Assembly: GCA_049860595.1 (NCBI GenBank)
Contig: CP187551.1
Origin: Methanocaldococcus sp. 16A
GTDB taxonomy: Archaea; AGJL01; Methanococci; Methanococcales; Methanocaldococcaceae
DNA: 64,000 bases
Strand: one strand, 5' to 3'
In this document: piece by piece, positions 1-64,000 of the stretch
How positions within the stretch are numbered: position 1 is the stretch's first letter
How the letters are laid out: each line of letters opens with the position of its first letter
The notes under the pieces: generated by a model
The model's input: only the letters and a program-made list of their open reading frames with translations
Told to the model about the DNA's origin: nothing
Databases searched by the model: none
Position numbers and translations under genes: made by a program

Positions 1-559
1 CTCTATTTGTTATTTTAATAGGATGTATTTTTCCATTCCTGTCTATTATCATTTTGTTTTTTAGGATTATTGTCATATTTTTCTCTAAGAATAATTTTTC
101 AGCATCTTTTGATAATGCATATCTTGGTGGAATAAAGTATTTAATTTCTTTAGGATTAAATTCACATTGCTCTAAAATTTTAAACGATTTATTTAGTTTT
201 TCTTCTGCAACACTTTTATTGCAATTGAACTCCTCCCCTATGTGATTGTAAGCGTGAAACTCTATATGATAACCTTCTTTCTCCAATTTATGTAAATAAG
301 CAGTAAATTCTGGATAATCCCTCAAATTATATTTATTTGCATGATTAACAATTAAGAAAAGATATGTTCTATTTTGGTAATTATGCTTGTTAATAATTTT
401 TTCAATCTCCTTTAATTCATCAAAATATACTGGAGAGACATCATGAATTAATATTATAGGCTTATTTTGCTTATTTTGGATATTGTCACTAAAAATAAAA
501 GAGAATAAAATAATAAATAAGATAAATATAGAAAATAAGAAAAGCAAAGTTTTATTCAT
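1..559 (-). CDS. DUF2334 / polysaccharide-deacetylase-like membrane-anchored protein (runs off window start; missing from ORF track)
   Basis: Manual translation MNKTLLFLFSIFILFIILF...ILIHDVSP...HIEFHAYNH...FIPPRY: N-terminal TM segment plus NodB-like HD, HxxxH and PP motifs. Confidence 0.65.
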   Translation of the reverse strand, partial: MNKTLLFLFSIFILFIILFSFIFSDNIQNKQNKPIILIHDVSPVYFDELKEIEKIINKHNYQNRTYLFLIVNHANKYNLRDYPEFTAYLHKLEKEGYHIEFHAYNHIGEEFNCNKSVAEEKLNKSFKILEQCEFNPKEIKYFIPPRYALSKDAEKLFLEKNMTIILKNKMIIDRNGKIHPIKITNR

Positions 560-576
560 AAGTTTCACTTAATTTA

Positions 577-1158
577 TTATTCTTCTTTTTTCTTTTTAAT
601 TCTTGGCATACATAAAATTTCTCTTGCCTCTATGTTAAAGAAAGTGTTCATATTAGCAGGCTTTATAACCATTGCTGTATCTGCCCCTCTACCTGTCCCT
701 CCAATAGCTATAACTTCTTCTTTTGCTTTTATTAAACCAGCATCACATGCCATAATTGTGATTTCATAGCAAACCTTAACTCCCTGCCCAAAAGTTCTTA
801 ATGTCTCAGCAATAACTTGAACAGGCCCATAACCTCCCAACTTATTTGAAATTCCTCTTTCAACTCCACTTAAAGCATGACTTCCCCTAAATATCTTAGC
901 TCCTCTTTTCTTTAATTCTTCTTCAACCTCTTTATCCATTGAAATTATATCCTCTCCATAAAATCCCTGATGATATGTAACAACAACAACATTTAGATCT
1001 AATTTTTCTTTCTCTAACAAGTCAAGTAATTTTTTAGCAGTCTCTCCTGTTGAAGATGCAACAACAATACTTTTTATATCCCCCTTCTTAGCTCTCTCTA
1101 CAGCTATTTTTAATGTTTCATCAGTGTTCTGCTTTCCAGGATATTCAAAGAGTTTCAT
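577..1158 (-). CDS. Pyruvate kinase C-terminal-like alpha/beta domain protein (conserved archaeal)
   Basis: [26 protein letters not shown] and [10 protein letters not shown] motifs. Confidence 0.75.
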
Positions 1159-1182
1159 ATTATCACCTACAACTATCTTATT

Positions 1183-2379
1183 TTAGTTTTTATTTCTATT
1201 CTTTAAGACCTCCTCAACAATCTCTTTAAAGACATCATCAGTTATAAATTTACCTTCCTCTCTAACTTCTTTAACTTTTTTAACTATCTCACACAACATC
1301 TCTTTATCATAATCAATACCCATAAGCTTTAATTTATAAGCAACAGCTCTACATCCAGAATGCTTTCCTAACAAAATATTTCTCTTAAGCCCTATTTTCT
1401 CTGGAAGGAATGGCTCATAGGTTAATGGATTCTCTATGACAGCATCAACATGAATTCCACTTTCATGGGCAAATACAAGCTCTCCAACTATTGGCTTATT
1501 CTTTGGAACTTTTATTCCAGAATACTCCTCAACCATCTTACATAATTCTGGCAGAACTTCCAAATTTAATCCCAAATCAACATCATATAAAACAGTTAAA
1601 GCCATAATTAGCTCTTCTAAAGCTGCATTTCCAGCTCTTTCTCCAATACCATTAACTGTTGTTGAAACTGCCTTAGCTCCTCCAATTAAACCATATATTG
1701 AATTTATAACTGCAAATCCAAAGTCGTTGTGGCAGTGAACTCCTATATGAGCCTTTTTTAAGTTTTCTTTTAATGTTCTACAGATAAATTCCATACTTTG
1801 TGGTGTAGCACATCCAACAGTATCTGCAATATGAACCCTATCAGCCCCTGCCTCTTCAGCTGCTCTATGCACTTTAATTAAATCCTCTATTGGAGTTCTT
1901 GTAGCATCTTCAGCAGAGAAAGCAACAAATAAGCCATGTTCTTTTGCATATTCAACTGCCTCAACTCCCATTTTTAAGATATCATCTAAGCTTTTGTTGT
2001 TAAATTTATATTTTAAATGTAATGGTGAAGTGGCAATAAAGGTAATTATCCCATCTACATCACATTCAATTGCCTTATCAATATCCTTCTTTAAAGCCCT
2101 ACATAAAGCTAAGATATCTGCATTTAACCCCTCATTTGCTATTGTTTTAACTATATCTGCCTCTCTCTCAGAGACTATTGGGAAACCAGCTTCAATCTGC
2201 TTTAATCCAAGCTCATCTAATTTCCTTGCTATCTCTAATTTTTGTTCTTTGGTGAAGCAAACCCCTGGAGTTTGTTCTCCATCTCTTAAGGTTGTGTCAT
2301 ATATGTAGATATCTTTTAAATCCAATTTTGGATTGTATGGACAGATAGCTTTCCAGCTACTCTCAAACAAAAAGTCCAT
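1183..2379 (-). CDS. aksA: Homocitrate synthase (coenzyme B pathway)
   Basis: DTTLRDGEQ, HCHNDFG, GIGERAGN and AHESGIH motifs; about 400 aa with no regulatory domain; ATG 2379 follows GGTGA SD. Confidence 0.85.
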   Translation of the reverse strand: MDFLFESSWKAICPYNPKLDLKDIYIYDTTLRDGEQTPGVCFTKEQKLEIARKLDELGLKQIEAGFPIVSEREADIVKTIANEGLNADILALCRALKKDIDKAIECDVDGIITFIATSPLHLKYKFNNKSLDDILKMGVEAVEYAKEHGLFVAFSAEDATRTPIEDLIKVHRAAEEAGADRVHIADTVGCATPQSMEFICRTLKENLKKAHIGVHCHNDFGFAVINSIYGLIGGAKAVSTTVNGIGERAGNAALEELIMALTVLYDVDLGLNLEVLPELCKMVEEYSGIKVPKNKPIVGELVFAHESGIHVDAVIENPLTYEPFLPEKIGLKRNILLGKHSGCRAVAYKLKLMGIDYDKEMLCEIVKKVKEVREEGKFITDDVFKEIVEEVLKNRNKN

Positions 2380-2499
2380 AAATATCACCAACATTTGCAG
2401 TAATGAATTTTTTATTGTTTTTTATATGGTATTGATAATTAAAGGAGCTAAATATCTTATTAATATTTTAAAGATTTTTATTATTCAAATTATTATTAA

Positions 2500-3783
2500 T
2501 TATTTTATCTCTATCTTAGCTCCTAAATTTTTCATAACATCAACAAAATTTGGGAAAGATATTTTTACTGCCTCTTCTCCTTCAATTACAGTTTCTCCAT
2601 CTGCTTTTAAACCAGCTATGGTAAATGCCATAACTAATCTGTGGTCATTATAAGTGTTTAACTTAGCCCCTTTTAATTTTTTAACTCCTCTTATAATCAA
2701 ACCATCTGGTTTTTCTTTAATATCTGCCCCCATCTTTTTTAACTCTACAGCACATGCCCTTAGTCTATCACATTCTTTCAATCTAACATGCTCTCCATTG
2801 TAAATTTCTGTCTTTCCTTCTGCAAAGCATCCAAGAACGGCAATAGTTGGTACTAAATCAGGAATATCTTTAACATCCACATCTATTCCTTCTAAGCTGT
2901 ACTCTCCATCAATAACAACTTTATCTTTTTTAACTTTAATATCTGCCCCCATCTCTTTGACAATGTCAATTATTGCTCTATCCCCCTGCTTTGAATTAGC
3001 AAATAAATTTTCAATAACTAAATTTGAATTTATTAAAACCCCTGCTGCTACTAAATATGAAGCTGATGAGTAATCTCCTTCAACAATATAATTTATCGCC
3101 CTATATTTCTGATTTCCATAAACTAAAAATCCATTTTCTGTTTTATCAATTTTTATACCAAATCTATTTAAAATATCTAATGTTATGTCAATATATGGCT
3201 TAGATTTTAATGGAGTTGTTAAAATTATCTCAGTATCTTCTTTATTAAAAGGCAGAAGCATCATCAAAGAAGTTATAAATTGAGAGCTAACATCCCCTCT
3301 AATCTTTACAACATTCCCATCTATTTTAGAGCTCTTAACAATTATTGGTGCAGTTCCATCCATTTTTGATGAAAATGCATCTATATTTATCTGTTTTAGA
3401 GCATCCAATAAAGGTTGCATTGGTCTCCTTCTTATTGAATCATCTCCTGTTAAAATTGCATATCCTTTTGGTATTTGGGAAGATATAGAGGTTAATATCC
3501 TTAAGGTTGTTCCACTATTTCCAATATCTATAATGTTGTCTGGTGTTTTTAACTCTCCACCTTTAACAGACCATTCATCCTTTTCTTTATCTAAAGTTAT
3601 CTCAGCTCCAAGCATTCTACAGCCATGAACTGACGATAAGCAATCAGCTCCCCAGAGAGGGTTTATTATTCTGCTTTCTCCATCAGCTAAAGAAGCCCCA
3701 ATAACTGCTCTATGAGTATAGGACTTTGAAGGCGGAGCTTTAACTGTTCCTTCCAATCTGAAGGTTTTTCTCACAATTAACAA
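2500..3783 (-). CDS. aroA: 3-phosphoshikimate 1-carboxyvinyltransferase (EPSP synthase)
   Basis: PPSKSYTHRA, GNSGTTLR, SSQFITS, RLKECDR and DHRLVMA motifs. Confidence 0.95.
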   Translation of the reverse strand: MLIVRKTFRLEGTVKAPPSKSYTHRAVIGASLADGESRIINPLWGADCLSSVHGCRMLGAEITLDKEKDEWSVKGGELKTPDNIIDIGNSGTTLRILTSISSQIPKGYAILTGDDSIRRRPMQPLLDALKQINIDAFSSKMDGTAPIIVKSSKIDGNVVKIRGDVSSQFITSLMMLLPFNKEDTEIILTTPLKSKPYIDITLDILNRFGIKIDKTENGFLVYGNQKYRAINYIVEGDYSSASYLVAAGVLINSNLVIENLFANSKQGDRAIIDIVKEMGADIKVKKDKVVIDGEYSLEGIDVDVKDIPDLVPTIAVLGCFAEGKTEIYNGEHVRLKECDRLRACAVELKKMGADIKEKPDGLIIRGVKKLKGAKLNTYNDHRLVMAFTIAGLKADGETVIEGEEAVKISFPNFVDVMKNLGAKIEIK

Positions 3784-4154
3784 ACTATCACCATCAATAC
3801 TATTAACATTAAAAAATTAAAAATCTACTTTAAAATTTGTAATTTTATTTTATATCTCTTACTCTTAAATTTAAAAAAATAATAAAAAATAATATTTTCA
3901 ATGATTTTCCAAATTTACCATAAGTTGTCGCTAAGAAACTCTGCTTTAGGGCGGTGATGAATTCAGATGAATGTTTTAATCAATAACATCATATTTCCAA
4001 TAAAAGCATTTTTTAAGCCCCTTATGCTTTTTAAATCTGATATATTCATAATTTAAAAATTTGTATTAATATATTTTTAGACGTATTTTTAGCTTTTACT
4101 TAAAAAAGATTTGTGATTTAATAAGTTAAATTGTATGTATAAATTAAAAAAAGC

Positions 4155-4397
4155 TTAATTTTTATCAATAACTAATTCTATAGCATTTACTGGACAAACT
4201 TCCATACAAGCTCCACATCCTCCACACAAATCTTGATTAACCACCTTAACAATCCCTTCCTCTACTATTATAACAACCTCATCTGTTTCAGGCCCCTTTC
4301 CTCCCCAAACTCCCGGGTCTTTTGCATTAACGGAGCATGAGACAACGCAATTTCCACAACCATGGCATCTCTCTGGATAAACAACCAACTTATACAT
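4155..4397 (-). CDS. fwdG: Formylmethanofuran dehydrogenase subunit G (2x[4Fe-4S])
   Basis: CHGCGNCVVSC..VN..GGKGP..CGGCGACMEVCP; directly downstream of fwdF. Confidence 0.85.
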   Translation of the reverse strand: MYKLVVYPERCHGCGNCVVSCSVNAKDPGVWGGKGPETDEVVIIVEEGIVKVVNQDLCGGCGACMEVCPVNAIELVIDKN

Positions 4398-4409
4398 TTA
4401 ACCACCTCT

Positions 4410-5474
4410 TTATTCAGTTGCTAAATTTTCAAATGCTTTTTTCCAAGCTATTGGTTTTGTTTTTGTTATGCTAATCTCTTTCCTTACAACTTTTATTGCA
4501 TTAACTGGACATGCCTTAGCACAAGCCCCACATAAAACACAGAGGTTTTGATTAACAACCAATCTTGAAACTTTTTCAGCTTTATCTTTTGGTTTAGGGA
4601 ATTCTAAGGCATTACATGGACATATGGCAACACAAGCTTCACAAGCGTTACATGCATCAACATCAATTATAACTTCTCCTTTGAATGGTTTCTCAACTTC
4701 AATAGCCTCTGCTGGACATATAAAAGCACACCATCCACAAGCAACGCATAAATCTTCATTAATATTAACATTCCCTTTAATATCCTCATACAACTTTGCC
4801 TTTGGAATCTTTTTCATCAAAGGACATTTATAACAAATAACCTCTATTGCATCATGTGGACAGACATATTCACAAACTTTACAGTAAACACACTTATCTT
4901 TATCAACTTCAATGTCAGTTATTGGTTTTGGATTTGTTGGTGTTGGGTGATTATATTTTAAGTTTATAGCATCTGCTGGACAATATTCAGCACAAATTCC
5001 ACAGAAGACACAGTTCTCTTTATTTATGTTAATTTCTCCAATAACAAACTTCTTCCTCTCAGCTAAACTTCTTTCTACTGTTATAGCATATTGAGGACAG
5101 ACCATCTCACACTGCCCACATAAAACACATTTATCTTGATAAATTTTGATACTCTTCCTTTTAATCTTTGGATATTTTTCATCCTCTTTTATTGATTTTC
5201 CATTGATTTTTAAATCCATTGCATCAAATGGGCAAGATGCAGCACATAATCCACATAAAACACATTTTTCTTCATCAATATCTAACTTTGGAGCTTCAAT
5301 GAGACCTTTAGCTATCGCTCCTAAAGGACCCAACACAATTGCCTTTGTTGGGCAGATGTCATAGCAGATACCGCAACCAACACATAGGTAATCATTCCAC
5401 ATTAACTCCCTTTTTTCAAAACCCTTTCTTGAGATTGTTATAACACCATTATAAACATCCTTTATCTGTTGCAA
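4410..5474 (-). CDS. fwdF: Formylmethanofuran dehydrogenase subunit F (polyferredoxin, 8 CxxCxxCxxxCP motifs)
   Basis: Eight ferredoxin motifs; TTG start after GAGGTGG SD. Confidence 0.9.
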   Translation of the reverse strand: MQQIKDVYNGVITISRKGFEKRELMWNDYLCVGCGICYDICPTKAIVLGPLGAIAKGLIEAPKLDIDEEKCVLCGLCAASCPFDAMDLKINGKSIKEDEKYPKIKRKSIKIYQDKCVLCGQCEMVCPQYAITVERSLAERKKFVIGEININKENCVFCGICAEYCPADAINLKYNHPTPTNPKPITDIEVDKDKCVYCKVCEYVCPHDAIEVICYKCPLMKKIPKAKLYEDIKGNVNINEDLCVACGWCAFICPAEAIEVEKPFKGEVIIDVDACNACEACVAICPCNALEFPKPKDKAEKVSRLVVNQNLCVLCGACAKACPVNAIKVVRKEISITKTKPIAWKKAFENLATE

Positions 5475-5539
5475 GATACCACCTCTAAAAGAAATACTAA
5501 AAATTAAAATATTTGTATTTTTATATGTTTTTTATTTAA

Positions 5540-5693
5540 GTTACATATCATCGAATTATAAAAACTATTGCAAATAAATATTTTTTGTCTTAATCATAAG
5601 TCGTAACTTATATATATAAAATACCTGACTATATAATGTTGAAACATTACTAAAAGATATAAATTATGTAACCATATTTAGTTACGTAACTAA
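5540..5693. promoter_or_regulatory. Divergent promoter region with TATA tract and repeated GTAAC/GTTAC sites, including a perfect 16-bp palindrome
   Basis: TTATATATATAAAA at 5608-5621; TTAGTTACGTAACTAA at 5678-5693; further half-sites at 5540, 5603, 5668. Confidence 0.45.
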
Positions 5694-5718
5694 TTTTAAT
5701 TAACTCGGTGATAGTTGT

Positions 5719-6291
5719 ATGGATATTCTAAACTCTATAACTAACAAACTTGATGGAATTAAAAGGGAAGATATTGAAAAAGTCATTAATTTTCATGGTT
5801 GTTTAAGTCCCGGAGTTTTAATTGGAATCTTCATGTTTAATTTGGCTAAGAAAATCCTCAATATTGGTGAAAATGACAGAATTTATGCTATTTGTGAAAC
5901 CTACAATTGTGTTCCTGATGCTTTCCAAATTCTTGGAAGATGCACAACAGGAAATAAAAGATTAAAAATCAATGACACTGGAAAGATGGCTGTAACTGTA
6001 AATAAATGGGGAAAAGAAGGGGAAGTTGTTAAAGGAGTTAGAATAATTCTCGACCATAAAAAAACTGTCAAATATCCAAAACTTCATGCTTGGTATCTAA
6101 ACATTGAGAAAGTTTCTCATGATGATGTTATTTTAGAAATTATTGAAGCTGGAGAAGATGTCTATTCTTATGAGTTTGTTGATATTCTCGTTCCACACAA
6201 ACAAAAAAAATCTATAAAATTGTGTGAAATTTGCAAAGAACCTTTTATACAAAAAAGAAATGAAACTATCTGCTCATCTTGCCAAAATTAG
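5719..6291 (+). CDS. fmdE: Formylmethanofuran dehydrogenase subunit E family protein
   Basis: FHGCLSPG, CETYNCVPDAFQ..CTTGN, C-terminal CxxC...CxxC zinc finger. Confidence 0.85.
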   Translation: MDILNSITNKLDGIKREDIEKVINFHGCLSPGVLIGIFMFNLAKKILNIGENDRIYAICETYNCVPDAFQILGRCTTGNKRLKINDTGKMAVTVNKWGKEGEVVKGVRIILDHKKTVKYPKLHAWYLNIEKVSHDDVILEIIEAGEDVYSYEFVDILVPHKQKKSIKLCEICKEPFIQKRNETICSSCQN

Positions 6292-6306
6292 ATTTTTGGT
6301 GATATT

Positions 6307-8055
6307 ATGTATCTTGTAATAAAGAATGGATATGTATTTGACCCAATGAATAGAATTGATGGAGAAAAAATGGATATCTTTGTTAAAGATGGAAAGATTG
6401 TTGAGGAACTATCTCCAAATGAACTAAAAGATGCAAAAGTTATTGATGCTACAAACAAAACCGTAATGCCAGGAGGTGTTGATTCCCACACTCATGTTGC
6501 TGGACCTAAAGTTACTGTTGGTAGAATGATGTGTCCTGAGTATCAATACAAACACGTTGTGAAAAAAACTGATATAACTCACAGCGGTTCTGGAAATATC
6601 GTACCTTCAAGCTATGCTATGGGTTATAAATACACAATAATGGGTTATACAACTGTTTGCGAAGCCGCTACTCCTCCAATGCTCGCAAAACACACTCATG
6701 AAGAGCTAAAGCACGTCCCTATTTTAAATAAATGTGCATACCTAATGCTTGGAAACAATTGGTTTGTTATGAGGTATTTAAAAGAAGGAGATATTGAGAA
6801 AACTGCTGCCTACGTTGCGTGGATGCTCAAAACCCATAAATGTTTTGGGATTAAGTGTGTAAATCCTGCTGGTGTAGAGAACTGGGGTTGGGGTTTAAAT
6901 ATCTATTCCTTAGATGAGCCAAATTTGCATTTTGAAGTTACACCAAGAGAAATTATTAGAGGATTAGCAGAAGTTAATGAAATGCTTGGCTATCCAATGT
7001 CAATACATGTTCATGCCAATGGTTTAGGTCATCCAGGAAACTGGGAAATTGCAAGAGAAACACTAACAATCCCAAAAGACATAAAACCAAATCAAAAGGT
7101 TGAAATTGAAGAAGAAATAAAGACAAAAGTTCCTCATGAGAGAGAGCAGAGTATTTATTTAACTCATGTTCAGTTTAACGCATTTGGTGGAACTTCATGG
7201 AAAGATTTTGAATCTGGAACAAACGGAATTATTGACTATGTAAATAAATCAAAACATGTTGTTATTGACAGTGGTTGTGTTGTTTTTGGAAAAGCTATTT
7301 GTATGACGGGAGATGGTCCAAATCTATACGATTTGGCAGTTTTAACTGGAGGGAAATGGTCTAATGATGATGTTGAGTTGGAGTGTGGTTCTGGTATAGT
7401 TCCTTTCGCATACAGAAAGAAAAATGGTGTGCATAGTGTTCAGTGGGCGATGGGTTTAGAATTATTATTGGGAGTTAAAGACCCATGGAAGGTTGTTATG
7501 ACAACAGACAGTCCAAATGGAGGTCCATTTACAAACTATCCAAAAGTTATCTCATGGCTAATGTCTAAAAAGGCAAGGGAGGATTTGTTAAAAGAATGCC
7601 ACAAATGGGCTTCTGAAAGAACTGAGCTTCCAAACATTGATAGAGAAATGAGTTTATTTGAAATAGCAACAATTACAAGAGCTACACCAGCAAAAGCTGT
7701 TGGATTGGCTCCAATGAAAGGGCATTTAGGTGTTGGAGCAGATGCAGATATTGCCATCTATGATATAAACCCAGATACTTTGAATCCTAATGACTACAAT
7801 ACCATTGAAAAGAAGTTTTCTTGTACAGAATACACAATAAATGGAGGAATTATTGTTGCTCATAATGGAAAGATTGTTTCAACGCCTGATGGGACAACAT
7901 ATTACTGCAATACCAAATTCTCAGACGAAGAAATCTACAATGAAATGATTAAAGATGTTAAAGATTGGTTTAAGTATTATACGTTTGATTTCACCAATTA
8001 TCCAACAACAGAGCATTATTTAACAAAACCAACGCCAATAAATGTAGGTGAATAG
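6307..8055 (+). CDS. fmdA: Formylmethanofuran dehydrogenase subunit A (amidohydrolase)
   Basis: MPGGVDSHTHVAG, HVHANGLGHPGN and TTDSPNGGPF motifs. Confidence 0.92.
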   Translation: MYLVIKNGYVFDPMNRIDGEKMDIFVKDGKIVEELSPNELKDAKVIDATNKTVMPGGVDSHTHVAGPKVTVGRMMCPEYQYKHVVKKTDITHSGSGNIVPSSYAMGYKYTIMGYTTVCEAATPPMLAKHTHEELKHVPILNKCAYLMLGNNWFVMRYLKEGDIEKTAAYVAWMLKTHKCFGIKCVNPAGVENWGWGLNIYSLDEPNLHFEVTPREIIRGLAEVNEMLGYPMSIHVHANGLGHPGNWEIARETLTIPKDIKPNQKVEIEEEIKTKVPHEREQSIYLTHVQFNAFGGTSWKDFESGTNGIIDYVNKSKHVVIDSGCVVFGKAICMTGDGPNLYDLAVLTGGKWSNDDVELECGSGIVPFAYRKKNGVHSVQWAMGLELLLGVKDPWKVVMTTDSPNGGPFTNYPKVISWLMSKKAREDLLKECHKWASERTELPNIDREMSLFEIATITRATPAKAVGLAPMKGHLGVGADADIAIYDINPDTLNPNDYNTIEKKFSCTEYTINGGIIVAHNGKIVSTPDGTTYYCNTKFSDEEIYNEMIKDVKDWFKYYTFDFTNYPTTEHYLTKPTPINVGE

Positions 8056-8056
8056 C

Positions 8057-9295
8057 ATGGAAGTTATCTTAACACCAAAAGATACTCCAGATATTCCAAT
8101 AGAAGCAGAGGTTATAAATCCAGATATATTTGCCAATAAAAGTAAGGAAGAGATTGAATCTCTCTTAGTTTGGCAAGGTCCTAATACATATCCAATCTCA
8201 GAGTTCTTTGATGTTGAGATAAGTCCAAATAACCCAAAAGATGTAACAATCATTATTGAAGGAGATGTTGAGAGAGTTAAATACATTGGTTCAAAAATGA
8301 GTTCTGGAAAAATTATAATAAATGGAAATGTCGGAATTCAACTTGGTTCAGAAATGAAAGGTGGGGAGATTGTTGTTAATGGAAATGCTAAACATTGGGT
8401 TGGTAGAGAGATGAAAGGGGGAGTAATAAAGATTAACGGAAACGCTGGAGATTACGTAGGCTCTGCCTATAGAGGTAGTTGGCATGGAATGAAGGGAGGG
8501 AAAATTATTATTGAAGGAGACGCTGGAAACAACGTTGGAGCGGCAATAACAGGCGGAGAGATTATTATAAAAGGAAATGTTAAGCAATTTTGTGGAATTA
8601 GACAAAATGGTGGATCTATCTATATTGGAGGAAATGCTGAGAGAGCTGTTGGAGTAGAGATGACAAAGGGAACAATAGTTGTCTGTGGAAGAATAAGGTT
8701 CTTCGCTCCAGGATTTGAGTTTGATGGAATAGAGAAGGACCTAAACATAAATGATATGCCAATTTATGGAGAATATCTCAAATTTATTGGAGATTATGTT
8801 ATAAGCAGAAAACCTAAAGGAGTTTTGTATGCTTTAAAAGAGAAAAACCTTGGACTTATAGAGCCAGAACTTTATGAATGCTATGAAAATTACAGATACG
8901 ATGGAGGAATTAAAGCTCTTCTAAACACTGGAAGTACTGTTGTTCAAGGAGAAATCATCAAAGGAGGAAAGAAATTTACTGAAAAATACGTTAAGGAATG
9001 TGCCGTCTGTTATATTCATCCAAATGACTATGAATATCTTGGAAAACCAGAGTATGTAAATGTAATCAGTGAGGATAAGAAAGCAAGTATAGCTCTGAGA
9101 GCAATTCCTGATAGCTCATTACAAGAAGGAACTATATTTATTCCAAGGTCTATTTGGGCTAATGTTGTTATTCTCTCCTATACAGAATCCATGGGTTCTC
9201 CACTCTATAAGGGGTGTTATGTCTATGTTGAGCCAGTTAAAGGAAAAGCTGAGATATTAACTGCTGAAGAGATTATGAAAAAGATATATGGGTGA
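8057..9295 (+). CDS. fmdC: Formylmethanofuran dehydrogenase subunit C fused to a subunit-D-like C-terminal domain
   Basis: Gly-rich beta-helix repeats (G..M.GG.I.I.GNAG), then LNTGST...C...P.D...IFIPRSIWANV...GSPLYKG (FwdD-like). Confidence 0.88.
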   Translation: MEVILTPKDTPDIPIEAEVINPDIFANKSKEEIESLLVWQGPNTYPISEFFDVEISPNNPKDVTIIIEGDVERVKYIGSKMSSGKIIINGNVGIQLGSEMKGGEIVVNGNAKHWVGREMKGGVIKINGNAGDYVGSAYRGSWHGMKGGKIIIEGDAGNNVGAAITGGEIIIKGNVKQFCGIRQNGGSIYIGGNAERAVGVEMTKGTIVVCGRIRFFAPGFEFDGIEKDLNINDMPIYGEYLKFIGDYVISRKPKGVLYALKEKNLGLIEPELYECYENYRYDGGIKALLNTGSTVVQGEIIKGGKKFTEKYVKECAVCYIHPNDYEYLGKPEYVNVISEDKKASIALRAIPDSSLQEGTIFIPRSIWANVVILSYTESMGSPLYKGCYVYVEPVKGKAEILTAEEIMKKIYG

Positions 9296-9300
9296 AATTT

Positions 9301-10632
9301 ATGGCTATGAAGGTTTTTAGGGGTATAACTTGTCCTGTCTGTGGAATGGCGTGTGACGATATAGAAGTCTGGTATGATGAAGAAAAGCAGGAAATAATTG
9401 TAAAAAATGTTTGTAGAGAGGGAGCTCCAAAGTTTAAAGAGATTGTTAGTCCACATAGAATAAGAGAACCAATGATTAAAAAGAATGGAAAGTTCGTTAA
9501 AGTTAGTTGGGAAGAGGCAATAAATAAAGCTGCAGAAATTTTAGCTAATGCTAAGAGACCTCTCCTCTTTATGGGAGCTGAAACGTCAGCTGAAGCACAT
9601 ATAGTCGGAATGCACATGGCTGAATACTTAGGGGGAGTTGTTGATTCAAACTCAACAATATGACACGGTCCTACTTTAATGGGGGTTCAAGAGGCTGGAC
9701 TTCCTGGCTGTACTGCTGGTGAAGTAAAAAATAGAGCTGATTTAATCATATTCTGGGGCTGTAATCCAATGCACTCCCACCCAAGACATATGAGTAGATA
9801 TTCAGTATTTGCAAGAGGGTTCTTTAGAGAAAGAGGCAGAAAAGATAGAAAAATAGTTGTTGTCGACCCAAGAAAAACAGATACTGCAAAGTTAGCAGAT
9901 TTACATGTTCAGTTAAAGCCTAACACAGACTATGAGATGTTCTCTGCTCTCCTAACAATATTAAGGGGCAAAAAGCCACATCACAGCGTTGAGAAGATAA
10001 CTGGAGTACCAATTGAAGTTATGGAAGAGATGATTGAATGGATGAAAAATGCTAAATTCGTAAAAATTTATGGTGGTTTAGGATTACCAGCATCAAGAGG
10101 GGGGCATAGAAATATAGAATGTGTCTTAACTTTAGTTAAAGAGTTAAATAAATATACAAAATGTTCCATTGGAGCTTTAAGAGGACACTGTAATGTTAAT
10201 GGATTCAACCAAGTTGCCTCATATATGTATGGTTATCCTTATGGAATAGACTTTGCAAGAGGTTATCCAAGATACAATCCTGGAGAATTTACATTTGCAG
10301 ACCTATTGAGAGAAAGAGAAATTGACGCTGTGTTAGTAGTAGCCGCTGGTATCGTTGAGCATACACCAAAAGACTGTGCAAAGTATTTGAATGAGATTCC
10401 GATGGTTTGTATAGATATAGCTCCCGGACCTACACCTTATGCTTCAGATGTTGTATTGCCTGGAGTTATTGATGGAATGGAATGTGGAGCAACATTCTAT
10501 AGGTTTGACGGATTAACTTTGTATGCAAAGCCTTTCACAACCTCACCATTTCCATTTACTAAGAGTAATGAAGACACTTTAAGACAAATATTTGAAAAGG
10601 TTAAAGAAATCAAAGAAGGTAAGAAAAAATAA
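9301..10632 (+). CDS. fmdB: Formylmethanofuran dehydrogenase subunit B, selenocysteine-containing (443 aa, Sec121)
   Basis: ORFs 9292-9663 and 9679-10632 share a frame and are joined by TGA 9661-9663 in DSNSTI-U-HGP; CPVCGMACDD [4Fe-4S] motif; SECIS 53 nt after the stop. Confidence 0.92.
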
Positions 10633-10685
10633 TAAGAAAAATAAAAATTCAGCCAGGAAGTCCAGCCCACCAAAAAATGTTTGTG

Positions 10686-10721
10686 ATGATACGCCGAACC
10701 CGTTAAAGGGAGGCGTATCAT
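10686..10721 (+). promoter_or_regulatory. Archaeal SECIS element in the fmdB 3' UTR
   Basis: ATGATACGCC-GAA-CCC-GTTAAA-GGG-A-GGCGTATCAT: 10-bp stem, GAA/A internal loop, three G-C pairs, apical loop. Confidence 0.92.
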
Positions 10722-10815
10722 AGCTCTTATTATTTTTATTTTTTTACAACATTTAGTAACTAATTTTGATTGATTTATTGAATAAAAATTAATTTAATAT
10801 AATTACGGTGATACT

Positions 10816-11947
10816 ATGATTTCAGTTAAAGAGGCAGAGAAGATTTTAGAGAAATTCAGATTTAACAAAACCGAATATATTAAAATAGAGGAAGCTTATG
10901 GAAGGGTTTTAGCTGAAGATGTTATAAGTGATACAGATATTCCAAGATTTGACAGAAGTGATATTGACGGCTATGCAGTAACAGAAATTTTAGATGAGTA
11001 TGTTTTAATTGAAGAAGTTTTTGCTGGAGATGATAAAGATTTAGTGATAGAGGGAAACGAATGTGTTTTAGTAGCAACAGGAGGGAAAGTTCCAAAAAAT
11101 ACAAAGTATGTTATACCAGTCGAAAATACAGTAAGAGTTAGAAATAAAGTAGTAGTTATTAGTTTTGATAGAATTGAAGGAATTTCAAAAAAGGGTTGTG
11201 ATATAAAAAAAAGGAGAGATAATTTTAAAGAAAGGCACTTTAATAAATGAGAGAAATATTGGAGTTTTGGCAGGATTGGGCATTGAAGAGATAAAAGTTT
11301 ATAAAATCCCAAAAGTAGGAATTATATCAACCGGTAATGAATTATTTAAGATGACTAAAGATATAAATTCAAAAACAATATCATCCATTGTAAAAAAAGC
11401 AGGTTGTGAGCCAATATTTTTAGGAATTGCAAAAGATGACTTTAATGAAATAAAAGAGAAAATAATTAACGCATCAGAAAAATGTGATATTGTTGTAACC
11501 TCTGGTGGAGTTTCTGTTGGAAAAAAGGATTTCCTACCGAGGGTTGTTGATGAATTGGGTGAGATTTTATTCCATAAGGTTAAGATGAGACCCGGCATGC
11601 CTATGCTATTTGGAAAAGTAAATGATAAACCTATTTTTTGCATGCCAGGGAATGTAGTTTCATGTTTAGTTTGCAGTTATATGTTTTTGCTTCCTTTTTT
11701 AATGAAAATGACACACAAACCATATAGAAAGAGAATTATTAAAGCAGAGTTATCAGAAAAAATTGTATCAGAACCAGATTTTTTATATTTAAGACCTGTG
11801 AAATTAAAAAATGGAATAGCCTATCCAATATTTAAAGGTTCTAATATACTAACTTCAATATTAGATGCCGATGGATTAGTCATAATAAAAGAAAATGAAT
11901 TAGAAAAGAACGAAGGAGAGATAATTGATGTTTGGCTGTTTGACTAA
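10816..11947 (+). pseudogene. moeA: Molybdopterin molybdenumtransferase MoeA, frameshifted at an A8 run (11205-11212)
   Basis: N-part GRVLAED..PRFDRSDIDGYAV..VATGG; C-part IISTGNE, TSGGVSVG..D, PGNVVS; deleting one A gives a continuous 376-aa ORF (KGCDIKKGEIILKKGT...). Confidence 0.85.
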
Positions 11948-11976
11948 TTTATTGCTTTTTTAAATTTGGTGAAAGA

Positions 11977-12741
11977 ATGATAATAGAAAAAATAAAAGAA
12001 AGAGCTTTAAATCTATTAAATGAAAAGGAAGATAAATTTAAAATATTAGATTTTTCTTTTGCTTTACCTTATAGTTATGTGTTAATTGAAAGCAATGGTA
12101 AAAAAGCTTTAGGCGTGGCAATGACATTATTGGAAGAGTATAGAGGGCATAAAAAGGATATAAATATATACAAAAATTTAGAAGATTTTATAAACATGGT
12201 AGATAGTTTTGATATTGTTGAAAGAACATTAGGATTAGCTGCAATAAATGCAGTATCTCAATATTATTTAAACTTTGAGGCAAATTGTAGAGATGCCACT
12301 GAGTTAGTTTTGAATAGGAATGATATTAAAAAAATTGCTTTTATTGGAAATATGATGCCAGTTGTTAATATGCTAAAAAAATCAGGAAAATTTGATATAT
12401 ATGTTTTTGAAAGAAATCCTTCTTTGTTATGTGAAGATGTTTTAAGTGATAGTTTTGAATATAGGTTATTACCAGAGATGGACGCAGTATTTATAAGCGG
12501 AACATCATTATTAAACGATACATTAGATTTTGTTTTAGATAGGGCTAAAAATGCCAAACTAAAGATTTTAGTAGGTCCTACTGCTCAGTCTCTACCAGAT
12601 TTATTTAAAGGGTTTGGTATAACTCATATAGCATCAACAAAGATTGTAAATGTTGATAAAGCACTCCTATATTTAAAATTTGCATCCTCTTCAATGCTAT
12701 TCAAAGAAGCTTCAAAGAAATATACCATTGAAGTTAAATAA
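11977..12741 (+). CDS. DUF364/DUF4213 Rossmann-like protein
   Basis: LGLAAINAVSQ, ISGTSLLNDTLD and LVGPTA motifs. Confidence 0.75.
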   Translation: MIIEKIKERALNLLNEKEDKFKILDFSFALPYSYVLIESNGKKALGVAMTLLEEYRGHKKDINIYKNLEDFINMVDSFDIVERTLGLAAINAVSQYYLNFEANCRDATELVLNRNDIKKIAFIGNMMPVVNMLKKSGKFDIYVFERNPSLLCEDVLSDSFEYRLLPEMDAVFISGTSLLNDTLDFVLDRAKNAKLKILVGPTAQSLPDLFKGFGITHIASTKIVNVDKALLYLKFASSSMLFKEASKKYTIEVK

Positions 12742-12744
12742 AAA

Positions 12745-12817
12745 TTAATTCCTCTCAGATACCCCGAAAGGGTTCATCATATTAATCAGCTTTTATTGCT
12801 CATCATCGAGGAATTAA
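12745..12817 (-). ncRNA. Box C/D guide sRNA
   Basis: Minus strand: C ATGATGA, guide GCAATAAAAG, D' CTGA, C' ATGATGA, guide ACCCTTTCGGGGTAT, D CTGA; closed by a 10-bp terminal stem TTAATTCCTC/GAGGAATTAA. Confidence 0.88.
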
Positions 12818-12941
12818 AAATTATTCCTAAATCCTACAACTATACATAAATAAAATTTTTATAAACTTTTTTATATCACTTAGAATCTAAAAGTATATCC
12901 ACACTTATTCTTATAAAGACATTGATATCTATGGTGAAAGT

Positions 12942-14216
12942 ATGGGAATGACAATTGCAGAAAAGATATTAGCAAAAGCTTCTGGAAAGAAAGAGGTTAG
13001 CCCAGGAGATATTGTAATGGCAAACATTGATGTGGCAATGGTTCATGATATTACAGGACCTTTAACAGTCAATACATTAAAAGAGTATGGAATTGAGAAA
13101 GTTTGGAATCCTGAAAAAATTGTTATCTTATTTGACCACCAAGTTCCTGCTGATAGTATAAAAGCAGCTGAAAACCATATATTAATGAGAAAATTTGTTA
13201 AAGAACAGGGTATTAAATACTTCTATGATATTAGAGAAGGAGTTTGTCATCAAGTATTGCCAGAAAAAGGACATATAGCCCCTGGAGAGGTTGTTGTTGG
13301 TGCTGATAGCCATACATGCACACATGGAGCTTTAGGAGCATTTTCTACTGGAATAGGCTCAACAGACATGGCTCACGTATTTGCAACTGGTAAATTATGG
13401 TTTAAAGTTCCTGAAACTATTTACTTCAACATTACAGGAGATTTACAACCTTACGTTACTTCAAAGGATGTTATTTTATCAATTATAGGAGAAGTTGGTG
13501 TTGATGGAGCTACATATAAAGCGTGCCAATTTGGAGGAGAAACCGTTAAAAAAATGAGTATTGCTTCAAGAATGACTATGACAAACATGGCTATTGAGAT
13601 GGGAGGAAAAACTGGAATTATTGAACCAGATGAAAAAACAATACAATATGTAAAAGAGGCTATGAAAAAACATGGAACTGAAAGACCATTTGAAGTAATA
13701 AAAGGAGATGAAGATGCTGAATTTGCTGAAGTTTATGAAATTGAAGCTGATAAAATAGAGCCTGTTTTTGCTTGCCCACACAATGTAGATAATGTTAAAC
13801 AGGCAAGGGAAGTTGCAGGAAAACCAATAGACCAAGTATTCATAGGAAGCTGTACAAACGGAAGATTAGAAGATTTAAGAATGGCTATAGAAATCATTGA
13901 GAAACATGGTGGAATAGCAGATAATGTTAGAGTTGTTGTAACTCCAGCTTCAAGAGAAGAGTATTTAAAAGCTTTAAAAGAAGGAATAATTGAGAAATTC
14001 TTAAAGTATGGATGTGTTGTTACAAACCCTTCATGCTCTGCTTGTATGGGTTCATTGTATGGAGTTCTTGGAAAAGGAGAAGTTTGTGTCTCAACATCAA
14101 ACAGAAACTTCAGAGGAAGACAAGGTTCATTAGAGGCAGAGATTTACTTAGCATCACCAATAACAGCTGCTGCATGTGCTGTTAAAGGAGAACTCGTAGA
14201 CCCAAGAGATTTATAA
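12942..14216 (+). CDS. leuC: Isopropylmalate/citramalate isomerase large subunit
   Basis: [28 protein letters not shown] and STSNRNF.GRQG aconitase motifs. Confidence 0.88.
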
Positions 14217-14388
14217 TTCTTATAAATTTTATTTTGATTTTTTCTCTTTTTAACATTTTTATGCTCAAAATATTATTTAAAAGAATTTTTTTCTTTTTTA
14301 AAGCTTTGATTTAGTTTATAATTAACAATAAAATTTATAAAATATAACAAGAAAAATTTAAATTAATATTAAAATTTATGGTGAAATA

Positions 14389-14856
14389 ATGAAAAAGACA
14401 AAGGTTATAGTTTTAGCTGAAAACTCCCTAACTACTCCAGGTAAATTAGTTAGGTATTTAAATTCATTAAATCTACCTATTGTTGTAAAAGAAACTTGTT
14501 TTGGTGCATATATTGAAGGAGAAGAAGAGTTAGTAGATAAGTTAGCTCAAGAGATTAGAAATTATGAAAAGAATAGGATATTTTGTAAAGATAGGGGCTA
14601 TCCAATTTGGGATAAGAGAAGGTGTAGAGCATTTAGAGGAGGAGGGCCAAGAGAAGGTTTTCACCAATTAGAGGCTGAACAAGCGGTTTTAGACAAAATT
14701 GGTTTAGCATTAGATAAACTTGAAAAAGAAGGACTAAAACCAATGGAAGAAGTTTTAGCTAAAGAAAATGAACTGATAAAGAAAGAGAAAAAAATATCTG
14801 TAGAAGAGTTTAAAAACATAGTTAAAAAGGTATTAGGGAGCAAAAATGAGGCATAA
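14389..14856 (+). CDS. Methanogenesis marker protein 6 (DUF2102)
   Basis: KETCFG, KDRGYP..D.RRCRA..GGGPREGFHQLE motifs. Confidence 0.8.
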   Translation: MKKTKVIVLAENSLTTPGKLVRYLNSLNLPIVVKETCFGAYIEGEEELVDKLAQEIRNYEKNRIFCKDRGYPIWDKRRCRAFRGGGPREGFHQLEAEQAVLDKIGLALDKLEKEGLKPMEEVLAKENELIKKEKKISVEEFKNIVKKVLGSKNEA

Positions 14857-15247
14857 ATATAGAAAAGGAAGCACTTTTGAGAGAGAATTAAAAAAACTTT
14901 TAGAAAAGGAGGGATTTGCAGTAATTAGAAGTGCTGGAAGTAAGGGAGTTGATTTAATAGCTGGAAGAAATGGAGAGATTTTAATATTTGAGTGTAAATC
15001 ATCATCAAAAAGTAAATTTTATGTAAACAGAGAAGATGTTGAAAAACTCATTAACTTCTCTAAAACATTCGGAGGAAAACCATATTTAGCAATAAAATTT
15101 AACGGAGAGATGTTATTTATAAATCCCCACCTTTTATCAACTAATGGAAAAAACTATGTAATTGATGAGAAGATAAAAGTTATTGCTATTGATTTTTATG
15201 AAGTAGTTGGTAAAGGAAAGCAGTTAAAAATAGATGATATGATTTAA
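14846..15247 (+). CDS. hjc: Holliday junction resolvase Hjc
   Basis: [21 protein letters not shown] and ECKS motifs. Confidence 0.92.
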
Positions 15248-15669
15248 TCTAATTTTAGATTTTCGCTTATAATTTTTGTTATTATAACGCTTAACAAAGC
15301 AATTTTCTTTGGTTTTACTACAACTGATATATGCCTATCATTTTTATGAAATCCAACGAGAATTGAAGCTACTCTATTTTCATCTGCTGGCAAAACACCT
15401 ATTGAAACCCTTCCATCAACACCAAAAACTGTTCCAATATCATGAATGTGATAAACTTTAATATTATCTTTTTTAAAGTCCTTGTTTATTTTTTCTGCTA
15501 CTACTGCACTCTGTTCCATTAAAATTTTTAATAAAGCGGCTGATTCAAAATTCATTCTTATACTTTCCTCTACATCCTTAGATTTCATTTTAAATATTAA
15601 CTGTTTTCCATCACACTCTACACCTAACTTCTTGTATGGTAAATCAACTACATACACAGTTCTCACCAA
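15244..15669 (-). CDS. Hypothetical protein
   Basis: 141-aa ORF with protein-like composition; no motif recognised. Confidence 0.6.
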
Positions 15670-15733
15670 AGTTCATTGAGACAACCTTGAGATAAAATTA
15701 TTTTTGTTATGTTGGATATATAAAAGATACGGT

Positions 15734-15828
15734 TATAGTTTTTTGCAAAACTTTTTAGAATAAATAAGGCACATAATGGACACTTTAAATCTTCATTTTG
15801 GTTTTAACAAATTTTACTAAAAACTATA
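15734..15828. repeat. Palindromic MITE-like repeat, family 2 (TATAGTTTT.TGCAAAA termini)
   Basis: TATAGTTTTTTGCAAAA...TTTTACTAAAAACTATA; interior resembles the reverse complement of the copy at 17828. Confidence 0.6.
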
Positions 15829-17226
15829 TTACCCCCATTTTCTAACTCTTTTCAATATCACTCTTTCTCCCCCACTAATATCCCCATCAAATTCAGCAAT
15901 TAAAGCTCCCTTAGTCCCAAATGTTCCTTTTATAATTCCCCACACATCCTTATCCGGAACATAAACTTTTTCTCCAATAAGTTTTTCTCCAGATGATTTA
16001 GATGTAGCCAATCCTTCAATATAGATTTTATCTTTTTTCTTAACAATTTTTCCTTCTCTAACAACTATCTTTTTAACTTCTACATCTTCAAATCCTACAA
16101 CCTCTCCAAAACCACAAATTCTCAAAGTTGTTGGAGGCAAGTCCAATCTCATTATCAAAACTTTATCTCCTTCCTCAACAACAACCTTCTCTTCTAATTT
16201 AAAGATACAGTAGCAAGAATCTCCTCCTGTAATTTCTTCTAAAATTATTGGCTCTTCTTTATCGTTAATTTTCTCTATTTTATATGGGATTATCGTAGCT
16301 GGAACTGTTAAAAGCCCAATATTTATATGAACCTTCATCTTTGGAGTCAAATTGTATTTAAATAAATTAAGAATCTTTATCTTTGCTATAAACTTATCTA
16401 CAACCTTTAATTTTGTATCTTCTGAAGTTAAGATACAACCCCTAAACAAACTATCTGGCTCAATTCCCATTAAAGCCATTCCTACCCTATCTCCAGCATA
16501 AGCTTTCTCAACATCTTGTTTAAAGCACTGTATGCTTTTAACTTTAACCTCATGGTTTATTGGTAGAATTCTTAGAGTATCTCCAACCTCTACTTTCCCT
16601 TTATGAATTGTTCCGGTTATAACAGTCCCAACCCCTTTTATTTTAAATGCATGGTCAATAGGCATTTTTAAATAGCTATTTATCTCTCTTTCAATATTTA
16701 AGCTATCTAATAAATTTTTAAGCTCTTTCTTTAATTCTTCTATTCCCTCTCCAGTTTTTGCTGAGATTTTAACAATTTTGGAGTTCTTTAAATTCATAGT
16801 TGAGCTTAATATTTGTTTCATAAACATTTCAGTTCTTTTAATTTCCTCATCACTTGCAATATCTATCTTATTTATAACAACAATTGTTGGGATGTTTAAT
16901 AAGTCCAAAACCAATAAATGCTCTCCAGTTTGAGTTTTTGGTCCTTCTTTAGCATCTACAACTAATAAAGCAGCATCTATTATATTCCCTGCCCCAATAG
17001 CAGTTCTTATCAACTCAGAATGTCCAGGGGCATCAACTAAGGTAATTCTATATCTATCTAAAATAAAAGAAGAAAAGCCTAAATCAATAGTTATCCCTCT
17101 TTTTTGAGATTCTTTTGGTTTGTCTAATGCAGATGTTGAGACAATCTCTGTTAGTTGTTTTGCTAATTGTGTTTTTCCATGGTCAATATGTCCAAACAAT
17201 CCAACATTTACATTTTTCATTTCCAT
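15829..17226 (-). CDS. selB: Selenocysteine-specific translation elongation factor
   Basis: GHIDHGKT, RGITIDLGFS, DAPGH and NKID motifs; archaeal SelB C-terminal domain (G.FGTKG). Confidence 0.95.
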   Translation of the reverse strand: MEMKNVNVGLFGHIDHGKTQLAKQLTEIVSTSALDKPKESQKRGITIDLGFSSFILDRYRITLVDAPGHSELIRTAIGAGNIIDAALLVVDAKEGPKTQTGEHLLVLDLLNIPTIVVINKIDIASDEEIKRTEMFMKQILSSTMNLKNSKIVKISAKTGEGIEELKKELKNLLDSLNIEREINSYLKMPIDHAFKIKGVGTVITGTIHKGKVEVGDTLRILPINHEVKVKSIQCFKQDVEKAYAGDRVGMALMGIEPDSLFRGCILTSEDTKLKVVDKFIAKIKILNLFKYNLTPKMKVHINIGLLTVPATIIPYKIEKINDKEEPIILEEITGGDSCYCIFKLEEKVVVEEGDKVLIMRLDLPPTTLRICGFGEVVGFEDVEVKKIVVREGKIVKKKDKIYIEGLATSKSSGEKLIGEKVYVPDKDVWGIIKGTFGTKGALIAEFDGDISGGERVILKRVRKWG

Positions 17227-17241
17227 AAAACTCCACCTAAA

Positions 17242-17646
17242 CTATTTTTGTTTTTTAGCTCTCAATCTTTCTCTTCTAATTATATACCATCTTTTTGGAT
17301 TTTTTATTTTTAAAAATTTGATTTTTGCTTTTCTTATTGTTCCAGAAACTCCTAAGCAAATAATATTTATTGGCTTCTCTTTAAATTCCCTAACCAAAAT
17401 TAAAGAGCTTTTTACATAATCAACATTCTCTCTCTGACATCTCAAAATTCCATAGGGAAAATCATAATAAACAAGCCATGGATTTGCCTTAGATGTTCCC
17501 CAAGAGCCGTAATATTCCAAAACAGCTTTTCTAATTAAATTAACAACCTCTCCCTCTTTTAACTCTTCATCATACAATATTTTAAAGGCAATATATCTCT
17601 TTTTCTCTCTTAAAGTTGGTGGTAAGGTTTTAAGCATTTCTATCAC
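17242..17646 (-). CDS. rnp2: RNase P protein component 2 (Pop5)
   Basis: LPPTLREKKRYIAF and GVSGTIRKA motifs. Confidence 0.92.
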   Translation of the reverse strand: MIEMLKTLPPTLREKKRYIAFKILYDEELKEGEVVNLIRKAVLEYYGSWGTSKANPWLVYYDFPYGILRCQRENVDYVKSSLILVREFKEKPINIICLGVSGTIRKAKIKFLKIKNPKRWYIIRRERLRAKKQK

Positions 17647-17720
17647 TCAATAAATAGTAATTGTATTTAGAAATTTTAAAATTTTATAATTATACATATT
17701 TTTAACAAAAGTTTTTATAA

Positions 17721-17811
17721 TAGGACTTTCGCAGGACTAAATATCACTATGAAAGTTTATGCTCTTTGAGCATATAAATTCTAATAGTATATATAAAATG
17801 CGAAAGTCCTA
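17721..17811. repeat. Palindromic MJRE-like repeat, family 1 (intact copy)
   Basis: Perfect 13-bp TIRs TAGGACTTTCGCA / TGCGAAAGTCCTA with central hairpin ATGCTC-TTT-GAGCAT. Confidence 0.85.
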
Positions 17812-17827
17812 ATTATTTAAGTTTTAT

Positions 17828-17936
17828 TATAGTTTTGTACAAAATAAACAAAACCTTATAAGGAAAATTTGATGCCATTCTTTTGAAAGGCATTCATTAA
17901 TGCCTTATTCATTATAAACACTTTTGCACTAAACTA
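17828..17936. repeat. Palindromic MITE-like repeat, family 2
   Basis: TATAGTTTTGTACAAAA...TTTTGCACTAAACTA with central ATGCC..GGCAT hairpin. Confidence 0.65.
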
Positions 17937-17970
17937 ATAAATATTCTAAAAATTTAACTGAGGGATATTT

Positions 17971-18837
17971 ATGCTTAAAGATTATGCTCTCAAAATACTA
18001 AAAAAATCGTTAGAGTATGATGTTGGATTTGGCGATATCACAACAAATTCTATAATTCCAGAAGGTTTAAAAGCCAAAGGAGTTATTAAAGCTAAAGAGC
18101 CATGTATTGTTTGTGGGATTGATTTTATAGTTGCATTTTTTGAAGAATATAACATAAGATGTAAAAAATTATTTAATGATGGTGATGAAGCTTATGGAAA
18201 TATATTAGAGCTTGAAGGAGATGCGAGAACAATATTAATGCTTGAAAGAACCGCTTTAAACTTATTTATGTATTTGTCCGGAATTGCCACGACAACAAAT
18301 AGAATAATTAATAAAGTTAGAAAGATAAATAAAAAAGTTAGGATTGCTTGTACAAGAAAAACGCTTCCTCTATTATCTCCATTACAGAAATATGCGGTAT
18401 ATATTGGTGGGGGAGATACTCATAGATTTAGATTGGATGACTGTGTTTTGATTAAAGATAATCACATAGCAATAGTGGGAATAAAAGAAGCTATTAAAAG
18501 AGCTAAAGAAAACGTTAGTTTTACAAAAAAGATTGAAGTTGAAGTTAGCGACTTAGAAGAGTTGAAAGAGGCCTTAGAAGAGAGAGCTGATATAATAATG
18601 CTCGACAACTTTAAACCTGAAGATATAGGAAGAGCCTTAAAGATAATTGATGACTTTGAAAGAAGAAATAATTTTAGACCTATAATTGAAGTTAGTGGAG
18701 GGATTAAAGAAGATAATATTTTAGAGTATGCAAAATACAACATTGATGTCATATCTTTAGGAATTTTAACACATTCAGTAAAAAGTATTGATATGAGTTT
18801 AGACATAACATTTTCAGCAAGAAATAATAAAAAATAA
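17971..18837 (+). CDS. nadC: Nicotinate-nucleotide pyrophosphorylase (carboxylating)
   Basis: TRKT.P, HRF.L.D..LIKDNH, IEVEV, IMLDN and EVSGG motifs. Confidence 0.95.
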   Translation: MLKDYALKILKKSLEYDVGFGDITTNSIIPEGLKAKGVIKAKEPCIVCGIDFIVAFFEEYNIRCKKLFNDGDEAYGNILELEGDARTILMLERTALNLFMYLSGIATTTNRIINKVRKINKKVRIACTRKTLPLLSPLQKYAVYIGGGDTHRFRLDDCVLIKDNHIAIVGIKEAIKRAKENVSFTKKIEVEVSDLEELKEALEERADIIMLDNFKPEDIGRALKIIDDFERRNNFRPIIEVSGGIKEDNILEYAKYNIDVISLGILTHSVKSIDMSLDITFSARNNKK

Positions 18838-19000
18838 AAACTATTACTAAAAAAAATAAAAAATAAAATAAAAATTATATTATCTTACTTTTTAATTTTT
18901 ATTTTTAAAATATTTTAAAATAAGAAGCTTATTTATATATTTAATTAAATCATTGATTAGAGATTATTTTTTATTAAATAAAGGGATTTGGGGTTATATT

Positions 19001-19294
19001 ATGGATATCATACTAATCATGGCAGTATTGTTATTATTGGTGGGTGTTAGTTTAGCAATAGCATTTACCTCATTAAATAAAAATAAAATTCAAACTGTTA
19101 CAGCATATAAAAGAATCCTAGAAGAAAAGGTCGACTGCGAGATTAAAATATTAAAAAATTTAAAAAATAATGTGTGTTCTGAAGCTTCGGACGAGATTAT
19201 TAACAATATTCTAAATAGCGAAAATACCATTTTAAAAAATGCACTCAATGATAACTTAGATGATGCAGATATTTCTAAAAAATTAAGAAGGTAG
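19001..19294 (+). CDS. Hypothetical single-TM membrane protein
   Basis: N-terminal hydrophobic helix; probable start at ATG 19001. Confidence 0.55.
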   Translation: MDIILIMAVLLLLVGVSLAIAFTSLNKNKIQTVTAYKRILEEKVDCEIKILKNLKNNVCSEASDEIINNILNSENTILKNALNDNLDDADISKKLRR

Positions 19295-19711
19295 TAAAAT
19301 TCCTACAACTTCAATAAATTTTGGATTTTTTAATTTCTTATCAAAATACATACAAATTCCAACCATTATATTTCTTTTTTTGGCAATAATGTAATCACAC
19401 TCACATCCAATCATTTCAAAACTCTCTTTCATTCTTTCAAAACCAAAAGTGTCAGGGTATAAAGGGTTTTCATTTAAAATCTCATTTATTCTATTGACAA
19501 ACTTATCTATCTCATCAATATCATCAACTATGTCAAATCCTTCTTTTTTCAGTTTTTCAGTTAAGTATTTTTTAATATTATCATATTTTTCAAATTCTTC
19601 ATCTCTGCAAACTCCTTTAACCATTAACATATCATCAGTTTCAAATAATGGCTTAGAGCCTTTAAAAGCATTTAAAGCATGCATCAATTTTCCAATATTT
19701 GCTTTCCACAT
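19283..19711 (-). CDS. Conserved methanogen hypothetical protein (DUF2120-like)
   Basis: AFKGSKP, LMVKGVCRD and GFERMKESFE.IGC.CDY motifs. Confidence 0.6.
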   Translation of the reverse strand: MWKANIGKLMHALNAFKGSKPLFETDDMLMVKGVCRDEEFEKYDNIKKYLTEKLKKEGFDIVDDIDEIDKFVNRINEILNENPLYPDTFGFERMKESFEMIGCECDYIIAKKRNIMVGICMYFDKKLKNPKFIEVVGILLPS

Positions 19712-19723
19712 AATAACACCAAA

Positions 19724-20665
19724 TTATAAATTTTTAACTTCCTCACAGTATTTTTTAATAATTTCAGCTGATTTTCTAAATGCAATTAACTCATCTCTGC
19801 TAAGTTCAATGGATACAATCTCCTCTATTCCATCTCTTCCAATCTTCACTGGAACACCAATACATAAATCTCTAATTCCATCAAACTCTCCATCTACATA
19901 GGCTGATAGAGTTAGTAACCTCTTCTCATTATTTACGATACATCTAACTACATTTAAAATAGCTGCTGCAGGCCCAAACTCAGAACCACCTTTTAATCTA
20001 ATAATCTGCTCTCCTTTTGTTTTAACATCCTCTATAATCTCATCTATTGGCAAATCCTTAAATTCTTCAAACTTATCAATTGGGATTCCTCCAATAGATG
20101 TGGCACTCAACAATGGAACCATACTATCTCCATGCTCTCCAATAATTCTTGTTCTAACCTCATCAATATGCACTCCAAAGAACTTAGCAATAGCTACCTT
20201 AAACCTTAAAGAATCTAAGTGTGTTCCCAAACCAAAAACCTGATTTCTTTCAAATTTTGAATCCACCAAAGCTTTATATGTCATTACATCTACAGGGTTT
20301 GTTATAACAAATATCTTTGTATCACATATCTCAGCTATTTTTTTAGCATATTTTCCAACAATTTTTGCATTTGTTTTTGCTAAATCCATCCTACTCATTC
20401 CTTCTTTTCTCGGAACTCCACTTGTTATTATAACAATATCACTTTCATCAATAATCTTTAAGTTTTCATCACTCTCAACGTATATGTTTGCATCACTTCT
20501 TGTTCCTGCTAAAGCATCATAAATATCTCTTTTTAATCCTTCTAATTTATTTATTGAATGCTCTCTCCCAATTAACACCAAATCTTTCATAAAAGGTTCT
20601 TTAGCTAATAATAAAGCTGTTGCACTTCCAACTTTACCAGAAGCTCCTATAATTGTAACTTTCAT
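19724..20665 (-). CDS. mdh: LDH-like malate dehydrogenase
   Basis: GASGKVG, GVPRKEGMSR.DL, NPVD, LDSLRF and GEHGDSM motifs. Confidence 0.92.
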   Translation of the reverse strand: MKVTIIGASGKVGSATALLLAKEPFMKDLVLIGREHSINKLEGLKRDIYDALAGTRSDANIYVESDENLKIIDESDIVIITSGVPRKEGMSRMDLAKTNAKIVGKYAKKIAEICDTKIFVITNPVDVMTYKALVDSKFERNQVFGLGTHLDSLRFKVAIAKFFGVHIDEVRTRIIGEHGDSMVPLLSATSIGGIPIDKFEEFKDLPIDEIIEDVKTKGEQIIRLKGGSEFGPAAAILNVVRCIVNNEKRLLTLSAYVDGEFDGIRDLCIGVPVKIGRDGIEEIVSIELSRDELIAFRKSAEIIKKYCEEVKNL

Positions 20666-20758
20666 AGTATCCCCTCAAAAGTTAGTAAAATTACTGTTTC
20701 AAAGAAAGTTTATTATTATATTTTCTAAGAATATTCTATACAAAATAAAAACTAAATA

Positions 20759-21550
20759 TTAAAGCTCCTCAACAAAAGAGTAAATTAAATTAACGTTATT
20801 TGAAAGTATCTCTTCAGCTTCATCTAATACATCATTTAATGTACTTATTGTTATAGCTGGCTGTGAAATTTCTGATAAAAATTTGTGGATATCATTTTCA
20901 TGGAATAAAATTCCTTCATAATATCTTAGATTTGGGATAGCATATAAAACTCCATCTAATGAGGTTATTTCTCTTGAAGCATCAACTATTGTATCAATTG
21001 TTAAAGTCATAGTTCCAGATGTTTTTGAAACTCTCGCCTTTCTGTATGTTTTTAAAACTCCAACTTTTGCCTTTTCAATGAATGGAGCTATTCTTTTGTA
21101 TGTGTTGTCTGCCTCATAAATATCAACATCAAAAACCCCCTTAGGGTCTTCAACAATAAAAACCTTTGGATTAAATTTAGCCAAAAATTCTGGCTCAACT
21201 CCTCCTAACCCTGTCAAATCAACAATTAAATCAGGATTTACTTCATTTTTCATAAGCTTTAATTTAAATTCATTTAAATTTAAGAATTTTATGCTGTTGT
21301 TGTTTGGAACAAACCCTTTCATAAATTCGTGTATATCAACTAAATAAACTTTATCAGCATATTTTGAGAGATTTTGAGCCACATAATTCCCCCACAAATA
21401 AACTCCAAATATCACAACCTCCTTAAACTCCTCCCCTTCCAAAAAATTTCTAATTGCATGATACTTTTTCTTAGCTATTTCATTTATTACATCAATAACC
21501 TTTGTTTTTGTGTCAATTGTTTTTACTGTCTCAGTTATCCCATACTTCAT
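20759..21550 (-). CDS. hcgC: FeGP cofactor biosynthesis SAM-dependent methyltransferase HcgC
   Basis: MKYGITETVKT, DLTGLGG, IVEDP and SKTSGTMTLT motifs; adjacent to hcgB. Confidence 0.85.
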   Translation of the reverse strand: MKYGITETVKTIDTKTKVIDVINEIAKKKYHAIRNFLEGEEFKEVVIFGVYLWGNYVAQNLSKYADKVYLVDIHEFMKGFVPNNNSIKFLNLNEFKLKLMKNEVNPDLIVDLTGLGGVEPEFLAKFNPKVFIVEDPKGVFDVDIYEADNTYKRIAPFIEKAKVGVLKTYRKARVSKTSGTMTLTIDTIVDASREITSLDGVLYAIPNLRYYEGILFHENDIHKFLSEISQPAITISTLNDVLDEAEEILSNNVNLIYSFVEEL

Positions 21551-21574
21551 AACTCCACCTCCAAAAAATGAAAA

Positions 21575-22048
21575 TTAAATAGAAATATTTATTCCTACTC
21601 TCCTTAAAGCTTCAATCATCTCTTTCTTTATTCTCCCTTCTATATCCTCTTTATGAATAACTGATGAAGGAGACAAAGATGCTGTTAAAATTCTCCCTTT
21701 CTCATCTAATATTATAAGCATTGAACCAGAACCTGGAACTCCCAATCTTCCCCTCGCAATATATAAATCAGCTTTTTCAACATCTAAAGCAATTAATCCT
21801 TTAGTTAGAGCTGGCATTCTTGTTAAATCAGCAAATCTTGTATCTATGTCAAGCTTTTTAATTTCAGCATTACAAACTCTTAACATAATATCTCTTATTA
21901 CTTTAAATTTCTTTTGATTGTTTGTAGCAACAACAATTTTTTTGGCATTGATTATCTTTTCCTGGATTTTTTTTAGCTCTTCTTCTTTATCCCCTCTTCT
22001 AATATTGTTAATTGATTCAATAAAAGCATTTTTAATAATTTTCTCCAT
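21575..22048 (-). CDS. hcgB: FeGP cofactor guanylyltransferase HcgB
   Basis: RRGDKEEE, ADLTRMPAL.KG and ARGRLGVPGSGS motifs. Confidence 0.88.
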   Translation of the reverse strand: MEKIIKNAFIESINNIRRGDKEEELKKIQEKIINAKKIVVATNNQKKFKVIRDIMLRVCNAEIKKLDIDTRFADLTRMPALTKGLIALDVEKADLYIARGRLGVPGSGSMLIILDEKGRILTASLSPSSVIHKEDIEGRIKKEMIEALRRVGINISI

Positions 22049-22065
22049 TACAATCACATCTTTAA

Positions 22066-23517
22066 TTATACTCTCTTCAACCAATCTAAATCATTCTTAT
22101 GTAAATCTCTAATGTCTGTTAATCCAAATCTAAGCATAGCCAATCTACTAAACCCAATCCCCCAAGCCAAAACTGGCTTTTTAATACCAATTGGTTCTAA
22201 AACTTCAGGTCTAAATATTCCCGCCCCTAAGATTTCCAACCATCCTTTTCCTTCTAAATATACTTCCGCCTCTAAGGATGGTTCAGTGAATGGAAAGTAT
22301 GCAGGTCTAAACCTAACTTTTTCAAAGCCCAATCTATTTAAAAATTCTTTTAAAACCCCAATTAAATTGTTGAAATTAACATTATCATCCATTATAATTC
22401 CTTCACACTGATAAAACTCTGGTAAATGTTTATAATCAATTGCTTCATTTCTAAATACTCTATCTATACAAAATACTTTGTGTGGTTTTTCTTTTTCATC
22501 TTCTGATAATGAAGCTAAATACCTTATTGATGATGCAGTTGTATGAGTTCTTAAAATTAATCTTCTTGAAATATTTTCATCAAATTTGTATTTCCAGCAT
22601 CTTTCATGCACTTCTTTAACCTTAGGTAATAAATCTTCTGGAATATTTCCAACTTTTGGATATTTTAAGAAGAAAGTGTCTTGCATTTCTCTCGCTGGAT
22701 GGTCTTGTGGTTCAAACAGCATATCAAAATTCCAAAACTCTGTTTCTACAATTGGGCTCTTAATTTCTTTAAACCCCATTGCTAAGAGAATCTCTTTAAC
22801 TTCTCTAATAATTCTTGTTAATGGATGTACTTTAGCTGGATATATTGGCTTTGTAGGAACTTTTACGTCATAAGGTCTTATATATGCCTTTTTCCACTTT
22901 CCACTTATTATAATATCTCTTGTTAATTGAGTAATCTCTTCTTCAATCTCTATTAGTTTTTTAATGAACTCTTTTCCTTTTTCAGTTAATCTTATCTTTA
23001 TTTCTTTCTCTTCGTCAAAATCCACATAGCCTCTCTTTTTCAAAATTTCTATAATTTTCTTTTCTTCTTCATTGAAGTTGTTGAGGTATTTATTTTCTTT
23101 GATTTTTTGTAATATCTCTTCTTCAACATCTTTATAATCTAAGTTATCAAAAATAATTTTCCCTTTTTCAATCTTTGCAATTCCTTTTCTTTTTATAGCT
23201 CCTAAAGCAGCATTAATTTCTTCTTTTGGTAAAATATCTTTCAATTTTTTAATTTCTACCTCATTTGTATTTTGTTGCTTTAAATATTTAGCAATCTTTC
23301 TCTCTGGAAAATCATCCTCTTTAATAAGTTTTACTATTTTTTTTACTTTTTCTTCTGTTTCAACCAAATCTTTACCTTTTAACCATAAAGAAACTCTCAA
23401 AATCTTCTCTTTTGGCATAAATTTTTCTAATTCATTCAAATCAAACTCTTCTCTTTTCTGATTTTGAAAAATCTTTAACAGCCTTTTCTCGTCTATATGA
23501 AGTTCCATAATCATCAC
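22066..23517 (-). CDS. pheS: Phenylalanyl-tRNA synthetase alpha subunit
   Basis: [28 protein letters not shown] and YFPFTEPS motifs. Confidence 0.96.
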
Positions 23518-23622
23518 CGCATAACCTCTAAATTATTTATGTTTGTATAATACCATTCCCTTAATAAATAGATAACTATGTTTATTAACTATGTTTAGTC
23601 CATGTTTATTTTTTCTACTTAT

Positions 23623-23704
23623 ATAGAACTTTTTGATTTAATTACTGACTTTTATTCATTAGCATTCTTATTCAATAAAAAATTCATTCCTGCGAAAGTT
23701 CTAT
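23623..23704. repeat. MJRE-like repeat, family 1 (degenerate, reverse orientation)
   Basis: ATAGAACTTT...ATTCCTGCGAAAGTTCTAT. Confidence 0.65.
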
Positions 23705-23826
23705 TAAATACTTAAATCTTAATAATTAATCAACCTTTCATGTTAATATTTGAGATTAATTTATATTAATGCAATGAAACAAATATTATTAGTGTAGCTG
23801 ATATATTATCCGGTTTGGGGGTTATT

Positions 23827-24783
23827 ATGTATAATGATGAAGATATTAGAATAATTGATGAAATTTATAAAGAAGGTTATTTATTTGCTCAATATGGAAT
23901 CTACATAAAGAAAAAATTTAAACAACGAATTTTTAAAATTCCAGTTGATATAGGACTAGGCTGTCCTCACAAAAAAAATAATGGATGTATTTTTTGCCCA
24001 GAAATGGGAAGGCCAATATCTGTTAAATACTGCAATGCAAAAATCCCATTAAAAGAGCAGATTGAAAAACAAATGGAAAATCAAAGAAAGAAGGGGTTTA
24101 AAAAATTCTGTATCTATTTCTATCCTGGAACTAATACTCATGCTCCAGTAGAAAAACTAAAAGAAATCTGGGATTTTTGCCTATCTTATGAAGATGTTAT
24201 TGGATTATCTATAGGCACAAGACCAGATTGCTTAGAAAAAGAAAAACTTGATATATTAGCTGAGTATGTTGAAAATGGCTATGACATTTGGATAGATTTA
24301 GGAATTCAAAGTATGCATCAAAAAACTCTTGAAATTTTAAATAGAGGGCATAATGTATCTGATATAATAAGAGCTATAAAGGAATGCCATAAAAGGGAAA
24401 TAAAAGTTTGTGGGCATATAATTTTAGCTCTACCTGGGGAAACTTGGATAGAGATGATGGAAACTGCAAAAATCATATCTCTATTAGAAATTGAAGCCGT
24501 TAAAATTTATCCATTAGTTGTTGTTAAAGGCACAAAATTAGAAGAATTATATTGGAAAGGAGAATATAGAACGTTAGATGAAAAACAATATATAACTTTA
24601 GTTTGTGATTTTTTAGAACACCTCTCTCCTTATGTGCTAATTCAGAGATTATCCAAAGATAAGGTTCCAAAAAATATTAAAATCTCTCCAGAATGGGATT
24701 TAAGTAGATTTAAGGTTATGAATAAAGTAAATGAAGTGTTGAGAAAAAGAGGAACTAAGCAGGGGGCTAAATATATCTTTTAG
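23827..24783 (+). CDS. Radical SAM protein, TIGR01212 (YhcC-like) family
   Basis: GCP...GCIFC, IGTRPDC, LGIQS and INRGH-like motifs. Confidence 0.85.
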   Translation: MYNDEDIRIIDEIYKEGYLFAQYGIYIKKKFKQRIFKIPVDIGLGCPHKKNNGCIFCPEMGRPISVKYCNAKIPLKEQIEKQMENQRKKGFKKFCIYFYPGTNTHAPVEKLKEIWDFCLSYEDVIGLSIGTRPDCLEKEKLDILAEYVENGYDIWIDLGIQSMHQKTLEILNRGHNVSDIIRAIKECHKREIKVCGHIILALPGETWIEMMETAKIISLLEIEAVKIYPLVVVKGTKLEELYWKGEYRTLDEKQYITLVCDFLEHLSPYVLIQRLSKDKVPKNIKISPEWDLSRFKVMNKVNEVLRKRGTKQGAKYIF

Positions 24784-24791
24784 ATTAAAAT

Positions 24792-25799
24792 CTATTCATC
24801 ATCAATTCCAAAAGGATTTTTGCTATAGTACTCAACTGTTTTTAATGCAGAGCTTACAACCATTTCCCTAATGTTTGGAATCTCTTCTTCCAATTTTTCT
24901 AAAATTTTATGACATCTTCTCCTAATGCTATCTCCTCTATCTCTACTGTATGGGCAGATATCTTTATCTTTATAATATTCTATTCCACACTCTTCAAGGG
25001 CTTTTATTATATCCCTCTCCAACACAGGAAGCATAGGTCTAATTATTGTACATTCCTCCAATGGTATTTTAAAGCTTTGATAATCAACTACATTGGATTT
25101 AAATCTTGTTAATGGCCTCATAAACTTTAATCTCTCCCCTTTAAAGATATTTGCTAAGATTGTATCTGAGTTGTCATCTAAATTATGCCCATAAGCTAAT
25201 TTAACCTTTTCATAAGGAATATTCTCTTTTTCAGCAATTTCCTTAGCCAATTTTCCTAATAAATGCCTTTTAATTACAGAGCAAGAGAAGCATGGTGAAA
25301 ACTCCATTCCTTTTGAATTTTTTGTTAATATTTCAGATAGCTCTACAACATCCAAATCATTTTTTAATAATAAATGAGGAACATTTAGCATCTCACAGTG
25401 GTGTTTTATTAACTTAACTCCTTCTGTATTCTCTTTCCATGGTCTAACTCCTCCAATATTCACATCCACAGTCACAGCTATTAATTTTATTCCATACTTC
25501 CTTCTATAGACTTCCAATAAATGTAATAATAATAAACTATCCTTTCCTCCACTCAATCCAACTATAACAATATCCCTTGGGGCTATAATTTTATGCTTAT
25601 TAATAAACCTCCCAACCTTTGTTGATACATATTCATAAGCTTTTGAATACACTACTGGAACTCCAAACTCTTCTTCAATTTTATCCATCTTTGTTCTTGA
25701 TAACCTTGCCATTCTCTTGTTATTAACTAAAATTTTATCCTTTCTTATTGTTAAAAAGAATGGATTTGCATATTTCTTTAACTCTCTTAAATTAATCAT
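24792..25799 (-). CDS. PP-loop ATPase, TtcA/TtuA tRNA thiolation family
   Basis: SGGKDS, SPCFSCS..KR, GHNLDD, IIRPM and CPY motifs. Confidence 0.8.
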
Positions 25800-27283
25800 T
25801 TCAATCCCTCTAATATTGACTTTAAATTAATATTTCTCTCTACAACTTCAGCAAAGTAATTTAAACTTTTTTCTATACTGTCTTTATATGCATCTCCATC
25901 AATTTCATCTAACCCTTTTCTTTTTCTAATCAAATTAATGATATAATTTCTAAACTCATAATTTTCAAATATTCCATGGAAGTATGTTCCTATAGCCAAT
26001 CCATCACCAAATTTCTTAATAGCTCCATCAAAACCGTTTCCACAATTTCCAAAGCCTCTTTCAATTTTTATGAGAGGTTTTTCTCTTGTAATAGTATAAC
26101 CTTCATGTATCTCATAGCCTTTAACATTAAATATCTTATTGTCCATATTTAAATAACCATAAGAGTTCTTAACCACTTTATCATTTCCAAAGTATGTTTT
26201 CGCATCAAAGATTTTTAAGCCCTCAATATCTCCAACATCTGATTCTTTCTTATCTTTATCAATCAACTCTTTTCCTAAAACTTGATATCCCCCACATATA
26301 CCAATAACAATTCCTCCATCATTCAAAAATTCTAAAACTTTTTCATCAAAGTTGTGTTGTTTTAAATAATAAGCTTCTTTAGTAGAGCTTCTTGTTCCTG
26401 GAAGCACCAAGATGTCTCCAGTTATATCATCATCAAAGTCAATAAACTTTATAAATGCATCATACCTTAGAGGGTCTAAGTCCGTAAAGTTAGATATCTT
26501 TGAGAATCTAACAACGTTAATCTCTACTCCACTTTTTGCATTTCCAAAACTTCTCATACTCTGCAAAACTTGACTATCTTCCTCTGGTAAAACAAGGTTT
26601 TCATCATAAGGTACTATACCTAAAACAGGAACACCAGTTAATTCTTCAATTTTCTCAATTCCTTCTTTTAAAACCTCTGCATTTCCTCTAAATTTATTTA
26701 TAACTATTCCTTTAATAAGCTTCCTCCAATTTTCAGGCAATAGTTTTATGGTTCCATATATTGAGGCAAAAACTCCCCCTCTATCAATATCCGCCACTAA
26801 GATAGCTTTGGCATCAACCATCTCTGCAATTCTTAAATTTGCAATATCATCCTTCAACAAATTTATCTCACAGCAACTCCCTGCTCCTTCCATAATAACA
26901 TAATCATATTCTTTATCCAAAATATCCAAACTCTCTTTAATTTTTTTTATAAAAAAACTCTTATTTTTTCTATATTCATTGTAATCCATATCCTTGTATG
27001 GCCTTCCATGGACTATAACTTGGGAGATAAAATTACCTTTTGGTTTTAATAAAATTGGGTTAAAATGGACTGACGGCTCTACTCTACAAGCTAAGCTTTG
27101 AGTATATTGAGCTATTGCAATCTCCCCATCCTCCTTTGCTACTCTTGAATTCAAACTCATATTTTGAGATTTAAAAGGAGCTACTTTATAGCCTTTATTT
27201 GCTAAAATTCTGCATAATCCAGCAGTTATTGTTGTTTTTCCACTGTTTGAAGAGGTTCCAACAACCATTATAAACTCTGCCAT
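25796..27283 (-). CDS. cobQ: Cobyric acid synthase
   Basis: [38 protein letters not shown] and GTYFHG motifs. Confidence 0.95.
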
Positions 27284-27378
27284 TGTGTCACCAAAAGTTT
27301 AATATTCATTAAGATAACATTTTGACATTGAATTATAATTCTTTAAGTATCTTGTTAAATATCTTTTGCGTGATAGTC

Positions 27379-28350
27379 ATGTTTGATTTAGAAACAGAAA
27401 GAGTTATAAAAGAAATTGAAAATTTAAATAAAAAGAATCCAAAAGTAATTTTTCAAGCTCCAGAAGGTTTAAAATTATCTGTTGAGAAAGAAATTGAAAA
27501 AATTAAAAGATATTTTAAAGAGAAGGGAAAAGAAATTGAGATATATCTATGGGGAAATACGTGCTTTGGTGCATGTGATTTAATAGACAGTCATGTTAAA
27601 AACCTAAATATTGATTTAATTGTACATTACGGGCATGAAAAATTAAGCTATGCAAAGCCAGAGATTAAAACTCTCTTTATTCCTGCTTATCATTTATTTG
27701 ATAAAGATGAAAAAGAGAGGATTTTGAATGATATAAAAGAATTTATAGAAAAACATGAAAATGAAGGAAAAAAAGTATCAATAGCAACAACCATCCAATA
27801 TAAAAAACTTTTAAAGGATTTCAATCCAAGTATAATCTTAGGTTGTAGAGGAGAAGTTAAAGAAGGGGATGTTATATTATTTATAGGAACTGGGAGGTTT
27901 CATCCATTAATGCTTGCTTACAAATACCAAAAAGAGGTTTTTATATACAATCCTGTATCCAAATGCTTTGATAAGATATATGAAGAAGAGATTAACAAGT
28001 TTATTAAAAAGAGAATTTCTGCAATATCTAAATTAATTCTAAATAGGCCAAAAAAGGTAGGGGTTGTTTTATCAACAAAAAAAGGACAATTTAGAAAAAA
28101 GGTTTTTGATGAGATTATAAAATTATTAGAAAAAAACAATATCAACTATATCCCAATAATTGTTGATAACATCTCTCCAGATATTTTATTTTATGATGTT
28201 GATTGTTATATAGTAGTTGCATGCCCGAGGATTGTGTTAGATGACTATATTTTATACAAAAAACCAATTTATACTCCAGAAGAGTTCAAACTCTTCATAG
28301 AAAATAGCTTTGAATATAAGTTTGATGAAATTAAAGAAAGTGATTTTTAA
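27379..28350 (+). CDS. dph2: Diphthamide biosynthesis enzyme Dph2
   Basis: QAPEGL, CFGACD, HYGH, ILGC, GRFHP and ACPRI motifs. Confidence 0.92.
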   Translation: MFDLETERVIKEIENLNKKNPKVIFQAPEGLKLSVEKEIEKIKRYFKEKGKEIEIYLWGNTCFGACDLIDSHVKNLNIDLIVHYGHEKLSYAKPEIKTLFIPAYHLFDKDEKERILNDIKEFIEKHENEGKKVSIATTIQYKKLLKDFNPSIILGCRGEVKEGDVILFIGTGRFHPLMLAYKYQKEVFIYNPVSKCFDKIYEEEINKFIKKRISAISKLILNRPKKVGVVLSTKKGQFRKKVFDEIIKLLEKNNINYIPIIVDNISPDILFYDVDCYIVVACPRIVLDDYILYKKPIYTPEEFKLFIENSFEYKFDEIKESDF

Positions 28351-28356
28351 ATATTT

Positions 28357-28653
28357 TTAACAGAATGTCCTATTTGTTGCTGGTATGCAAAGAGTTTCAT
28401 TACAGTTTGGACATGTTATAGTAACTTTATCATTTTCATAGTATGCTTTAAATGGTTTTTTGCAATAAGGGCAGAAATATATTCTTCCTCCAGTTTCTTT
28501 ACACTCTCCAACTTCTCCAACTGTTGGATATCTCTCAAAAGTAATTTTACTTTCTTTATTTTGGTATTTAAAGAATTTTTCGACCATATTTAAGTAAATA
28601 TTAACTGCAGCTTCATTTACACAATCTTTTCCACAGTATGGACAATTATACAT
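28357..28653 (-). CDS. Small multi-CxxC zinc-ribbon hypothetical protein
   Basis: CPYC, CPYC and CPNC motifs; GAGGTGA SD. Confidence 0.7.
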   Translation of the reverse strand: MYNCPYCGKDCVNEAAVNIYLNMVEKFFKYQNKESKITFERYPTVGEVGECKETGGRIYFCPYCKKPFKAYYENDKVTITCPNCNETLCIPATNRTFC

Positions 28654-28791
28654 AAAATCACCTCAAAAACTTATTTATTGTTATTTAACCATATTATATA
28701 AGTTATCATTTTTGCTACATATATTATAAATATATTCCGTTTCATTTAATAATGTTTGTTCATGATTTTTCATTACAATGTTGGTGAAATC

Positions 28792-29385
28792 ATGTGGAAA
28801 AAGTTGGAAAGCTTAACCAGTAAAATTTACGAAAAGGCGAGAAAAAAAAAGGGAGAACATAGAATTGCCCTATTAATTGATGGCCCAAACATGCTTAGAA
28901 AAGAATTTAATATTGATTTAGATAAAATTAGAGAAGTTTTAAGTGAATTTGGTGATATTGTTATAGGTAGAGTATATTTAAATCAGTATGCATCAGATAA
29001 GTTGATAGAGGCTGTTATAAACCAAGGTTTTGAACCAAAAATATCTGCTGGAGATGTTGATGTTGAAATGGCTGTAGATGCTACTGAACTCGTTTTTAAT
29101 CCGAATATAGATACTATAGCTTATGTAACAAGAGATGCTGACTTTCTTCCAGCTATTAGAAAAGCAAAAGAAAGGGGGAAAAAAGTTATAGTTATTGGGG
29201 CTGAACCAGGTTTTTCTACAGCTTTACAGAATATTGCTGACTATGTTATCAAAATTGGAGAAGAATTTCAATTAGATAGAGAAAAATTAGAGAAAAAGAA
29301 AAAAAGCAAATTTTTAAAGGTTGAAGAAAAGCCAGAAAATAATGAAGTAGATAATAAAAAAGATAACGAAATAGGGGAAAAATAA
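28792..29385 (+). CDS. NYN domain protein (TIGR00288 family)
   Basis: [16 protein letters not shown] and TRDADF.P motifs. Confidence 0.85.
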
Positions 29386-29414
29386 AACCATTAATTTAAA
29401 ATTAATTTAAATAA

Positions 29415-30011
29415 TTATTTTATTCCAAATATTTTTCTTAAGACTGTTGATGTTGCAAACGAACAGAGTATATACCAACCTAACCATCCTAAGGCAGTGT
29501 TAGAAACTATTTTAAAACCTCCTTTATAGAATATCGAACCAAGCCAATGCCAGAAATCAACAAACAAAATCTTTGACAATATTGTTGGTAAATATACAAC
29601 AACTCCATTCCAATCTGGATTTAGCTCTTGATAAATCCCACCAAATCCATAAACATGCTTCAAATAAATGAATATCAAAATTATTGGAATCCATGTGTAT
29701 ATCATTGGCTTAAAGCTCATTTTCATTAATTCAGCGTTAAGTTGCATAATTCTCTGTTGTTCTTCTTGTAGCTTTTCCAACATTTCAGGATTTTTGGACA
29801 TCTTTTTAAATTTTACTTGGAATTCTTGAATCTCTCTTTTTAGCTCTGCCACTCTTTCTTGGTCAACTAAAAGTTTTGTAGCTATATTGATAATTAGAGA
29901 TACGATTATTGCAATAATTAAAATTGCCAATGCTGGATGTAAAACTTTTATTATAGGCATGAAAATTGCATCCAACGTATTATAATATATATTTGTTATA
30001 GATTCAAACAT
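29415..30011 (-). CDS. DUF106 / EMC3-TMCO1 (Oxa1 superfamily) membrane insertase
   Basis: TM-coiled coil-TM layout, KPM..T.IP and [10 protein letters not shown]; conserved position after secY-adk. Confidence 0.85.
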
Positions 30012-30108
30012 ACATCCACCCTAAAAATGATTATAATAGAATCATAAATTTGTCTGTGATATCTTATTTAAAAAGTTATAAAAAATTAAAATTAAAAATT
30101 TAAAGAAT

Positions 30109-30693
<585 letters not shown>

Positions 30694-30735
30694 TCACCTC
30701 ACTAAGAATTTTATTAGTTTAGAGTTTCAACGACT

Positions 30736-32058
30736 TCACTTATTTAACAATTTTGCTATTGATGGGTGTAACTCACTTACCTTATCTTTTAAAATTTGTT
30801 CATACATTCTATATACAATTGAGACTGTTAACAAAACTCCTGTACCTCCTCCTAAAGCCCCAATAAAATCAGCTATCGCTGCCAATAGCCCAACAAAGGC
30901 AGAACTCATAACTGTTAATGGTGGAATATATCTTCTTAATCTCTGCTCAATTGCCTTTTCACTCTTTCTAAATCCTTTAATTGCCATACCTAATGAGCCA
31001 ATTCTCTTAGCCATACTTTTTGGGTCTAATCCTGTAGTTTCAACCCAGAATATACCGAAGATTATACAAAAGATAATCATTGCTATCATATATACTATAG
31101 CATGTAGAGGGTCTGAGATTACACTTGTTAATCCATAAGGCGTTGAGAGATAATAGGCTATCCCATCTACTGCTCTTCCTCCTTCATAATGTCCAAGAAT
31201 TGGAATTCCAAGCTTATACAATGCCAAACCCCAAAGTTGTATATTTGCAAATAAAGCAGCAGCTAAGATAACAGGGATGTTTGAGACATATATAAACTTT
31301 ATTGGATATTTTCCAACAGCCCCTTTGATTCTTCCATGAGCCAATGGAATTTCAACTCTTAAACATTCAGCATAAACAACCATTAAGAAAACAATTATTG
31401 TCCCAAGTATTGGAGCTATGTATTCAATGTTAGGCATTCCTTGAATTAATGAATTTAGGAACTTCCATAAATATCCTTCTGGCCCAAATGCTCCAACAAA
31501 TATAGTTTGTGAAACACCAGCAGCAATAAACAGCCCAATACCTGAACCAATTCCATATTTTGAGACTATCTCATCTAAATATATTAAGATTATTGAACCT
31601 AAGGCAATCTGAATAATTATCAAAAATGCTAACATTGGAGTTAGTGCTCCAAACGCTCCAGCTCCAACGAACAAAACTGCCTCAACAAAACACATTATTA
31701 TAGATAGAAGCTTCTGACATCCTTGGAACAAAGCTCTGTTTTCTGGAATTGATAAATCCATTTGAATTATTCCAGCTCCAACCAACAACTGCATGATAAT
31801 TCCAGCTGTAACTATAGGCCCAATACCTAAGGTAATTAAAGTCCCCATTTTTGATGCTGTAATTGTTTGCCAAAACTCAAATATGGCCGGAATTTGAGCA
31901 CCTGCTGTATAAATATCTATGGTTCCCATAATGAAATATAGAACCAAAACTATTCCAGTCCATTTAAGCTTTTCTTTAAATGACATTTCTCTAATTGGCA
32001 GCTCAACCTCCGGAATCTTTTCCAATATTGGAACTAATTTTTTCATATATTCTTCCAA
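30736..32058 (-). CDS. secY: Preprotein translocase SecY
   Basis: LGIGPIVTAGII, GIGSGIGLFI, YVSNIPVIL and GTGVLL motifs. Confidence 0.97.
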   Translation of the reverse strand: MEEYMKKLVPILEKIPEVELPIREMSFKEKLKWTGIVLVLYFIMGTIDIYTAGAQIPAIFEFWQTITASKMGTLITLGIGPIVTAGIIMQLLVGAGIIQMDLSIPENRALFQGCQKLLSIIMCFVEAVLFVGAGAFGALTPMLAFLIIIQIALGSIILIYLDEIVSKYGIGSGIGLFIAAGVSQTIFVGAFGPEGYLWKFLNSLIQGMPNIEYIAPILGTIIVFLMVVYAECLRVEIPLAHGRIKGAVGKYPIKFIYVSNIPVILAAALFANIQLWGLALYKLGIPILGHYEGGRAVDGIAYYLSTPYGLTSVISDPLHAIVYMIAMIIFCIIFGIFWVETTGLDPKSMAKRIGSLGMAIKGFRKSEKAIEQRLRRYIPPLTVMSSAFVGLLAAIADFIGALGGGTGVLLTVSIVYRMYEQILKDKVSELHPSIAKLLNK

Positions 32059-32093
32059 GTTCTCACCTTCTTAGAGTATTCAAGGATGACATT

Positions 32094-32182
32094 TAGGTCT
32101 TTTGCAGGAATAAATTTTCTATGGAAAATTGATGCCTTAAAGTATCAATTATATTATTGCCATATAAATTGCGAAAGTCCTA
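32094..32182. repeat. MJRE-like repeat, family 1
   Basis: TAGGTCTTTTGCAGGAATAAAT...GATGCCTTAAAGTATC...TGCGAAAGTCCTA. Confidence 0.8.
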
Positions 32183-32450
32183 AAGTTTTAACTATTACCA
32201 ATAATTTATTAGTTGAAGTATAAATTTTTAGTGAAAATTAACCTCATAATGGACTAAAAATGAAACAAATAAAATAAAAAATAGAAAATATGCCGAGAAA
32301 AAAATAGCCGATATCGTAAATTCTTTTAAGTCATTCTTTAAATTTTTAATATATTTAATTTTCTGTGAAAAAAGAGATACTCCCCCCTCATCTAAAAATT
32401 TTTCATGTTCAGAATCAAAAATTAAAAATAAAAAGAAAACTACTAATAAC

Positions 32451-32882
32451 TTAGAGTTCAACAACCTCTCCACCTACTGCCTCAATCTTCTCTTTTGCTT
32501 TCTCTGAAACTTCAATTGCTTTAACAATCATTGGAATTGTAACTTTTCCTTTACCTAAAACTTTTTCATAACCTAACTCAATTACATCTACAACAAATTT
32601 ATCATCTTCTTTTTCAAATTTATCAGGGTTTTTCAACACAATTTCTTCGAGTTCTCCAACATTTATTGTTTCTAATCTTTTAATTAAGCTTGGGTGTCTC
32701 TTGAATCCATACTTTCCGAAGTAGTCAGGCATGTATTTTATAATCCATGTCCATTTGTGCTTATGCCCTCCTGCCATTCCTCTTCCTCCCCTATTTCCAG
32801 CCCCTCTTCTCTTCTTGTGGCTTCCTCCTCCACAGGTTCTTGAACCTCTAATTTTTTTAACTTTTTTCTTTTTTCTAATCAT
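32451..32882 (-). CDS. rpl15: 50S ribosomal protein uL15
   Basis: RGSRTCGGG..K..RGAG.RGGRG.AG motif. Confidence 0.95.
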   Translation of the reverse strand: MIRKKKKVKKIRGSRTCGGGSHKKRRGAGNRGGRGMAGGHKHKWTWIIKYMPDYFGKYGFKRHPSLIKRLETINVGELEEIVLKNPDKFEKEDDKFVVDVIELGYEKVLGKGKVTIPMIVKAIEVSEKAKEKIEAVGGEVVEL

Positions 32883-32893
32883 AAACTACCACC

Positions 32894-33367
32894 TTACATC
32901 ATTTTTTCTAATAATTCATTAATTTTCTCTCCTCTGTAACCTAAAGCTCCACCAACACTAAATGGTTTTTTAATTCCTCCTCTTTCAAATCCTTTTCTTG
33001 GTGGGTGTAATCTAAAGACAGGCTTTAATGGTGTTTCTTTTAATTTAATTTCTCCTTTTATAATCTTCTCTGCTAATTCTTCAACGTCCATTCCTGTTAA
33101 TTCCTTTATAATTTCTGGACTAACTCTTTTGTTTCCTGGTAATCTTCCTCTCTTTAAAATTAATTTAACTAATGTGTCCTTATTAATTTCTCCATAGGTT
33201 ACATAATCTTTAACTTTCTGCAACATTCCTTTAAAGGTATCTGTTTCTGGAACTATTACACAGTGATTTACTTTGTGCAATCTCAACATTTTTAGTGTAT
33301 CTGCTATATCTCTTCTTACACCAATTCTCCCTCTTATTCTAATAACAGCATAAGCCATATCTATCAC
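32894..33367 (-). CDS. rpl30: 50S ribosomal protein uL30
   Basis: [17 protein letters not shown] and LGYRG motifs. Confidence 0.95.
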
Positions 33368-33423
33368 CTTATTTAAAATAAAAGTTTTAAAATAGCTCTA
33401 ATTTTAAAATGAGAAAAGTTAAT

Positions 33424-34077
33424 TTACAATACTCTTCCTTCAACAATTCCTAATTTCTCTTTGTGTTTGTCCATAGTTCTTGTAAAGTTTAAGCTTTTTA
33501 GAGCTTCAAATGTAGCCATTGCGAAGTTGTATGTTGTTCTTGTTTCTCCAAATGTCTTTGTCCAAACATCTTTAATTCCAGCTAATCCTAAAACTGCCTT
33601 AGCAACATCTCCAGCAACTAAACCAACTCCCTTTGGAGCTGGTAATATCTCTATTGCAGTACTACCACACTTTCCATATCCTTTGTATGGAATTGAGTGA
33701 GGAGTTCCACAACCACACTCCCAAGAACCACAACCTCTCTTAACTCTAATAATGTTTTTCTTTGCTTGAGCTATAGCTTTTCTAATTGCAGGCCCCACTT
33801 CCTTAGCCTTACCTTTTCCAACACCAACATAACCATTTCTGTTTCCTACAACAACGGTAGCTCTAAATCTTGCTCTTCTTCCTGACTTGTGCATTCTCTG
33901 AACTAACTTAACGTCTAAAACTTTCTCTTCCAAATCTGGAAGAAGAGCATCTACAATTTCAGGCTCTAAAATTGGTAAGTTGTTATCTAAGATGTAATCA
34001 ATGTCAGTTATTTGCCCTTCTTTAACCATTCTTCCAACAGTGGTTTTTGGTTCCCACTCGTCTATGTTGAATCTCAT
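33424..34077 (-). CDS. rps5: 30S ribosomal protein uS5
   Basis: [13 protein letters not shown] and RGCGSWEC motifs. Confidence 0.96.
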
Positions 34078-34086
34078 TATCTCACC

Positions 34087-34674
34087 TTAGAACATGCTGT
34101 CTATCTTTGCCTTTATTTCTTCAAAGTGTTCTGGTAATTTTTCTGGCTCTAAACCTTTCTCTAAGTATTTTGAGAACTGTTTCTTGTATTTTTCTTCATC
34201 CTGTTCTTTTAACATTTCAGCATAAGCTTTTATGTGTTCTCCCCTTATTCTATCTTCTGATGGTAATATCTCTTCTCCATGAGGAATTTCCATTCCAGCA
34301 TCTAAAGCTCCTTTTAATATTGCAAATACGGCAGCTCCTTTTGTAGCTCTGTGCAATCCAATATCTAAAACTGCCTCAGTGTAGCCTTTAGCTAATGCCT
34401 TCTTCCCTAACAAATAACCTGTTAAGTATGCTGATGGTAAGTTTCCTGTGTGTCCTTTGTAACCTAATTTAATTAACTCTCTTGAATGAGCTGAAACTAC
34501 TGTTCTATCTCCTTTCTCATCATACAATATAATTTGAGCAATGCAGTGATTTAATGACTTTCTTGCCACCAATCTTGGTTTTCTTGATAATAGTAATCTT
34601 AATCTTTTTCTGTAATCAGTTTTTGCTTCTCTTCTTCTTCTAAATTTAACTCTATAAGTTGGACCTGTTGCCAT
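34087..34674 (-). CDS. rpl18: 50S ribosomal protein uL18
   Basis: [14 protein letters not shown] and [10 protein letters not shown] motifs. Confidence 0.96.
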
Positions 34675-34707
34675 GCTTCCTCACCTTCCTACTAAAAATT
34701 GTTTTAA

Positions 34708-35163
34708 TTATTTTAAGAGTTCGTGTTCTTTCATGTATAGGAAGAGGTGGCTTCTACTTCTGAATGCTCCTCCTTTTGCCATTCTGTAAAGTTTTCTGTA
34801 AACTTTTCTATCAATTTTTCCAGTATCTCTTAATTGTTTGAGTGTTTTTCTTAAAGCTCTAATTGTAGCCATCCATTTTTCTTTTTGTGGAGTTCTTGCC
34901 CCAGCAGCTCCTCTTCTTGAACCTGGACCTCTTCTTCTACCTTTTCTTCTCTGCTCTTTTAATTTTTTAACTCTTGCACTGCTAATTCCTTTTTTCTGTT
35001 TCTTCTTAATAACTCCTTCTTTAATTAAAGCTCTTATATCATCTTTTGACATAGCCATTTTAACTCTTTCTAATTGTGTTGGGTCAATCCATACTCTCTC
35101 TATCCCGCATTTTAATATCTCAGCAGCCATTCTCCTTTGAACAGATACGTTCATAATTATCAC
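34708..35163 (-). CDS. rpl19e: 50S ribosomal protein eL19
   Basis: QRRMAA..LKCG..RVWIDP and GRRRGPGSRRG motifs. Confidence 0.96.
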   Translation of the reverse strand: MIIMNVSVQRRMAAEILKCGIERVWIDPTQLERVKMAMSKDDIRALIKEGVIKKKQKKGISSARVKKLKEQRRKGRRRGPGSRRGAAGARTPQKEKWMATIRALRKTLKQLRDTGKIDRKVYRKLYRMAKGGAFRSRSHLFLYMKEHELLK

Positions 35164-35219
35164 CTATGATAAAAGCAAATTATCTTTAAAGAAGCCTGCA
35201 ATAATGAGAGAAAAGCAAT

Positions 35220-35645
35220 TTATTCATTATTTTCATTATTTTTTTCAGCTAATTTTAATAACTCTTCCTGTTTTTCTTGTGAGATGTTTAATATTCTTAT
35301 TCCTAATTCTCTTGCTCTTTTGATAATTTCAATTTTCTTTCTTTTACCAACTGTTGAAGCAATTCTTGCTCCTTGTGTTTCTGGATTTAACTTTTCTAAA
35401 TCTTTTACATTGTAAACTAAAACATCCTCTAATCCACTTGGATGTAATCCTCTAACTGCCTTTGGCATTCTATATCCAATTTCAACAACAGGAGGTTTTT
35501 CTTTCCACTTTAATCTCATCTTGCTGTGTCTTCCTTTTGGTCTTCTCCATTTTTCTCCTAATCTCTTATGTCTGTGAGCCTCTTGTCTTATAAAGTCAGG
35601 CTTTTTCATTTTTAATTTAAATCTTAATCTTAATAGCCTGTTCAT
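35220..35645 (-). CDS. rpl32e: 50S ribosomal protein eL32
   Basis: WRRPKG.HSK.R and RGLHPSG motifs. Confidence 0.96.
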
Positions 35646-35672
35646 AATTTCCCCTCTCGCTTAAATTTTTAT

Positions 35673-36221
35673 TTAGATAGCTTTTCCAGCTTTCTCTACA
35701 ATGTAAATTCCATCTTGGAAGACTCTTGGGTCTCTTCCTTTAATTCTTGTTGCCTGCTCTATGTTAGCAGCAGTTTGTCCTACCTTTTCTTTATCAATTC
35801 CTGTAACTATAACGTCCTCTCCACTAATCTTAACGGTAACTCCTTCCATAATTCTTGCTCTTCTTGGGTGTTTCTCCCCTAAGAAGTTTTCAATGATAAC
35901 CTCATTACCTTTAACACTAACTTTCATTGGGAAGTGTGCATATCTAATCTTTAATTTGTATGTAAATCCTTCAGTAACTCCTTTAATCATGTTGTTTATA
36001 TGAGCCCTTATAGTTCCAACCATTGCTTTATCTTTTCTTCTTGGATATTCGCAAGATATAACAACTTCATCTCCTTCCTTCTTAATTACAATTTTTGGAT
36101 GCTCAAATTTCCTCCTTAACTCTTTTCCTCCACTTTTTACAACAACTTCATTGTTGTTTATCTCAACTTGAACATTTTCAGGGATTTTTACCCTTTCCTC
36201 AATATAGGCGGCAACTGGCAT
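35673..36221 (-). CDS. rpl6: 50S ribosomal protein uL6
   Basis: YAHFP, NFLGEK and [12 protein letters not shown] motifs. Confidence 0.96.
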
Positions 36222-36259
36222 AAACTCACCTCAAAATTTAAATTTAATTTAGAACGTGT

Positions 36260-36652
36260 TTAATAGACATAAGCTAATAATCTTCCTCCTAATCCTCTCT
36301 TCTTAGCTTCTTCGTGGCTCATAACTCCCTGTGTAGTTGAAACAATTAATATACCAAAATCTCTTGCTGGTAAGTATCTTTTTTCAAACTTTTCATATCC
36401 AAATTTTTTGACAGGGAATCTTGGTTTTATAGCTCCACACTTGTTTATCTTCCCTATTAATTCAACTTTAAATATTCCTGCTCTACCGTCCTCTATAAAT
36501 TCAAATTCTCCTATATAGCCATTATCTTGCATAACTTTTAAAACCCTTCCAATCAATTTAGACGCTGGTTTTATATAAACTACTTTTTTACCCACTCTTT
36601 CACAGTTAGAGATATGGTTTAATGCATTTGCTAGTGGGTCCATTAAACTCAT
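36260..36652 (-). CDS. rps8: 30S ribosomal protein uS8
   Basis: DPLANAL and [11 protein letters not shown]....GGRL motifs. Confidence 0.96.
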
Positions 36653-36698
36653 GTTTTCCCTCCATTAAGAATTTTTAATTTTGGCTGAGTGTTTTGGT

Positions 36699-36860
36699 TT
36701 AATCTAATTTCTTAAATCCTAATTTGTGAGCAATTTCTCTAAAACACTGTCTGCAGAGGTTTAATCCATACTTTCTAATTAAACCTGGACCTACATGTCC
36801 ACATCTTTGACATGGCCTAATTCCATAACCATACTTCTTTTTCCATGGTTTTTTTGCCAT
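36699..36860 (-). CDS. rps14: 30S ribosomal protein uS14, zinc-binding type (53 aa; below ORF-track cutoff)
   Basis: Manual translation [53 protein letters not shown]; lies between rpl5 and rps8. Confidence 0.95.
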
Positions 36861-36873
36861 CCACATCACCTTT

Positions 36874-37446
36874 TTATTGTGTTTCTTCTTCCTCTTCTAA
36901 CAATACTCTCTCAACTTTAATTCCGAAGGTTTTTTCTATAAATTCAATTGCTTCTTCTCTTGTTAATCTATGTCTTCTTGGAATTTTAGCTCTACATCTC
37001 TTTCTTCTTTTAACTCTAAATCCAGGTCTTTCTAAGGTAACACAAACGTCCATACCATAAACTCCAATCATTGGGTCGTATTTTTGCCCTGGAAAATCTA
37101 TATGTTCATGAATACCAAATGAGAAGTTTCCATAATCGTCAAATGAATAATCATACAATTTTTTACCTTCTTTTTGGAATGCTTCAAATGCATTCTTTAA
37201 AAATTCCTCCGCTTTCTTTCCTCTTAATGTAACCTTTAACCCAATAGGTAACTTCTTTCTAATTCCAAATGATGGGTTTGTTTGCTTAGCTCTTGTTCTT
37301 ATTGGTTTTTGCCCTGTTAATTCTTCCATAACTTGAGCTCCTTTTGTTAATCTATCTCCACTCTCTCCTACCCCAAAATTAACAACAACTTTTTCAATTC
37401 TTGGTTTCAACATTGGATTCTTTTGCCATAATTCTTCAAAGCTCAT
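36874..37446 (-). CDS. rpl5: 50S ribosomal protein uL5
   Basis: [18 protein letters not shown] and GNFSFGI.EHI motifs. Confidence 0.96.
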
Positions 37447-37477
37447 GTTTCTCCCTCATTTGTATATTATAAAGAGT

Positions 37478-38212
37478 TTATAATTTAATGATTGGTTCTT
37501 CATCTCCTACAACGAAGACATAATCCTTAACTGTTTTAAATTTATCTCCTTCTAAGTTCTCTAATGTAACTATATCTGGATAAATTCCTCTTTTCTCTAT
37601 TTCTACAATTCTTGCAAAGTCACCAACGTGTTTTCCTCCTGTAATATAAGCTAATTTACCTACTTCAAATGGAATGTGTGCTTTAATTTCTTGTTCAGGA
37701 ATTGAGATTAATAAAGTATCTCCTGTTTTATAAACATCTTCTTCAGCTTTTGTTGGGTCTGAAACTTTTATAACAATATTTCTTCCATCATGTAAGTTTA
37801 ATTGAATATGCCCTCCTTTAACAACTGTCTTATTTTTAATTTTACATAATTTAACATCTGGATTTTCTGTTGGTTTTAATTTAACTCTTCCTTTTCTATC
37901 AAAGAGAACTCTGTAATTTTCGTTTGCATCAGGTAATGAGACAACATCCATTAATCCAACAGGTAACTTTTCTTCTTTTCTAACTCTTCCATCAACTAAA
38001 ACTTTACCCATCTTAATGATTTTTTTAGCTTCTCTTGCGTTATCAGCATATTTTAAAACATCCCTAATAACTAACAATAATGGTATTGACTCACTCATTG
38101 GGTGTGCTCCTGGTAATGGCCTAACTGTAAATTTGTGAACCTTTCTTGGCAACTCCCATCTAACTGGAGCCGCTAATCTTTTTAAATGTCTTTTTGGACC
38201 TTTTTTTGCCAT
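37478..38212 (-). CDS. rps4e: 30S ribosomal protein eS4
   Basis: HLKRLAAP, PGAH and QLNLHDGRN motifs. Confidence 0.96.
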   Translation of the reverse strand: MAKKGPKRHLKRLAAPVRWELPRKVHKFTVRPLPGAHPMSESIPLLLVIRDVLKYADNAREAKKIIKMGKVLVDGRVRKEEKLPVGLMDVVSLPDANENYRVLFDRKGRVKLKPTENPDVKLCKIKNKTVVKGGHIQLNLHDGRNIVIKVSDPTKAEEDVYKTGDTLLISIPEQEIKAHIPFEVGKLAYITGGKHVGDFARIVEIEKRGIYPDIVTLENLEGDKFKTVKDYVFVVGDEEPIIKL

Positions 38213-38225
38213 CCTTTCACCTTAT

Positions 38226-38594
38226 TTACTTTTTAATGTGTTTGAATCTTCTTTCATCTTTGTCATACAACTTAATAATCATGACATTTGATGGGTGTAT
38301 TGGATAAGGAACTTCTCTTCCATCTTGTCTTTTGTTGTTTGCTCCTTCAACATATATTCTGTATCTCTTTAAATCAACTTTAATTACTTCTCCTTCCAAT
38401 CCTTTAAAGTCTCCTCTCATTATTCTAACAACATCTCCCTTTCTAACAGGGATAGCATTTCTTCCCAATTTTTCCTTCAACTCTTTTGATAACATTGCAG
38501 ACATAACTTTCCTTCTTAAGTGGAGAGGAGCATTAAATAATGCTTTTCTCTGTTTTCTTGGCTGTTTTGACTTTGTAAAAGCCATATTTTTCAC
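38226..38594 (-). CDS. rpl24: 50S ribosomal protein uL24
   Basis: [19 protein letters not shown] and IHPSNV motifs. Confidence 0.96.
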
Positions 38595-38617
38595 CTTTAA
38601 GATTTGTTTAAATTGAT

Positions 38618-39016
38618 TTATACAATTATCTTAGCGATTCTTGCAATACCTGGCCATCTTTCAGCTGCTTCTTTTGCTACAGGACCTTTAATATCTGAAC
38701 CCTTTGGGTTTCCATCCGGTGTTACTATAACAACTGCATTATCTGCAAACTTAACTCTTGTTCCATCAGGCCTTCTAATTTCTTTTCTCTGTCTAATAAC
38801 AACTGCTGGCAAAACCTGTTTTCTCATCTCTGGTGTACCTTTTTTAACTGTAACTACAACCATATCTCCTACTCTTGCTGTTGGTAATCTTCTTGCAACC
38901 CCTTTGTAGTTTTTCACAGCTATGATTTCAACTTCTTTAGCTCCAGTGTTGTCAGCACAAATGCATCTTGCTCCAACAGGTAATCCTCTCACAGGTTTTG
39001 AACCAATTGCTTTCAT
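38618..39016 (-). CDS. rpl14: 50S ribosomal protein uL14
   Basis: [15 protein letters not shown] and GPVAKE motifs. Confidence 0.96.
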
Positions 39017-39048
39017 ATTTTTTCACCTTTTAGATTTATGAATCAAAT

Positions 39049-39402
39049 TTATTCTTCTCCTTTAATTTCTTTAATATTTCCTAATTTTTCAATGACAACG
39101 AATGCTTTTGTTTTACTTATAGGTCTACATTCCATAACTCTTACAATATCTCCAACTTTTGCGTTTATGCATGGTGGATTGTGTGCTGCTAATTTTGACG
39201 TTCTTCTTTCATATCTTTCATATTTTTTGATATATTTTACAATTTCTCTCTTAATAATGACTGTTTTTTGTGGTTTATCGCTAACTACAACTCCAACAAA
39301 GCTCTGCCCTCTTACTGGCAAAGTTCCGTGAAATGGACAATTTTTATCATCACATTCTACTTCTGGAGCTTTAACTGGAATTCCAATATTTCTTGCTACC
39401 AT
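39049..39402 (-). CDS. rps17: 30S ribosomal protein uS17
   Basis: [13 protein letters not shown] and ECRPISKTK motifs. Confidence 0.96.
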
Positions 39403-39469
39403 GTTTTTACCTCCTATTTGCAGGTTTTTAAGTTTATTTTATTGAATTTTAGAGCTAAAGATGATTAAA

Positions 39470-39638
39470 TAGGACAAAAATATTATTCATGCATCCAGAC
39501 CGTTAAACTGTCTGAATGCACTTTAATATCTATTAAGGAAGTTTTAAAGCTAAAGCTTCAATCTAATTTAATAAAAATATATTATTTTTGCATTCAAACA
39601 GTTACACTTTAATTGATATATAATGTGCGAAAGTCATA
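39470..39638. repeat. Nested repeats: family-3 element (39506-39603) plus a truncated copy, inside a degenerate family-1 shell
   Basis: TIRs AACTGTCTGAATGCA / TGCATTCAAACAGTT; an extra right end TGCATCCAGACCGTT at 39490; outer TAGGAC (39470) and TGCGAAAGTCATA (39626-39638). Confidence 0.65.
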
Positions 39639-39661
39639 TATAGAAACCTATATATTACTTT

Positions 39662-39674
39662 AACGGTTGGGGCA
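39662..39674 (-). promoter_or_regulatory. Downstream arm of a 13-bp long-range inverted repeat, complementary to the rnp1 ribosome-binding region
   Basis: AACGGTTGGGGCA (39662-39674) is the exact reverse complement of TGCCCCAACCGTT (40025-40037). Confidence 0.7.
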
Positions 39675-39734
39675 AAAATAAGCGTTATTATAGTAACATC
39701 TCTTTTTCTACAAAACACTTTTGAAAACTTACTG

Positions 39735-40022
39735 CTAATATGGATAAAGTATCTTTATCTTTTTCTTTAATCTCTCTTCTGGTCTCCCTATCAGCAATCT
39801 TCCATCAACTTTCACTTTACATTCATTTAATTCAAATAAGAATACTGCAATATCCTTTGGAATAGTCACTTCTTTGCCATTCTCTTTTTCTATCACTAAG
39901 GTATTTCTTGTTTCATCCACTACTCTCCCTTTAATCCCTATCATCGCTTTGTTCTTTGCATCAACAATCTCTACTCTAAGCCCTATAAGTTCATGCCTAA
40001 GTATGTTGTATGGAGTTATCAT
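39735..40022 (-). CDS. rnp1: RNase P protein component 1 (Rpp29/Pop4)
   Basis: HELIGL.V.I, GI.G.VVDETRNTL and GRPEER motifs. Confidence 0.95.
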   Translation of the reverse strand: MITPYNILRHELIGLRVEIVDAKNKAMIGIKGRVVDETRNTLVIEKENGKEVTIPKDIAVFLFELNECKVKVDGRLLIGRPEERLKKKIKILYPY

Positions 40023-40024
40023 GA

Positions 40025-40082
40025 TGCCCCAACCGTTTTACGGGAACGGGGTGTGCCCTTTCAGGGCATCCGCGTCCCCTCT
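40025..40082 (-). promoter_or_regulatory. GC-rich structured RNA element in the rnp1 5' leader
   Basis: GGGGACG/CGUUCCC outer stem enclosing a UGCCC-UGAAA-GGGCA hairpin; strongly GC-rich against AT-rich spacers. Confidence 0.65.
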
Positions 40083-40132
40083 ATTTCATTTAATCCAAAA
40101 TAAAATTAAATTAAAAAGTTAAAAGTTAAAAT

Positions 40133-40444
40133 TTATCTAATTTCAATTGAATCTCTTGAGAAACCCATTTTAACGAGTTCTTCAGCAACTTTTTTTCTGT
40201 GGTCTCCCTGAAGTTCAATAGAATCTCCTTTAACAGTCCCTCCACAAGCACAAATATCTTTTAATTTCTTAGCAAGCTCTTTTAAGTCTATAACACTTGT
40301 ATCAAAACCTTCAATTATGGTCATTAATTTACCAAATCTTCTTTTTGTAACGTATATTTTTATTTTTTGTTCCTCTTTAGCTATTTCTTCACAAACACAT
40401 AATTCTTTTGGTAATCCACATCTTGGACAAATTTCTGGCATCAC
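40133..40444 (-). CDS. Translation initiation factor SUI1 / aIF1 homolog
   Basis: CP.CGLP.ELC.C, RRFGK, ACGGTVK and LQGDH motifs. Confidence 0.93.
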
Positions 40445-40549
40445 TGCACCTCTGTATTTTATATGCCATCTAAGTAATTGAGTATAGTAAATAATATTTA
40501 GATAAGGTATTTAAATTTTTCCTTGGATGTTTGGTTTAATTTTTGTTAA

Positions 40550-40762
40550 TTATTGTGAAGCCATTCTTTTCTTTTCATTCATTATTGTTAATATTCTTGC
40601 TATTGTTCTTCTAATTTCTCTCATTCTACCTGGATTTGAAGGAGCTCCAGCAACAGCTTTACTTGCTCTCTCTTTTAACAATTCTCTTTTCAATTCTACG
40701 AGTTTTTCTTTTAATTCTTCTATTGACATTTCCCTTAACTCATTAGCTCTTAATATAGCCAT
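40550..40762 (-). CDS. rpl29: 50S ribosomal protein uL29
   Basis: ELREMS and NPGR.REIRR.IARILT motifs. Confidence 0.95.
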
Positions 40763-40774
40763 GTTTATTCACCT

Positions 40775-41401
40775 TTATTGTTCTTCTTCAACTACATGCT
40801 TAACTTCCATATCCTCTTTAATTATAATTTCATCTGGTAATAAGACATCTGGTCTCATGATTTTTACTGTAACTCCTATAACCCCTGGCTTTGTTTTTGC
40901 TATTGCTCTTCCTTTATCAACAAGTTCTTCAGCTGGCTCTCCACAGTGTTTCATGTATCCAGCCATGAACTTCTCTGTTCTTGCTCTCTCTCCAGTTAAT
41001 TTACCTGAGATAATAACTATAACCCCTTTAGCTCCAGCGTTCATAACTCTCCTTACAGCTGTATGCCCAACTCTTCTAAAGTGTAACCCTCTCTCTAATG
41101 ACTGAGCTACTTTTTGAGCAACAACTTGAGCATCTAAATCAGGATTTTCAACAGGTTTAACATCAATTTGTGGTTTTTCAACACCAAACTCCTTAGCTAA
41201 TTTCTCTGTTAATTCTCTAATTCTAGTACCTCTTCTACCAATAACAAAACCAGGTTTCTCAGCATAGATGATAATTTTTGTTCCTATAGGTGTTTTTCTT
41301 ATATCGCAGTGGCTGTATCCCGCTCTACTTAACTCTTTCTTAAAGTACTCATCAATTAACAATCTCTTAACATTTTCTTTAACAAATGTTCTCTCAATCA
41401 T
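40775..41401 (-). CDS. rps3: 30S ribosomal protein uS3
   Basis: PG.VIGR.G..IREL KH motif; GAKG....SGK. Confidence 0.96.
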
Positions 41402-41427
41402 CTATTCCACCTTTATATCTTATTTTT

Positions 41428-41898
41428 TTAGTGGTATTCTTCTAAGATAACTTGTATATGAACTGTTTCTTGGAATTTAGGTGTAGCTCTACCAAATGCT
41501 CTTGGCATGTATCTTTTGATTGTTATTCCCTTGTTTGTTGAGATATGTTTTATTCTCAATTTTTCTACATTTAAACCTTTGTATTCAGCATTTGCCTTTG
41601 CATAGTTTAATATCTTTAAGATTGCCTTAGCTGCTTTAACTGGGTATCTACCAGCAGGCCATCCTAATTTACCTTTTCTGTGCCCTACTTTCTTGCAGTG
41701 TCTTCTAAAGAGAACAGGTCTTCTCATTGCAATAACATCTTCTAAGAACCTTATAGCATCATCCAATTTCATTCCATTTATTGATTTACATATCTCTCTT
41801 GCATGTTTTCTTGATATTGGAATATTTCTTCCCATAGCCCTTGCTGTTTTTTCAGGATTGACTTGTATCTTATATTTTAATTTAGCCATCAATATCAC
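41428..41898 (-). CDS. rpl22: 50S ribosomal protein uL22
   Basis: GRYPVKAA, NAEYKGL and PRAFGRA motifs. Confidence 0.96.
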   Translation of the reverse strand: MILMAKLKYKIQVNPEKTARAMGRNIPISRKHAREICKSINGMKLDDAIRFLEDVIAMRRPVLFRRHCKKVGHRKGKLGWPAGRYPVKAAKAILKILNYAKANAEYKGLNVEKLRIKHISTNKGITIKRYMPRAFGRATPKFQETVHIQVILEEYH

Positions 41899-42209
41899 CC
41901 TTAAGCTTACTTAACTGTAAGAAGTTTATATTACTTTTATTAGTGCTCAACCATAACAACCCAGAATGCCATAAAATAATAAATATCAAATTGTGAGCAT
42001 CCTGGGATTTTTCTATTTTCTATATTTGTTATCATTTTCATTTGCCTGTTTATGCTATTTAAACTTATGAATATCTCATCAACGGCAGTTAGAGATTTTA
42101 GAATGTAAGAATATAAAATTTTTAAAGTGTTATATATAATTTACGAATAAATAGGAAACAATAAAACAAAAACAATTTTCAGCCCAATATTCAAAAAAAG
42201 TATTAAAAT

Positions 42210-42479
42210 TTATGCCAATGAAACTTCTACTGTTTCAACGCTCTCAACATCGTCAATCTCTGCTAAAGCATTTTCTATTGGCTCTGTTCCTCCTTCTCTT
42301 TCCTCCATTTCAATAACGGTGTATATAGCGTATAAACCAAAAGCTAATGGCTCATCAAATAATCCCCTTATAGCAACATCTTGTTTTTCTAATACCTCTT
42401 TAATCTTCTCTTTTAACTCTTCTTTATTAACTTCTGGACTTGTAGGCATAATTTTTATTTTTGCTAATACAGCTGCCAT
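42210..42479 (-). CDS. ef1b: Elongation factor 1-beta
   Basis: KIMP.SPEV and EPLAFGL motifs. Confidence 0.93.
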   Translation of the reverse strand: MAAVLAKIKIMPTSPEVNKEELKEKIKEVLEKQDVAIRGLFDEPLAFGLYAIYTVIEMEEREGGTEPIENALAEIDDVESVETVEVSLA

Positions 42480-42509
42480 TTTCTCACCACATATTATTGA
42501 AATTTAGAT

Positions 42510-42674
42510 TTATGGGCCTTCAAACCCACATTTTGGACATTTGTATGGGTTGTTTAATTTTCTGCATCTCTCACATCTTACAATCTCTACTTCTCCACAG
42601 TTTGGACATGGGAATTTTGTTGATTTCTCTCTTGGTGCAATCTCAGCATTACAGCTTATGCAAATGTATTTCAT
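42510..42674 (-). CDS. Small zinc-finger protein (DUF1610 / HVO_2753-like), 54 aa
   Basis: CISC, FPCPNCG, RCERCR and [11 protein letters not shown]; conserved upstream of ef1b; the longer ORF-track N-terminus comes from repeat DNA. Confidence 0.88.
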
Positions 42675-42697
42675 CTTTCCCACCCAATAATTTTTAT

Positions 42698-42761
42698 ATG
42701 AAACTTTTAGTAAAAGTTTCATCAAAACGGATGCATTGCTTCCTAAAGGAAGCAATGCCTC
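42698..42761. repeat. Two REP-like palindromes shared with the tRNA-Val-adjacent element
   Basis: ATGAAACTTTT-AGT-AAAAGTTTCAT; 32-bp GATGCATTGCTTCCTAAAGGAAGCAATGCCTC, the exact reverse complement of 51766-51797. Confidence 0.85.
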
Positions 42762-42778
42762 TTAAGTACATATCAGGT

Positions 42779-43429
42779 TTATAATTTACCTATTCCGATA
42801 ATTTTTGTATATATGTTGTGTTTTCCTTCTAAAATATCTATAACTCTCTCTGGATATTTGCCATTAACAACGTAAGCGTTCATTTTAAATTGTTTTAAAA
42901 GAATTGGAAAGGTCTCATCTACAGATGTTAAACCTTTAATGTCATTTGCATTAATAATATTTAATAGTTTCCCTTCTGGGAATTTGTCATATATACCATC
43001 AACATTTGTAGCTATTATAACTTCCCTAACATCTAATAACTTTCCTATATATAAACTTAATGAATCTGATGTTATAGCCCAAGAATGCTCAGCCATATCA
43101 GTAGATAGCAAAATTTTTGAAGGTAATATAACAGCAATTTTTTCTTTTTCTATCTCTCTTTTTAAATCAAATAGTGTATCGTAAGCTTTTATATTCCCAA
43201 TTTCAGCATAAACCTCTCCAACCAAATCCATACATTTTATAGCAAGCTTATGGGATAAAGAGTTAGAAATTTTTAGATTTTTATCTATCTTTCTAACGAT
43301 ATTTGCAAACTCTCCTCCTCCAGGAATAACAACTACCTTCTTATCATTTTCTTTTGCATAGTTTTTCAATGCTTTTAATAATGGCTCTGCATCATAAGTT
43401 AAAGAACCACCAATTTTTATTATATGCAT
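42779..43429 (-). CDS. mfnE: [5-(aminomethyl)furan-3-yl]methyl phosphate kinase (amino acid kinase family, methanofuran pathway)
   Basis: KIGGSL, PGGGEFAN..R, HSW.ITSDS and T.VDG motifs. Confidence 0.8.
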   Translation of the reverse strand: MHIIKIGGSLTYDAEPLLKALKNYAKENDKKVVVIPGGGEFANIVRKIDKNLKISNSLSHKLAIKCMDLVGEVYAEIGNIKAYDTLFDLKREIEKEKIAVILPSKILLSTDMAEHSWAITSDSLSLYIGKLLDVREVIIATNVDGIYDKFPEGKLLNIINANDIKGLTSVDETFPILLKQFKMNAYVVNGKYPERVIDILEGKHNIYTKIIGIGKL

Positions 43430-43445
43430 TTAACTTCACCAACAA

Positions 43446-44687
43446 TTATTTCAAAATCTCGTAAAACACTTTAGCCATCTTAATCAAATCCTCTATTTTA
43501 ATGTGCTCATTTGGTTGGTGAGCAGTTTCTTCTCCAATCCCCCAAACAGCTACTTTATAACCCTTATATCTCAAAAATGCCGCAACAGTTCCTCCACCCA
43601 TTCCGCAAAGCTTCGCCTCTCTATTTAAAACATTCTTTATAGCTTTTTTCAATTCATTAATAATCTCTGCATTTTCATCTGTATAGTTTGGATTCTCTGC
43701 TTTTAATATTTCATACTCTATTGTTGCCTCTATTGAGTTATCATAATACTTAAGATATTTTTTAAAGTCAAAGTTTTTAATAAAATCTTCTATAAACTCT
43801 AAAACTTCATCCATTTTATAATTTGGCAGAATTCTGCAGTCAAAAACAACTTCAACATATCCTGGAATTGTATTAGGATTCTCAACTTTATTTTTTAATA
43901 TCGTTGGTTCAAAGGTTGAATACTCTGGCAAAAATATTGGATTAATTTTGTTAAATGTTTTGTATAAATTGTTGTATAACTCATTTGCAAAGTTAAAAGC
44001 AACTATATCAGCATTTAACCCATTTTCAGGTGTGCTACCATGACACTGCTTTCCTCTAATCTTAAATTTTATCCATAAAATGCCCTTCTCTCCAATCTCT
44101 ACAAATTCTCCAGTTGGTGTTCCAAAATCTGGAACTATAATTAAATCATCTTTTTTAAATATCTCATCCTCAAAGTTATCCAATAGATATTTTAAGCCAT
44201 ATTCACTTCCATCCTCTTCATCAGAGACAAAAACTAATGATAAATTGTATTTTGGCTTAATATTATTTTCAAAAATCATTTTTAATAATAGTAGAGAAGA
44301 AACTATTCCTTTATGGTTGTCCTCTGCTCCTCTTCCATAAATTTTTCCATCTTTAATAACTGGTTCATAAGGATTTGTATCCCACAAACTAATATCTCCT
44401 TCTGGAACAGTATCTAAATGAGAAATAATATGTAATGTCTTATCTCTATTGAAATCTATTTTAAAAACTATATTTGGTCTTTCAATACTGTATTTGTCAA
44501 TTACATTGTATTCTTTTAGAGTATAATTTTTTATATTATATTTTTTAACATATTCCATTAATTTGTTTTTAACATATTCTGCTTTTTCTTTCTCTCCATT
44601 TCCTCCAAATGAAGGATTAACTGAATTGATTTTTATTAAATCACTCTCTAACTTTATGGCTTCTTCTTTTAATTTCATAAACATCAT
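43446..44687 (-). CDS. M20 family metallo-hydrolase (DapE/ArgE-like)
   Basis: SHLDTVP.G, YGRG.EDN, DEE, G.Q.HGS and AHQPNEH motifs. Confidence 0.88.
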   Translation of the reverse strand: MMFMKLKEEAIKLESDLIKINSVNPSFGGNGEKEKAEYVKNKLMEYVKKYNIKNYTLKEYNVIDKYSIERPNIVFKIDFNRDKTLHIISHLDTVPEGDISLWDTNPYEPVIKDGKIYGRGAEDNHKGIVSSLLLLKMIFENNIKPKYNLSLVFVSDEEDGSEYGLKYLLDNFEDEIFKKDDLIIVPDFGTPTGEFVEIGEKGILWIKFKIRGKQCHGSTPENGLNADIVAFNFANELYNNLYKTFNKINPIFLPEYSTFEPTILKNKVENPNTIPGYVEVVFDCRILPNYKMDEVLEFIEDFIKNFDFKKYLKYYDNSIEATIEYEILKAENPNYTDENAEIINELKKAIKNVLNREAKLCGMGGGTVAAFLRYKGYKVAVWGIGEETAHQPNEHIKIEDLIKMAKVFYEILK

Positions 44688-44769
44688 CTCATTAAACTGT
44701 GTTAATTAAGATTGTTAATTATTTAATTATATAATTTCAAATTTTTTAAAAAATTAAGTAAGAAAAAAC

Positions 44770-44801
44770 TTTATATATTTTTTGTTCTATATAACGAACA
44801 A
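44770..44801 (+). promoter_or_regulatory. TATA box followed by a palindromic operator upstream of the XRE regulator
   Basis: TTTATATA (44770-44777), then TTGTTC-N8-GAACAA (44782-44801). Confidence 0.6.
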
Positions 44802-44823
44802 TATATACAAAATGTGTGATATA

Positions 44824-45369
44824 ATGAACAACAACATCTCAAAAATTATTGGAGATAAAATATCAAAATTAAGAAAAGAGAGGGGAATATCGTTATCTAA
44901 ACTCGCAGAACTTGCTAAAATCTCAAAATCAACGTTATCAAGCATAGAATCTGGAAATGCAAATCCAACAATTTCAACACTATGGGCAATAGCAGATGCG
45001 TTAAATGTTCCTTTTGGAGAGTTGCTACCAAAAGAGTTTAATGAGGTTGATGAATCTGGGATTACTGTTAAACTCATAGAGCAATCCGAAGGAAAACCAA
45101 AAATTGAAGTTTATTTAATGAAATTAAAGCCAAATAGCATTAGAGAAGCAAAACCCCATAAAAAAGGAGTTATTGAGAAGGTTTTGGTTATTAAGGGAAA
45201 GATGATTACTGGCTCTAAAAGTTCTCCAAAATGTTTGAAAGTTGGAGAGGAGATTGAATTTTGTGGGGATGTTCCACATATCTATAAGGCATTGGATGAG
45301 GAAGTTTCAGCAATTGTTGTATTATATTATTTTCCTATGGAAATTGTGAAAATTAAAAATTTATTTTAG
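44824..45369 (+). CDS. XRE-family HTH plus cupin transcriptional regulator
   Basis: LRKERGISLSKLAE...SKSTLS.IE.G..NPTISTLW HTH; C-terminal cupin (PH..G..E, D.PH.Y). Confidence 0.88.
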   Translation: MNNNISKIIGDKISKLRKERGISLSKLAELAKISKSTLSSIESGNANPTISTLWAIADALNVPFGELLPKEFNEVDESGITVKLIEQSEGKPKIEVYLMKLKPNSIREAKPHKKGVIEKVLVIKGKMITGSKSSPKCLKVGEEIEFCGDVPHIYKALDEEVSAIVVLYYFPMEIVKIKNLF

Positions 45370-45378
45370 GTTGAAAAT

Positions 45379-46029
45379 ATGTTTAAAAGAGGGTTAATTA
45401 GGAGTTTTCCAATAGCTATTGGTTATTTACCAGTTGCCATTACTTTTGGTGTCTCTGCATTAGCTTTAGGGTTTAGTAAGGTTGAGGTATTTTTAATCTC
45501 TGCTTTAATCTTCGCAGGAGCGAGTCAGTTTGCTTTAATTTCTCTATTGCCTTATTCAGTTATTGATGCAGTATCTGTTGCCTTAATTTTAAATTTAAGA
45601 CATATAATTTATTCCTATATAATTTCCCAGAAGTTTGAGTTAAAAAAGCCATTTATAACTGCATTTGGACTGACAGATGAAGTTTTTGCCTCTTCTATAG
45701 CCTCAGAGGAAATGGATGAAAAATATATATTAGGTTTGGAGGTTGGGAGTTATTTATCGTGGATTTTAGGAACATTAGTGGGAATTTTTGGAGGCTATAT
45801 ATTATTATCCAATGAAATTCTCTATCCTTCATTATTATTTTCATTAACAGCATTGTATTTTATCTTATTAGTTCCAAATCTTAAAAAATTAGGTTTATCT
45901 GCAATACTTGGAGGAGTGATTGCGTTGGTGTTTTATTATTTTGGTTATCCATCAATTGGCATATTGGTTGCAGGTATTTTAAGCCCGTTGGTAGTGTTAA
46001 AAATAAAAAATAAGAATGGGATAACATGA
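45379..46029 (+). CDS. azlC: AzlC family branched-chain amino acid exporter subunit
   Basis: FAGASQF, NLRH and FGLTDEVF motifs. Confidence 0.9.
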   Translation: MFKRGLIRSFPIAIGYLPVAITFGVSALALGFSKVEVFLISALIFAGASQFALISLLPYSVIDAVSVALILNLRHIIYSYIISQKFELKKPFITAFGLTDEVFASSIASEEMDEKYILGLEVGSYLSWILGTLVGIFGGYILLSNEILYPSLLFSLTALYFILLVPNLKKLGLSAILGGVIALVFYYFGYPSIGILVAGILSPLVVLKIKNKNGIT

Positions 46030-46343
46030 AACATTATTTAGCAATATTGGTTGTCTCAATTGGGACATATTTAATGAGATTGTTGCCAATAATATTTAAT
46101 ACACGATTTAAAAAATTAAAAGGTGTGAATGAATTTTTTGCTTATTCATCATCTGCCATTATCTCTGCACTTTTTGTTACTTCGTTAGTGTCTTTTCCAA
46201 TTAAGTTGGAGAGTTTAAGTGTAAATATAATTGCTCTAATATTTGTATTCCTATCATATAAAAAATGGAAAAATTTTGGAATTTCAATATTAATTGGAGT
46301 TGTTGTTCATTTAGTACTAAATATAACTTTAGCAAAATGTTGA
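46026..46343 (+). CDS. azlD: AzlD domain protein
   Basis: TYLMRLLP motif; small hydrophobic protein; ATGA overlap with azlC. Confidence 0.85.
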   Translation: MKHYLAILVVSIGTYLMRLLPIIFNTRFKKLKGVNEFFAYSSSAIISALFVTSLVSFPIKLESLSVNIIALIFVFLSYKKWKNFGISILIGVVVHLVLNITLAKC

Positions 46344-46532
46344 GAGAATTTTTTAGTTTAAGATACTATATTTCAACTTAATTTCAACTTATGATTAATC
46401 TTTTTTAGTAATCTACCATTAATTTAAATTTATCAGGAAAGATATTACCCAACATGGATATTTGTCTATAATCGTCCATGTAGGACAGATTCCTATCTTT
46501 AACCATTTTCTCTTTTCACAAACTTTTTACCT

Positions 46533-47588
46533 TTAAAATATTTTGAGATATAATGTTAAAGCTACCAAGTGCATTATATAAATTAACATTCCAATTAATA
46601 AAAACCTTACTACACCAACTTCCCTATTAGATAATCTTAACGTTATCAAATTTGCAAATGAAGATATTAAAGTTCCATTCCCACCAACATTTACACCATA
46701 AGCTATTGGAAGCCAATTATCGTAGATATTTGAGAGAAGAACAGTTGTTGGTACATTAGAGATAATTTGGGATAATAATGATGAATAAACCATTAACATC
46801 ACATCATCTCCTCTTATATGAAACAAATTTATTATATCTAATTTTTTAATCCCATAAACATCTATAAATAAAAAGATGAATGTTAATAAAAACAAATAAT
46901 CAATTTTTGGTTTTTTAATTAAAATAATTGCCAAAATTATTGGAAATAAATAAATGAAGTTTAAAAATCCAAAGATGCAGAGTAAAATCAGCATAAAGAT
47001 TATAAGATAAATTATCCACTCTTTTTTAAACTCAATCTCGACATTTATCTTACAATTATATTTTTTAAACTCTATAAATGGCAAAATAATTAAGATTCCA
47101 AGAATTTCAAAAGGAATCATATTTTTTATAAATTCAAAAGCCTCTATATTATAAAAATGATATAAAAATAGATTTTGAGGATTGCCTATTGGAGTTAAAC
47201 TACTCCCAATATTTGCAGATACTCCTTCAAATATTATAAGTTTTTCAAGGTCTTTTTTGTTAGCTTCTATATATTTAAATAAAATTAATGTGAGAGGAAT
47301 TATAACAAACAAAACAACATCATTTGTTATTATCATTGACAAAATTAATGTTAAGGTTATTAAAGTAATAAATACTCTACTTGAATGTTTTATAACAATC
47401 AAAGAAACATAATCTAAAAATTTTGAATCTTTTAGAACATTTACAATAACCATTAAATAAAACAAAGATATTATAGTTTTCCATTCTATTACATGGATAG
47501 CTTCAGATAAGCTAACTACAAATATTAGCATTAGAATGCCCACAAATATAAAAATTAAAAATATAAATGTATCAACTCTCATACACAT
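46533..47588 (-). CDS. ArsB/NhaD/CitMHS-type anion permease
   Basis: ITND, ANIGSSLTPIGNPQN, SQ.ISNVP and GGNGTLISSFAN motifs. Confidence 0.85.
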   Translation of the reverse strand: MCMRVDTFIFLIFIFVGILMLIFVVSLSEAIHVIEWKTIISLFYLMVIVNVLKDSKFLDYVSLIVIKHSSRVFITLITLTLILSMIITNDVVLFVIIPLTLILFKYIEANKKDLEKLIIFEGVSANIGSSLTPIGNPQNLFLYHFYNIEAFEFIKNMIPFEILGILIILPFIEFKKYNCKINVEIEFKKEWIIYLIIFMLILLCIFGFLNFIYLFPIILAIILIKKPKIDYLFLLTFIFLFIDVYGIKKLDIINLFHIRGDDVMLMVYSSLLSQIISNVPTTVLLSNIYDNWLPIAYGVNVGGNGTLISSFANLITLRLSNREVGVVRFLLIGMLIYIMHLVALTLYLKIF

Positions 47589-47597
47589 CCCAACTAT

Positions 47598-48191
47598 GTG
47601 GTGTTGATTATGAAATGCTCCAAATGTATTAAAAAACTTTGCTATGCTGGAAAAAACTGTAAAAAGGATATAACAAAAAAAATTTTAGATGAATATAAAA
47701 AAGAAGACAATTTAAAAATAGCTAAAGTTTCTTCTTATATAGAGGCTACATATTACATGAAAAAAACGAGGTTGGAAGAGATTATAGAATTCTGCAAACT
47801 TATGGATTATAAAAAGATAGGTATTGCTTTTTGTATTGGTTTAGAGAACGAAGCAAAAATATTAGATGAAATATTGGCTCAACATTTTGACACCTATTCT
47901 GTTTGTTGCAAAGTTTGTGGAATTGATAAAGATGTTTTAAAGTTGAAAAAAATTAACAATAATAACAAAGAGGCAATGTGTAATCCTATAGCCCAGGCAG
48001 AAATTTTAAATGAGATTGGAACTGATTTAAATATTATTGTTGGTTTATGTATAGGACATGATATTCTATTCCAAAAATATTCAAAAGCTCCAACGACTAC
48101 ATTTATTGTTAAAGATAGAGTTTTATCTCACAATACAGCTGGGACAATTTATAGCAAATACTACCTAAAAAAGCTTAAAGTGATAAAATGA
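47598..48191 (+). CDS. DUF1847 Cys-rich metal-binding protein
   Basis: TRLEE, GIAFCIGL, CCKVCG, MCNPI.QA and GLCIGHD motifs. Confidence 0.85.
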   Translation: MVLIMKCSKCIKKLCYAGKNCKKDITKKILDEYKKEDNLKIAKVSSYIEATYYMKKTRLEEIIEFCKLMDYKKIGIAFCIGLENEAKILDEILAQHFDTYSVCCKVCGIDKDVLKLKKINNNNKEAMCNPIAQAEILNEIGTDLNIIVGLCIGHDILFQKYSKAPTTTFIVKDRVLSHNTAGTIYSKYYLKKLKVIK

Positions 48192-49177
48192 AAGATTTAA
48201 GACCAATAATATGGGATGATGATAAAAAAGAGCTAATTTTAATAGACCAAAGGAAGCTTCCAAACAAATTGGAGTATTTTATCTGCAAAAATTATGAAGA
48301 TGTTGCATTTGCCATAAAGGATATGGTTGTTAGAGGAGCTCCTGCTATTGGTGTCTCTGCAGCTTATGGATTGGCTTTAGCTGAAATTAGAGGAGATGAT
48401 ATTTCTAAGGCATACAACATCTTAAAGAATACAAGACCTACTGCAGTTAATCTATTTTGGGCATTGGATAGATGCTTAGAAGCTTACAAAAAAGGAAAAT
48501 CAATCTTAGATGAAGCTAAGAAAATTCATGAGGAAGATATAGAAACCTGCAGAAAAATTGGAATGATTGGAGAGAAACTTATAGAAGATGGAGATACTAT
48601 CTTAACCCACTGCAATGCTGGAGCTTTAGCTACATCTGCCTATGGAACTGCTTTAAGTGTTATTAGATTTGCCTTCTACAATGGAAAAAAGATTAGAGTT
48701 ATAGCTGATGAAACAAGACCAAGATTGCAAGGAGCTAAGCTAACCGCTTTTGAGTTAAGTTATGAAGGTATTCCTGTTAAGGTTATAACAGATAATACCG
48801 CTGGCTTTTTAATGCAAAAGGGAGAGATTGATAAAATTATAGTTGGGGCAGATAGAATCTTGGCAGACGGAACTGTATATAACAAAATTGGAACCTATAG
48901 TTTGGCAGTTTTAGCTAAATATCATGGAATTCCTTTCTATGTAGCTGCTCCTTTATCAACGTTTGATTTAAAAAGTAATGAAGAAGATGTTATTATTGAA
49001 GAGAGGGACGAGAAAGAAGTAGCATATATTGATGGAGTTAGAATAATTCCTGAAGGTGTTGGTTGCTATAACTATGCATTTGATAAAACTCCTCCTGAGC
49101 TAATAACTGCAATTATAACTGAAAAAGGAATAGTAAAACCAAATAAAGACGAAATTATAGGACTTTTGCAGAAATAA
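48188..49177 (+). CDS. mtnA: S-methyl-5-thioribose-1-phosphate isomerase
   Basis: M.VRGAPAIG, TRPTAVNL, THCNAGALAT, ETRP.LQG and NKIGTY motifs. Confidence 0.93.
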   Translation: MKDLRPIIWDDDKKELILIDQRKLPNKLEYFICKNYEDVAFAIKDMVVRGAPAIGVSAAYGLALAEIRGDDISKAYNILKNTRPTAVNLFWALDRCLEAYKKGKSILDEAKKIHEEDIETCRKIGMIGEKLIEDGDTILTHCNAGALATSAYGTALSVIRFAFYNGKKIRVIADETRPRLQGAKLTAFELSYEGIPVKVITDNTAGFLMQKGEIDKIIVGADRILADGTVYNKIGTYSLAVLAKYHGIPFYVAAPLSTFDLKSNEEDVIIEERDEKEVAYIDGVRIIPEGVGCYNYAFDKTPPELITAIITEKGIVKPNKDEIIGLLQK

Positions 49178-49225
49178 GTTTTTTAAATCATATATTATGC
49201 TTTTGGAATCAATAAAACTTTTCAG
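49158..49225. repeat. Degenerate MJRE-like family-1 copy overlapping the mtnA 3' end
   Basis: TAGGACTTTTGCAGAAATAA forms the last codons and stop of mtnA. Confidence 0.6.
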
Positions 49226-49234
49226 GTAGAGAGT

Positions 49235-49549
49235 ATGGTATGTATTGATAAAATGAACTATGAAATTCTATACAAAGGAGGATTTAAGGACTGTGCAGAA
49301 TTTATAAGAAAAAATTTTAAAAACGTTAGAGAGATGAACGCAGGAGATGAAATTTTTAAAGGAGTTTTCTTAATTGGACTTCCACCAATTCCTGTAGCAT
49401 ATGAGGATAATTATATAATATTCCCTTATACAAAACCATGTCATGGAACTTTTGTTTTAAAAATAAACCTTGAAGAGATAAAAGAAGAGGAAAAAGAAGA
49501 AACTGAGAAAAATAAAAAGAGTTTATTATCAAAACTAAAATTCTGGTGA
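49235..49549 (+). CDS. DUF1894 family protein
   Basis: IGLPPIPV and PYTKPC.GTF motifs. Confidence 0.75.
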   Translation: MVCIDKMNYEILYKGGFKDCAEFIRKNFKNVREMNAGDEIFKGVFLIGLPPIPVAYEDNYIIFPYTKPCHGTFVLKINLEEIKEEEKEETEKNKKSLLSKLKFW

Positions 49550-49553
49550 AAAC

Positions 49554-50012
49554 ATGAATATATTAGTTATAGTTGGATGTCCTGAACCACCAGCATTAAT
49601 TCCTTCTGTTTTATATTTAATAAACCAATTGAAAAAAAGAGGAGATAATGTTATTATAGCTGCAAATCACGCAGCAATAAAGCTTTTAGAGGTTGCTGAT
49701 GATGATAAACACTATTTAAAAGGTGTTGGAGCAGTAGGTATTGATGATGGCATAACTGGAATAGAAGGAATTGATAAAATAATTGCCTTTGTCCATAATG
49801 ATGGAGGAGTTAGCTATACAGTAACATACAAAACCAAATATAACAAAGACACTTATGCCATTGTCTTTGGAAAACAAATAAATAAAGATTACGTTGAAAC
49901 TCTAAAAAACAATAATATAGAGGTTTATACTGCGAGAGCTTTCCATAATCCAATGCCAATTGTAAATAAAATAAAAGAGCTATTGATGAACATAGAACTT
50001 CCAAAAGAATAG
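49554..50012 (+). CDS. DUF1890 family protein
   Basis: GCPE.P, LLEVAD, FVHND.G and A.AFHNP.P motifs. Confidence 0.75.
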   Translation: MNILVIVGCPEPPALIPSVLYLINQLKKRGDNVIIAANHAAIKLLEVADDDKHYLKGVGAVGIDDGITGIEGIDKIIAFVHNDGGVSYTVTYKTKYNKDTYAIVFGKQINKDYVETLKNNNIEVYTARAFHNPMPIVNKIKELLMNIELPKE

Positions 50013-50046
50013 ATTCTTATTACTATTATATCATTTTTTATTATTT

Positions 50047-50724
50047 TTAAACCATTTTAACAACCTTTAAAAATTCATCTACTTTTTTTAAATCCTTCTT
50101 TCCTCCATAAGATTCTAATGAGGAAGATACATCTATAGCGTAAGGTTTAACTGTCTTTATTGCCTCTAATACATTATCCTTATTCAAACCACCTGCTAAA
50201 ATTAAAGGTTTTTCTAAAGATTCTTTCAATTTTTTAGATACTGCCCAATTATGAATCTTCCCTTCAAATTTTATATTTTCTATTTTTGTATCTACCAAAA
50301 TTGCATCAACATATTTTTCATATTCTTTAGCAGTATTTAATAAAGATTTAAAATCTATCTCTTCATCTTTAGGTATGTGGATAACTTTAATTATATCAGC
50401 ATTTAATTTTCCATTATTTTTTAGATTTCTTATCTCTTTAACAAAATCTAAGCTCTCAAATCCATGTAGCTGTATAGCATTTGGTTTTAAATTTTTGTAT
50501 ATTTCTAAAACCTCCCTTATATCATTTGGCATTAATACAGAGACTAATGATGTAAATGGAGCAATATATTTTTTTAACTCTATAGCTTTATCCAACGATA
50601 TTTTTCTTGGAGTTTTTACAGGGACATCTATTATAACTCCAACAGCATGAACCCTTTTTGATATATATGCCATATCTTCTTCATTAGTGATTCCACAAAT
50701 TTTTACCTTAACCAAATTTTTCAC
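50047..50724 (-). CDS. trpF: Phosphoribosylanthranilate isomerase
   Basis: VKICGIT, QLHG.E, LAGGL..NV and DVSS motifs. Confidence 0.93.
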   Translation of the reverse strand: MKNLVKVKICGITNEEDMAYISKRVHAVGVIIDVPVKTPRKISLDKAIELKKYIAPFTSLVSVLMPNDIREVLEIYKNLKPNAIQLHGFESLDFVKEIRNLKNNGKLNADIIKVIHIPKDEEIDFKSLLNTAKEYEKYVDAILVDTKIENIKFEGKIHNWAVSKKLKESLEKPLILAGGLNKDNVLEAIKTVKPYAIDVSSSLESYGGKKDLKKVDEFLKVVKMV

Positions 50725-51294
50725 CTAATTTATATTATTTGGGACTTTATTTACTTTCTTTAACTTAAGTTTGTTATTATTTTCTTTTTTATCATCATTT
50801 GAATCTGTTTTTTGGATTTCTGATGATTTATTATTATTTTTTTCACCAATAACTTCGTCAATAATTTCCAATAAGTAATTTACAAGCTCTTTTAAAGTAG
50901 ATATAATTTCAGGAGTAACTTTTGTTATATCATCTTCTGTTATTACTCCCACAATTTTCCCTTCATCTACAATAAACAACTCTTTAGTTTTATATTTGTT
51001 CATAATTTTCAAAGCTTCATCAACCGTAGTGTCTGGTGGAATTGTAATTAACCTCTCTGAAGAGATTTCTTCTACTTTTATTTTATCTGGAAGTAACTTT
51101 TTAATCAATACTTTCTTTATTATATCTTTATCTGTAGCTACTTCAATACTCTCACAATTTGGTTTTCCACACACTACAAGAACACAGGGAATATTTTCTT
51201 TAACCATAAGTTTTGCAACATCATATACGGATACATCCCCACTAACTATTATTGGTTTCTTCATGATAAGTAAAACTGGAATATCCCCCACCAT
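50725..51294 (-). CDS. CBS domain pair protein
   Basis: Two CBS repeats (TV.EAL.IM...L.IVD.GK.VGVIT..DI). Confidence 0.85.
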   Translation of the reverse strand: MVGDIPVLLIMKKPIIVSGDVSVYDVAKLMVKENIPCVLVVCGKPNCESIEVATDKDIIKKVLIKKLLPDKIKVEEISSERLITIPPDTTVDEALKIMNKYKTKELFIVDEGKIVGVITEDDITKVTPEIISTLKELVNYLLEIIDEVIGEKNNNKSSEIQKTDSNDDKKENNNKLKLKKVNKVPNNIN

Positions 51295-51497
51295 TTTAAC
51301 TCCCCATCTATATTAAACTCTTAAACACTTTCTTAAATTTTAACTCTTTAGTTATTTTAATCTCTAATTATATTTATAATTTGGTATTATATCGGATAAC
51401 AAAAACTAACTTTTAAGATAGGATTTTTATTTAAATTGAAAATTATCAAAATAAAAACGTGTTTATGTATTTTTATATATTTAAATTATATCTACAA

Positions 51498-51516
51498 AAC
51501 CGAAAAGTTTATATAT
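51498..51516 (+). promoter_or_regulatory. BRE-TATA promoter of tRNA-Val
   Basis: AACCGAAAAGTTTATATAT about 35-50 nt upstream of the tRNA. Confidence 0.75.
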
Positions 51517-51550
51517 GAGTTATACATACTTTAATTTCGCTTGTGGTCGT

Positions 51551-51627
51551 GGGCTCGTGGTCTAGATGGCTATGATGCCGCCCTGACACGGCGGTGGTCG
51601 GGAGTTCGAATCTCCCCGAGCCCACCA
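51551..51627 (+). tRNA. tRNA-Val (GAC), CCA encoded
   Basis: Acceptor stem GGGCTCG/CGAGCCC; anticodon arm CCGCC-CTGACAC-GGCGG; T-loop GTTCGAAT; ends ACCA. Confidence 0.97.
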
Positions 51628-51668
51628 TTTTATTTTTGGACGGATGGATTGTTATATTTGAATTTTTT

Positions 51669-51849
51669 TGATGAAACTTTTTCTAAAAGCATAGAGGGAA
51701 ACCCTCTATTGCTATACACCACGTCCATTAAGTTGCCCCTAAAAGGGGCAATTAATGTCCATTATGAGGCATTGCTTCCTTTAGGAAGCAATGCATCTTG
51801 GGTATACCAATAGGGCGAAGCCCTATGGTGATGAAACTTTTTCTAAAAG
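51669..51849. mobile_element. 139-bp four-hairpin non-autonomous element (51690-51828) flanked by 21-bp direct repeats
   Basis: TGATGAAACTTTTTCTAAAAG at 51669-51689 and 51829-51849; terminal hairpins ATAGAGGG-AAA-CCCTCTAT and ATAGGGC-GAA-GCCCTAT. Confidence 0.7.
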
Positions 51850-51860
51850 TTTCGTTTGTA

Positions 51861-51892
51861 TTTCCTCGAGCCCATCATAATTTTATTTTGGA
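51861..51892 (+). repeat. Degenerate copy of the tRNA-Val 3' end and terminator (att-like scar)
   Basis: TTTCCTCGAGCCCATCATAATTTTATTTTGGA versus TCTCCCCGAGCCCACCATTTTATTTTTGGA (51611-51640). Confidence 0.6.
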
Positions 51893-51947
51893 AATTTTTA
51901 TTTATTATTTTAAATATTCAAATTCAATATTCAACAAAAATTAAAAA

Positions 51948-52799
51948 TTAATCTACAATATCCACATGAACATAAGCTTTCTCAATGTTATCTAAGCTTT
52001 CTAATCTATTTTTAACCTCTACCTCAATATCATGCATCTCTTTTGCTGAAATGTTTGAAGGAACTTCTACATGTAACTCAACATGAATCTTTGGTCCCAC
52101 ATAATGAGCTTTTATATCATGCACTCCAATAACTTTATCCACATTCAAAGCTTCTTTTTTAATAACTTCAAAGAAATTTTCAGATGGGGCTCTTCCAGTT
52201 AAATAGTGCATATTCGTTAGACATATATTAAAAGCTACTTTTGCTATCATAAAAGCCACTATTATCCCAGCTATAGCGTCTCCATAATAGATTCCAAATT
52301 TTTGCAATAACAACCCAATTAAAACTACAATACTACTTAAAGCGTCACTTCTATGATGATAGGCATCTGCTATTAAAACTTGGCTATTTAGCTTTTTTCC
52401 AACAAATAAAGAGTATTGAGTCATTAACTCTTTAACAACTATTGATAAAATAGCTACTACAACCATTATAGTATTTACCTCAATTACATCCCCATAAATA
52501 ATTCTTTCTACCGCAAACTTCCCAATCTCATATGCTGTGAAAAATAAAGCTAAACCAGTAAAAAAAGAGAATAGGCATTCAAATCTTGAATGTCCAAAAT
52601 GATGGGATTCATCTGCTGGCTTTGATGCTATCTTCACACCAATAATTGCTATAACACTTGTTATAACATCAGATAATGAATGTATCCCATCAGAAATTAA
52701 AGATATACTTGAATAAACATATCCTACTATTATTTTTATTGCTCCTAAAAGAATATTTCCAATAATACTCAAAATCAATGGCTTTTCAACCTCTCTCAT
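51948..52799 (-). CDS. Cation diffusion facilitator (FieF-like) transporter
   Basis: SDGIHSLSD, PAD..H.FGH.R.E and ADA.HHRSD motifs. Confidence 0.92.
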   Translation of the reverse strand: MREVEKPLILSIIGNILLGAIKIIVGYVYSSISLISDGIHSLSDVITSVIAIIGVKIASKPADESHHFGHSRFECLFSFFTGLALFFTAYEIGKFAVERIIYGDVIEVNTIMVVVAILSIVVKELMTQYSLFVGKKLNSQVLIADAYHHRSDALSSIVVLIGLLLQKFGIYYGDAIAGIIVAFMIAKVAFNICLTNMHYLTGRAPSENFFEVIKKEALNVDKVIGVHDIKAHYVGPKIHVELHVEVPSNISAKEMHDIEVEVKNRLESLDNIEKAYVHVDIVD

Positions 52800-52808
52800 A
52801 ATCAGCCC

Positions 52809-53579
52809 CTAAATCTCAATGATTTTACCAACATGTCCATAAACAAAGTTATTTAATTGTGATAATTTTGTTAAAGCTTTAAATCCAGTGCAATGCATAG
52901 GCATAAACCAGAAGTTTTGGGATTTGAAATAATTAACAACTTTATTTAAATAGTTATCTGAAATATCTATTAAGTGAAAACCCCCTAAAACCCCTCTAAT
53001 TGTACTTAACTTTTTTCCATATTCAATTACATTAATAATCCCACTGTGAGAACATCCAGTTATCAAAATTCCTTTGGCTATCAAAAACATATCATCGTTT
53101 ATATTATCTTTTACTTTCTTCCCATCTCTAATACACTGAAATTCTTCCATCTCATATTCATGTTCCCTTTTGATATAACCTGAAACAATACTATCTTTAT
53201 CTATTCTATAAGGTTTTTCAATAAACACTAAATCAGCTTTTTTTAGCAAATAATCTTTTATTTCTTTGTCAATCCCTATATATCTATTACCGTAGTATTT
53301 ATCTAAGAATGCATCTTTGTGAGCTATAACCTTCCCATTAATTAAATCATTCTCTATGACATATTTTAGTCCATCGCAGTGGTCGTAATGCCCATGAGAT
53401 AAAACGATATAATCAAATCCTTCCTTTTCATTAAACAATTTTAGGTTTTCTCTCAAAGTTATTGGATTTTGACCAGCATCAAATAAAATTCTTTTATTAT
53501 TAACTTCTACTAAAGCTGAAAATCCATGTTGGGCAAAAAATTTTTTATAGGCCATGTTATCAACCAAAATTTTAATCAT
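52809..53579 (-). CDS. MBL-fold metallo-hydrolase (7,8-dihydropterin-type family)
   Basis: HGFS, LFDAG, SHGHYDH.DG, TGCSHSG, GGFHL and HCTG motifs. Confidence 0.85.
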   Translation of the reverse strand: MIKILVDNMAYKKFFAQHGFSALVEVNNKRILFDAGQNPITLRENLKLFNEKEGFDYIVLSHGHYDHCDGLKYVIENDLINGKVIAHKDAFLDKYYGNRYIGIDKEIKDYLLKKADLVFIEKPYRIDKDSIVSGYIKREHEYEMEEFQCIRDGKKVKDNINDDMFLIAKGILITGCSHSGIINVIEYGKKLSTIRGVLGGFHLIDISDNYLNKVVNYFKSQNFWFMPMHCTGFKALTKLSQLNNFVYGHVGKIIEI

Positions 53580-53657
53580 ATTTCCACCTAATAATATTTT
53601 ATTAGGAATAATTTCCCACTTATGTGGATAAATACTTTATGGTTTTTTGGTGAAATT

Positions 53658-54143
53658 ATGGATATAAATCTCAAAGAACTTAAAGAAAAAATTAAAGATT
53701 GGAAAAATAGAGAGTGGAGATGGAAAGGAAAAGGAAAAATTGAAATTAGATTTATTTGTTTAATTGAAAGAGCTGAAAGTTTTAAGGAATTGGTGGATAA
53801 TTTAGAGTTAATAATTTCTGAGTATGAAAAGATAAAAAAACTTATTGAAGATGAGGATATAAATGAAATTGCTAAGTTAAATTTATTCTGTGGTAATAAT
53901 GTCTATGAGGAGATGTTAAAAGACATTTTAAGTTCAAATAAGTTTATATCTTTAACTATAAGTTTTGATGAAAACATGGCTTATGTTAAATATATGGAAA
54001 GAGGAAAAGAAGAGATTTTAACATTAGATGGAAAATCAACTTATAAGGCTCTGCAAATATTAAAAAATAGATATGAAAACATTTTAAAAAAGCAGGTATC
54101 GATAATCGAGAACGCTATTCCTTTAACCATCCCATTTCAATAA
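53658..54143 (+). CDS. Hypothetical protein
   Basis: GGTGA SD before ATG 53658; no motif recognised. Confidence 0.6.
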
Positions 54144-55191
54144 TCTTATTATAAACTTTCTCACTTAACCATCCCTCAGTTATATATTTATCATAAACTG
54201 GCAATCTCATCTTTAACCTCAACCCTAATTCTTCAGTCCATTCTCTCAACTCTCTTATCTCTGGCCACTCAGCCTCTGGATTAACATAATCCCTTGTTAG
54301 TGGAGAAACTCCACCCCAATCATCAACTCCTGCCAATAAAAATAACTGTCCTGTCTCTCTATTTAAATTTGGAGGTATTTGGATGGAAATATCTTTTAAA
54401 ATCAACTTTGCCAAAATAATAACCTTTAACATTTTTATAGGAGAAGGTTCTTTATAATTTTCCATAGGAATGCCTTTCTTAGCTCTAAAGTTTTGAATTA
54501 TAACTTCTTGAATATGTTTATACCTTTCATGGATTTCTTTTATTTTAAAGAGAGAATCAACAATTTCCTCGTTAGTTTCTCCAATACCAATTAACAAACC
54601 AGTTGTAAATGGAATTTTTAACTTTCCAGCATTTTCAATCATCTCTATCCTTAACTTTGGATGCTTTCCAGGGCTGTGTTTGTGTGCTACTGTATTCATT
54701 AATCTCTCTGAAGCATTTTCTAACATCAAACCCATAGATGCATTAACTTCCTTAAGCATCTTTAACTCATCATAATTTAAGATTCCACAATTTGTATGAG
54801 GTAATAAAGAAGTATTATTTAAAGTCCATTCCTCTAAATCGTAGAGATATTCTAATATGTTATCATAACCCATAGATTTTAACTGCTCTTTAATATCCTT
54901 ATTCTCATCCACATGTTCCCCAAATGTAAATAAAGCCTCTCTACAACCTAACTTATCTCCCTTTAATAAAATTTCTTTAACTTCATTTGGTTTCATTAAA
55001 CTTGGTTTATCTTCTCTAAAAATGCAGTATCCACATTTATTTCTGCACCACTTTGATAGTGGAATGAAGACATTTTTTGAGTAAGTTATATATTCTCTCT
55101 TAAATAAATTGTTAATTTGAGTTAATTTATCTAATATCTCTTCATAAGATGTAGAATTAAGGAAGTTAATAGCCTCTTCTCTACTTATCAT
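54115..55191 (-). CDS. cofG: 7,8-didemethyl-8-hydroxy-5-deazariboflavin (FO) synthase subunit CofG
   Basis: [32 protein letters not shown] and DWGGVSP motifs. Confidence 0.95.
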
Positions 55192-55217
55192 TTTATCTCA
55201 CCTTCAATAAAGAAAAT

Positions 55218-55286
55218 TATAGTTTTGTGCAAAATAAATTAAGCTCTATATGGAAAAAGTGCAAATGTCCTATTTAAATAAACTAT
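55218..55286. repeat. Palindromic MITE-like repeat, family 2 (shortened)
   Basis: TATAGTTTTGTGCAAAATAAA matches the left end of the copy at 17828. Confidence 0.55.
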
Positions 55287-55429
55287 GAACAAACATATAT
55301 ATACAGAGAGCAATATATAAAATAAATACTTTAATAACACAAAAATCTATGTTTTTGAAACACTCATCTTTAATAAAATCTCATAAAACTATTAACATCA
55401 AAACACAAAAAAGTAAAAAGGTGATACTA

Positions 55430-55735
55430 ATGACAGAACAACAAGAACAGCAAATTAGAGTAAGAATTCCAAAAAAAGAAGAAAATGAGATTTTAGGTAT
55501 TATAGAGCAAATGTTAGGGGCTAGTAGAGTTAGAGTTAGATGTTTAGATGGAAAAACAAGATTAGGAAGAATTCCAGGAAGATTAAAGAATAGAATTTGG
55601 GTTAGAGAGGGAGATATCGTTATTGTAAAACCATGGGAAGTTCAAGGAGACCAAAAGTGCGATATCATTTGGAGATACACAAAAACACAAGTTGAATGGC
55701 TTAAAAGGAAAGGGTACTTAGATGAGTTATTATAA
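55430..55735 (+). CDS. eif1a: Translation initiation factor aIF-1A
   Basis: LG..R..V.C.DG..R..RIPG and WVREGD.V.V.PW motifs; ATG 55430 after AGGTGA. Confidence 0.95.
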
Positions 55736-55737
55736 AG

Positions 55738-56595
55738 GTGATGGATATAGCTAAAAACATTGAAAATATTTATGAAGAGATGAATAAATTATTAACTGAA
55801 AAGGAAGAATTTCAATTGGATAAAGAATACCAAAAAGAAATTTTAGAAAAAGAAAAGAAGTTTTTAGAAGATTTAAAGACTGCTAATGAAGTTTTTGATA
55901 AAAGAACTTTAATGACTCTATTTAGTTTATTGGCTGGAAAACATTTAACGGAATATATAGGGATAGTTAATTCTGGAAAAGAGGCGGTTGTATTTAAAGC
56001 ACGAAAAGGAAAGTTTTACAGAGCTGTTAAAGTTTATAGAGTTGCTACATGCGATTTTAAAACAATGAGCAAATACATACAAGGAGACCCAAGATTTCAT
56101 TTAAGAAAGAGTAGTAGAAGGCAGATAATCCATGCATGGGTTGAAAAAGAATTTAGAAATTTAAGAAGGGCTTCTGAAATTATCAATGCCCCAAAGGCAA
56201 GGTTAAGGAGAGAAAACGTATTAGTTATGGATTTTGTTGGTTATAGAGGAATTCCTGCTCCTAAATTAAAAGATATGCAAGATTTAGATTGGGAGAGATA
56301 TTTTAAAATCATAAAAGAGAGTATGAAAAAACTTTATGAAGAGGGAGAATTGGTTCATGGAGATTTAAGTGAATACAACATATTAGTTAAAGATGATGAA
56401 CCTGTGTTTATAGATTTTTCTCAGAGTGTTATAACTCAACATCCCTTAGCTCATCCTCTATTAATTAGGGATTGCATAAATATATGCAATTTCTTTAGAA
56501 GAAAGAAAGTAGATTGTAATTATAAGGAGCTGTATAGATACATCACTGGAAAAGAGATTGACCCAATTGACGAAGCGATGATTAAGCAATTGTAA
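55738..56595 (+). CDS. rio1: Serine/threonine kinase Rio1
   Basis: SGKEA.V, AVKVY, KEFRNL, VHGDLSEYN and IDFSQ motifs. Confidence 0.93.
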   Translation: MMDIAKNIENIYEEMNKLLTEKEEFQLDKEYQKEILEKEKKFLEDLKTANEVFDKRTLMTLFSLLAGKHLTEYIGIVNSGKEAVVFKARKGKFYRAVKVYRVATCDFKTMSKYIQGDPRFHLRKSSRRQIIHAWVEKEFRNLRRASEIINAPKARLRRENVLVMDFVGYRGIPAPKLKDMQDLDWERYFKIIKESMKKLYEEGELVHGDLSEYNILVKDDEPVFIDFSQSVITQHPLAHPLLIRDCINICNFFRRKKVDCNYKELYRYITGKEIDPIDEAMIKQL

Positions 56596-56643
56596 ATAAG
56601 AATTTCTCTTATTCTAATATATTTATTCCTGCAAAAGTCCTAT
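56596..56643. repeat. Truncated MJRE-like family-1 end
   Basis: ATTTATTCCTGCAAAAGTCCTAT. Confidence 0.6.
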
Positions 56644-56681
56644 TTAATTTTAATCTTAATTTTTATTTTTTGGTGATAAAA

Positions 56682-57332
56682 ATGGTGTTTGGAAATATTG
56701 GACAAGATAAAAATATTGAGATTTTAAAAATTCCAAGAGAAAGAGTTGGAGTTTTAATAGGAAAAAAAGGAAATGTTAAAAAAACCATTGAAAAAGAGTT
56801 GGGAGTTAAGTTAGAGATTGACGAAGATGGAACTGTAACCATTTATGGAACTGATAAGCAGAAAGACCCTTTAGCTGTTTGGAAAGCGAAAGATATAGTT
56901 AGAGCTATTGGTAGAGGGTTTAATCCAGAAATTGCTCTAAAATTAGTTAGTGATGAATATATTTTAGAAGTTATTGATATTGAAGATTATACAAGCTCTG
57001 AAAATGGTGTAAGAAGATTAAAAGGAAGAGTAATTGGTAAAGAAGGAAAGTCAAGGAGGTATATAGAGGAGCTAACAGGAGCAAACGTATCTGTTTATGG
57101 GAAAACAGTTGCAATAGTTGGAGAGCATGAACCAGTTCAAATAGCTAAGGAAGCTGTTGAAATGCTTTTAAGAGGAGCTTCACATGCAAAAACTTTTAAG
57201 TTTTTAGAAAGAGAGAGACAAAAAATTAAAAGGACTAAATTTGAGTTATGGAAGAAGAAAAGTGAAGTTGATGAGTTATATGAAAAGATGAATCCAAATT
57301 ATGATGATGTTGAAGAAGAGGAAGAAGAATAA
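56682..57332 (+). CDS. KH-domain rRNA processing protein (Dim2/Pno1/Krr1-like)
   Basis: IP..RVGVLIG..G, AIGRGF.PE and GRVIGKEG motifs; eif1a-rio1-KH synteny. Confidence 0.9.
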   Translation: MVFGNIGQDKNIEILKIPRERVGVLIGKKGNVKKTIEKELGVKLEIDEDGTVTIYGTDKQKDPLAVWKAKDIVRAIGRGFNPEIALKLVSDEYILEVIDIEDYTSSENGVRRLKGRVIGKEGKSRRYIEELTGANVSVYGKTVAIVGEHEPVQIAKEAVEMLLRGASHAKTFKFLERERQKIKRTKFELWKKKSEVDELYEKMNPNYDDVEEEEEE

Positions 57333-57348
57333 AATTTTGGTGATGGAT

Positions 57349-58005
57349 ATGCACATTGTAGGGGTTTTAGACATTGCCAAAGATATATTAAAGGCAAATA
57401 AAAGATTGGCTGATAAAAATAGAAAACTCTTAGATAAACATGGAGTTGTTGCTTTTGACTTCATGGGAGCCATAGGTAGTGGAAAAACCTTATTAATTGA
57501 AAAATTAATTGATAATTTAAAAGATAAATATAGAATTGCCTGTATTGCTGGGGATGTTATAGCAAAATTTGACGCTGAAAGAATGGAAAAGCATGGAGCC
57601 AAGGTTGTTCCTTTAAATACAGGTAAAGAATGTCACTTAGATGCTCATTTAGTAGGACATGCCTTAGAGGATTTAAACTTAGAAGAAATTGATTTGTTAT
57701 TTATAGAGAACGTTGGAAATTTAATCTGTCCAGCAGATTTTGATTTGGGAACTCATAAAAGAATTGTCGTTGTATCCACAACTGAAGGAGATGATACAAT
57801 AGAAAAACATCCTGGAATTATGAAAACAGCTGATTTAATAATAATCAATAAAATTGATTTGGCAGAAGCGGTTGGAGCTGACATAAATAAAATGAAAAAT
57901 GATGCTAAAAAAATAAATCCTGAAGCAGAAGTTGTTTTATTAAGTTTAAAGACAATGGAAGGATTTGATAAGGTTTTAGAGTTTATTGAGAAGAGTGTTA
58001 AATAG
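57349..58005 (+). CDS. hypB: Hydrogenase nickel incorporation GTPase HypB
   Basis: GAIGSGKT, ECHLDAH, ENVGNLICP and NKIDL motifs. Confidence 0.95.
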   Translation: MHIVGVLDIAKDILKANKRLADKNRKLLDKHGVVAFDFMGAIGSGKTLLIEKLIDNLKDKYRIACIAGDVIAKFDAERMEKHGAKVVPLNTGKECHLDAHLVGHALEDLNLEEIDLLFIENVGNLICPADFDLGTHKRIVVVSTTEGDDTIEKHPGIMKTADLIIINKIDLAEAVGADINKMKNDAKKINPEAEVVLLSLKTMEGFDKVLEFIEKSVK

Positions 58006-58086
58006 GATTTTCGCAGGAATAAATTTTTTATTGAATATAGATACCTAAAGGAGTCAAAATTCCAAATTTAATATATAAAAGTCCTA
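58003..58086. repeat. MJRE-like family-1 copy filling the gap between two convergent genes
   Basis: TAGGATTTTCGCAGGAATAAAT...GATACCTAAAGGAGTC...AAAAGTCCTA. Confidence 0.8.
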
Positions 58087-58869
58087 ATAAAGCATAACCA
58101 ATCCCATTATTCCTAATATAGCACTAAGTATAATTCTTAGATATTTTGGAGAAATTTTCTGATTTATCATTATGCCCAATTTTGAAGAATATATTATTGG
58201 AATTGCTATAATTAGAGCTATTGGAATTGATACATATCCAATATTGTAAATATAGCTTTTTGTATCAGCCATTAAATATGAGACAAGCCCACCAACTGAA
58301 GTTAAAGGAATTACTCCTACAGAGATTGCAACAGCTCTTTTTACAGGATATTTTGCCATTGCTAAAATTGGAATTATAACAATTCCCCCACCAATACCAA
58401 ATAAGCCAGATAAGAAACCAGTAATAACTCCACAAAAAACAAAATGAGCTAAGTTATCGTCTCTCTCAGAAATTTTGTCAATATGATGCGATTTTGTTAA
58501 ATATACTGCAGTTGATATTAAAAAAATCCCGAATATCTTTTTTAAAATATAAGAGTCAATATAATTAACCACTAAAAACCCACTAAAGTATGAAAAAATT
58601 AAGCTAATAGTTCCAATTATTATTGATGCCTTCCAATTTATATTTTTAATTTTTGCATGCCTAAATATTGATATTATTGAGTTTATAAATACAACAAATA
58701 ATGATGTTCCTATAGCAAATTTTATTCCATTTGGAATGCCAAAATAATCAAAAATAAATGTTAAAATTGGAGCTACTAAAAATCCCCCGCCAATCCCAAA
58801 TAAACTTCCTAATATTCCTATAATAAATCCCACAGATATAAGCAAAGGTAAAAAGATTATAAATTTCAT
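58084..58869 (-). CDS. Sulfite exporter TauE/SafE family membrane protein
   Basis: Duplicated G..S.LFGIGGG...P motifs; AIGTSL. Confidence 0.88.
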   Translation of the reverse strand: MKFIIFLPLLISVGFIIGILGSLFGIGGGFLVAPILTFIFDYFGIPNGIKFAIGTSLFVVFINSIISIFRHAKIKNINWKASIIIGTISLIFSYFSGFLVVNYIDSYILKKIFGIFLISTAVYLTKSHHIDKISERDDNLAHFVFCGVITGFLSGLFGIGGGIVIIPILAMAKYPVKRAVAISVGVIPLTSVGGLVSYLMADTKSYIYNIGYVSIPIALIIAIPIIYSSKLGIMINQKISPKYLRIILSAILGIMGLVMLY

Positions 58870-58895
58870 TTAATCACCAAAATTTAAATTAAGTT

Positions 58896-59711
58896 TTATA
58901 CACCCATAACCGTTCTAAATAAATTCCTAAGCCCTGGAGCTAATCCAAGAGCCATTATACAGAGTTTTATAATATTTTTTATATTTTTATCTTCAACTTC
59001 TCTATTTAAAATATAGAGGGCTAATAAAACTACTAAAAGTTTAAAAGGGATGAAAGAATAAACTCCAAAAGTTTCCATTAACAATCTTGGAATTGGATGT
59101 TGTTCCCAATAACCATAAATACCAATCCCAACAGTTGTGGCTGATGCATCAATTAACTGCCCTATTATAACATAATGGTCAATTTTTGATGTTAAAATAT
59201 TCAAGTTTAATTTTTTATCTAAAAATTTAATTAAATAATAAAATGCCCCTACCAAAATTATAACATATAATATTGCTTCTAAATGAACTACATGCTGTAA
59301 AAATATAATAAAAAAGTATAACAATGGAATCAATCCAACAATTGCAGATACTTTATAATAATTCTCTTTAAATATCAATCCAGTAGTTAAAATAGTCAAT
59401 ATAAAAAATCCACCAATTAGAAATACAATTCCTGGAGTTATTGTTAAAAAAGTCCTTTCTATATATCCACAATCAACTAAAGCTCTCATTAAAGCAATTA
59501 AAACAGTAAAAACAATCCCTGGAATTGCAAATTTTTCATCAATATTTATATTTAACTTTCTTAGAGCTTTATAAAATAAATACAGAGCCAAAGCTAAGAT
59601 AATTCCATAAGTTATTTCTTGGATTAAGTTGTAGCCAGTTCCCTTCTCAGCTGGTTCAATATAATACTTATAAATAAAATTTTTTATTTCCTGAATCATC
59701 ATTCCCCTCAA
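58896..59711 (-). CDS. DUF63 family membrane protein
   Basis: GYN...TYG, RAL.D, ITPG, DA.AT..G, Y.EQH and GLAPG.R motifs. Confidence 0.85.
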
Positions 59712-59724
59712 ATGATTTTATTAA

Positions 59725-59837
59725 TTGGACATTCTCAGTTTATATATTAAATTTAGAATTTTGATACCTTTAGGTGTCTATATTCAATCATAATATATTT
59801 ATTTCTTTATAATATATTTATTTCTTTGAAAGTCATA
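59725..59837. repeat. Degenerate MJRE-like family-1 copy with an internal 19-bp tandem duplication
   Basis: Similar to the reverse complement of 58003-58086 (GATACCTTTAGGTGTC hairpin); ATAATATATTTATTTCTTT occurs twice. Confidence 0.65.
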
Positions 59838-60983
59838 TTATAAAGTTAGATAAAACACCTTTGTCATTAAACCACCAAACATAACATTAAATTCATCTCT
59901 AATCTCAAAGTTATTCTTTATTACTGCTTCTCTAAACATCTTATCTTCTGCAGTTATAACTACCAGCCGAGAAGAACCATGCATAACTTTTTTTGATGAT
60001 AATAAAAATTCAGCATATAGTTTTTTAATCATTCTTTTATTACCCATTCTTATACCATAAGGTGGATTTGCTATAATAACATCAACACTATTAAATCTCT
60101 CATGCAGTTTTGTAGCATCCCCACAAATAAAATCAATAGTATCTAAAACCTCAGCGTTTTTGGCATTTTCTTTAGCTCCATTTAAATATTTTTGATTTTT
60201 ATCCAATCCAATTATCTTATAGTTATTTTTATTCTCAACAATCTCTTTTTTTATTTTATTTAAAAGCTCATAACCAAAAATATCAACAAACTTAAACCCA
60301 TATTTTTCCTCTCTAAACTTTCCTGGTGGAATGTTTCTTTTTATTAAAGCTCCTTCTATTGGAATAGTCCCACTTCCACACATTGGGTCTAATAACATCT
60401 CATCATCTTTCCAATCACTTAAATAAATTAATGATGCTGCTATAGTGGCATTCAAATGTGCAGGGTGATTAAAGACTCTATATCCTCTCTTATCTAATGC
60501 TGTATCTCCCGTTGTATCAATTCCAATAATTAGCTCATCAAATATAACCTCAACCCTAACAATAACATCTGGTTCATCTAAATTAACTTTAAGCCTAACA
60601 TTTTTATCTTTTTGATATGATTTTATTAAAGCTTCTCCAGCAACTCTTCCAATATCTATTGATGTAAAGTTATGTTCTCCAGCTCTTAATGGGCGAATAG
60701 CAAAAGCCTGCTCTTCTCTAATCCATTTAGTCCAATCAATATTATAAACTCTCTCATAAATATCATCTAAGGATATGTTTGGAATTTCTTCCTTATATAG
60801 TAAGATATTTAACCTCTCTATAGTTCTTGAAAGGTAGTTAATTTTAGGAATCAGTTCTAAATCACCACTAAAAAATATTCTGCCTTTGTTTTCTCTAATC
60901 TCTTTAATTTTTCCTCCAAAAGATACAATTTCATTTTTTGATATCTTTTCAAGCCCTGGGGATAGTGTAACATAGTAATCCAT
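59838..60983 (-). CDS. trm14: tRNA (guanine(6)-N2)-methyltransferase, THUMP domain
   Basis: THUMP domain, L.KRGYRV..HPA.L, DPMCGSGTI and NPPYG motifs. Confidence 0.88.
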   Translation of the reverse strand: MDYYVTLSPGLEKISKNEIVSFGGKIKEIRENKGRIFFSGDLELIPKINYLSRTIERLNILLYKEEIPNISLDDIYERVYNIDWTKWIREEQAFAIRPLRAGEHNFTSIDIGRVAGEALIKSYQKDKNVRLKVNLDEPDVIVRVEVIFDELIIGIDTTGDTALDKRGYRVFNHPAHLNATIAASLIYLSDWKDDEMLLDPMCGSGTIPIEGALIKRNIPPGKFREEKYGFKFVDIFGYELLNKIKKEIVENKNNYKIIGLDKNQKYLNGAKENAKNAEVLDTIDFICGDATKLHERFNSVDVIIANPPYGIRMGNKRMIKKLYAEFLLSSKKVMHGSSRLVVITAEDKMFREAVIKNNFEIRDEFNVMFGGLMTKVFYLTL

Positions 60984-61082
60984 AAAAATCCCTCTTTTTT
61001 ATTTTAATTATTTTAATAGTAGAATTTTTTATATTGGTTATGTGATAAAATTATTAGTGATAAACATTGTAAGGTGAACTAA

Positions 61083-61322
61083 ATGGAAATCATACACTAC
61101 ATAGTTATAATAATGACATTGTTATCAAGTTTAGCTTCCCTCTTACAAAAAGATTTAATTAAATGTATTATACTATCTGGCTTTGCTGGTTTGTGTATGG
61201 CTTATTTATACTATGCATTATTAGCCCCAGATGTAGCTTTAACAGAGGCAATTTTAGGAGGAGCTATTTTACCAGCATTATTTGCCTTCACAGTTAGAAG
61301 AACTCAAAGAATAGATGAATAA
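61083..61322 (+). CDS. DUF4040 / MnhB-like small membrane protein (EhbD-like energy-converting hydrogenase subunit)
   Basis: LLAPDVALTEAI.G motif. Confidence 0.75.
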   Translation: MEIIHYIVIIMTLLSSLASLLQKDLIKCIILSGFAGLCMAYLYYALLAPDVALTEAILGGAILPALFAFTVRRTQRIDE

Positions 61323-61325
61323 TTA

Positions 61326-61345
61326 TAGGACTTTCGCAGGAATAA
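61326..61345. repeat. Truncated MJRE-like family-1 left end
   Basis: TAGGACTTTCGCAGGAATAA. Confidence 0.7.
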
Positions 61346-61418
61346 CTAAAATTTTTATTATCAATAATTTGAAATTTTTAATAAAAATATACAGAACAAA
61401 TTAAAGTGTTGTGATAAA

Positions 61419-63392
61419 ATGATGACTTTTGAAATAAAACACAGGGATGCAATGGGAAGAATTGGAATCTTAAACATAAATGGAAAGAAAATTGAAACTC
61501 CCACAATAATGCCTGTTATTCACCCAAATCCAAAAAAACAGATTGTATCAATGGATTTAATAAATAAATTGGCAGATGTTATTATTACAAACTCATACAT
61601 AACCTATAGAACAAAACATTTAAGAGAGATTGCTGAAGAAAAAGGGATTCACAAATTAATTGGCTTTGATAAAGTAATTGTTACAGATAGTGGTTCTTTT
61701 CAGTTGGGAGTTTATGGAGACGTTGAAGTTGAGCCATTAGAAATTGTAGAGTTTCAAGAAAGGATTGGGGTGGATGTAGGAACAATATTAGACATCCCCA
61801 CTCCACCAGATGTTGATAGAGAAAGAGCTGAGAAAGAATTGGAAGAAACTTTAAAGAGGGCTAAAGCATCAATAGAATTGAAAAAAGAGAAAGAATTTAA
61901 ATTATTATTAAATGGAACTGTTCAAGGTTCAACCTATTTAGATTTGAGGCAAAAATCTGCTAAAGATATGGCTAAGTTGGGCTTTGATATATACCCAATT
62001 GGAGCTGTTGTTCCATTGATGGAACAATACAGATACAGAGATGTTGCTGAAATCATAATAAACTCAAAGATGTATCTACCTACAAACAAGCCAGTACATT
62101 TATTTGGTTGTGGGCATCCAATGTTCTTTGCTTTGGCTGTTGCTTTAGGATGTGATTTGTTTGATTCTGCTGCTTATGCTTTATATGCTAAAGATGATAG
62201 ATACTTAACTGAGAGAGGAACCTTACACTTAGAAGAGATTAAAGATTTAAAGGCATTCCCTTGTTCCTGTCCTGTTTGCTCATCTTATACACCAAAAGAA
62301 TTAAGCAGTTTAAATAAAAAAGATAGAGAAAGATTATTGGCAGAACATAATTTATATGTAACTTTTGAAGAGATAAATAGAATAAAACAGGCAATAAGAG
62401 ATGGGAGCTTATGGGAGTTAGTTGAAGAGAGATGTAGATGCCATCCAAAACTTTTAGAGGGCTATAGAGTTGTTAGGAAGTATATGGATTATATAGAGAA
62501 ATTCGACCCAGTAACTAAAAAATCTGCTTTCTTCTATAGTGGCATTGAATCAATGTTTAGACCAGAGGTTTTGAGGCATAAGAAGAGATTAAAGAGAATA
62601 AAATATAATAAAGTTTATATAACAACCATTTCAAGCTCTGTAGATAAGCCATATCATGAAAATTTAAATGTAGTTGAAACAGATGTAGATATTTTAATTA
62701 AAAATCCAGTATTTGGGTTTATTCCATATTATGTAGATACTATCTACCCATTATCCCAACATGAAATTCCTGAACTTTTTGATTATGAAAAAGAAATAAA
62801 CAAGAGGTTTGTTGATGAATTTATTGATTGGTTAAAGAAAAAAGTTGGAGAAGACAATATATTAGATATAATGACTTACAACTACTACATAAATTATTTC
62901 TCTGCTACAAAAAAAATCAATACTGATGCTTTAAGGATTAGGAAGATGTTACAGTATCAATATGGTTTTGACATAATTGATGATGAGCTAATGAATAAAA
63001 TAAAGGTTGTTAGAAGTAAAACCACAGGTAGATTAAGGCAGGTTTTAGATGAAAATGGAGAAATTTTATTCTCAATTAGAAGTAACGACAATCTTTTAAT
63101 ACCTTCTGAAAAAGGAGCTAAATTGTTGTGGAAAAAGATTCCTTTCCCAAAATATAGAGTTGTTGTAAATAAAGAGGCTGAAAAATTTGCAAGAGAAGGT
63201 AGAAATGTATTTGCTAAATTTGTTATTGATTGTGATGAAGAACTAAGACCTTATGAAGAAGTTTTGGTCGTTAATGAAAATGATGAACTCTTAGCTTATG
63301 GAACAGTTATATTAAATGGCATTGAGTTGAAAGAATTTGATTATGGATTGGCTGTTAAAGTTAGGGGTGGTATAAAAGATGGCAACATGTAA
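61419..63392 (+). CDS. tgtA: Archaeosine tRNA-guanine(15) transglycosylase
   Basis: TDSGSFQL, LDIPTPP, HLFG.GHP, FDSAAY and C.CP.C zinc site; C-terminal PUA domain. Confidence 0.95.
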   Translation: MMTFEIKHRDAMGRIGILNINGKKIETPTIMPVIHPNPKKQIVSMDLINKLADVIITNSYITYRTKHLREIAEEKGIHKLIGFDKVIVTDSGSFQLGVYGDVEVEPLEIVEFQERIGVDVGTILDIPTPPDVDRERAEKELEETLKRAKASIELKKEKEFKLLLNGTVQGSTYLDLRQKSAKDMAKLGFDIYPIGAVVPLMEQYRYRDVAEIIINSKMYLPTNKPVHLFGCGHPMFFALAVALGCDLFDSAAYALYAKDDRYLTERGTLHLEEIKDLKAFPCSCPVCSSYTPKELSSLNKKDRERLLAEHNLYVTFEEINRIKQAIRDGSLWELVEERCRCHPKLLEGYRVVRKYMDYIEKFDPVTKKSAFFYSGIESMFRPEVLRHKKRLKRIKYNKVYITTISSSVDKPYHENLNVVETDVDILIKNPVFGFIPYYVDTIYPLSQHEIPELFDYEKEINKRFVDEFIDWLKKKVGEDNILDIMTYNYYINYFSATKKINTDALRIRKMLQYQYGFDIIDDELMNKIKVVRSKTTGRLRQVLDENGEILFSIRSNDNLLIPSEKGAKLLWKKIPFPKYRVVVNKEAEKFAREGRNVFAKFVIDCDEELRPYEEVLVVNENDELLAYGTVILNGIELKEFDYGLAVKVRGGIKDGNM

Positions 63393-63699
63393 TGTATTCG
63401 CTTATGGAGAGTTAATGAAAAAAGAGAGATTATTGGAATTGATAAATAGAGTGCCAAAGATGATTAAAAGTAGAGTGTATGGCTATGAAAAGTTTTTTGA
63501 TGAAACAATTGGATATTATGGAGCTAGGAAAAAAGAAAATAGTTATATTGATGGTATTATATTATTAGATATTACTGATAACGAATTAGAAATTTTTGAT
63601 GATTATGAAGATTTAAATGTTTATTACATTAGAGAGAAAACCGTTGCATTAGATGAAAATGGAAAGAAATATGATGTTTATATTTATTTAAGGATATAG
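63379..63699 (+). CDS. Gamma-glutamylcyclotransferase (AIG2-like) family protein
   Basis: VFAYG.LM and D.YE....Y.R motifs. Confidence 0.8.
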   Translation: MATCNVFAYGELMKKERLLELINRVPKMIKSRVYGYEKFFDETIGYYGARKKENSYIDGIILLDITDNELEIFDDYEDLNVYYIREKTVALDENGKKYDVYIYLRI

Positions 63700-63810
63700 G
63701 TGAATTTTTATAGATGTAAAAAAGATGTAGAAAATTTAGTTTGTATATAGCTAAAAAACACTAAAACTTTAAGGTGGTAATGAATCAGGAAAAATAAGGA
63801 GCTGTTATAT

Positions 63811-64000
63811 ATGAATACAATTCTAAAAAAATTACTGTCCAATAAAGGACAATCTTCAATTGAAATTATTGTATTGATTAGTTCAGCTTCATTGGCTGCC
63901 ATAATTATAGCATATTTTTATATATCCTCTTTAAAAGATTTAGCTTATGAAATGAATAACATGGGTAAAAAGGCAGAAAATTTTATAAATATAACCAACA
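63811..64000 (+). CDS. Class III signal peptide (type IV pilin-like) protein, runs off window end; missing from ORF track
   Basis: Manual translation MNTILKKLLSNKG|QSSIEIIVLISSASLAAIIIAYFY: KG|QxxxE cleavage motif followed by a hydrophobic stretch. Confidence 0.75.
   Translation, partial: MNTILKKLLSNKGQSSIEIIVLISSASLAAIIIAYFYISSLKDLAYEMNNMGKKAENFINITN

What the first reader, a model, noticed from the sequence alone, without database searches (positions are those of the whole stretch)
9301..10721. Selenocysteine-encoded FmdB with its own SECIS inside a Mo-type fmd operon
Seen: the two ORF-track fragments are one gene with an in-frame TGA (9661-9663) in SNSTI-U-HGP, and a textbook archaeal SECIS at 10686-10721; selB is in the same window. 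Established: this position is the Cys/Sec ligand of the Mo/W-pterin centre, and Sec is known in tungsten-type FwuB/FwdB. As far as I recall, characterised fmdE-operon (Mo-type) B subunits use Cys. Inference: a candidate Mo-Se formylmethanofuran dehydrogenase, i.e. an additional archaeal selenoprotein gene that pipelines would mis-call as a pseudogene.
Basis: partly seen in the sequence, partly recalled or inferred. Interest (0 to 1): 0.8.

Follow-up and report, generated by a model that had tools for sequence, protein, structure and literature searches.

The report
Selenocysteine FmdB in a molybdenum-type operon
This is a real but mis-annotated selenoprotein gene: a third, molybdenum-type copy of the CO2-reducing subunit of formylmethanofuran dehydrogenase that uses selenocysteine at its metal site, found in many relatives of this methanogen.

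Summary
Window 9301-10632 (+) is one 443-codon fmdB gene with an in-frame TGA (9661-9663) at the Mo/W-ligand position. A canonical archaeal SECIS (10686-10721, GAA/A loop) lies in its 3'UTR, and selB is at 15829-17226 (-).

The genome also has the usual fwuB (Sec) and fwcB (Cys) beside the vhu and vhc genes, so this is a third paralogue. It sits in an fmdE-fmdA-fmdC/D-fmdB operon. On trees it falls in the FmdB clade with the Methanosarcinales and Methanothermobacter molybdenum enzymes, at 62-66% identity against 42-46% to its own FwuB/FwcB.

Orthologues occur in 16 of 40 Methanococcales genomes, and 15 of those 16 have Sec. Public protein collections hold the gene as two fragments of 120 and 317 aa.

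The metal, Mo or W, cannot be read from sequence. The selenoprotein family itself (FwdB/FmdB) is already known, so this is a new member of a known kind.

A side-lead came up. Eight orthologues in other genera lack any UTR SECIS. Their only SECIS-like hairpin lies inside the ORF about 88 nt after the UGA, where synonymous sites are unusually conserved.

The parts
4410..5474 (-). Divergently transcribed FwdF/FmdF-type polyferredoxin (354 aa)
   Evidence: NF042909 FwdF 483.2 bits, cut-off 375. It is 80% identical to the FwdF of the genome's separate fwd cluster.
5719..6291 (+). fmdE (190 aa)
   Evidence: PF02663 FmdE 105.1 bits. One of two FmdE genes in the genome.
6307..8055 (+). fmdA, the amidohydrolase subunit (582 aa)
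   Evidence: TIGR03121 827.9 bits. Only 53% identical to the genome's other FwdA.
8048..9295 (+). fmdC/D fusion (415 aa)
   Evidence: TIGR03122 (subunit C) on residues 6-261 and NF042908 (FwdD) on residues 289-414. Pfam GXGXG plus Molydop_binding.
9301..10632 (+). fmdB, 443 codons with Sec121; the end coordinate includes the TAA stop
9661..9663 (+). UGA selenocysteine codon at the Mo/W-ligand position
   Evidence: Conserved as TGA in 15 of 16 orthologues.
10686..10721 (+). [quoted passage not shown]
   Evidence: It starts 53 nt after the stop codon and about 1.02 kb after the UGA.
10725..10745 (+). T-rich run directly after the SECIS, a likely transcript end (inferred)
   Evidence: Read from the sequence. 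Not tested.
10816..11250 (+). MoeA N-terminal part as its own ORF (144 aa)
   Evidence: PF03453 97.2 bits. The same split is seen next to fmdB in 13 of 16 orthologous loci.
11267..11947 (+). MoeA C-terminal part as its own ORF (226 aa), in another frame
   Evidence: PF00994 plus PF03454.
11977..12741 (+). DUF364/DUF4213 protein ('putative heavy-metal chelation')
   Evidence: PF04016 130.6 bits and PF13938 47.7 bits.
15829..17226 (-). selB, the Sec-specific elongation factor (465 aa)
   Evidence: TIGR00475 537.8 bits, cut-off 242.25.

Best explanation
The window encodes a complete second formylmethanofuran dehydrogenase of the Fmd (molybdenum-type) lineage. Its genes are fmdE, fmdA, a fused fmdC/D and fmdB, with a divergently transcribed FmdF-type polyferredoxin beside them. 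The catalytic B subunit is a selenoprotein.

Shown here: UGA 9661-9663 stands at the position of the Cys/Sec that ligates the metal of the bis-pterin cofactor. A canonical archaeal SECIS sits in the 3'UTR. selB, tRNA-Sec and selD are present in the genome.

Inferred: during translation the SECIS lets SelB deliver Sec-tRNASec to the UGA, giving a 443-aa FmdB with Sec121 bound to the metal. FmdB reduces CO2 to formate with electrons from the polyferredoxin, and FmdA condenses the formate with methanofuran. That mechanism is recalled from the solved Fwd structure, not tested here.

My estimate is about 0.55 that the metal is Mo and 0.45 that it is W. The enzyme works beside the usual FwuB (Sec) and FwcB (Cys) isoenzymes, which share the separate fwdFDAC cluster.
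For: Gene, UGA and SECIS.

SECIS specificity: the strict descriptor gives 8 hits in the whole genome, all beside selenoprotein genes. A looser descriptor gives 16 hits, 9 of them at -18.9 kcal/mol or lower, this one among them.

Sec machinery: selB, tRNA-Sec, selD.

Third paralogue: the genome has three TIGR03129 genes. The other two lie after vhuB, and after hdrA in the vhc cluster.

Clade: 62-66% identity to Methanosarcinales and Methanothermobacter FmdB, among them records named 'molybdenum containing', against 45% to its own FwuB/FwcB. The best solved relative is 9sw6_J at 631.5 bits, against 441.7 for the tungsten FwdB 5t5i_B. [quoted passage not shown] The trees split FmdB from FwdB at 100* (64 rows) and at 100/100 (36 rows).

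Synteny: the gene order matches the Methanosarcinales fmdE(F)ACDB operon.

Conservation: orthologous operons in 16 of 40 Methanococcales genomes. TGA is kept in 15 of 16 and the flanking frame is kept. All 7 close orthologues have exactly one strict SECIS hit, directly 3' of fmdB.

Own A, C/D and F subunits, distinct from the fwd cluster.
Against: There is no evidence of expression or of selenium incorporation. No RNA run is listed for this DNA, so nothing could be laid on it.

The metal is open:
- No sequence determinant of Mo versus W is known to me.
- The genome's best ModA-family hit is only 98.6 bits and is not near the operon. Some Methanococcus-type genomes have hits of 207-217 bits.
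- A paper on a Methanothermococcus species simply assumes that its formylmethanofuran dehydrogenase carries tungstopterin.

Within the FmdB clade the branching among the three Methanococcales groups, Methanothermobacter and the Methanosarcinales is unresolved. The origin of the operon is therefore unknown.
Confidence: 0.87

Rival explanations
1. The gene and Sec insertion are as described, but the enzyme binds tungsten. It would then be a W-Se enzyme like FwuB that merely descends from the Fmd lineage.
For: The host genus consists of hyperthermophiles whose known Sec enzyme is called tungsten-type (FwuB). No bona fide ModA lies near the operon in this genome. Fmd-lineage enzymes are reported to accept tungstate, judging from a title in the reference list seen.
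Against: The FmdB clade, fmdE, the fused C/D subunit, and a best solved match from cells grown with Mo. A dedicated extra MoeA paralogue lies beside the operon; it is the third in the genome. High-scoring ModA genes lie 1.7-4.4 kb from fmdB in G018, G019 and G020. All of this is circumstantial.
Confidence: 0.4
2. The TGA is a true stop. The locus is either a decaying pseudogene or a gene split into a 120-aa Fe-S piece and a 317-aa piece, which is how databases record it.
For: Public collections hold exactly these two fragments. An ATG follows five codons after the TGA.
Against: The TGA sits exactly on the ligand codon. The five codons between the TGA and that ATG (HGPTL) are conserved in frame. 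The TGA is kept in 15 of 16 orthologues that are down to 62% identical, with no other lesion. A SECIS of the genome's own type follows the gene.
Confidence: 0.03
3. It is just another copy of the standard FwuB, and the fmdE neighbourhood is incidental.
For: Same NCBIfam family (TIGR03129) and the same UHGP motif.
Against: It is 45% identical to the genome's FwuB and 62-66% to FmdB of other orders. The clade split has 100/100 support. It has its own fmdA, fmdC/D and polyferredoxin. The real fwuB lies after vhuB elsewhere in the genome.
Confidence: 0.01

Closest known systems
Molybdenum formylmethanofuran dehydrogenase: FmdB of the fmdECB operon in Methanothermobacter and of fmdEFACDB in Methanosarcina (solved as 9SW6)
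   Same: Same clade, with 62-66% identity. fmdE is in the operon, C/D is fused, and the gene order is the same. The N-terminal cysteines C11, C14, C18 and C38 and the xHGP motif are invariant.
   Different: The ligand is Sec instead of Cys. A 3'UTR SECIS is present. The polyferredoxin gene is divergent rather than inside the operon. The metal is not determined.
FwuB, the Sec-containing B subunit of the tungsten-type enzyme in Methanopyrus, Methanocaldococcus and Methanococcus
   Same: Sec at the same aligned position, the UHGP motif, a 3'UTR SECIS about 1 kb from the UGA, and the same NCBIfam family.
   Different: It belongs to the other deep clade, at 42-46% identity. FwuB lies at the end of the hdrA-vhuDGAUB cluster and borrows A, C, D, F and G from a separate fwd cluster. 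This gene has its own A, C/D and F and also fmdE.
Mo-Sec formate dehydrogenases (for example E. coli FdhH; recalled, not tested here)
   Same: A distant homologue (TIGR01591 120.8 bits) that also reduces CO2 or oxidises formate at a bis-pterin metal centre with a Sec ligand.
   Different: FmdB lacks the fourth (cap) domain, which FmdD supplies. It also works inside the Fmd complex.

Membership tests
FmdB/FwdB (NCBIfam TIGR03129) | Full-length match above the curated cut-off | tested here: met
   614.6 bits against a cut-off of 327.8, profile positions 2-421 of 421.
FmdB/FwdB (NCBIfam TIGR03129) | Cys/Sec metal ligand followed by His-Gly-Pro, and the N-terminal cysteines of the [4Fe-4S] cluster | tested here: met
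   U121-H122-G123-P124 aligns with CHGP of 5t5i_B and 9sw6_J. C11, C14, C18 and C38 are invariant in alignment A1.
Molybdenum-type Fmd (fmd operon) | B subunit in the FmdB clade rather than the FwdB clade | tested here: met
   Clade split at 100* and 100/100. The best solved match is 9sw6_J.
Molybdenum-type Fmd (fmd operon) | fmdE in the operon and fused C/D subunit | tested here: met
   PF02663 at 5719-6291. TIGR03122 plus NF042908 in one 415-aa ORF. The fusion is called typical of Mo-based Fmd in the legend read.
Molybdenum-type Fmd (fmd operon) | Molybdenum in the active site, and molybdate-dependent synthesis | not testable with these tools
   Only circumstantial context is available: an extra MoeA beside the operon and ModA near fmdB in some other genomes but not this one.
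Molybdenum-type Fmd (fmd operon) | Cys as the metal ligand, as in all characterised members | tested here: not met
   Sec (TGA) here and in 15 of 16 Methanococcales orthologues. Cys in the Methanosarcinales and Methanothermobacter members examined.
Archaeal selenoprotein gene | In-frame UGA aligned with Cys in homologues, and an open frame on both sides | tested here: met
Archaeal selenoprotein gene | SECIS in a UTR, with a GAA/A internal loop flanked by G-C pairs | tested here: met
   The definition is taken from passages of PMC11881835.
Archaeal selenoprotein gene | Sec machinery in the genome | tested here: met
   selB, tRNA-Sec, selD. PSTK and SepSecS were not looked for.
Archaeal selenoprotein gene | Selenium incorporated into the protein | not testable with these tools
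   Needs 75Se labelling or mass spectrometry.
FwuB (canonical Sec tungsten subunit) | Membership of the FwdB clade and a position after vhuB | tested here: not met
   The genome's true fwuB is at C1:1336330-1337637.

The most novel reading that the evidence does not exclude
The Fmd-lineage enzyme of Methanococcales is a true Mo-Se formylmethanofuran dehydrogenase, a third isoenzyme class beside W-Se Fwu and W-S Fwc. Within the same gene family the SECIS has been placed in two ways. The window's group carries a canonical element in the 3'UTR. The sister group (G018, G019, G021-23, G026, G032, G036) carries an element inside the coding region about 88 nt after the UGA. If it works, that would be the first coding-region SECIS described in Archaea, where reviews place SECIS in UTRs only.
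Probability: 0.3. Interest if true: 0.8.

Novelty: new member of a known kind. Interest (0 to 1): 0.5.

Why it matters
Current accounts of archaeal selenoproteins list a single Sec-containing formylmethanofuran dehydrogenase subunit, FwuB, paired with a Cys isoform. They treat FwdB and FmdB as one family.

This work shows that many Methanococcales carry a further Sec-dependent enzyme of the other, molybdenum-type lineage. It has no Cys twin of its own lineage and it is stored in databases as two fragments. Three things follow:
- Selenoproteome counts for these genomes are too low.
- Reasoning about selenium, molybdenum and tungsten dependence of vent methanogens is affected.
- The enzyme offers a natural Sec versus Cys comparison at an Fmd-type centre, because one orthologue, in G020, has Cys.

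The in-ORF hairpin in the sister group can be tested directly with the published beta-lactamase reporter. A positive result would change the rule on where archaeal SECIS elements can lie.

Tried and rejected
- RNA evidence: the look-up of sequencing runs listed no RNA holder, only a small-share DNA row. Read laying was therefore not used and nothing is concluded from this.
- Rfam: no family matched the SECIS in L062 or in three group-ii loci, so Rfam gave no independent check.
- Covariance model: the MAFFT alignment of 12 SECIS elements put the 3' halves of elements with 4-nt loops out of register. I did not build a model and used descriptor scans of my own instead. The first two descriptors missed the known SECIS of Methanococcus-type genomes. 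The third recovers 18 elements in 5 control loci.
- Stability of the in-ORF hairpin: it is no better than shuffles (z = 0.01 to -0.8) and shows no compensatory change. This counts against it.
- A control with the same peptide motif in organisms that do not use Sec was sought, and none exists in the sets held: 0 of 77 genome loci (46 were tested by script, and the other 31 were only read as printed peptides) and 0 of 72 Cys-type metagenome loci.
- ModA profiling does not separate genomes with the operon from those without it.
- Six of my literature searches found no text that singles out Sec in the fmdE-operon B subunit. A seventh search only traced the PDB entry 9SW6.
- Supplements are closed. 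Table S6 of PMC11227280 and the tree figure of PMC7331816 may already list this paralogue.

Full report
**1. The observation**

The frame that opens at ATG 9301, preceded by GGTGA, runs to TAA 10630-10632. Its one interruption is TGA at 9661-9663. Table 11 therefore gives two ORFs, 9292-9663 and 9679-10632.

Read through, the 443-aa product matches TIGR03129 (formylmethanofuran dehydrogenase subunit B) end to end at 614.6 bits against a cut-off of 327.8. U121 falls in DSNSTI-U-HGP. It aligns with the Cys of the tungsten FwdB structure 5t5i_B, which by count along that alignment is residue 118, and with the X of 9sfi_Q.

The hairpin at 10686-10721 begins 53 nt after the stop. It folds at -23.1 kcal/mol with z = -5.04, and 0 of 200 shuffles fold as well. 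It has a 10-bp lower stem, GAA opposite a single A, three G-C pairs and a 6-nt loop. This is the shape that passages of PMC11881835 define as the methanogen SECIS. A T-rich run follows at 10725-10745.

A strict descriptor of this shape finds 8 sites on both strands of the 1.62-Mb genome. One is this site. Four follow hdrA, vhuD, vhuU and fwuB. One lies 5' of fdhA. One follows selD and one follows a HesB-like ORF with U. A looser descriptor finds 16 sites, of which 9 are at -18.9 kcal/mol or lower.

selB is at 15829-17226 (-). The genome also has a tRNA-Sec gene and selD.

**2. What it is**

The genome has three TIGR03129 genes:
- C1:1336330-1337637, with one TGA, ends the hdrA-vhuDGAUB cluster and is the classical fwuB.
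- C1:233404-234720, with no stop, lies in the vhc/hdrA cluster and is fwcB.
- The window's gene is the third.

Upstream on the same strand lie fmdE (PF02663), fmdA (TIGR03121) and a fused fmdC/D. An FwdF-type polyferredoxin is transcribed divergently. A separate fwdF-D-A-C cluster lies at C1:1307412-1312041, and the window's A and C are only 53% and 45% identical to it. The window therefore encodes a complete second enzyme.

The B subunit is 62-66% identical to FmdB of Methanosarcinales and Methanothermobacter. Some of those records are named 'molybdenum containing' by their source. It is 45% identical to its own FwuB and FwcB.

Its best solved relative is 9sw6_J at 631.5 bits, ahead of 5t5i_B at 441.7. 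From passages of PMC13580544, 9SW6 is the Methanothermobacter marburgensis Mvh-Hdr-Fmd complex from cells grown with molybdenum. [quoted passage not shown]

I built two trees.
- The quick tree (LG+G4) had 64 rows. It used 46 of the 54 Methanococcales sequences that I extracted. Eight Fwu/Fwc rows from G002, G005, G006, G015, G016, G024 and G031 were left out to thin the set. One fragment truncated by TAA, in L027, had been dropped earlier.
- The careful tree (LG+C20) had 36 rows.

Both split an FmdB clade from an FwdB clade, at 100* and at 100/100. The FmdB clade holds the Methanosarcinales, Methanothermobacter P0015 and the Methanococcales fmdE-operon genes. The FwdB clade holds Methanobacteriales FwdB, all FwuB and FwcB, and the Asgard-type rows. 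Branching inside the FmdB clade is unresolved.

The gene order equals that of the Methanosarcinales fmdE(F)ACDB operon.

**3. Distribution**

Of 40 Methanococcales genomes scanned, 16 have this operon: G000, G001, G007, G011, G018-G023, G025, G026, G032, G036, G038 and G039.
- fmdE is seen in 15 of the 16. The G038 contig starts inside the operon.
- fmdA is seen in 12. Three Methanothermococcus-type loci have E-C/D-B only, like the Methanothermobacter fmdECB. In G038 the contig start cuts the operon, so its fmdA, like its fmdE, cannot be seen.
- A MoeA split into N and C ORFs lies beside fmdB in 13.
- The ligand codon is TGA in 15 of 16, and G020 has Cys.

The named control genome of M. jannaschii has no FmdE hit.

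Public protein collections hold the gene as a 120-aa and a 317-aa record, for example EHP86800.1 and EHP86801.1, and AIJ06259.1. No full-length Methanococcales record other than the Cys form appeared among the best 120 hits.

**4. The metal**

Four things argue for molybdenum: the clade, fmdE, the C/D fusion and the nearest solved structure. Context adds two hints:
- The MoeA beside the operon is the third MoeA in the genome. MoeA isoforms have been proposed, without proof, to choose between Mo and W (passage of PMC9765008).
- High-scoring ModA genes of 207-217 bits lie 1.7-4.4 kb from fmdB in G018, G019 and G020. Weaker family hits lie within 7 kb in G007, G039 and G021-23.

In the window's own genome the nearest hit is 21 kb away and below the cut-off. 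None of this decides the metal. I put Mo at about 0.55.

**5. Literature**

Reviews and analyses list FwdB/FmdB (TIGR03129) as one selenoprotein family with a Sec or Cys ligand. I read passages of PMC13188914, PMC11227280, PMC7331816, PMC10100899 and PMC2933860. For M. maripaludis only FwuB and its Cys isoform are named (PMC11097638).

Six full-text searches found no passage that singles out a Sec-containing B subunit of the fmdE operon. Supplementary tables and figures could not be read and may list it. I therefore file the gene as a new member of a known selenoprotein family, and as a mis-annotation in databases.

**6. Side-lead: a second place for the SECIS**

Seven of the 16 orthologous loci form the window's group: the window's own plus the six orthologues at 73-98% identity to it. 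Each of the seven has exactly one strict SECIS hit, directly 3' of fmdB.

The other eight Sec-type orthologues are L015-L017 and L022-L026. They have no hit in the 3'UTR or anywhere else in about 15 kb on either strand. This held even with a descriptor that recovers 18 known SECIS in five vhu/fwu loci of the same or sister genomes.

The single hit in each lies inside the fmdB ORF about 88 nt after the UGA. In L023 it is 7433-7462, TATTGGGGAACCAATCCTATGGACTCAATG, which encodes YWGTNPMDSM. Its energy is -6.2 kcal/mol, and -11.3 to -11.6 in the Methanothermococcus-type loci L017 and L026, where the stem extends further.

Evidence for the lead:
- Codons in the hairpin are identical in all 8 sequences compared at 5 of 7 degenerate conserved positions, against 32 of 210 gene-wide. 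Only 5 of 259 windows reach that level, and all five overlap or adjoin this spot. The two changes are G-C to G-U in the stem and one in the loop.
- Three further metagenome contigs carry both the TGA and the hairpin.
- The window's group reads FWGCNPMHSH at this position and forms no such hairpin.
- The looser descriptor's background is 7 weak hits in 3.2 Mb of strand sequence in the window's AT-rich genome, and 19 hits in 1.12 Mb (2.24 Mb of strand sequence) of Methanosarcinales loci.

Evidence against the lead:
- The hairpin is no more stable than shuffles.
- It shows no compensatory change.
- It is also present in the Cys-type G020 (L014).
- It encodes a conserved peptide, and no control with the same peptide outside Sec-using organisms was found.

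I rate it about 0.45 likely to be the working SECIS of those genes. Reviews place archaeal SECIS in UTRs only.

**7. Verdict**

The gene is a genuine, conserved, mis-annotated Sec-FmdB of the molybdenum-type lineage, and its metal is unproven.

Noticed in passing
L023:7433-7462, L015:7817-7846 (-), L017:7422-7460, L026:7822-7860 (-) and the equivalent sites in L016, L022, L024, L025, L014, L145-L147: Orthologous Sec-type fmdB genes of other genera have no UTR SECIS. Their only SECIS-like GAA/A hairpin lies inside the ORF about 88 nt after the UGA, and synonymous sites there are unusually conserved. The Cys-type orthologue in L014 has it too.
   Followed up: yes
window 10816-11250 and 11267-11947 (+): A MoeA gene split into an N-terminal ORF and a C-terminal ORF in different frames. 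The same split is conserved beside fmdB in 13 of 16 orthologous loci. It is the third MoeA in this genome. It may be a metal-insertion factor dedicated to this enzyme.
   Followed up: partly
window 11977-12741 (+): A DUF364/DUF4213 ('putative heavy-metal chelation') gene follows the MoeA pair. A homologue also lies near fmdB in 19 of the 80 loci. These are mostly Methanosarcinales loci, and one is a Methanocaldococcaceae contig (L063).
   Followed up: no
window about 12754-12809 (-) (L062:10430-10485): An Rfam C/D-box sRNA (sR5) match at 33.2 bits, below the gathering score of 40, with E = 6.5e-4. It lies in the gap between the DUF364 gene and the aconitase-family gene.
   Followed up: no
G000:C1:480122-480155 (-): A ninth strong SECIS-like hairpin (-19.5 kcal/mol) that only the looser descriptor found. 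It may belong to fruA. The neighbouring gene was not examined.
   Followed up: no
L018 (G037:C1:1362748-1365464) and L020/L021 (G025): A separate long-branched subclade of FwdB-like genes occurs as Sec/Cys pairs. In G037 the two copies stand in tandem, one with TGA and one with Cys.
   Followed up: no
L027 (G019:C1:630117-631391): The FwcB-type copy of G019 carries an in-frame TAA and is probably a pseudogene.
   Followed up: no
G018:C4:213322-213975, G019:C1:1389602-1390252, G020:C1:1686863-1687516: High-scoring ModA genes (207-217 bits) lie 1.7-4.4 kb from fmdB in three Methanococcus-type genomes. This echoes the mod genes beside fmdECB that are described for Methanothermobacter.
   Followed up: partly
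L144:1547-2314 (-) (G000:C1, next to selD): An IS6-family transposase ORF that is open only if one TGA is read through. It is probably a damaged copy.
   Followed up: no

What the first reader, a model, noticed from the sequence alone, without database searches (positions are those of the whole stretch)
39662..40037. 13-bp long-range helix that loops out the whole RNase P rnp1 cistron and masks its ribosome-binding site
Seen: on the mRNA (minus) strand, AACGGUUGGGGCA occupies positions -15 to -3 before the rnp1 AUG, and its perfect complement UGCCCCAACCGUU lies 60 nt after the rnp1 stop. The 350-nt loop holds the entire CDS. Both arms are GC-rich in otherwise very AT-rich spacers, so chance is unlikely. 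Established: rnp1 sits among ribosomal protein genes although RNase P is needed at far lower copy number, and long-distance pairing that gates initiation is known from phage MS2. Inference: a co-transcriptional timer that allows initiation only until the downstream arm is made, or a processing stem that excises the cistron. I know of no description of this in archaea. Caveat: the downstream arm abuts a BRE/TATA-like sequence (AACCGTTAAAGTAATATATA) that may be an rps17 promoter, but that does not explain the GGGGCA complementarity.
Basis: partly seen in the sequence, partly recalled or inferred. Interest (0 to 1): 0.85.

Follow-up and report, generated by a model that had tools for sequence, protein, structure and literature searches.

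The report
Conserved mRNA helix enclosing rnp1 gene
The messenger RNA for a small RNase P protein in these methane-making archaea appears to fold back on itself, so that sequence just behind the gene pairs with and covers the ribosome landing site in front of it. This looks like a built-in way to keep the protein scarce.

Summary
AACGGTTGGGGCA (window 40037..40025, minus strand, -15..-3 of the rnp1 ATG) is perfectly complementary to TGCCCCAACCGTT (39674..39662, 60 nt after the stop). The 13-mer occurs only at these two places in the 1.62-Mb genome.

It is not chance. Of those 34, 29 have both arms and 4 (one clade) lack both and have an ordinary Shine-Dalgarno. In the remaining one the contig ends, so its 3' side is unknown.

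The arms covary (CA/TG in one family, AC/GT in the other; ACGG/CCGT versus TCGG/CCGA). The helix is longer in lineages with higher 16S G+C. Whole-transcript folds contain it in 13 of 13 representatives.

The 3' arm always follows a U4-6 tract and precedes the rps17 promoter. In the window its outer half doubles as the promoter's BRE.

Best reading (about 0.5): a 5'UTR-3'UTR helix that occludes the rnp1 initiation region, so only nascent or U-tract-terminated transcripts are translated.

Weak points:
- In the second family the helix is only 5-6 bp, and swap and accessibility tests do not support masking there.
- No usable transcript-end data were available.
- The hairpin's partner is unknown.
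- There is no bulge-helix-bulge, so excision is unlikely.

I file it as a new variant of a known kind.

The parts
40133..40444 (-). SUI1/aIF1 gene, upstream neighbour
   Evidence: ORF. Pfam SUI1, E 2.3e-24.
40042..40079 (-). Conserved 5'-UTR hairpin. It has a lower stem of about 10 bp, an invariant core (GGAT.C on the 5' strand, ACACCC on the 3' strand, forming a small asymmetric internal loop), an upper stem of 3-8 bp and a variable apical loop.
   Evidence: RNAalifold consensus: 9 of 13 pairs have changes on both sides. Covariance model R1 finds one copy per genome, always upstream of rnp1, in 34 of 40 genomes; the next best hits are E 0.004 or worse. No Rfam match.
40025..40037 (-). 5' arm AACGGTTGGGGCA, at -15..-3 of the ATG. 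It covers the G-run that is the only Shine-Dalgarno-like sequence.
39735..40022 (-). rnp1 (Rpp29/Pop4) coding sequence, 95 codons, wholly inside the loop.
   Evidence: Pfam PF01868, E 2.5e-27.
39674..39680 (-). U-tract (TATTTTT on the mRNA strand) directly 5' of, and overlapping by one base, the 3' arm. A run of three T is invariant and a fourth is present in at least 90% of the 29 arm-bearing sequences.
   Evidence: Alignment A3 invariant columns. That uridine tracts mark archaeal termination sites comes from PMC7515710 (passages read).
39662..39674 (-). 3' arm TGCCCCAACCGTT, starting 60 nt after the stop.
39647..39668 (-). BRE/TATA-like sequence (AACCGTTAAAGTAATATATAGG), the presumed rps17 promoter, overlapping the outer 7 nt of the 3' arm.
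   Evidence: By eye against the archaeal promoter layout described in PMC2699501 (passages read). It is directly adjacent in 8 of 12 arm-bearing g1 loci and 55-100 nt further on in L003, L005, L013 and L014, where the arm is still kept.
39049..39402 (-). rps17 gene, the next gene downstream.
   Evidence: ORF. Named by eye from its translation; not run against Pfam.

Best explanation
The rnp1 mRNA of Methanococcales carries a two-part cis-acting RNA element. Part one is a sequence-conserved hairpin in the 5' UTR. Part two is a long-range helix in which the G-rich initiation region (-15..-3) pairs with a C-rich segment of the 3' UTR that lies just behind a U-tract and ahead of the rps17 promoter.

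When the helix is closed, the weak Shine-Dalgarno-like G-run is buried and 30S subunits cannot load. Rpp29 would then be made only from RNA that lacks the 3' arm. That means nascent chains before RNA polymerase has copied the arm, or transcripts that terminate at the U-tract. Transcripts that read through towards rps17 stay silent for rnp1. This would uncouple a low-copy RNase P subunit from the heavy expression of its ribosomal-protein neighbours.

Shown: the helix, its conservation and covariation, its position, and its predicted stability. Inferred: that it lowers translation, and which transcripts escape it.
For: - The repeat is perfect at 13 bp and unique in the genome.
- It is in both the minimum-energy and the centroid fold, z -5.0.
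- Distribution: 29 of 34 hairpin-bearing genomes have both arms and 4 of 34 have neither. Those 4 have ordinary Shine-Dalgarno sequences such as GTGAT or GAGGA instead. In 1 the contig ends. No genome with both flanks readable has only one arm.
- Covariation: at position +1 there are C-G pairs in 7 arm haplotypes and A-T in 12. At +2 there are A-T in 5 and C-G in 12. L013/L014 have TCGG/CCGA where the window has ACGG/CCGT. L003/L005 shift the register by one but keep 13 bp. L008/L010 extend to 15 bp.
- The count of structure pairs on A3: 70.3% of cells paired against 57.6% in shuffles, and covariation score 0.260 against 0.133. In both cases 0 of 500 shuffles reach the observed value, and the correct register beats all six slid registers.
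- G-U pairs occur only in the sense-strand reading (L002, L013/L014).
- The distance from the stop to the arm varies from 10 to 119 nt, yet complementarity is kept.
- Helix length tracks 16S G+C: 13-15 bp at 0.646, 8 bp at 0.635, 6 bp at 0.59, 5-6 bp at 0.575.
- The core pair is in the minimum-energy fold of all 13 representatives at assumed growth temperatures.
- In g1 and g3 the 3' arm lowers the mean unpaired probability of -14..+3 from 0.62-0.80 to 0.26-0.45.
- In 21 of 21 genomes of another archaeal class, rnp1 is packed against its neighbours with no hairpin and no helix. The element therefore came with the spacer, U-tract and promoter that split the operon here.
Against: - There are no transcript data for this organism. 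The only RNA evidence is metatranscriptome contigs from relatives, one of which (930 nt) bridges rnp1, the arm and rps17. That does not prove a single transcript.
- If most transcripts end at the U-tract, the 3' arm is rarely present.
- In g2, g4 and g5 the helix is only 5-6 bp. Cognate duplex energies (-11.5 to -14.5 kcal/mol) are no better than non-cognate ones, and 1 to 101 of 500 shuffles reach them. The 3' arm does not change predicted accessibility there, although the nearest-neighbour model cannot represent the loop-to-tail pseudoknot.
- Genus g3 has mismatches at +1 and +2.
- The major covariation is essentially one event on the tree, and kin are not independent.
- In the window the outer half of the 3' arm is also a BRE-like promoter sequence, so it is under a second constraint.
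- The conserved core of the hairpin is left unexplained.
Confidence: 0.5

Rival explanations
1. End-clamp or processing stem. The helix ties the 5' and 3' ends of a monocistronic rnp1 RNA together to protect it from exonucleases, or to mark the sites where it is cut out of longer ribosomal-protein transcripts. The effect on translation would be secondary.
For: The helix brackets exactly one cistron, and a stable GC-rich hairpin sits at or near the 5' end. The layout resembles the flanking repeats of rRNA precursors (recalled).
Against: There is no bulge-helix-bulge: the helix is perfect and its flanks do not pair. In several f2 loci a canonical TATA lies 45-130 nt upstream of the hairpin, so the hairpin is not the 5' end there. 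No joint or circular junction on the helix appeared in the contigs laid, although contigs cannot show ends. The 5' arm lies precisely on the ribosome-binding site, which a mere clamp does not need.
Confidence: 0.15
2. Protein-operated switch. The invariant hairpin core is an operator for a protein, for example free Rpp29, Rpp21-Rpp29, or another RNA-binding protein. The long-range helix is the expression platform that this binding stabilises or opens. This would be autogenous control of an RNase P subunit.
For: The core (GGAT.C and ACACCC) is invariant across the order while stems and loop vary and covary. The hairpin is single-copy and exclusive to rnp1. It is kept in the 4 genomes that lost the arms, so it has a function of its own.
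Against: No resemblance to the organism's own RNase P RNA or rRNA was found. The model finds no second copy, and motif searches gave only scattered half-sites. There are no tandem G-A pairs, so it is not a K-turn. No binding data exist.
Confidence: 0.13
3. Termination control. Pairing of the nascent 3' arm with the 5' arm, next to the U-tract, changes how well the U-tract or aCPSF1 terminates transcription. This would set how much transcription runs from rnp1 into the rps17 promoter region.
For: A U4-6 tract is invariant directly 5' of the 3' arm. Uridine tracts plus aCPSF1 cleavage downstream of them define termination in Methanococcus maripaludis (PMC7515710, passages read). Internal operon terminators tune ribosomal-protein operons (PMC10450193, abstract and passages read).
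Against: The arm is made only after the U-tract has left the hybrid, the reverse of a bacterial terminator. The terminator scan found 0. rps17 has its own promoter, so read-through is not needed. This reading does not explain why the partner is the ribosome-binding site.
Confidence: 0.1
4. DNA-level feature. The two arms are inverted binding sites for a DNA-binding protein, or the 3' arm is simply the rps17 BRE and the match to the 5' arm is incidental.
For: AACCGTTAAAG followed by a TATA-like run is present without the GCCCC part in L011 and L019. Two sites recognised by one protein would also covary.
Against: The arm is retained where the TATA box has moved 55-100 nt away (L003, L005, L013, L014). 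G-U pairs make the two DNA sites unequal. Helix length scales with 16S G+C. In f2 the 5' arm sits in the loop of a small RNA hairpin. The 5' arm position is fixed relative to the ATG.
Confidence: 0.07
5. A chance inverted repeat with no function.
For: A handful of other 13-bp G/C-containing repeats exist in the genome.
Against: Conservation, co-occurrence of the arms, covariation and register controls. Only 2 of 3449 ORFs have such a start-to-tail helix.
Confidence: 0.03

Closest known systems
Long-distance RNA pairing that gates initiation in ssRNA phages: the MS2 replicase 'Min Jou' interaction, and the MS2 maturation gene whose Shine-Dalgarno pairs with a distant segment so that only nascent RNA is translated (recalled, not read here).
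   Same: A ribosome-binding site is buried by a segment hundreds of nucleotides away. For the maturation gene, translation is confined to RNA that has not yet reached its final fold.
   Different: Here the partner lies downstream of the whole cistron, in untranslated RNA. It cannot be opened by ribosomes translating another cistron. The delay would be set by transcription of the gene itself or by termination at a U-tract. The host is an archaeon and the gene is cellular.
Functional interplay of 5' and 3' UTRs in haloarchaeal translational control (Brenneis and Soppa 2009, PMC2636863, abstract read).
   Same: It is an archaeal mRNA, and both UTRs are implicated together in translation.
   Different: That work showed a genetic requirement for both UTRs with reporters and did not show a base-paired duplex. 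Here a covarying duplex is shown by sequence but no function has been measured.
Processing stems flanking archaeal rRNAs, with bulge-helix-bulge sites for the splicing endonuclease (PMC7714728, search listing and start of abstract only).
   Same: Inverted repeats bracket one functional RNA unit.
   Different: There are no bulges and no 4-bp central helix. The bracketed unit is a coding sequence, and one arm is its ribosome-binding site.
Internal operon terminators that set unequal expression inside ribosomal-protein operons of Methanococcus maripaludis (PMC10450193, abstract and passages read).
   Same: It addresses the same problem, a low-copy gene among ribosomal-protein genes. A U-tract sits in the spacer.
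   Different: Those act on transcription alone. Here the U-tract is coupled to an arm complementary to the upstream ribosome-binding site.

Membership tests
Long-range ribosome-binding-site masking helix (MS2 type) | The initiation region is complementary to a distant segment of the same RNA. | tested here: met
   13 bp perfect, at -15..-3. Present in both the minimum-energy and centroid folds.
Long-range ribosome-binding-site masking helix (MS2 type) | The pairing is maintained in evolution by compensatory change. | tested here: met
   Few independent events. Weak in g2, g4 and g5.
Long-range ribosome-binding-site masking helix (MS2 type) | The distant arm lies in a translated region, so that ribosomes open the helix (replicase type). 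| tested here: not met
   The 3' arm lies 10-119 nt after the stop, in untranslated RNA.
Long-range ribosome-binding-site masking helix (MS2 type) | Closing the helix lowers translation. | not testable with these tools
   Only predicted accessibility is available: 0.29 against 0.69 in L001, with no effect in f2.
Bulge-helix-bulge processing stem or circular RNA precursor | Two 3-nt bulges on opposite strands, separated by 4 bp. | tested here: not met
   The helix is uninterrupted and the flanking bases do not pair.
Bulge-helix-bulge processing stem or circular RNA precursor | Cleavage or circular junction reads at the stem. | tested here: inconclusive
   Only contigs of relatives could be laid. 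No such joint is listed, but contigs cannot show ends.
Bacterial-type intrinsic terminator | A G+C-rich hairpin followed directly by a T-run. | tested here: not met
   0 found. The T-run precedes the 3' arm.
K-turn (L7Ae site) | A 3-nt bulge followed by tandem sheared G-A pairs. | tested here: not met
   The hairpin core has GG paired with CC next to the loop. There is no GA on the bulged strand (alignments; the K-turn definition is recalled).
Archaeal SECIS | A GAA/A internal loop above a G+C-rich stem, and an in-frame TGA in the gene. | tested here: not met
   The loop is A opposite CA or CAC. The rnp1 ORF has no internal stop. The SECIS definition is recalled.
Ribosomal-protein-type autogenous operator (mimic of an rRNA or RNase P RNA site) | The same motif is present in the cognate stable RNA. 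| tested here: inconclusive
   Model R1 finds no second copy in any of 40 genomes. The own RNase P RNA and rRNA show only isolated half-sites. A purely three-dimensional mimic cannot be excluded.
Any Rfam 15 family or tRNA-like element | A match to a curated model. | tested here: not met
   No hit overlapping 39600-40100 at E up to 5. ARAGORN found 0.

The most novel reading that the evidence does not exclude
The rnp1 messenger is a self-closing, single-burst mRNA. Ribosomes can load only while RNA polymerase is still copying the roughly 300-nt gene. Synthesis of the 3' arm then shuts the ribosome-binding site for good, so each transcript yields a fixed, small number of Rpp29 molecules whatever its lifetime. 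The conserved hairpin would be the handle by which a protein, possibly RNase P components, tunes closure.

The selenoprotein mRNAs of the same genomes carry 10-26-bp helices joining the coding region just behind the UGA to the 3' UTR next to the SECIS. These are missing in exactly the same four genomes that lack the rnp1 arms. Taken together, this would mean Methanococcales make systematic use of kilobase-range intramolecular mRNA helices, perhaps with a lineage-specific helper.
Probability: 0.2. Interest if true: 0.85.

Novelty: new variant of a known kind. Interest (0 to 1): 0.62.

Why it matters
Covariation-supported pairing between the 5' and 3' UTRs of an archaeal mRNA has, as far as my searches reach, not been described. 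No such description turned up, and there is no Rfam match.

It gives a concrete, mutable model for three open points:
- how archaea set very different protein outputs for neighbouring genes in ribosomal-protein clusters;
- whether 3' UTRs control archaeal translation by direct pairing;
- how RNase P protein levels are kept in step with the RNA subunit.

Genetic systems exist for Methanococcus maripaludis and Methanocaldococcus jannaschii (PMC6616113, listing only). Arm-swap and compensatory-mutation tests are therefore feasible.

The 5' hairpin is a new orphan RNA motif with a strictly conserved core that should have a specific partner.

Tried and rejected
- Rfam scan of 36000-44000 at E up to 5: nothing on the element.
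- tRNA/tmRNA scan: 0. I considered a tRNA-like minihelix as an RNase P substrate and dropped it. The stem is 15-16 bp with an internal loop, and its length varies.
- Bacterial promoter and terminator scan: not informative for archaea, 0 terminators.
- Bulge-helix-bulge, K-turn and SECIS readings of the hairpin or helix: rejected by inspection.
- Mimicry of rRNA or RNase P RNA: GGATGCC and CACACC half-sites occur in 5S, 16S and 23S rRNA but not as a paired motif. The similarity of the 3' strand to the 16S 1390s region is only my impression and is not claimed.
- A regulon of hairpins: none. There is one copy per genome. The 19.8-bit hits in G005 and G016 are a repeat.
- Pairing of the U-tract with the start codon: seen by eye in g2 and g5 but present in the minimum-energy fold of only 2-3 of 13 representatives. 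Not claimed.
- Swap test (cognate against non-cognate arms): clear for g1. It does not favour the cognate pair in g3, g2, g4 or g5.
- RNA runs: no run of this strain was found. X7 and X9 laid nothing. X1 and X2 gave contigs of relatives only, and the parts without cover (39423-39627) mean nothing.
- Literature: no text on rnp1/Rpp29 mRNA structure or regulation was found. The Term-seq and transcription-start tables of PMC7515710, PMC10450193 and PMC2699501 are in supplements.
- Genus names are coded (g1-g5). Linking them to named genera or growth temperatures is my inference from 16S G+C only.
Full report
WHAT IS THERE. On the minus strand the window carries SUI1/aIF1 (40133-40444), rnp1 (39735-40022), a 332-nt spacer, then rps17 and further ribosomal-protein genes. 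Pfam confirms SUI1 and RNase_P-MRP_p29. The other genes I named by eye.

AACGGTTGGGGCA lies at 40037..40025 (-15..-3 of the ATG). TGCCCCAACCGTT lies at 39674..39662, 60 nt after the stop. The match is 13 of 13, with 350 nt between the arms.

The 13-mer occurs nowhere else in the 1.62-Mb, 30% G+C genome. The window has 2 exact copies plus one 2-mismatch hit, against 0.34 expected at up to 2 mismatches.

Genome-wide there are only 90 maximal perfect G/C-containing inverted repeats of at least 11 bp at 60-1500 nt spacing, and most belong to one repeat family. When I asked for complementarity between -26..+3 of a start and the 160 nt after the stop, only 2 of 3449 ORFs reached 13 bp: rnp1 and a selenoprotein gene. 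Folding 431 nt of the sense strand puts the helix in both the minimum-energy and the centroid structure (z -5.01, 0 of 100 shuffles as stable).

A SECOND, UNREPORTED PART. Directly upstream (40079..40042) lies a G+C-rich hairpin. In relatives its stems and apical loop change while a core (GGAT.C on the 5' strand, ACACCC on the 3' strand, forming a small asymmetric internal loop) is invariant. RNAalifold finds 13 pairs, 9 of them with changes on both sides.

A covariance model of the hairpin finds exactly one strong copy per genome (E 2e-7 or better), always in front of rnp1, in 34 of the 40 Methanococcales genomes held. The next best hits are E 0.004 or worse. It matches no Rfam family and no tRNA-like gene. 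I could not find its motif paired in the organism's rRNAs or RNase P RNA. Its partner is unknown.

COMPARATIVE EVIDENCE FOR THE LONG-RANGE HELIX. All 40 genomes of the order have rnp1. I read the flanks of all 40.
- Six genomes, one clade of genus g2, have neither hairpin nor arms. There the SUI1 stop abuts or overlaps the rnp1 start.
- Of the 34 with the hairpin, 29 have both arms.
- Four (L011, L018, L019, L021) have neither arm and instead carry ordinary Shine-Dalgarno sequences.
- In one (L022) the contig ends inside the gene, so only the 5' arm can be seen.

No genome with both flanks readable has only one arm. On a tree of rnp1+S17+L14, the four arm-less genomes form one clade and the six element-less genomes form another. 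These are therefore two events, and hairpin plus arms is the likely ancestral state of the order.

The 3' arm sits 10 to 119 nt after the stop, yet stays complementary. In the window's genus the helix is 12-15 bp in 12 of 12 arm-bearing genomes with readable 3' flanks, with several informative changes:
- one compensatory pair change (ACGG/CCGT to TCGG/CCGA in L013/L014);
- one U-G pair (L002);
- a one-base register shift that keeps 13 bp (L003/L005);
- a two-pair extension (L008/L010).

Genus g3 has 8 bp (TGGTGGGG/CCCCACCA). Genera g2 and g5 have GGGGAC/GTCCCC. Genus g4 and L034 have GGGAC or GGGACA against GTCCC or TGTCCC.

Next to the invariant G:C run, position +1 is C-G in 7 haplotypes and A-T in 12. 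Position +2 is A-T in 5 and C-G in 12.

On the MAFFT alignment of the whole region, the count tool gives 70.3% paired cells against 57.6% in shuffles, and a covariation score of 0.260 against 0.133. In both cases 0 of 500 shuffles reach the observed value, and the true register beats all six slid registers. The tool's own warning applies: related sequences can beat shuffles without structure, and the main covariation is essentially one split on the tree.

RESULTS THAT WEAKEN THE CASE.
- In g2, g4 and g5 the helix is short. Cognate 5' and 3' regions pair no better than non-cognate ones (-11.5 to -14.5 kcal/mol against non-clade means of -12 to -14), and 1 to 101 of 500 shuffled tails do as well.
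- Genus g3 is mismatched at +1 and +2.
- Removing or shuffling the 3' tail raises the predicted unpaired probability of -14..+3 in g1 and g3 (0.26-0.45 with the arm, 0.62-0.80 without). It has no consistent effect in g2, g4 and g5.
- In those genera the 5' arm sits in the loop of a 4-bp mini-hairpin directly before the ATG. The long-range contact would then be a pseudoknot, which the energy model cannot score.
- Even so, the core G:C pair is in the minimum-energy fold of all 13 representatives at assumed growth temperatures, with probabilities of 0.51 to 1.00.

RNA OR DNA? Several points favour a sense-strand RNA helix:
- G-U pairs appear in the sense reading.
- The 5' arm has a fixed position relative to the ATG.
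- In f2 the 5' arm is presented in a hairpin loop.
- Helix length falls as 16S G+C falls: 0.646 with 13-15 bp, 0.635 with 8 bp, 0.59 with 6 bp, 0.575 with 5-6 bp (five genera, not independent).

The outer 7 nt of the 3' arm in the window are also a BRE-like sequence followed by a TATA-like run, and that promoter sequence persists in L011 and L019 without the GCCCC part. But in L003, L005, L013 and L014 the TATA-like box lies 55-100 nt further on and the arm is still kept.

CONTEXT. An invariant U4-6 tract lies immediately 5' of the 3' arm in all 29 sequences. In Methanococcus maripaludis, uridine tracts mark transcript 3' ends and aCPSF1 cleaves downstream of them (PMC7515710, passages read). 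Internal operon terminators there tune ribosomal-protein operons (PMC10450193, abstract and passages read; rnp1 is not mentioned in the main text).

The 3' arm therefore sits between a likely terminator and the next promoter. In 21 of 21 genomes of another archaeal class, rnp1 is packed against its neighbours. None has the hairpin (0 of 21 at E up to 5), and the best start-to-tail complement is 4-8 bp. The element is therefore a Methanococcales innovation that came with the splitting of the operon at rnp1/rps17.

MECHANISM. A 13-bp G+C-rich helix over -15..-3 should exclude the 30S subunit. The G-run is the only Shine-Dalgarno-like sequence there, and it is lost together with the 3' arm in the four genomes that have a normal Shine-Dalgarno.

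I therefore rate translational occlusion as the most likely function (about 0.5). Two escape routes cannot be told apart here:
- translation only of transcripts that end at the U-tract, while read-through RNA is silent.

Rivals are listed with their odds: an end-clamp or processing stem, a protein-operated switch using the hairpin, termination control, a DNA-level site, and chance. Excision by the splicing endonuclease is unlikely because no bulge-helix-bulge is present.

RNA DATA. No run of this strain was found. Two metatranscriptome runs gave contigs of relatives. One 930-nt contig bridges rnp1, the arm region and rps17, and another extends through a variant 3' arm. This shows that such RNA, or contaminating DNA, exists, and nothing more.

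COMPARISON WITH WHAT IS KNOWN. In function the closest cases are the long-distance pairings that gate initiation in MS2-type phages (recalled). The closest in archaea is the genetic requirement for both UTRs in haloarchaeal translational control (PMC2636863, abstract read). The present case differs in two ways: the partner lies behind the whole cistron in untranslated RNA, and it is supported by covariation rather than by reporters. I found no description of it (Rfam). The supplements of the transcriptome papers were closed and may contain relevant end positions.

SIDE FINDING. The only other 13-bp start-to-tail hit led to two selenocysteine-type FwdB/FmdB-like genes.
- In the window, an in-frame TGA at 9661-9663 is followed 30 nt later by an 18-nt stretch (9693-9710). 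That stretch is perfectly complementary to 10650-10667 in the 3' UTR, just before a SECIS-like hairpin (10683-10722).
- The paralogue at G000:C1:1336716-1337737 has nested 19-bp and 13-bp helices of the same layout.
- The paralogue without an in-frame TGA has none.
- Among 20 relatives' loci with the TGA and full flanks, 16 have such a helix of 10-26 bp. The 4 without it are the same four genomes that lack the rnp1 arms.
- Passages of PMC9622424 say that the archaeal SECIS works over 88-679 nt without strict distance limits, and they do not mention such pairing.

This is outside the assigned finding. It does show that long-range mRNA helices are used more than once in these genomes.

VERDICT. 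I file it as a new variant of a known kind, with interest 0.62.

Noticed in passing
window 9661-9663, 9693-9710, 10650-10667, 10683-10722 (+ strand): A FwdB/FmdB-like molybdopterin-oxidoreductase gene has an in-frame TGA, likely selenocysteine. An 18-nt coding stretch 30 nt after the TGA is perfectly complementary to the 3' UTR, 17 nt after the stop and just 5' of a SECIS-like hairpin. The pairing would bring the SECIS to within a few tens of nucleotides of the UGA.
   Followed up: partly
L055 (G000:C1:1336500-1337900): 191-193, 217-235 with 1220-1238, 300-312 with 1191-1203: A second Sec-type paralogue, outside the window, has nested perfect 19-bp and 13-bp helices of the same layout, followed by a SECIS-like hairpin. 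The paralogue without an in-frame TGA (G000:C1:233407-234222) has none. Of 20 relatives' loci with the TGA and full flanks, 16 have a 10-26-bp helix. Passages of PMC9622424 do not mention such pairing.
   Followed up: partly
L068, L069, L074, L076 (G002, G013, G009, G003) and L011, L018, L019, L021: The four genomes that lack the selenoprotein long-range helix are the same four that lack the rnp1 arms, and they form one clade. This may be a lineage-wide loss of long-range mRNA helices. It is unexplained.
   Followed up: no
window 17721-17812 (+), and more than 30 other places in the genome: A palindromic repeat family of about 90 nt, with ends AGGACTTTCGCAG and CTGCGAAAGTCCT about 64 nt apart. 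It looks like a miniature mobile element.
   Followed up: no
window 39403-39734 (- strand), the rnp1-rps17 spacer: The unusually long 332-nt spacer, apparently a roughly 250-nt rps17 leader, holds a 15-bp helix (39506-39520 with 39589-39603, 93% complementary) and a 34-nt direct repeat (39476-39509 and 39575-39608). It is shared with the closest relative L002 but not with L004 and others.
   Followed up: partly
L039, L040, L041 (genus g4), alignment A3 columns 205-281 and 337-348: Three genomes carry in-frame insertions of about 70 nt plus 12 nt in the rnp1 coding sequence (open frames of 132-139 codons) and a long, repeat-rich 3' spacer. They still keep the hairpin and arms.
   Followed up: no
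run X2, loose end at window 39736: A metatranscriptome contig of an unsampled relative carries a 3' arm variant that begins CGCCCC instead of TGCCCC or AGCCCC. Its 5' arm could not be seen.
   Followed up: no
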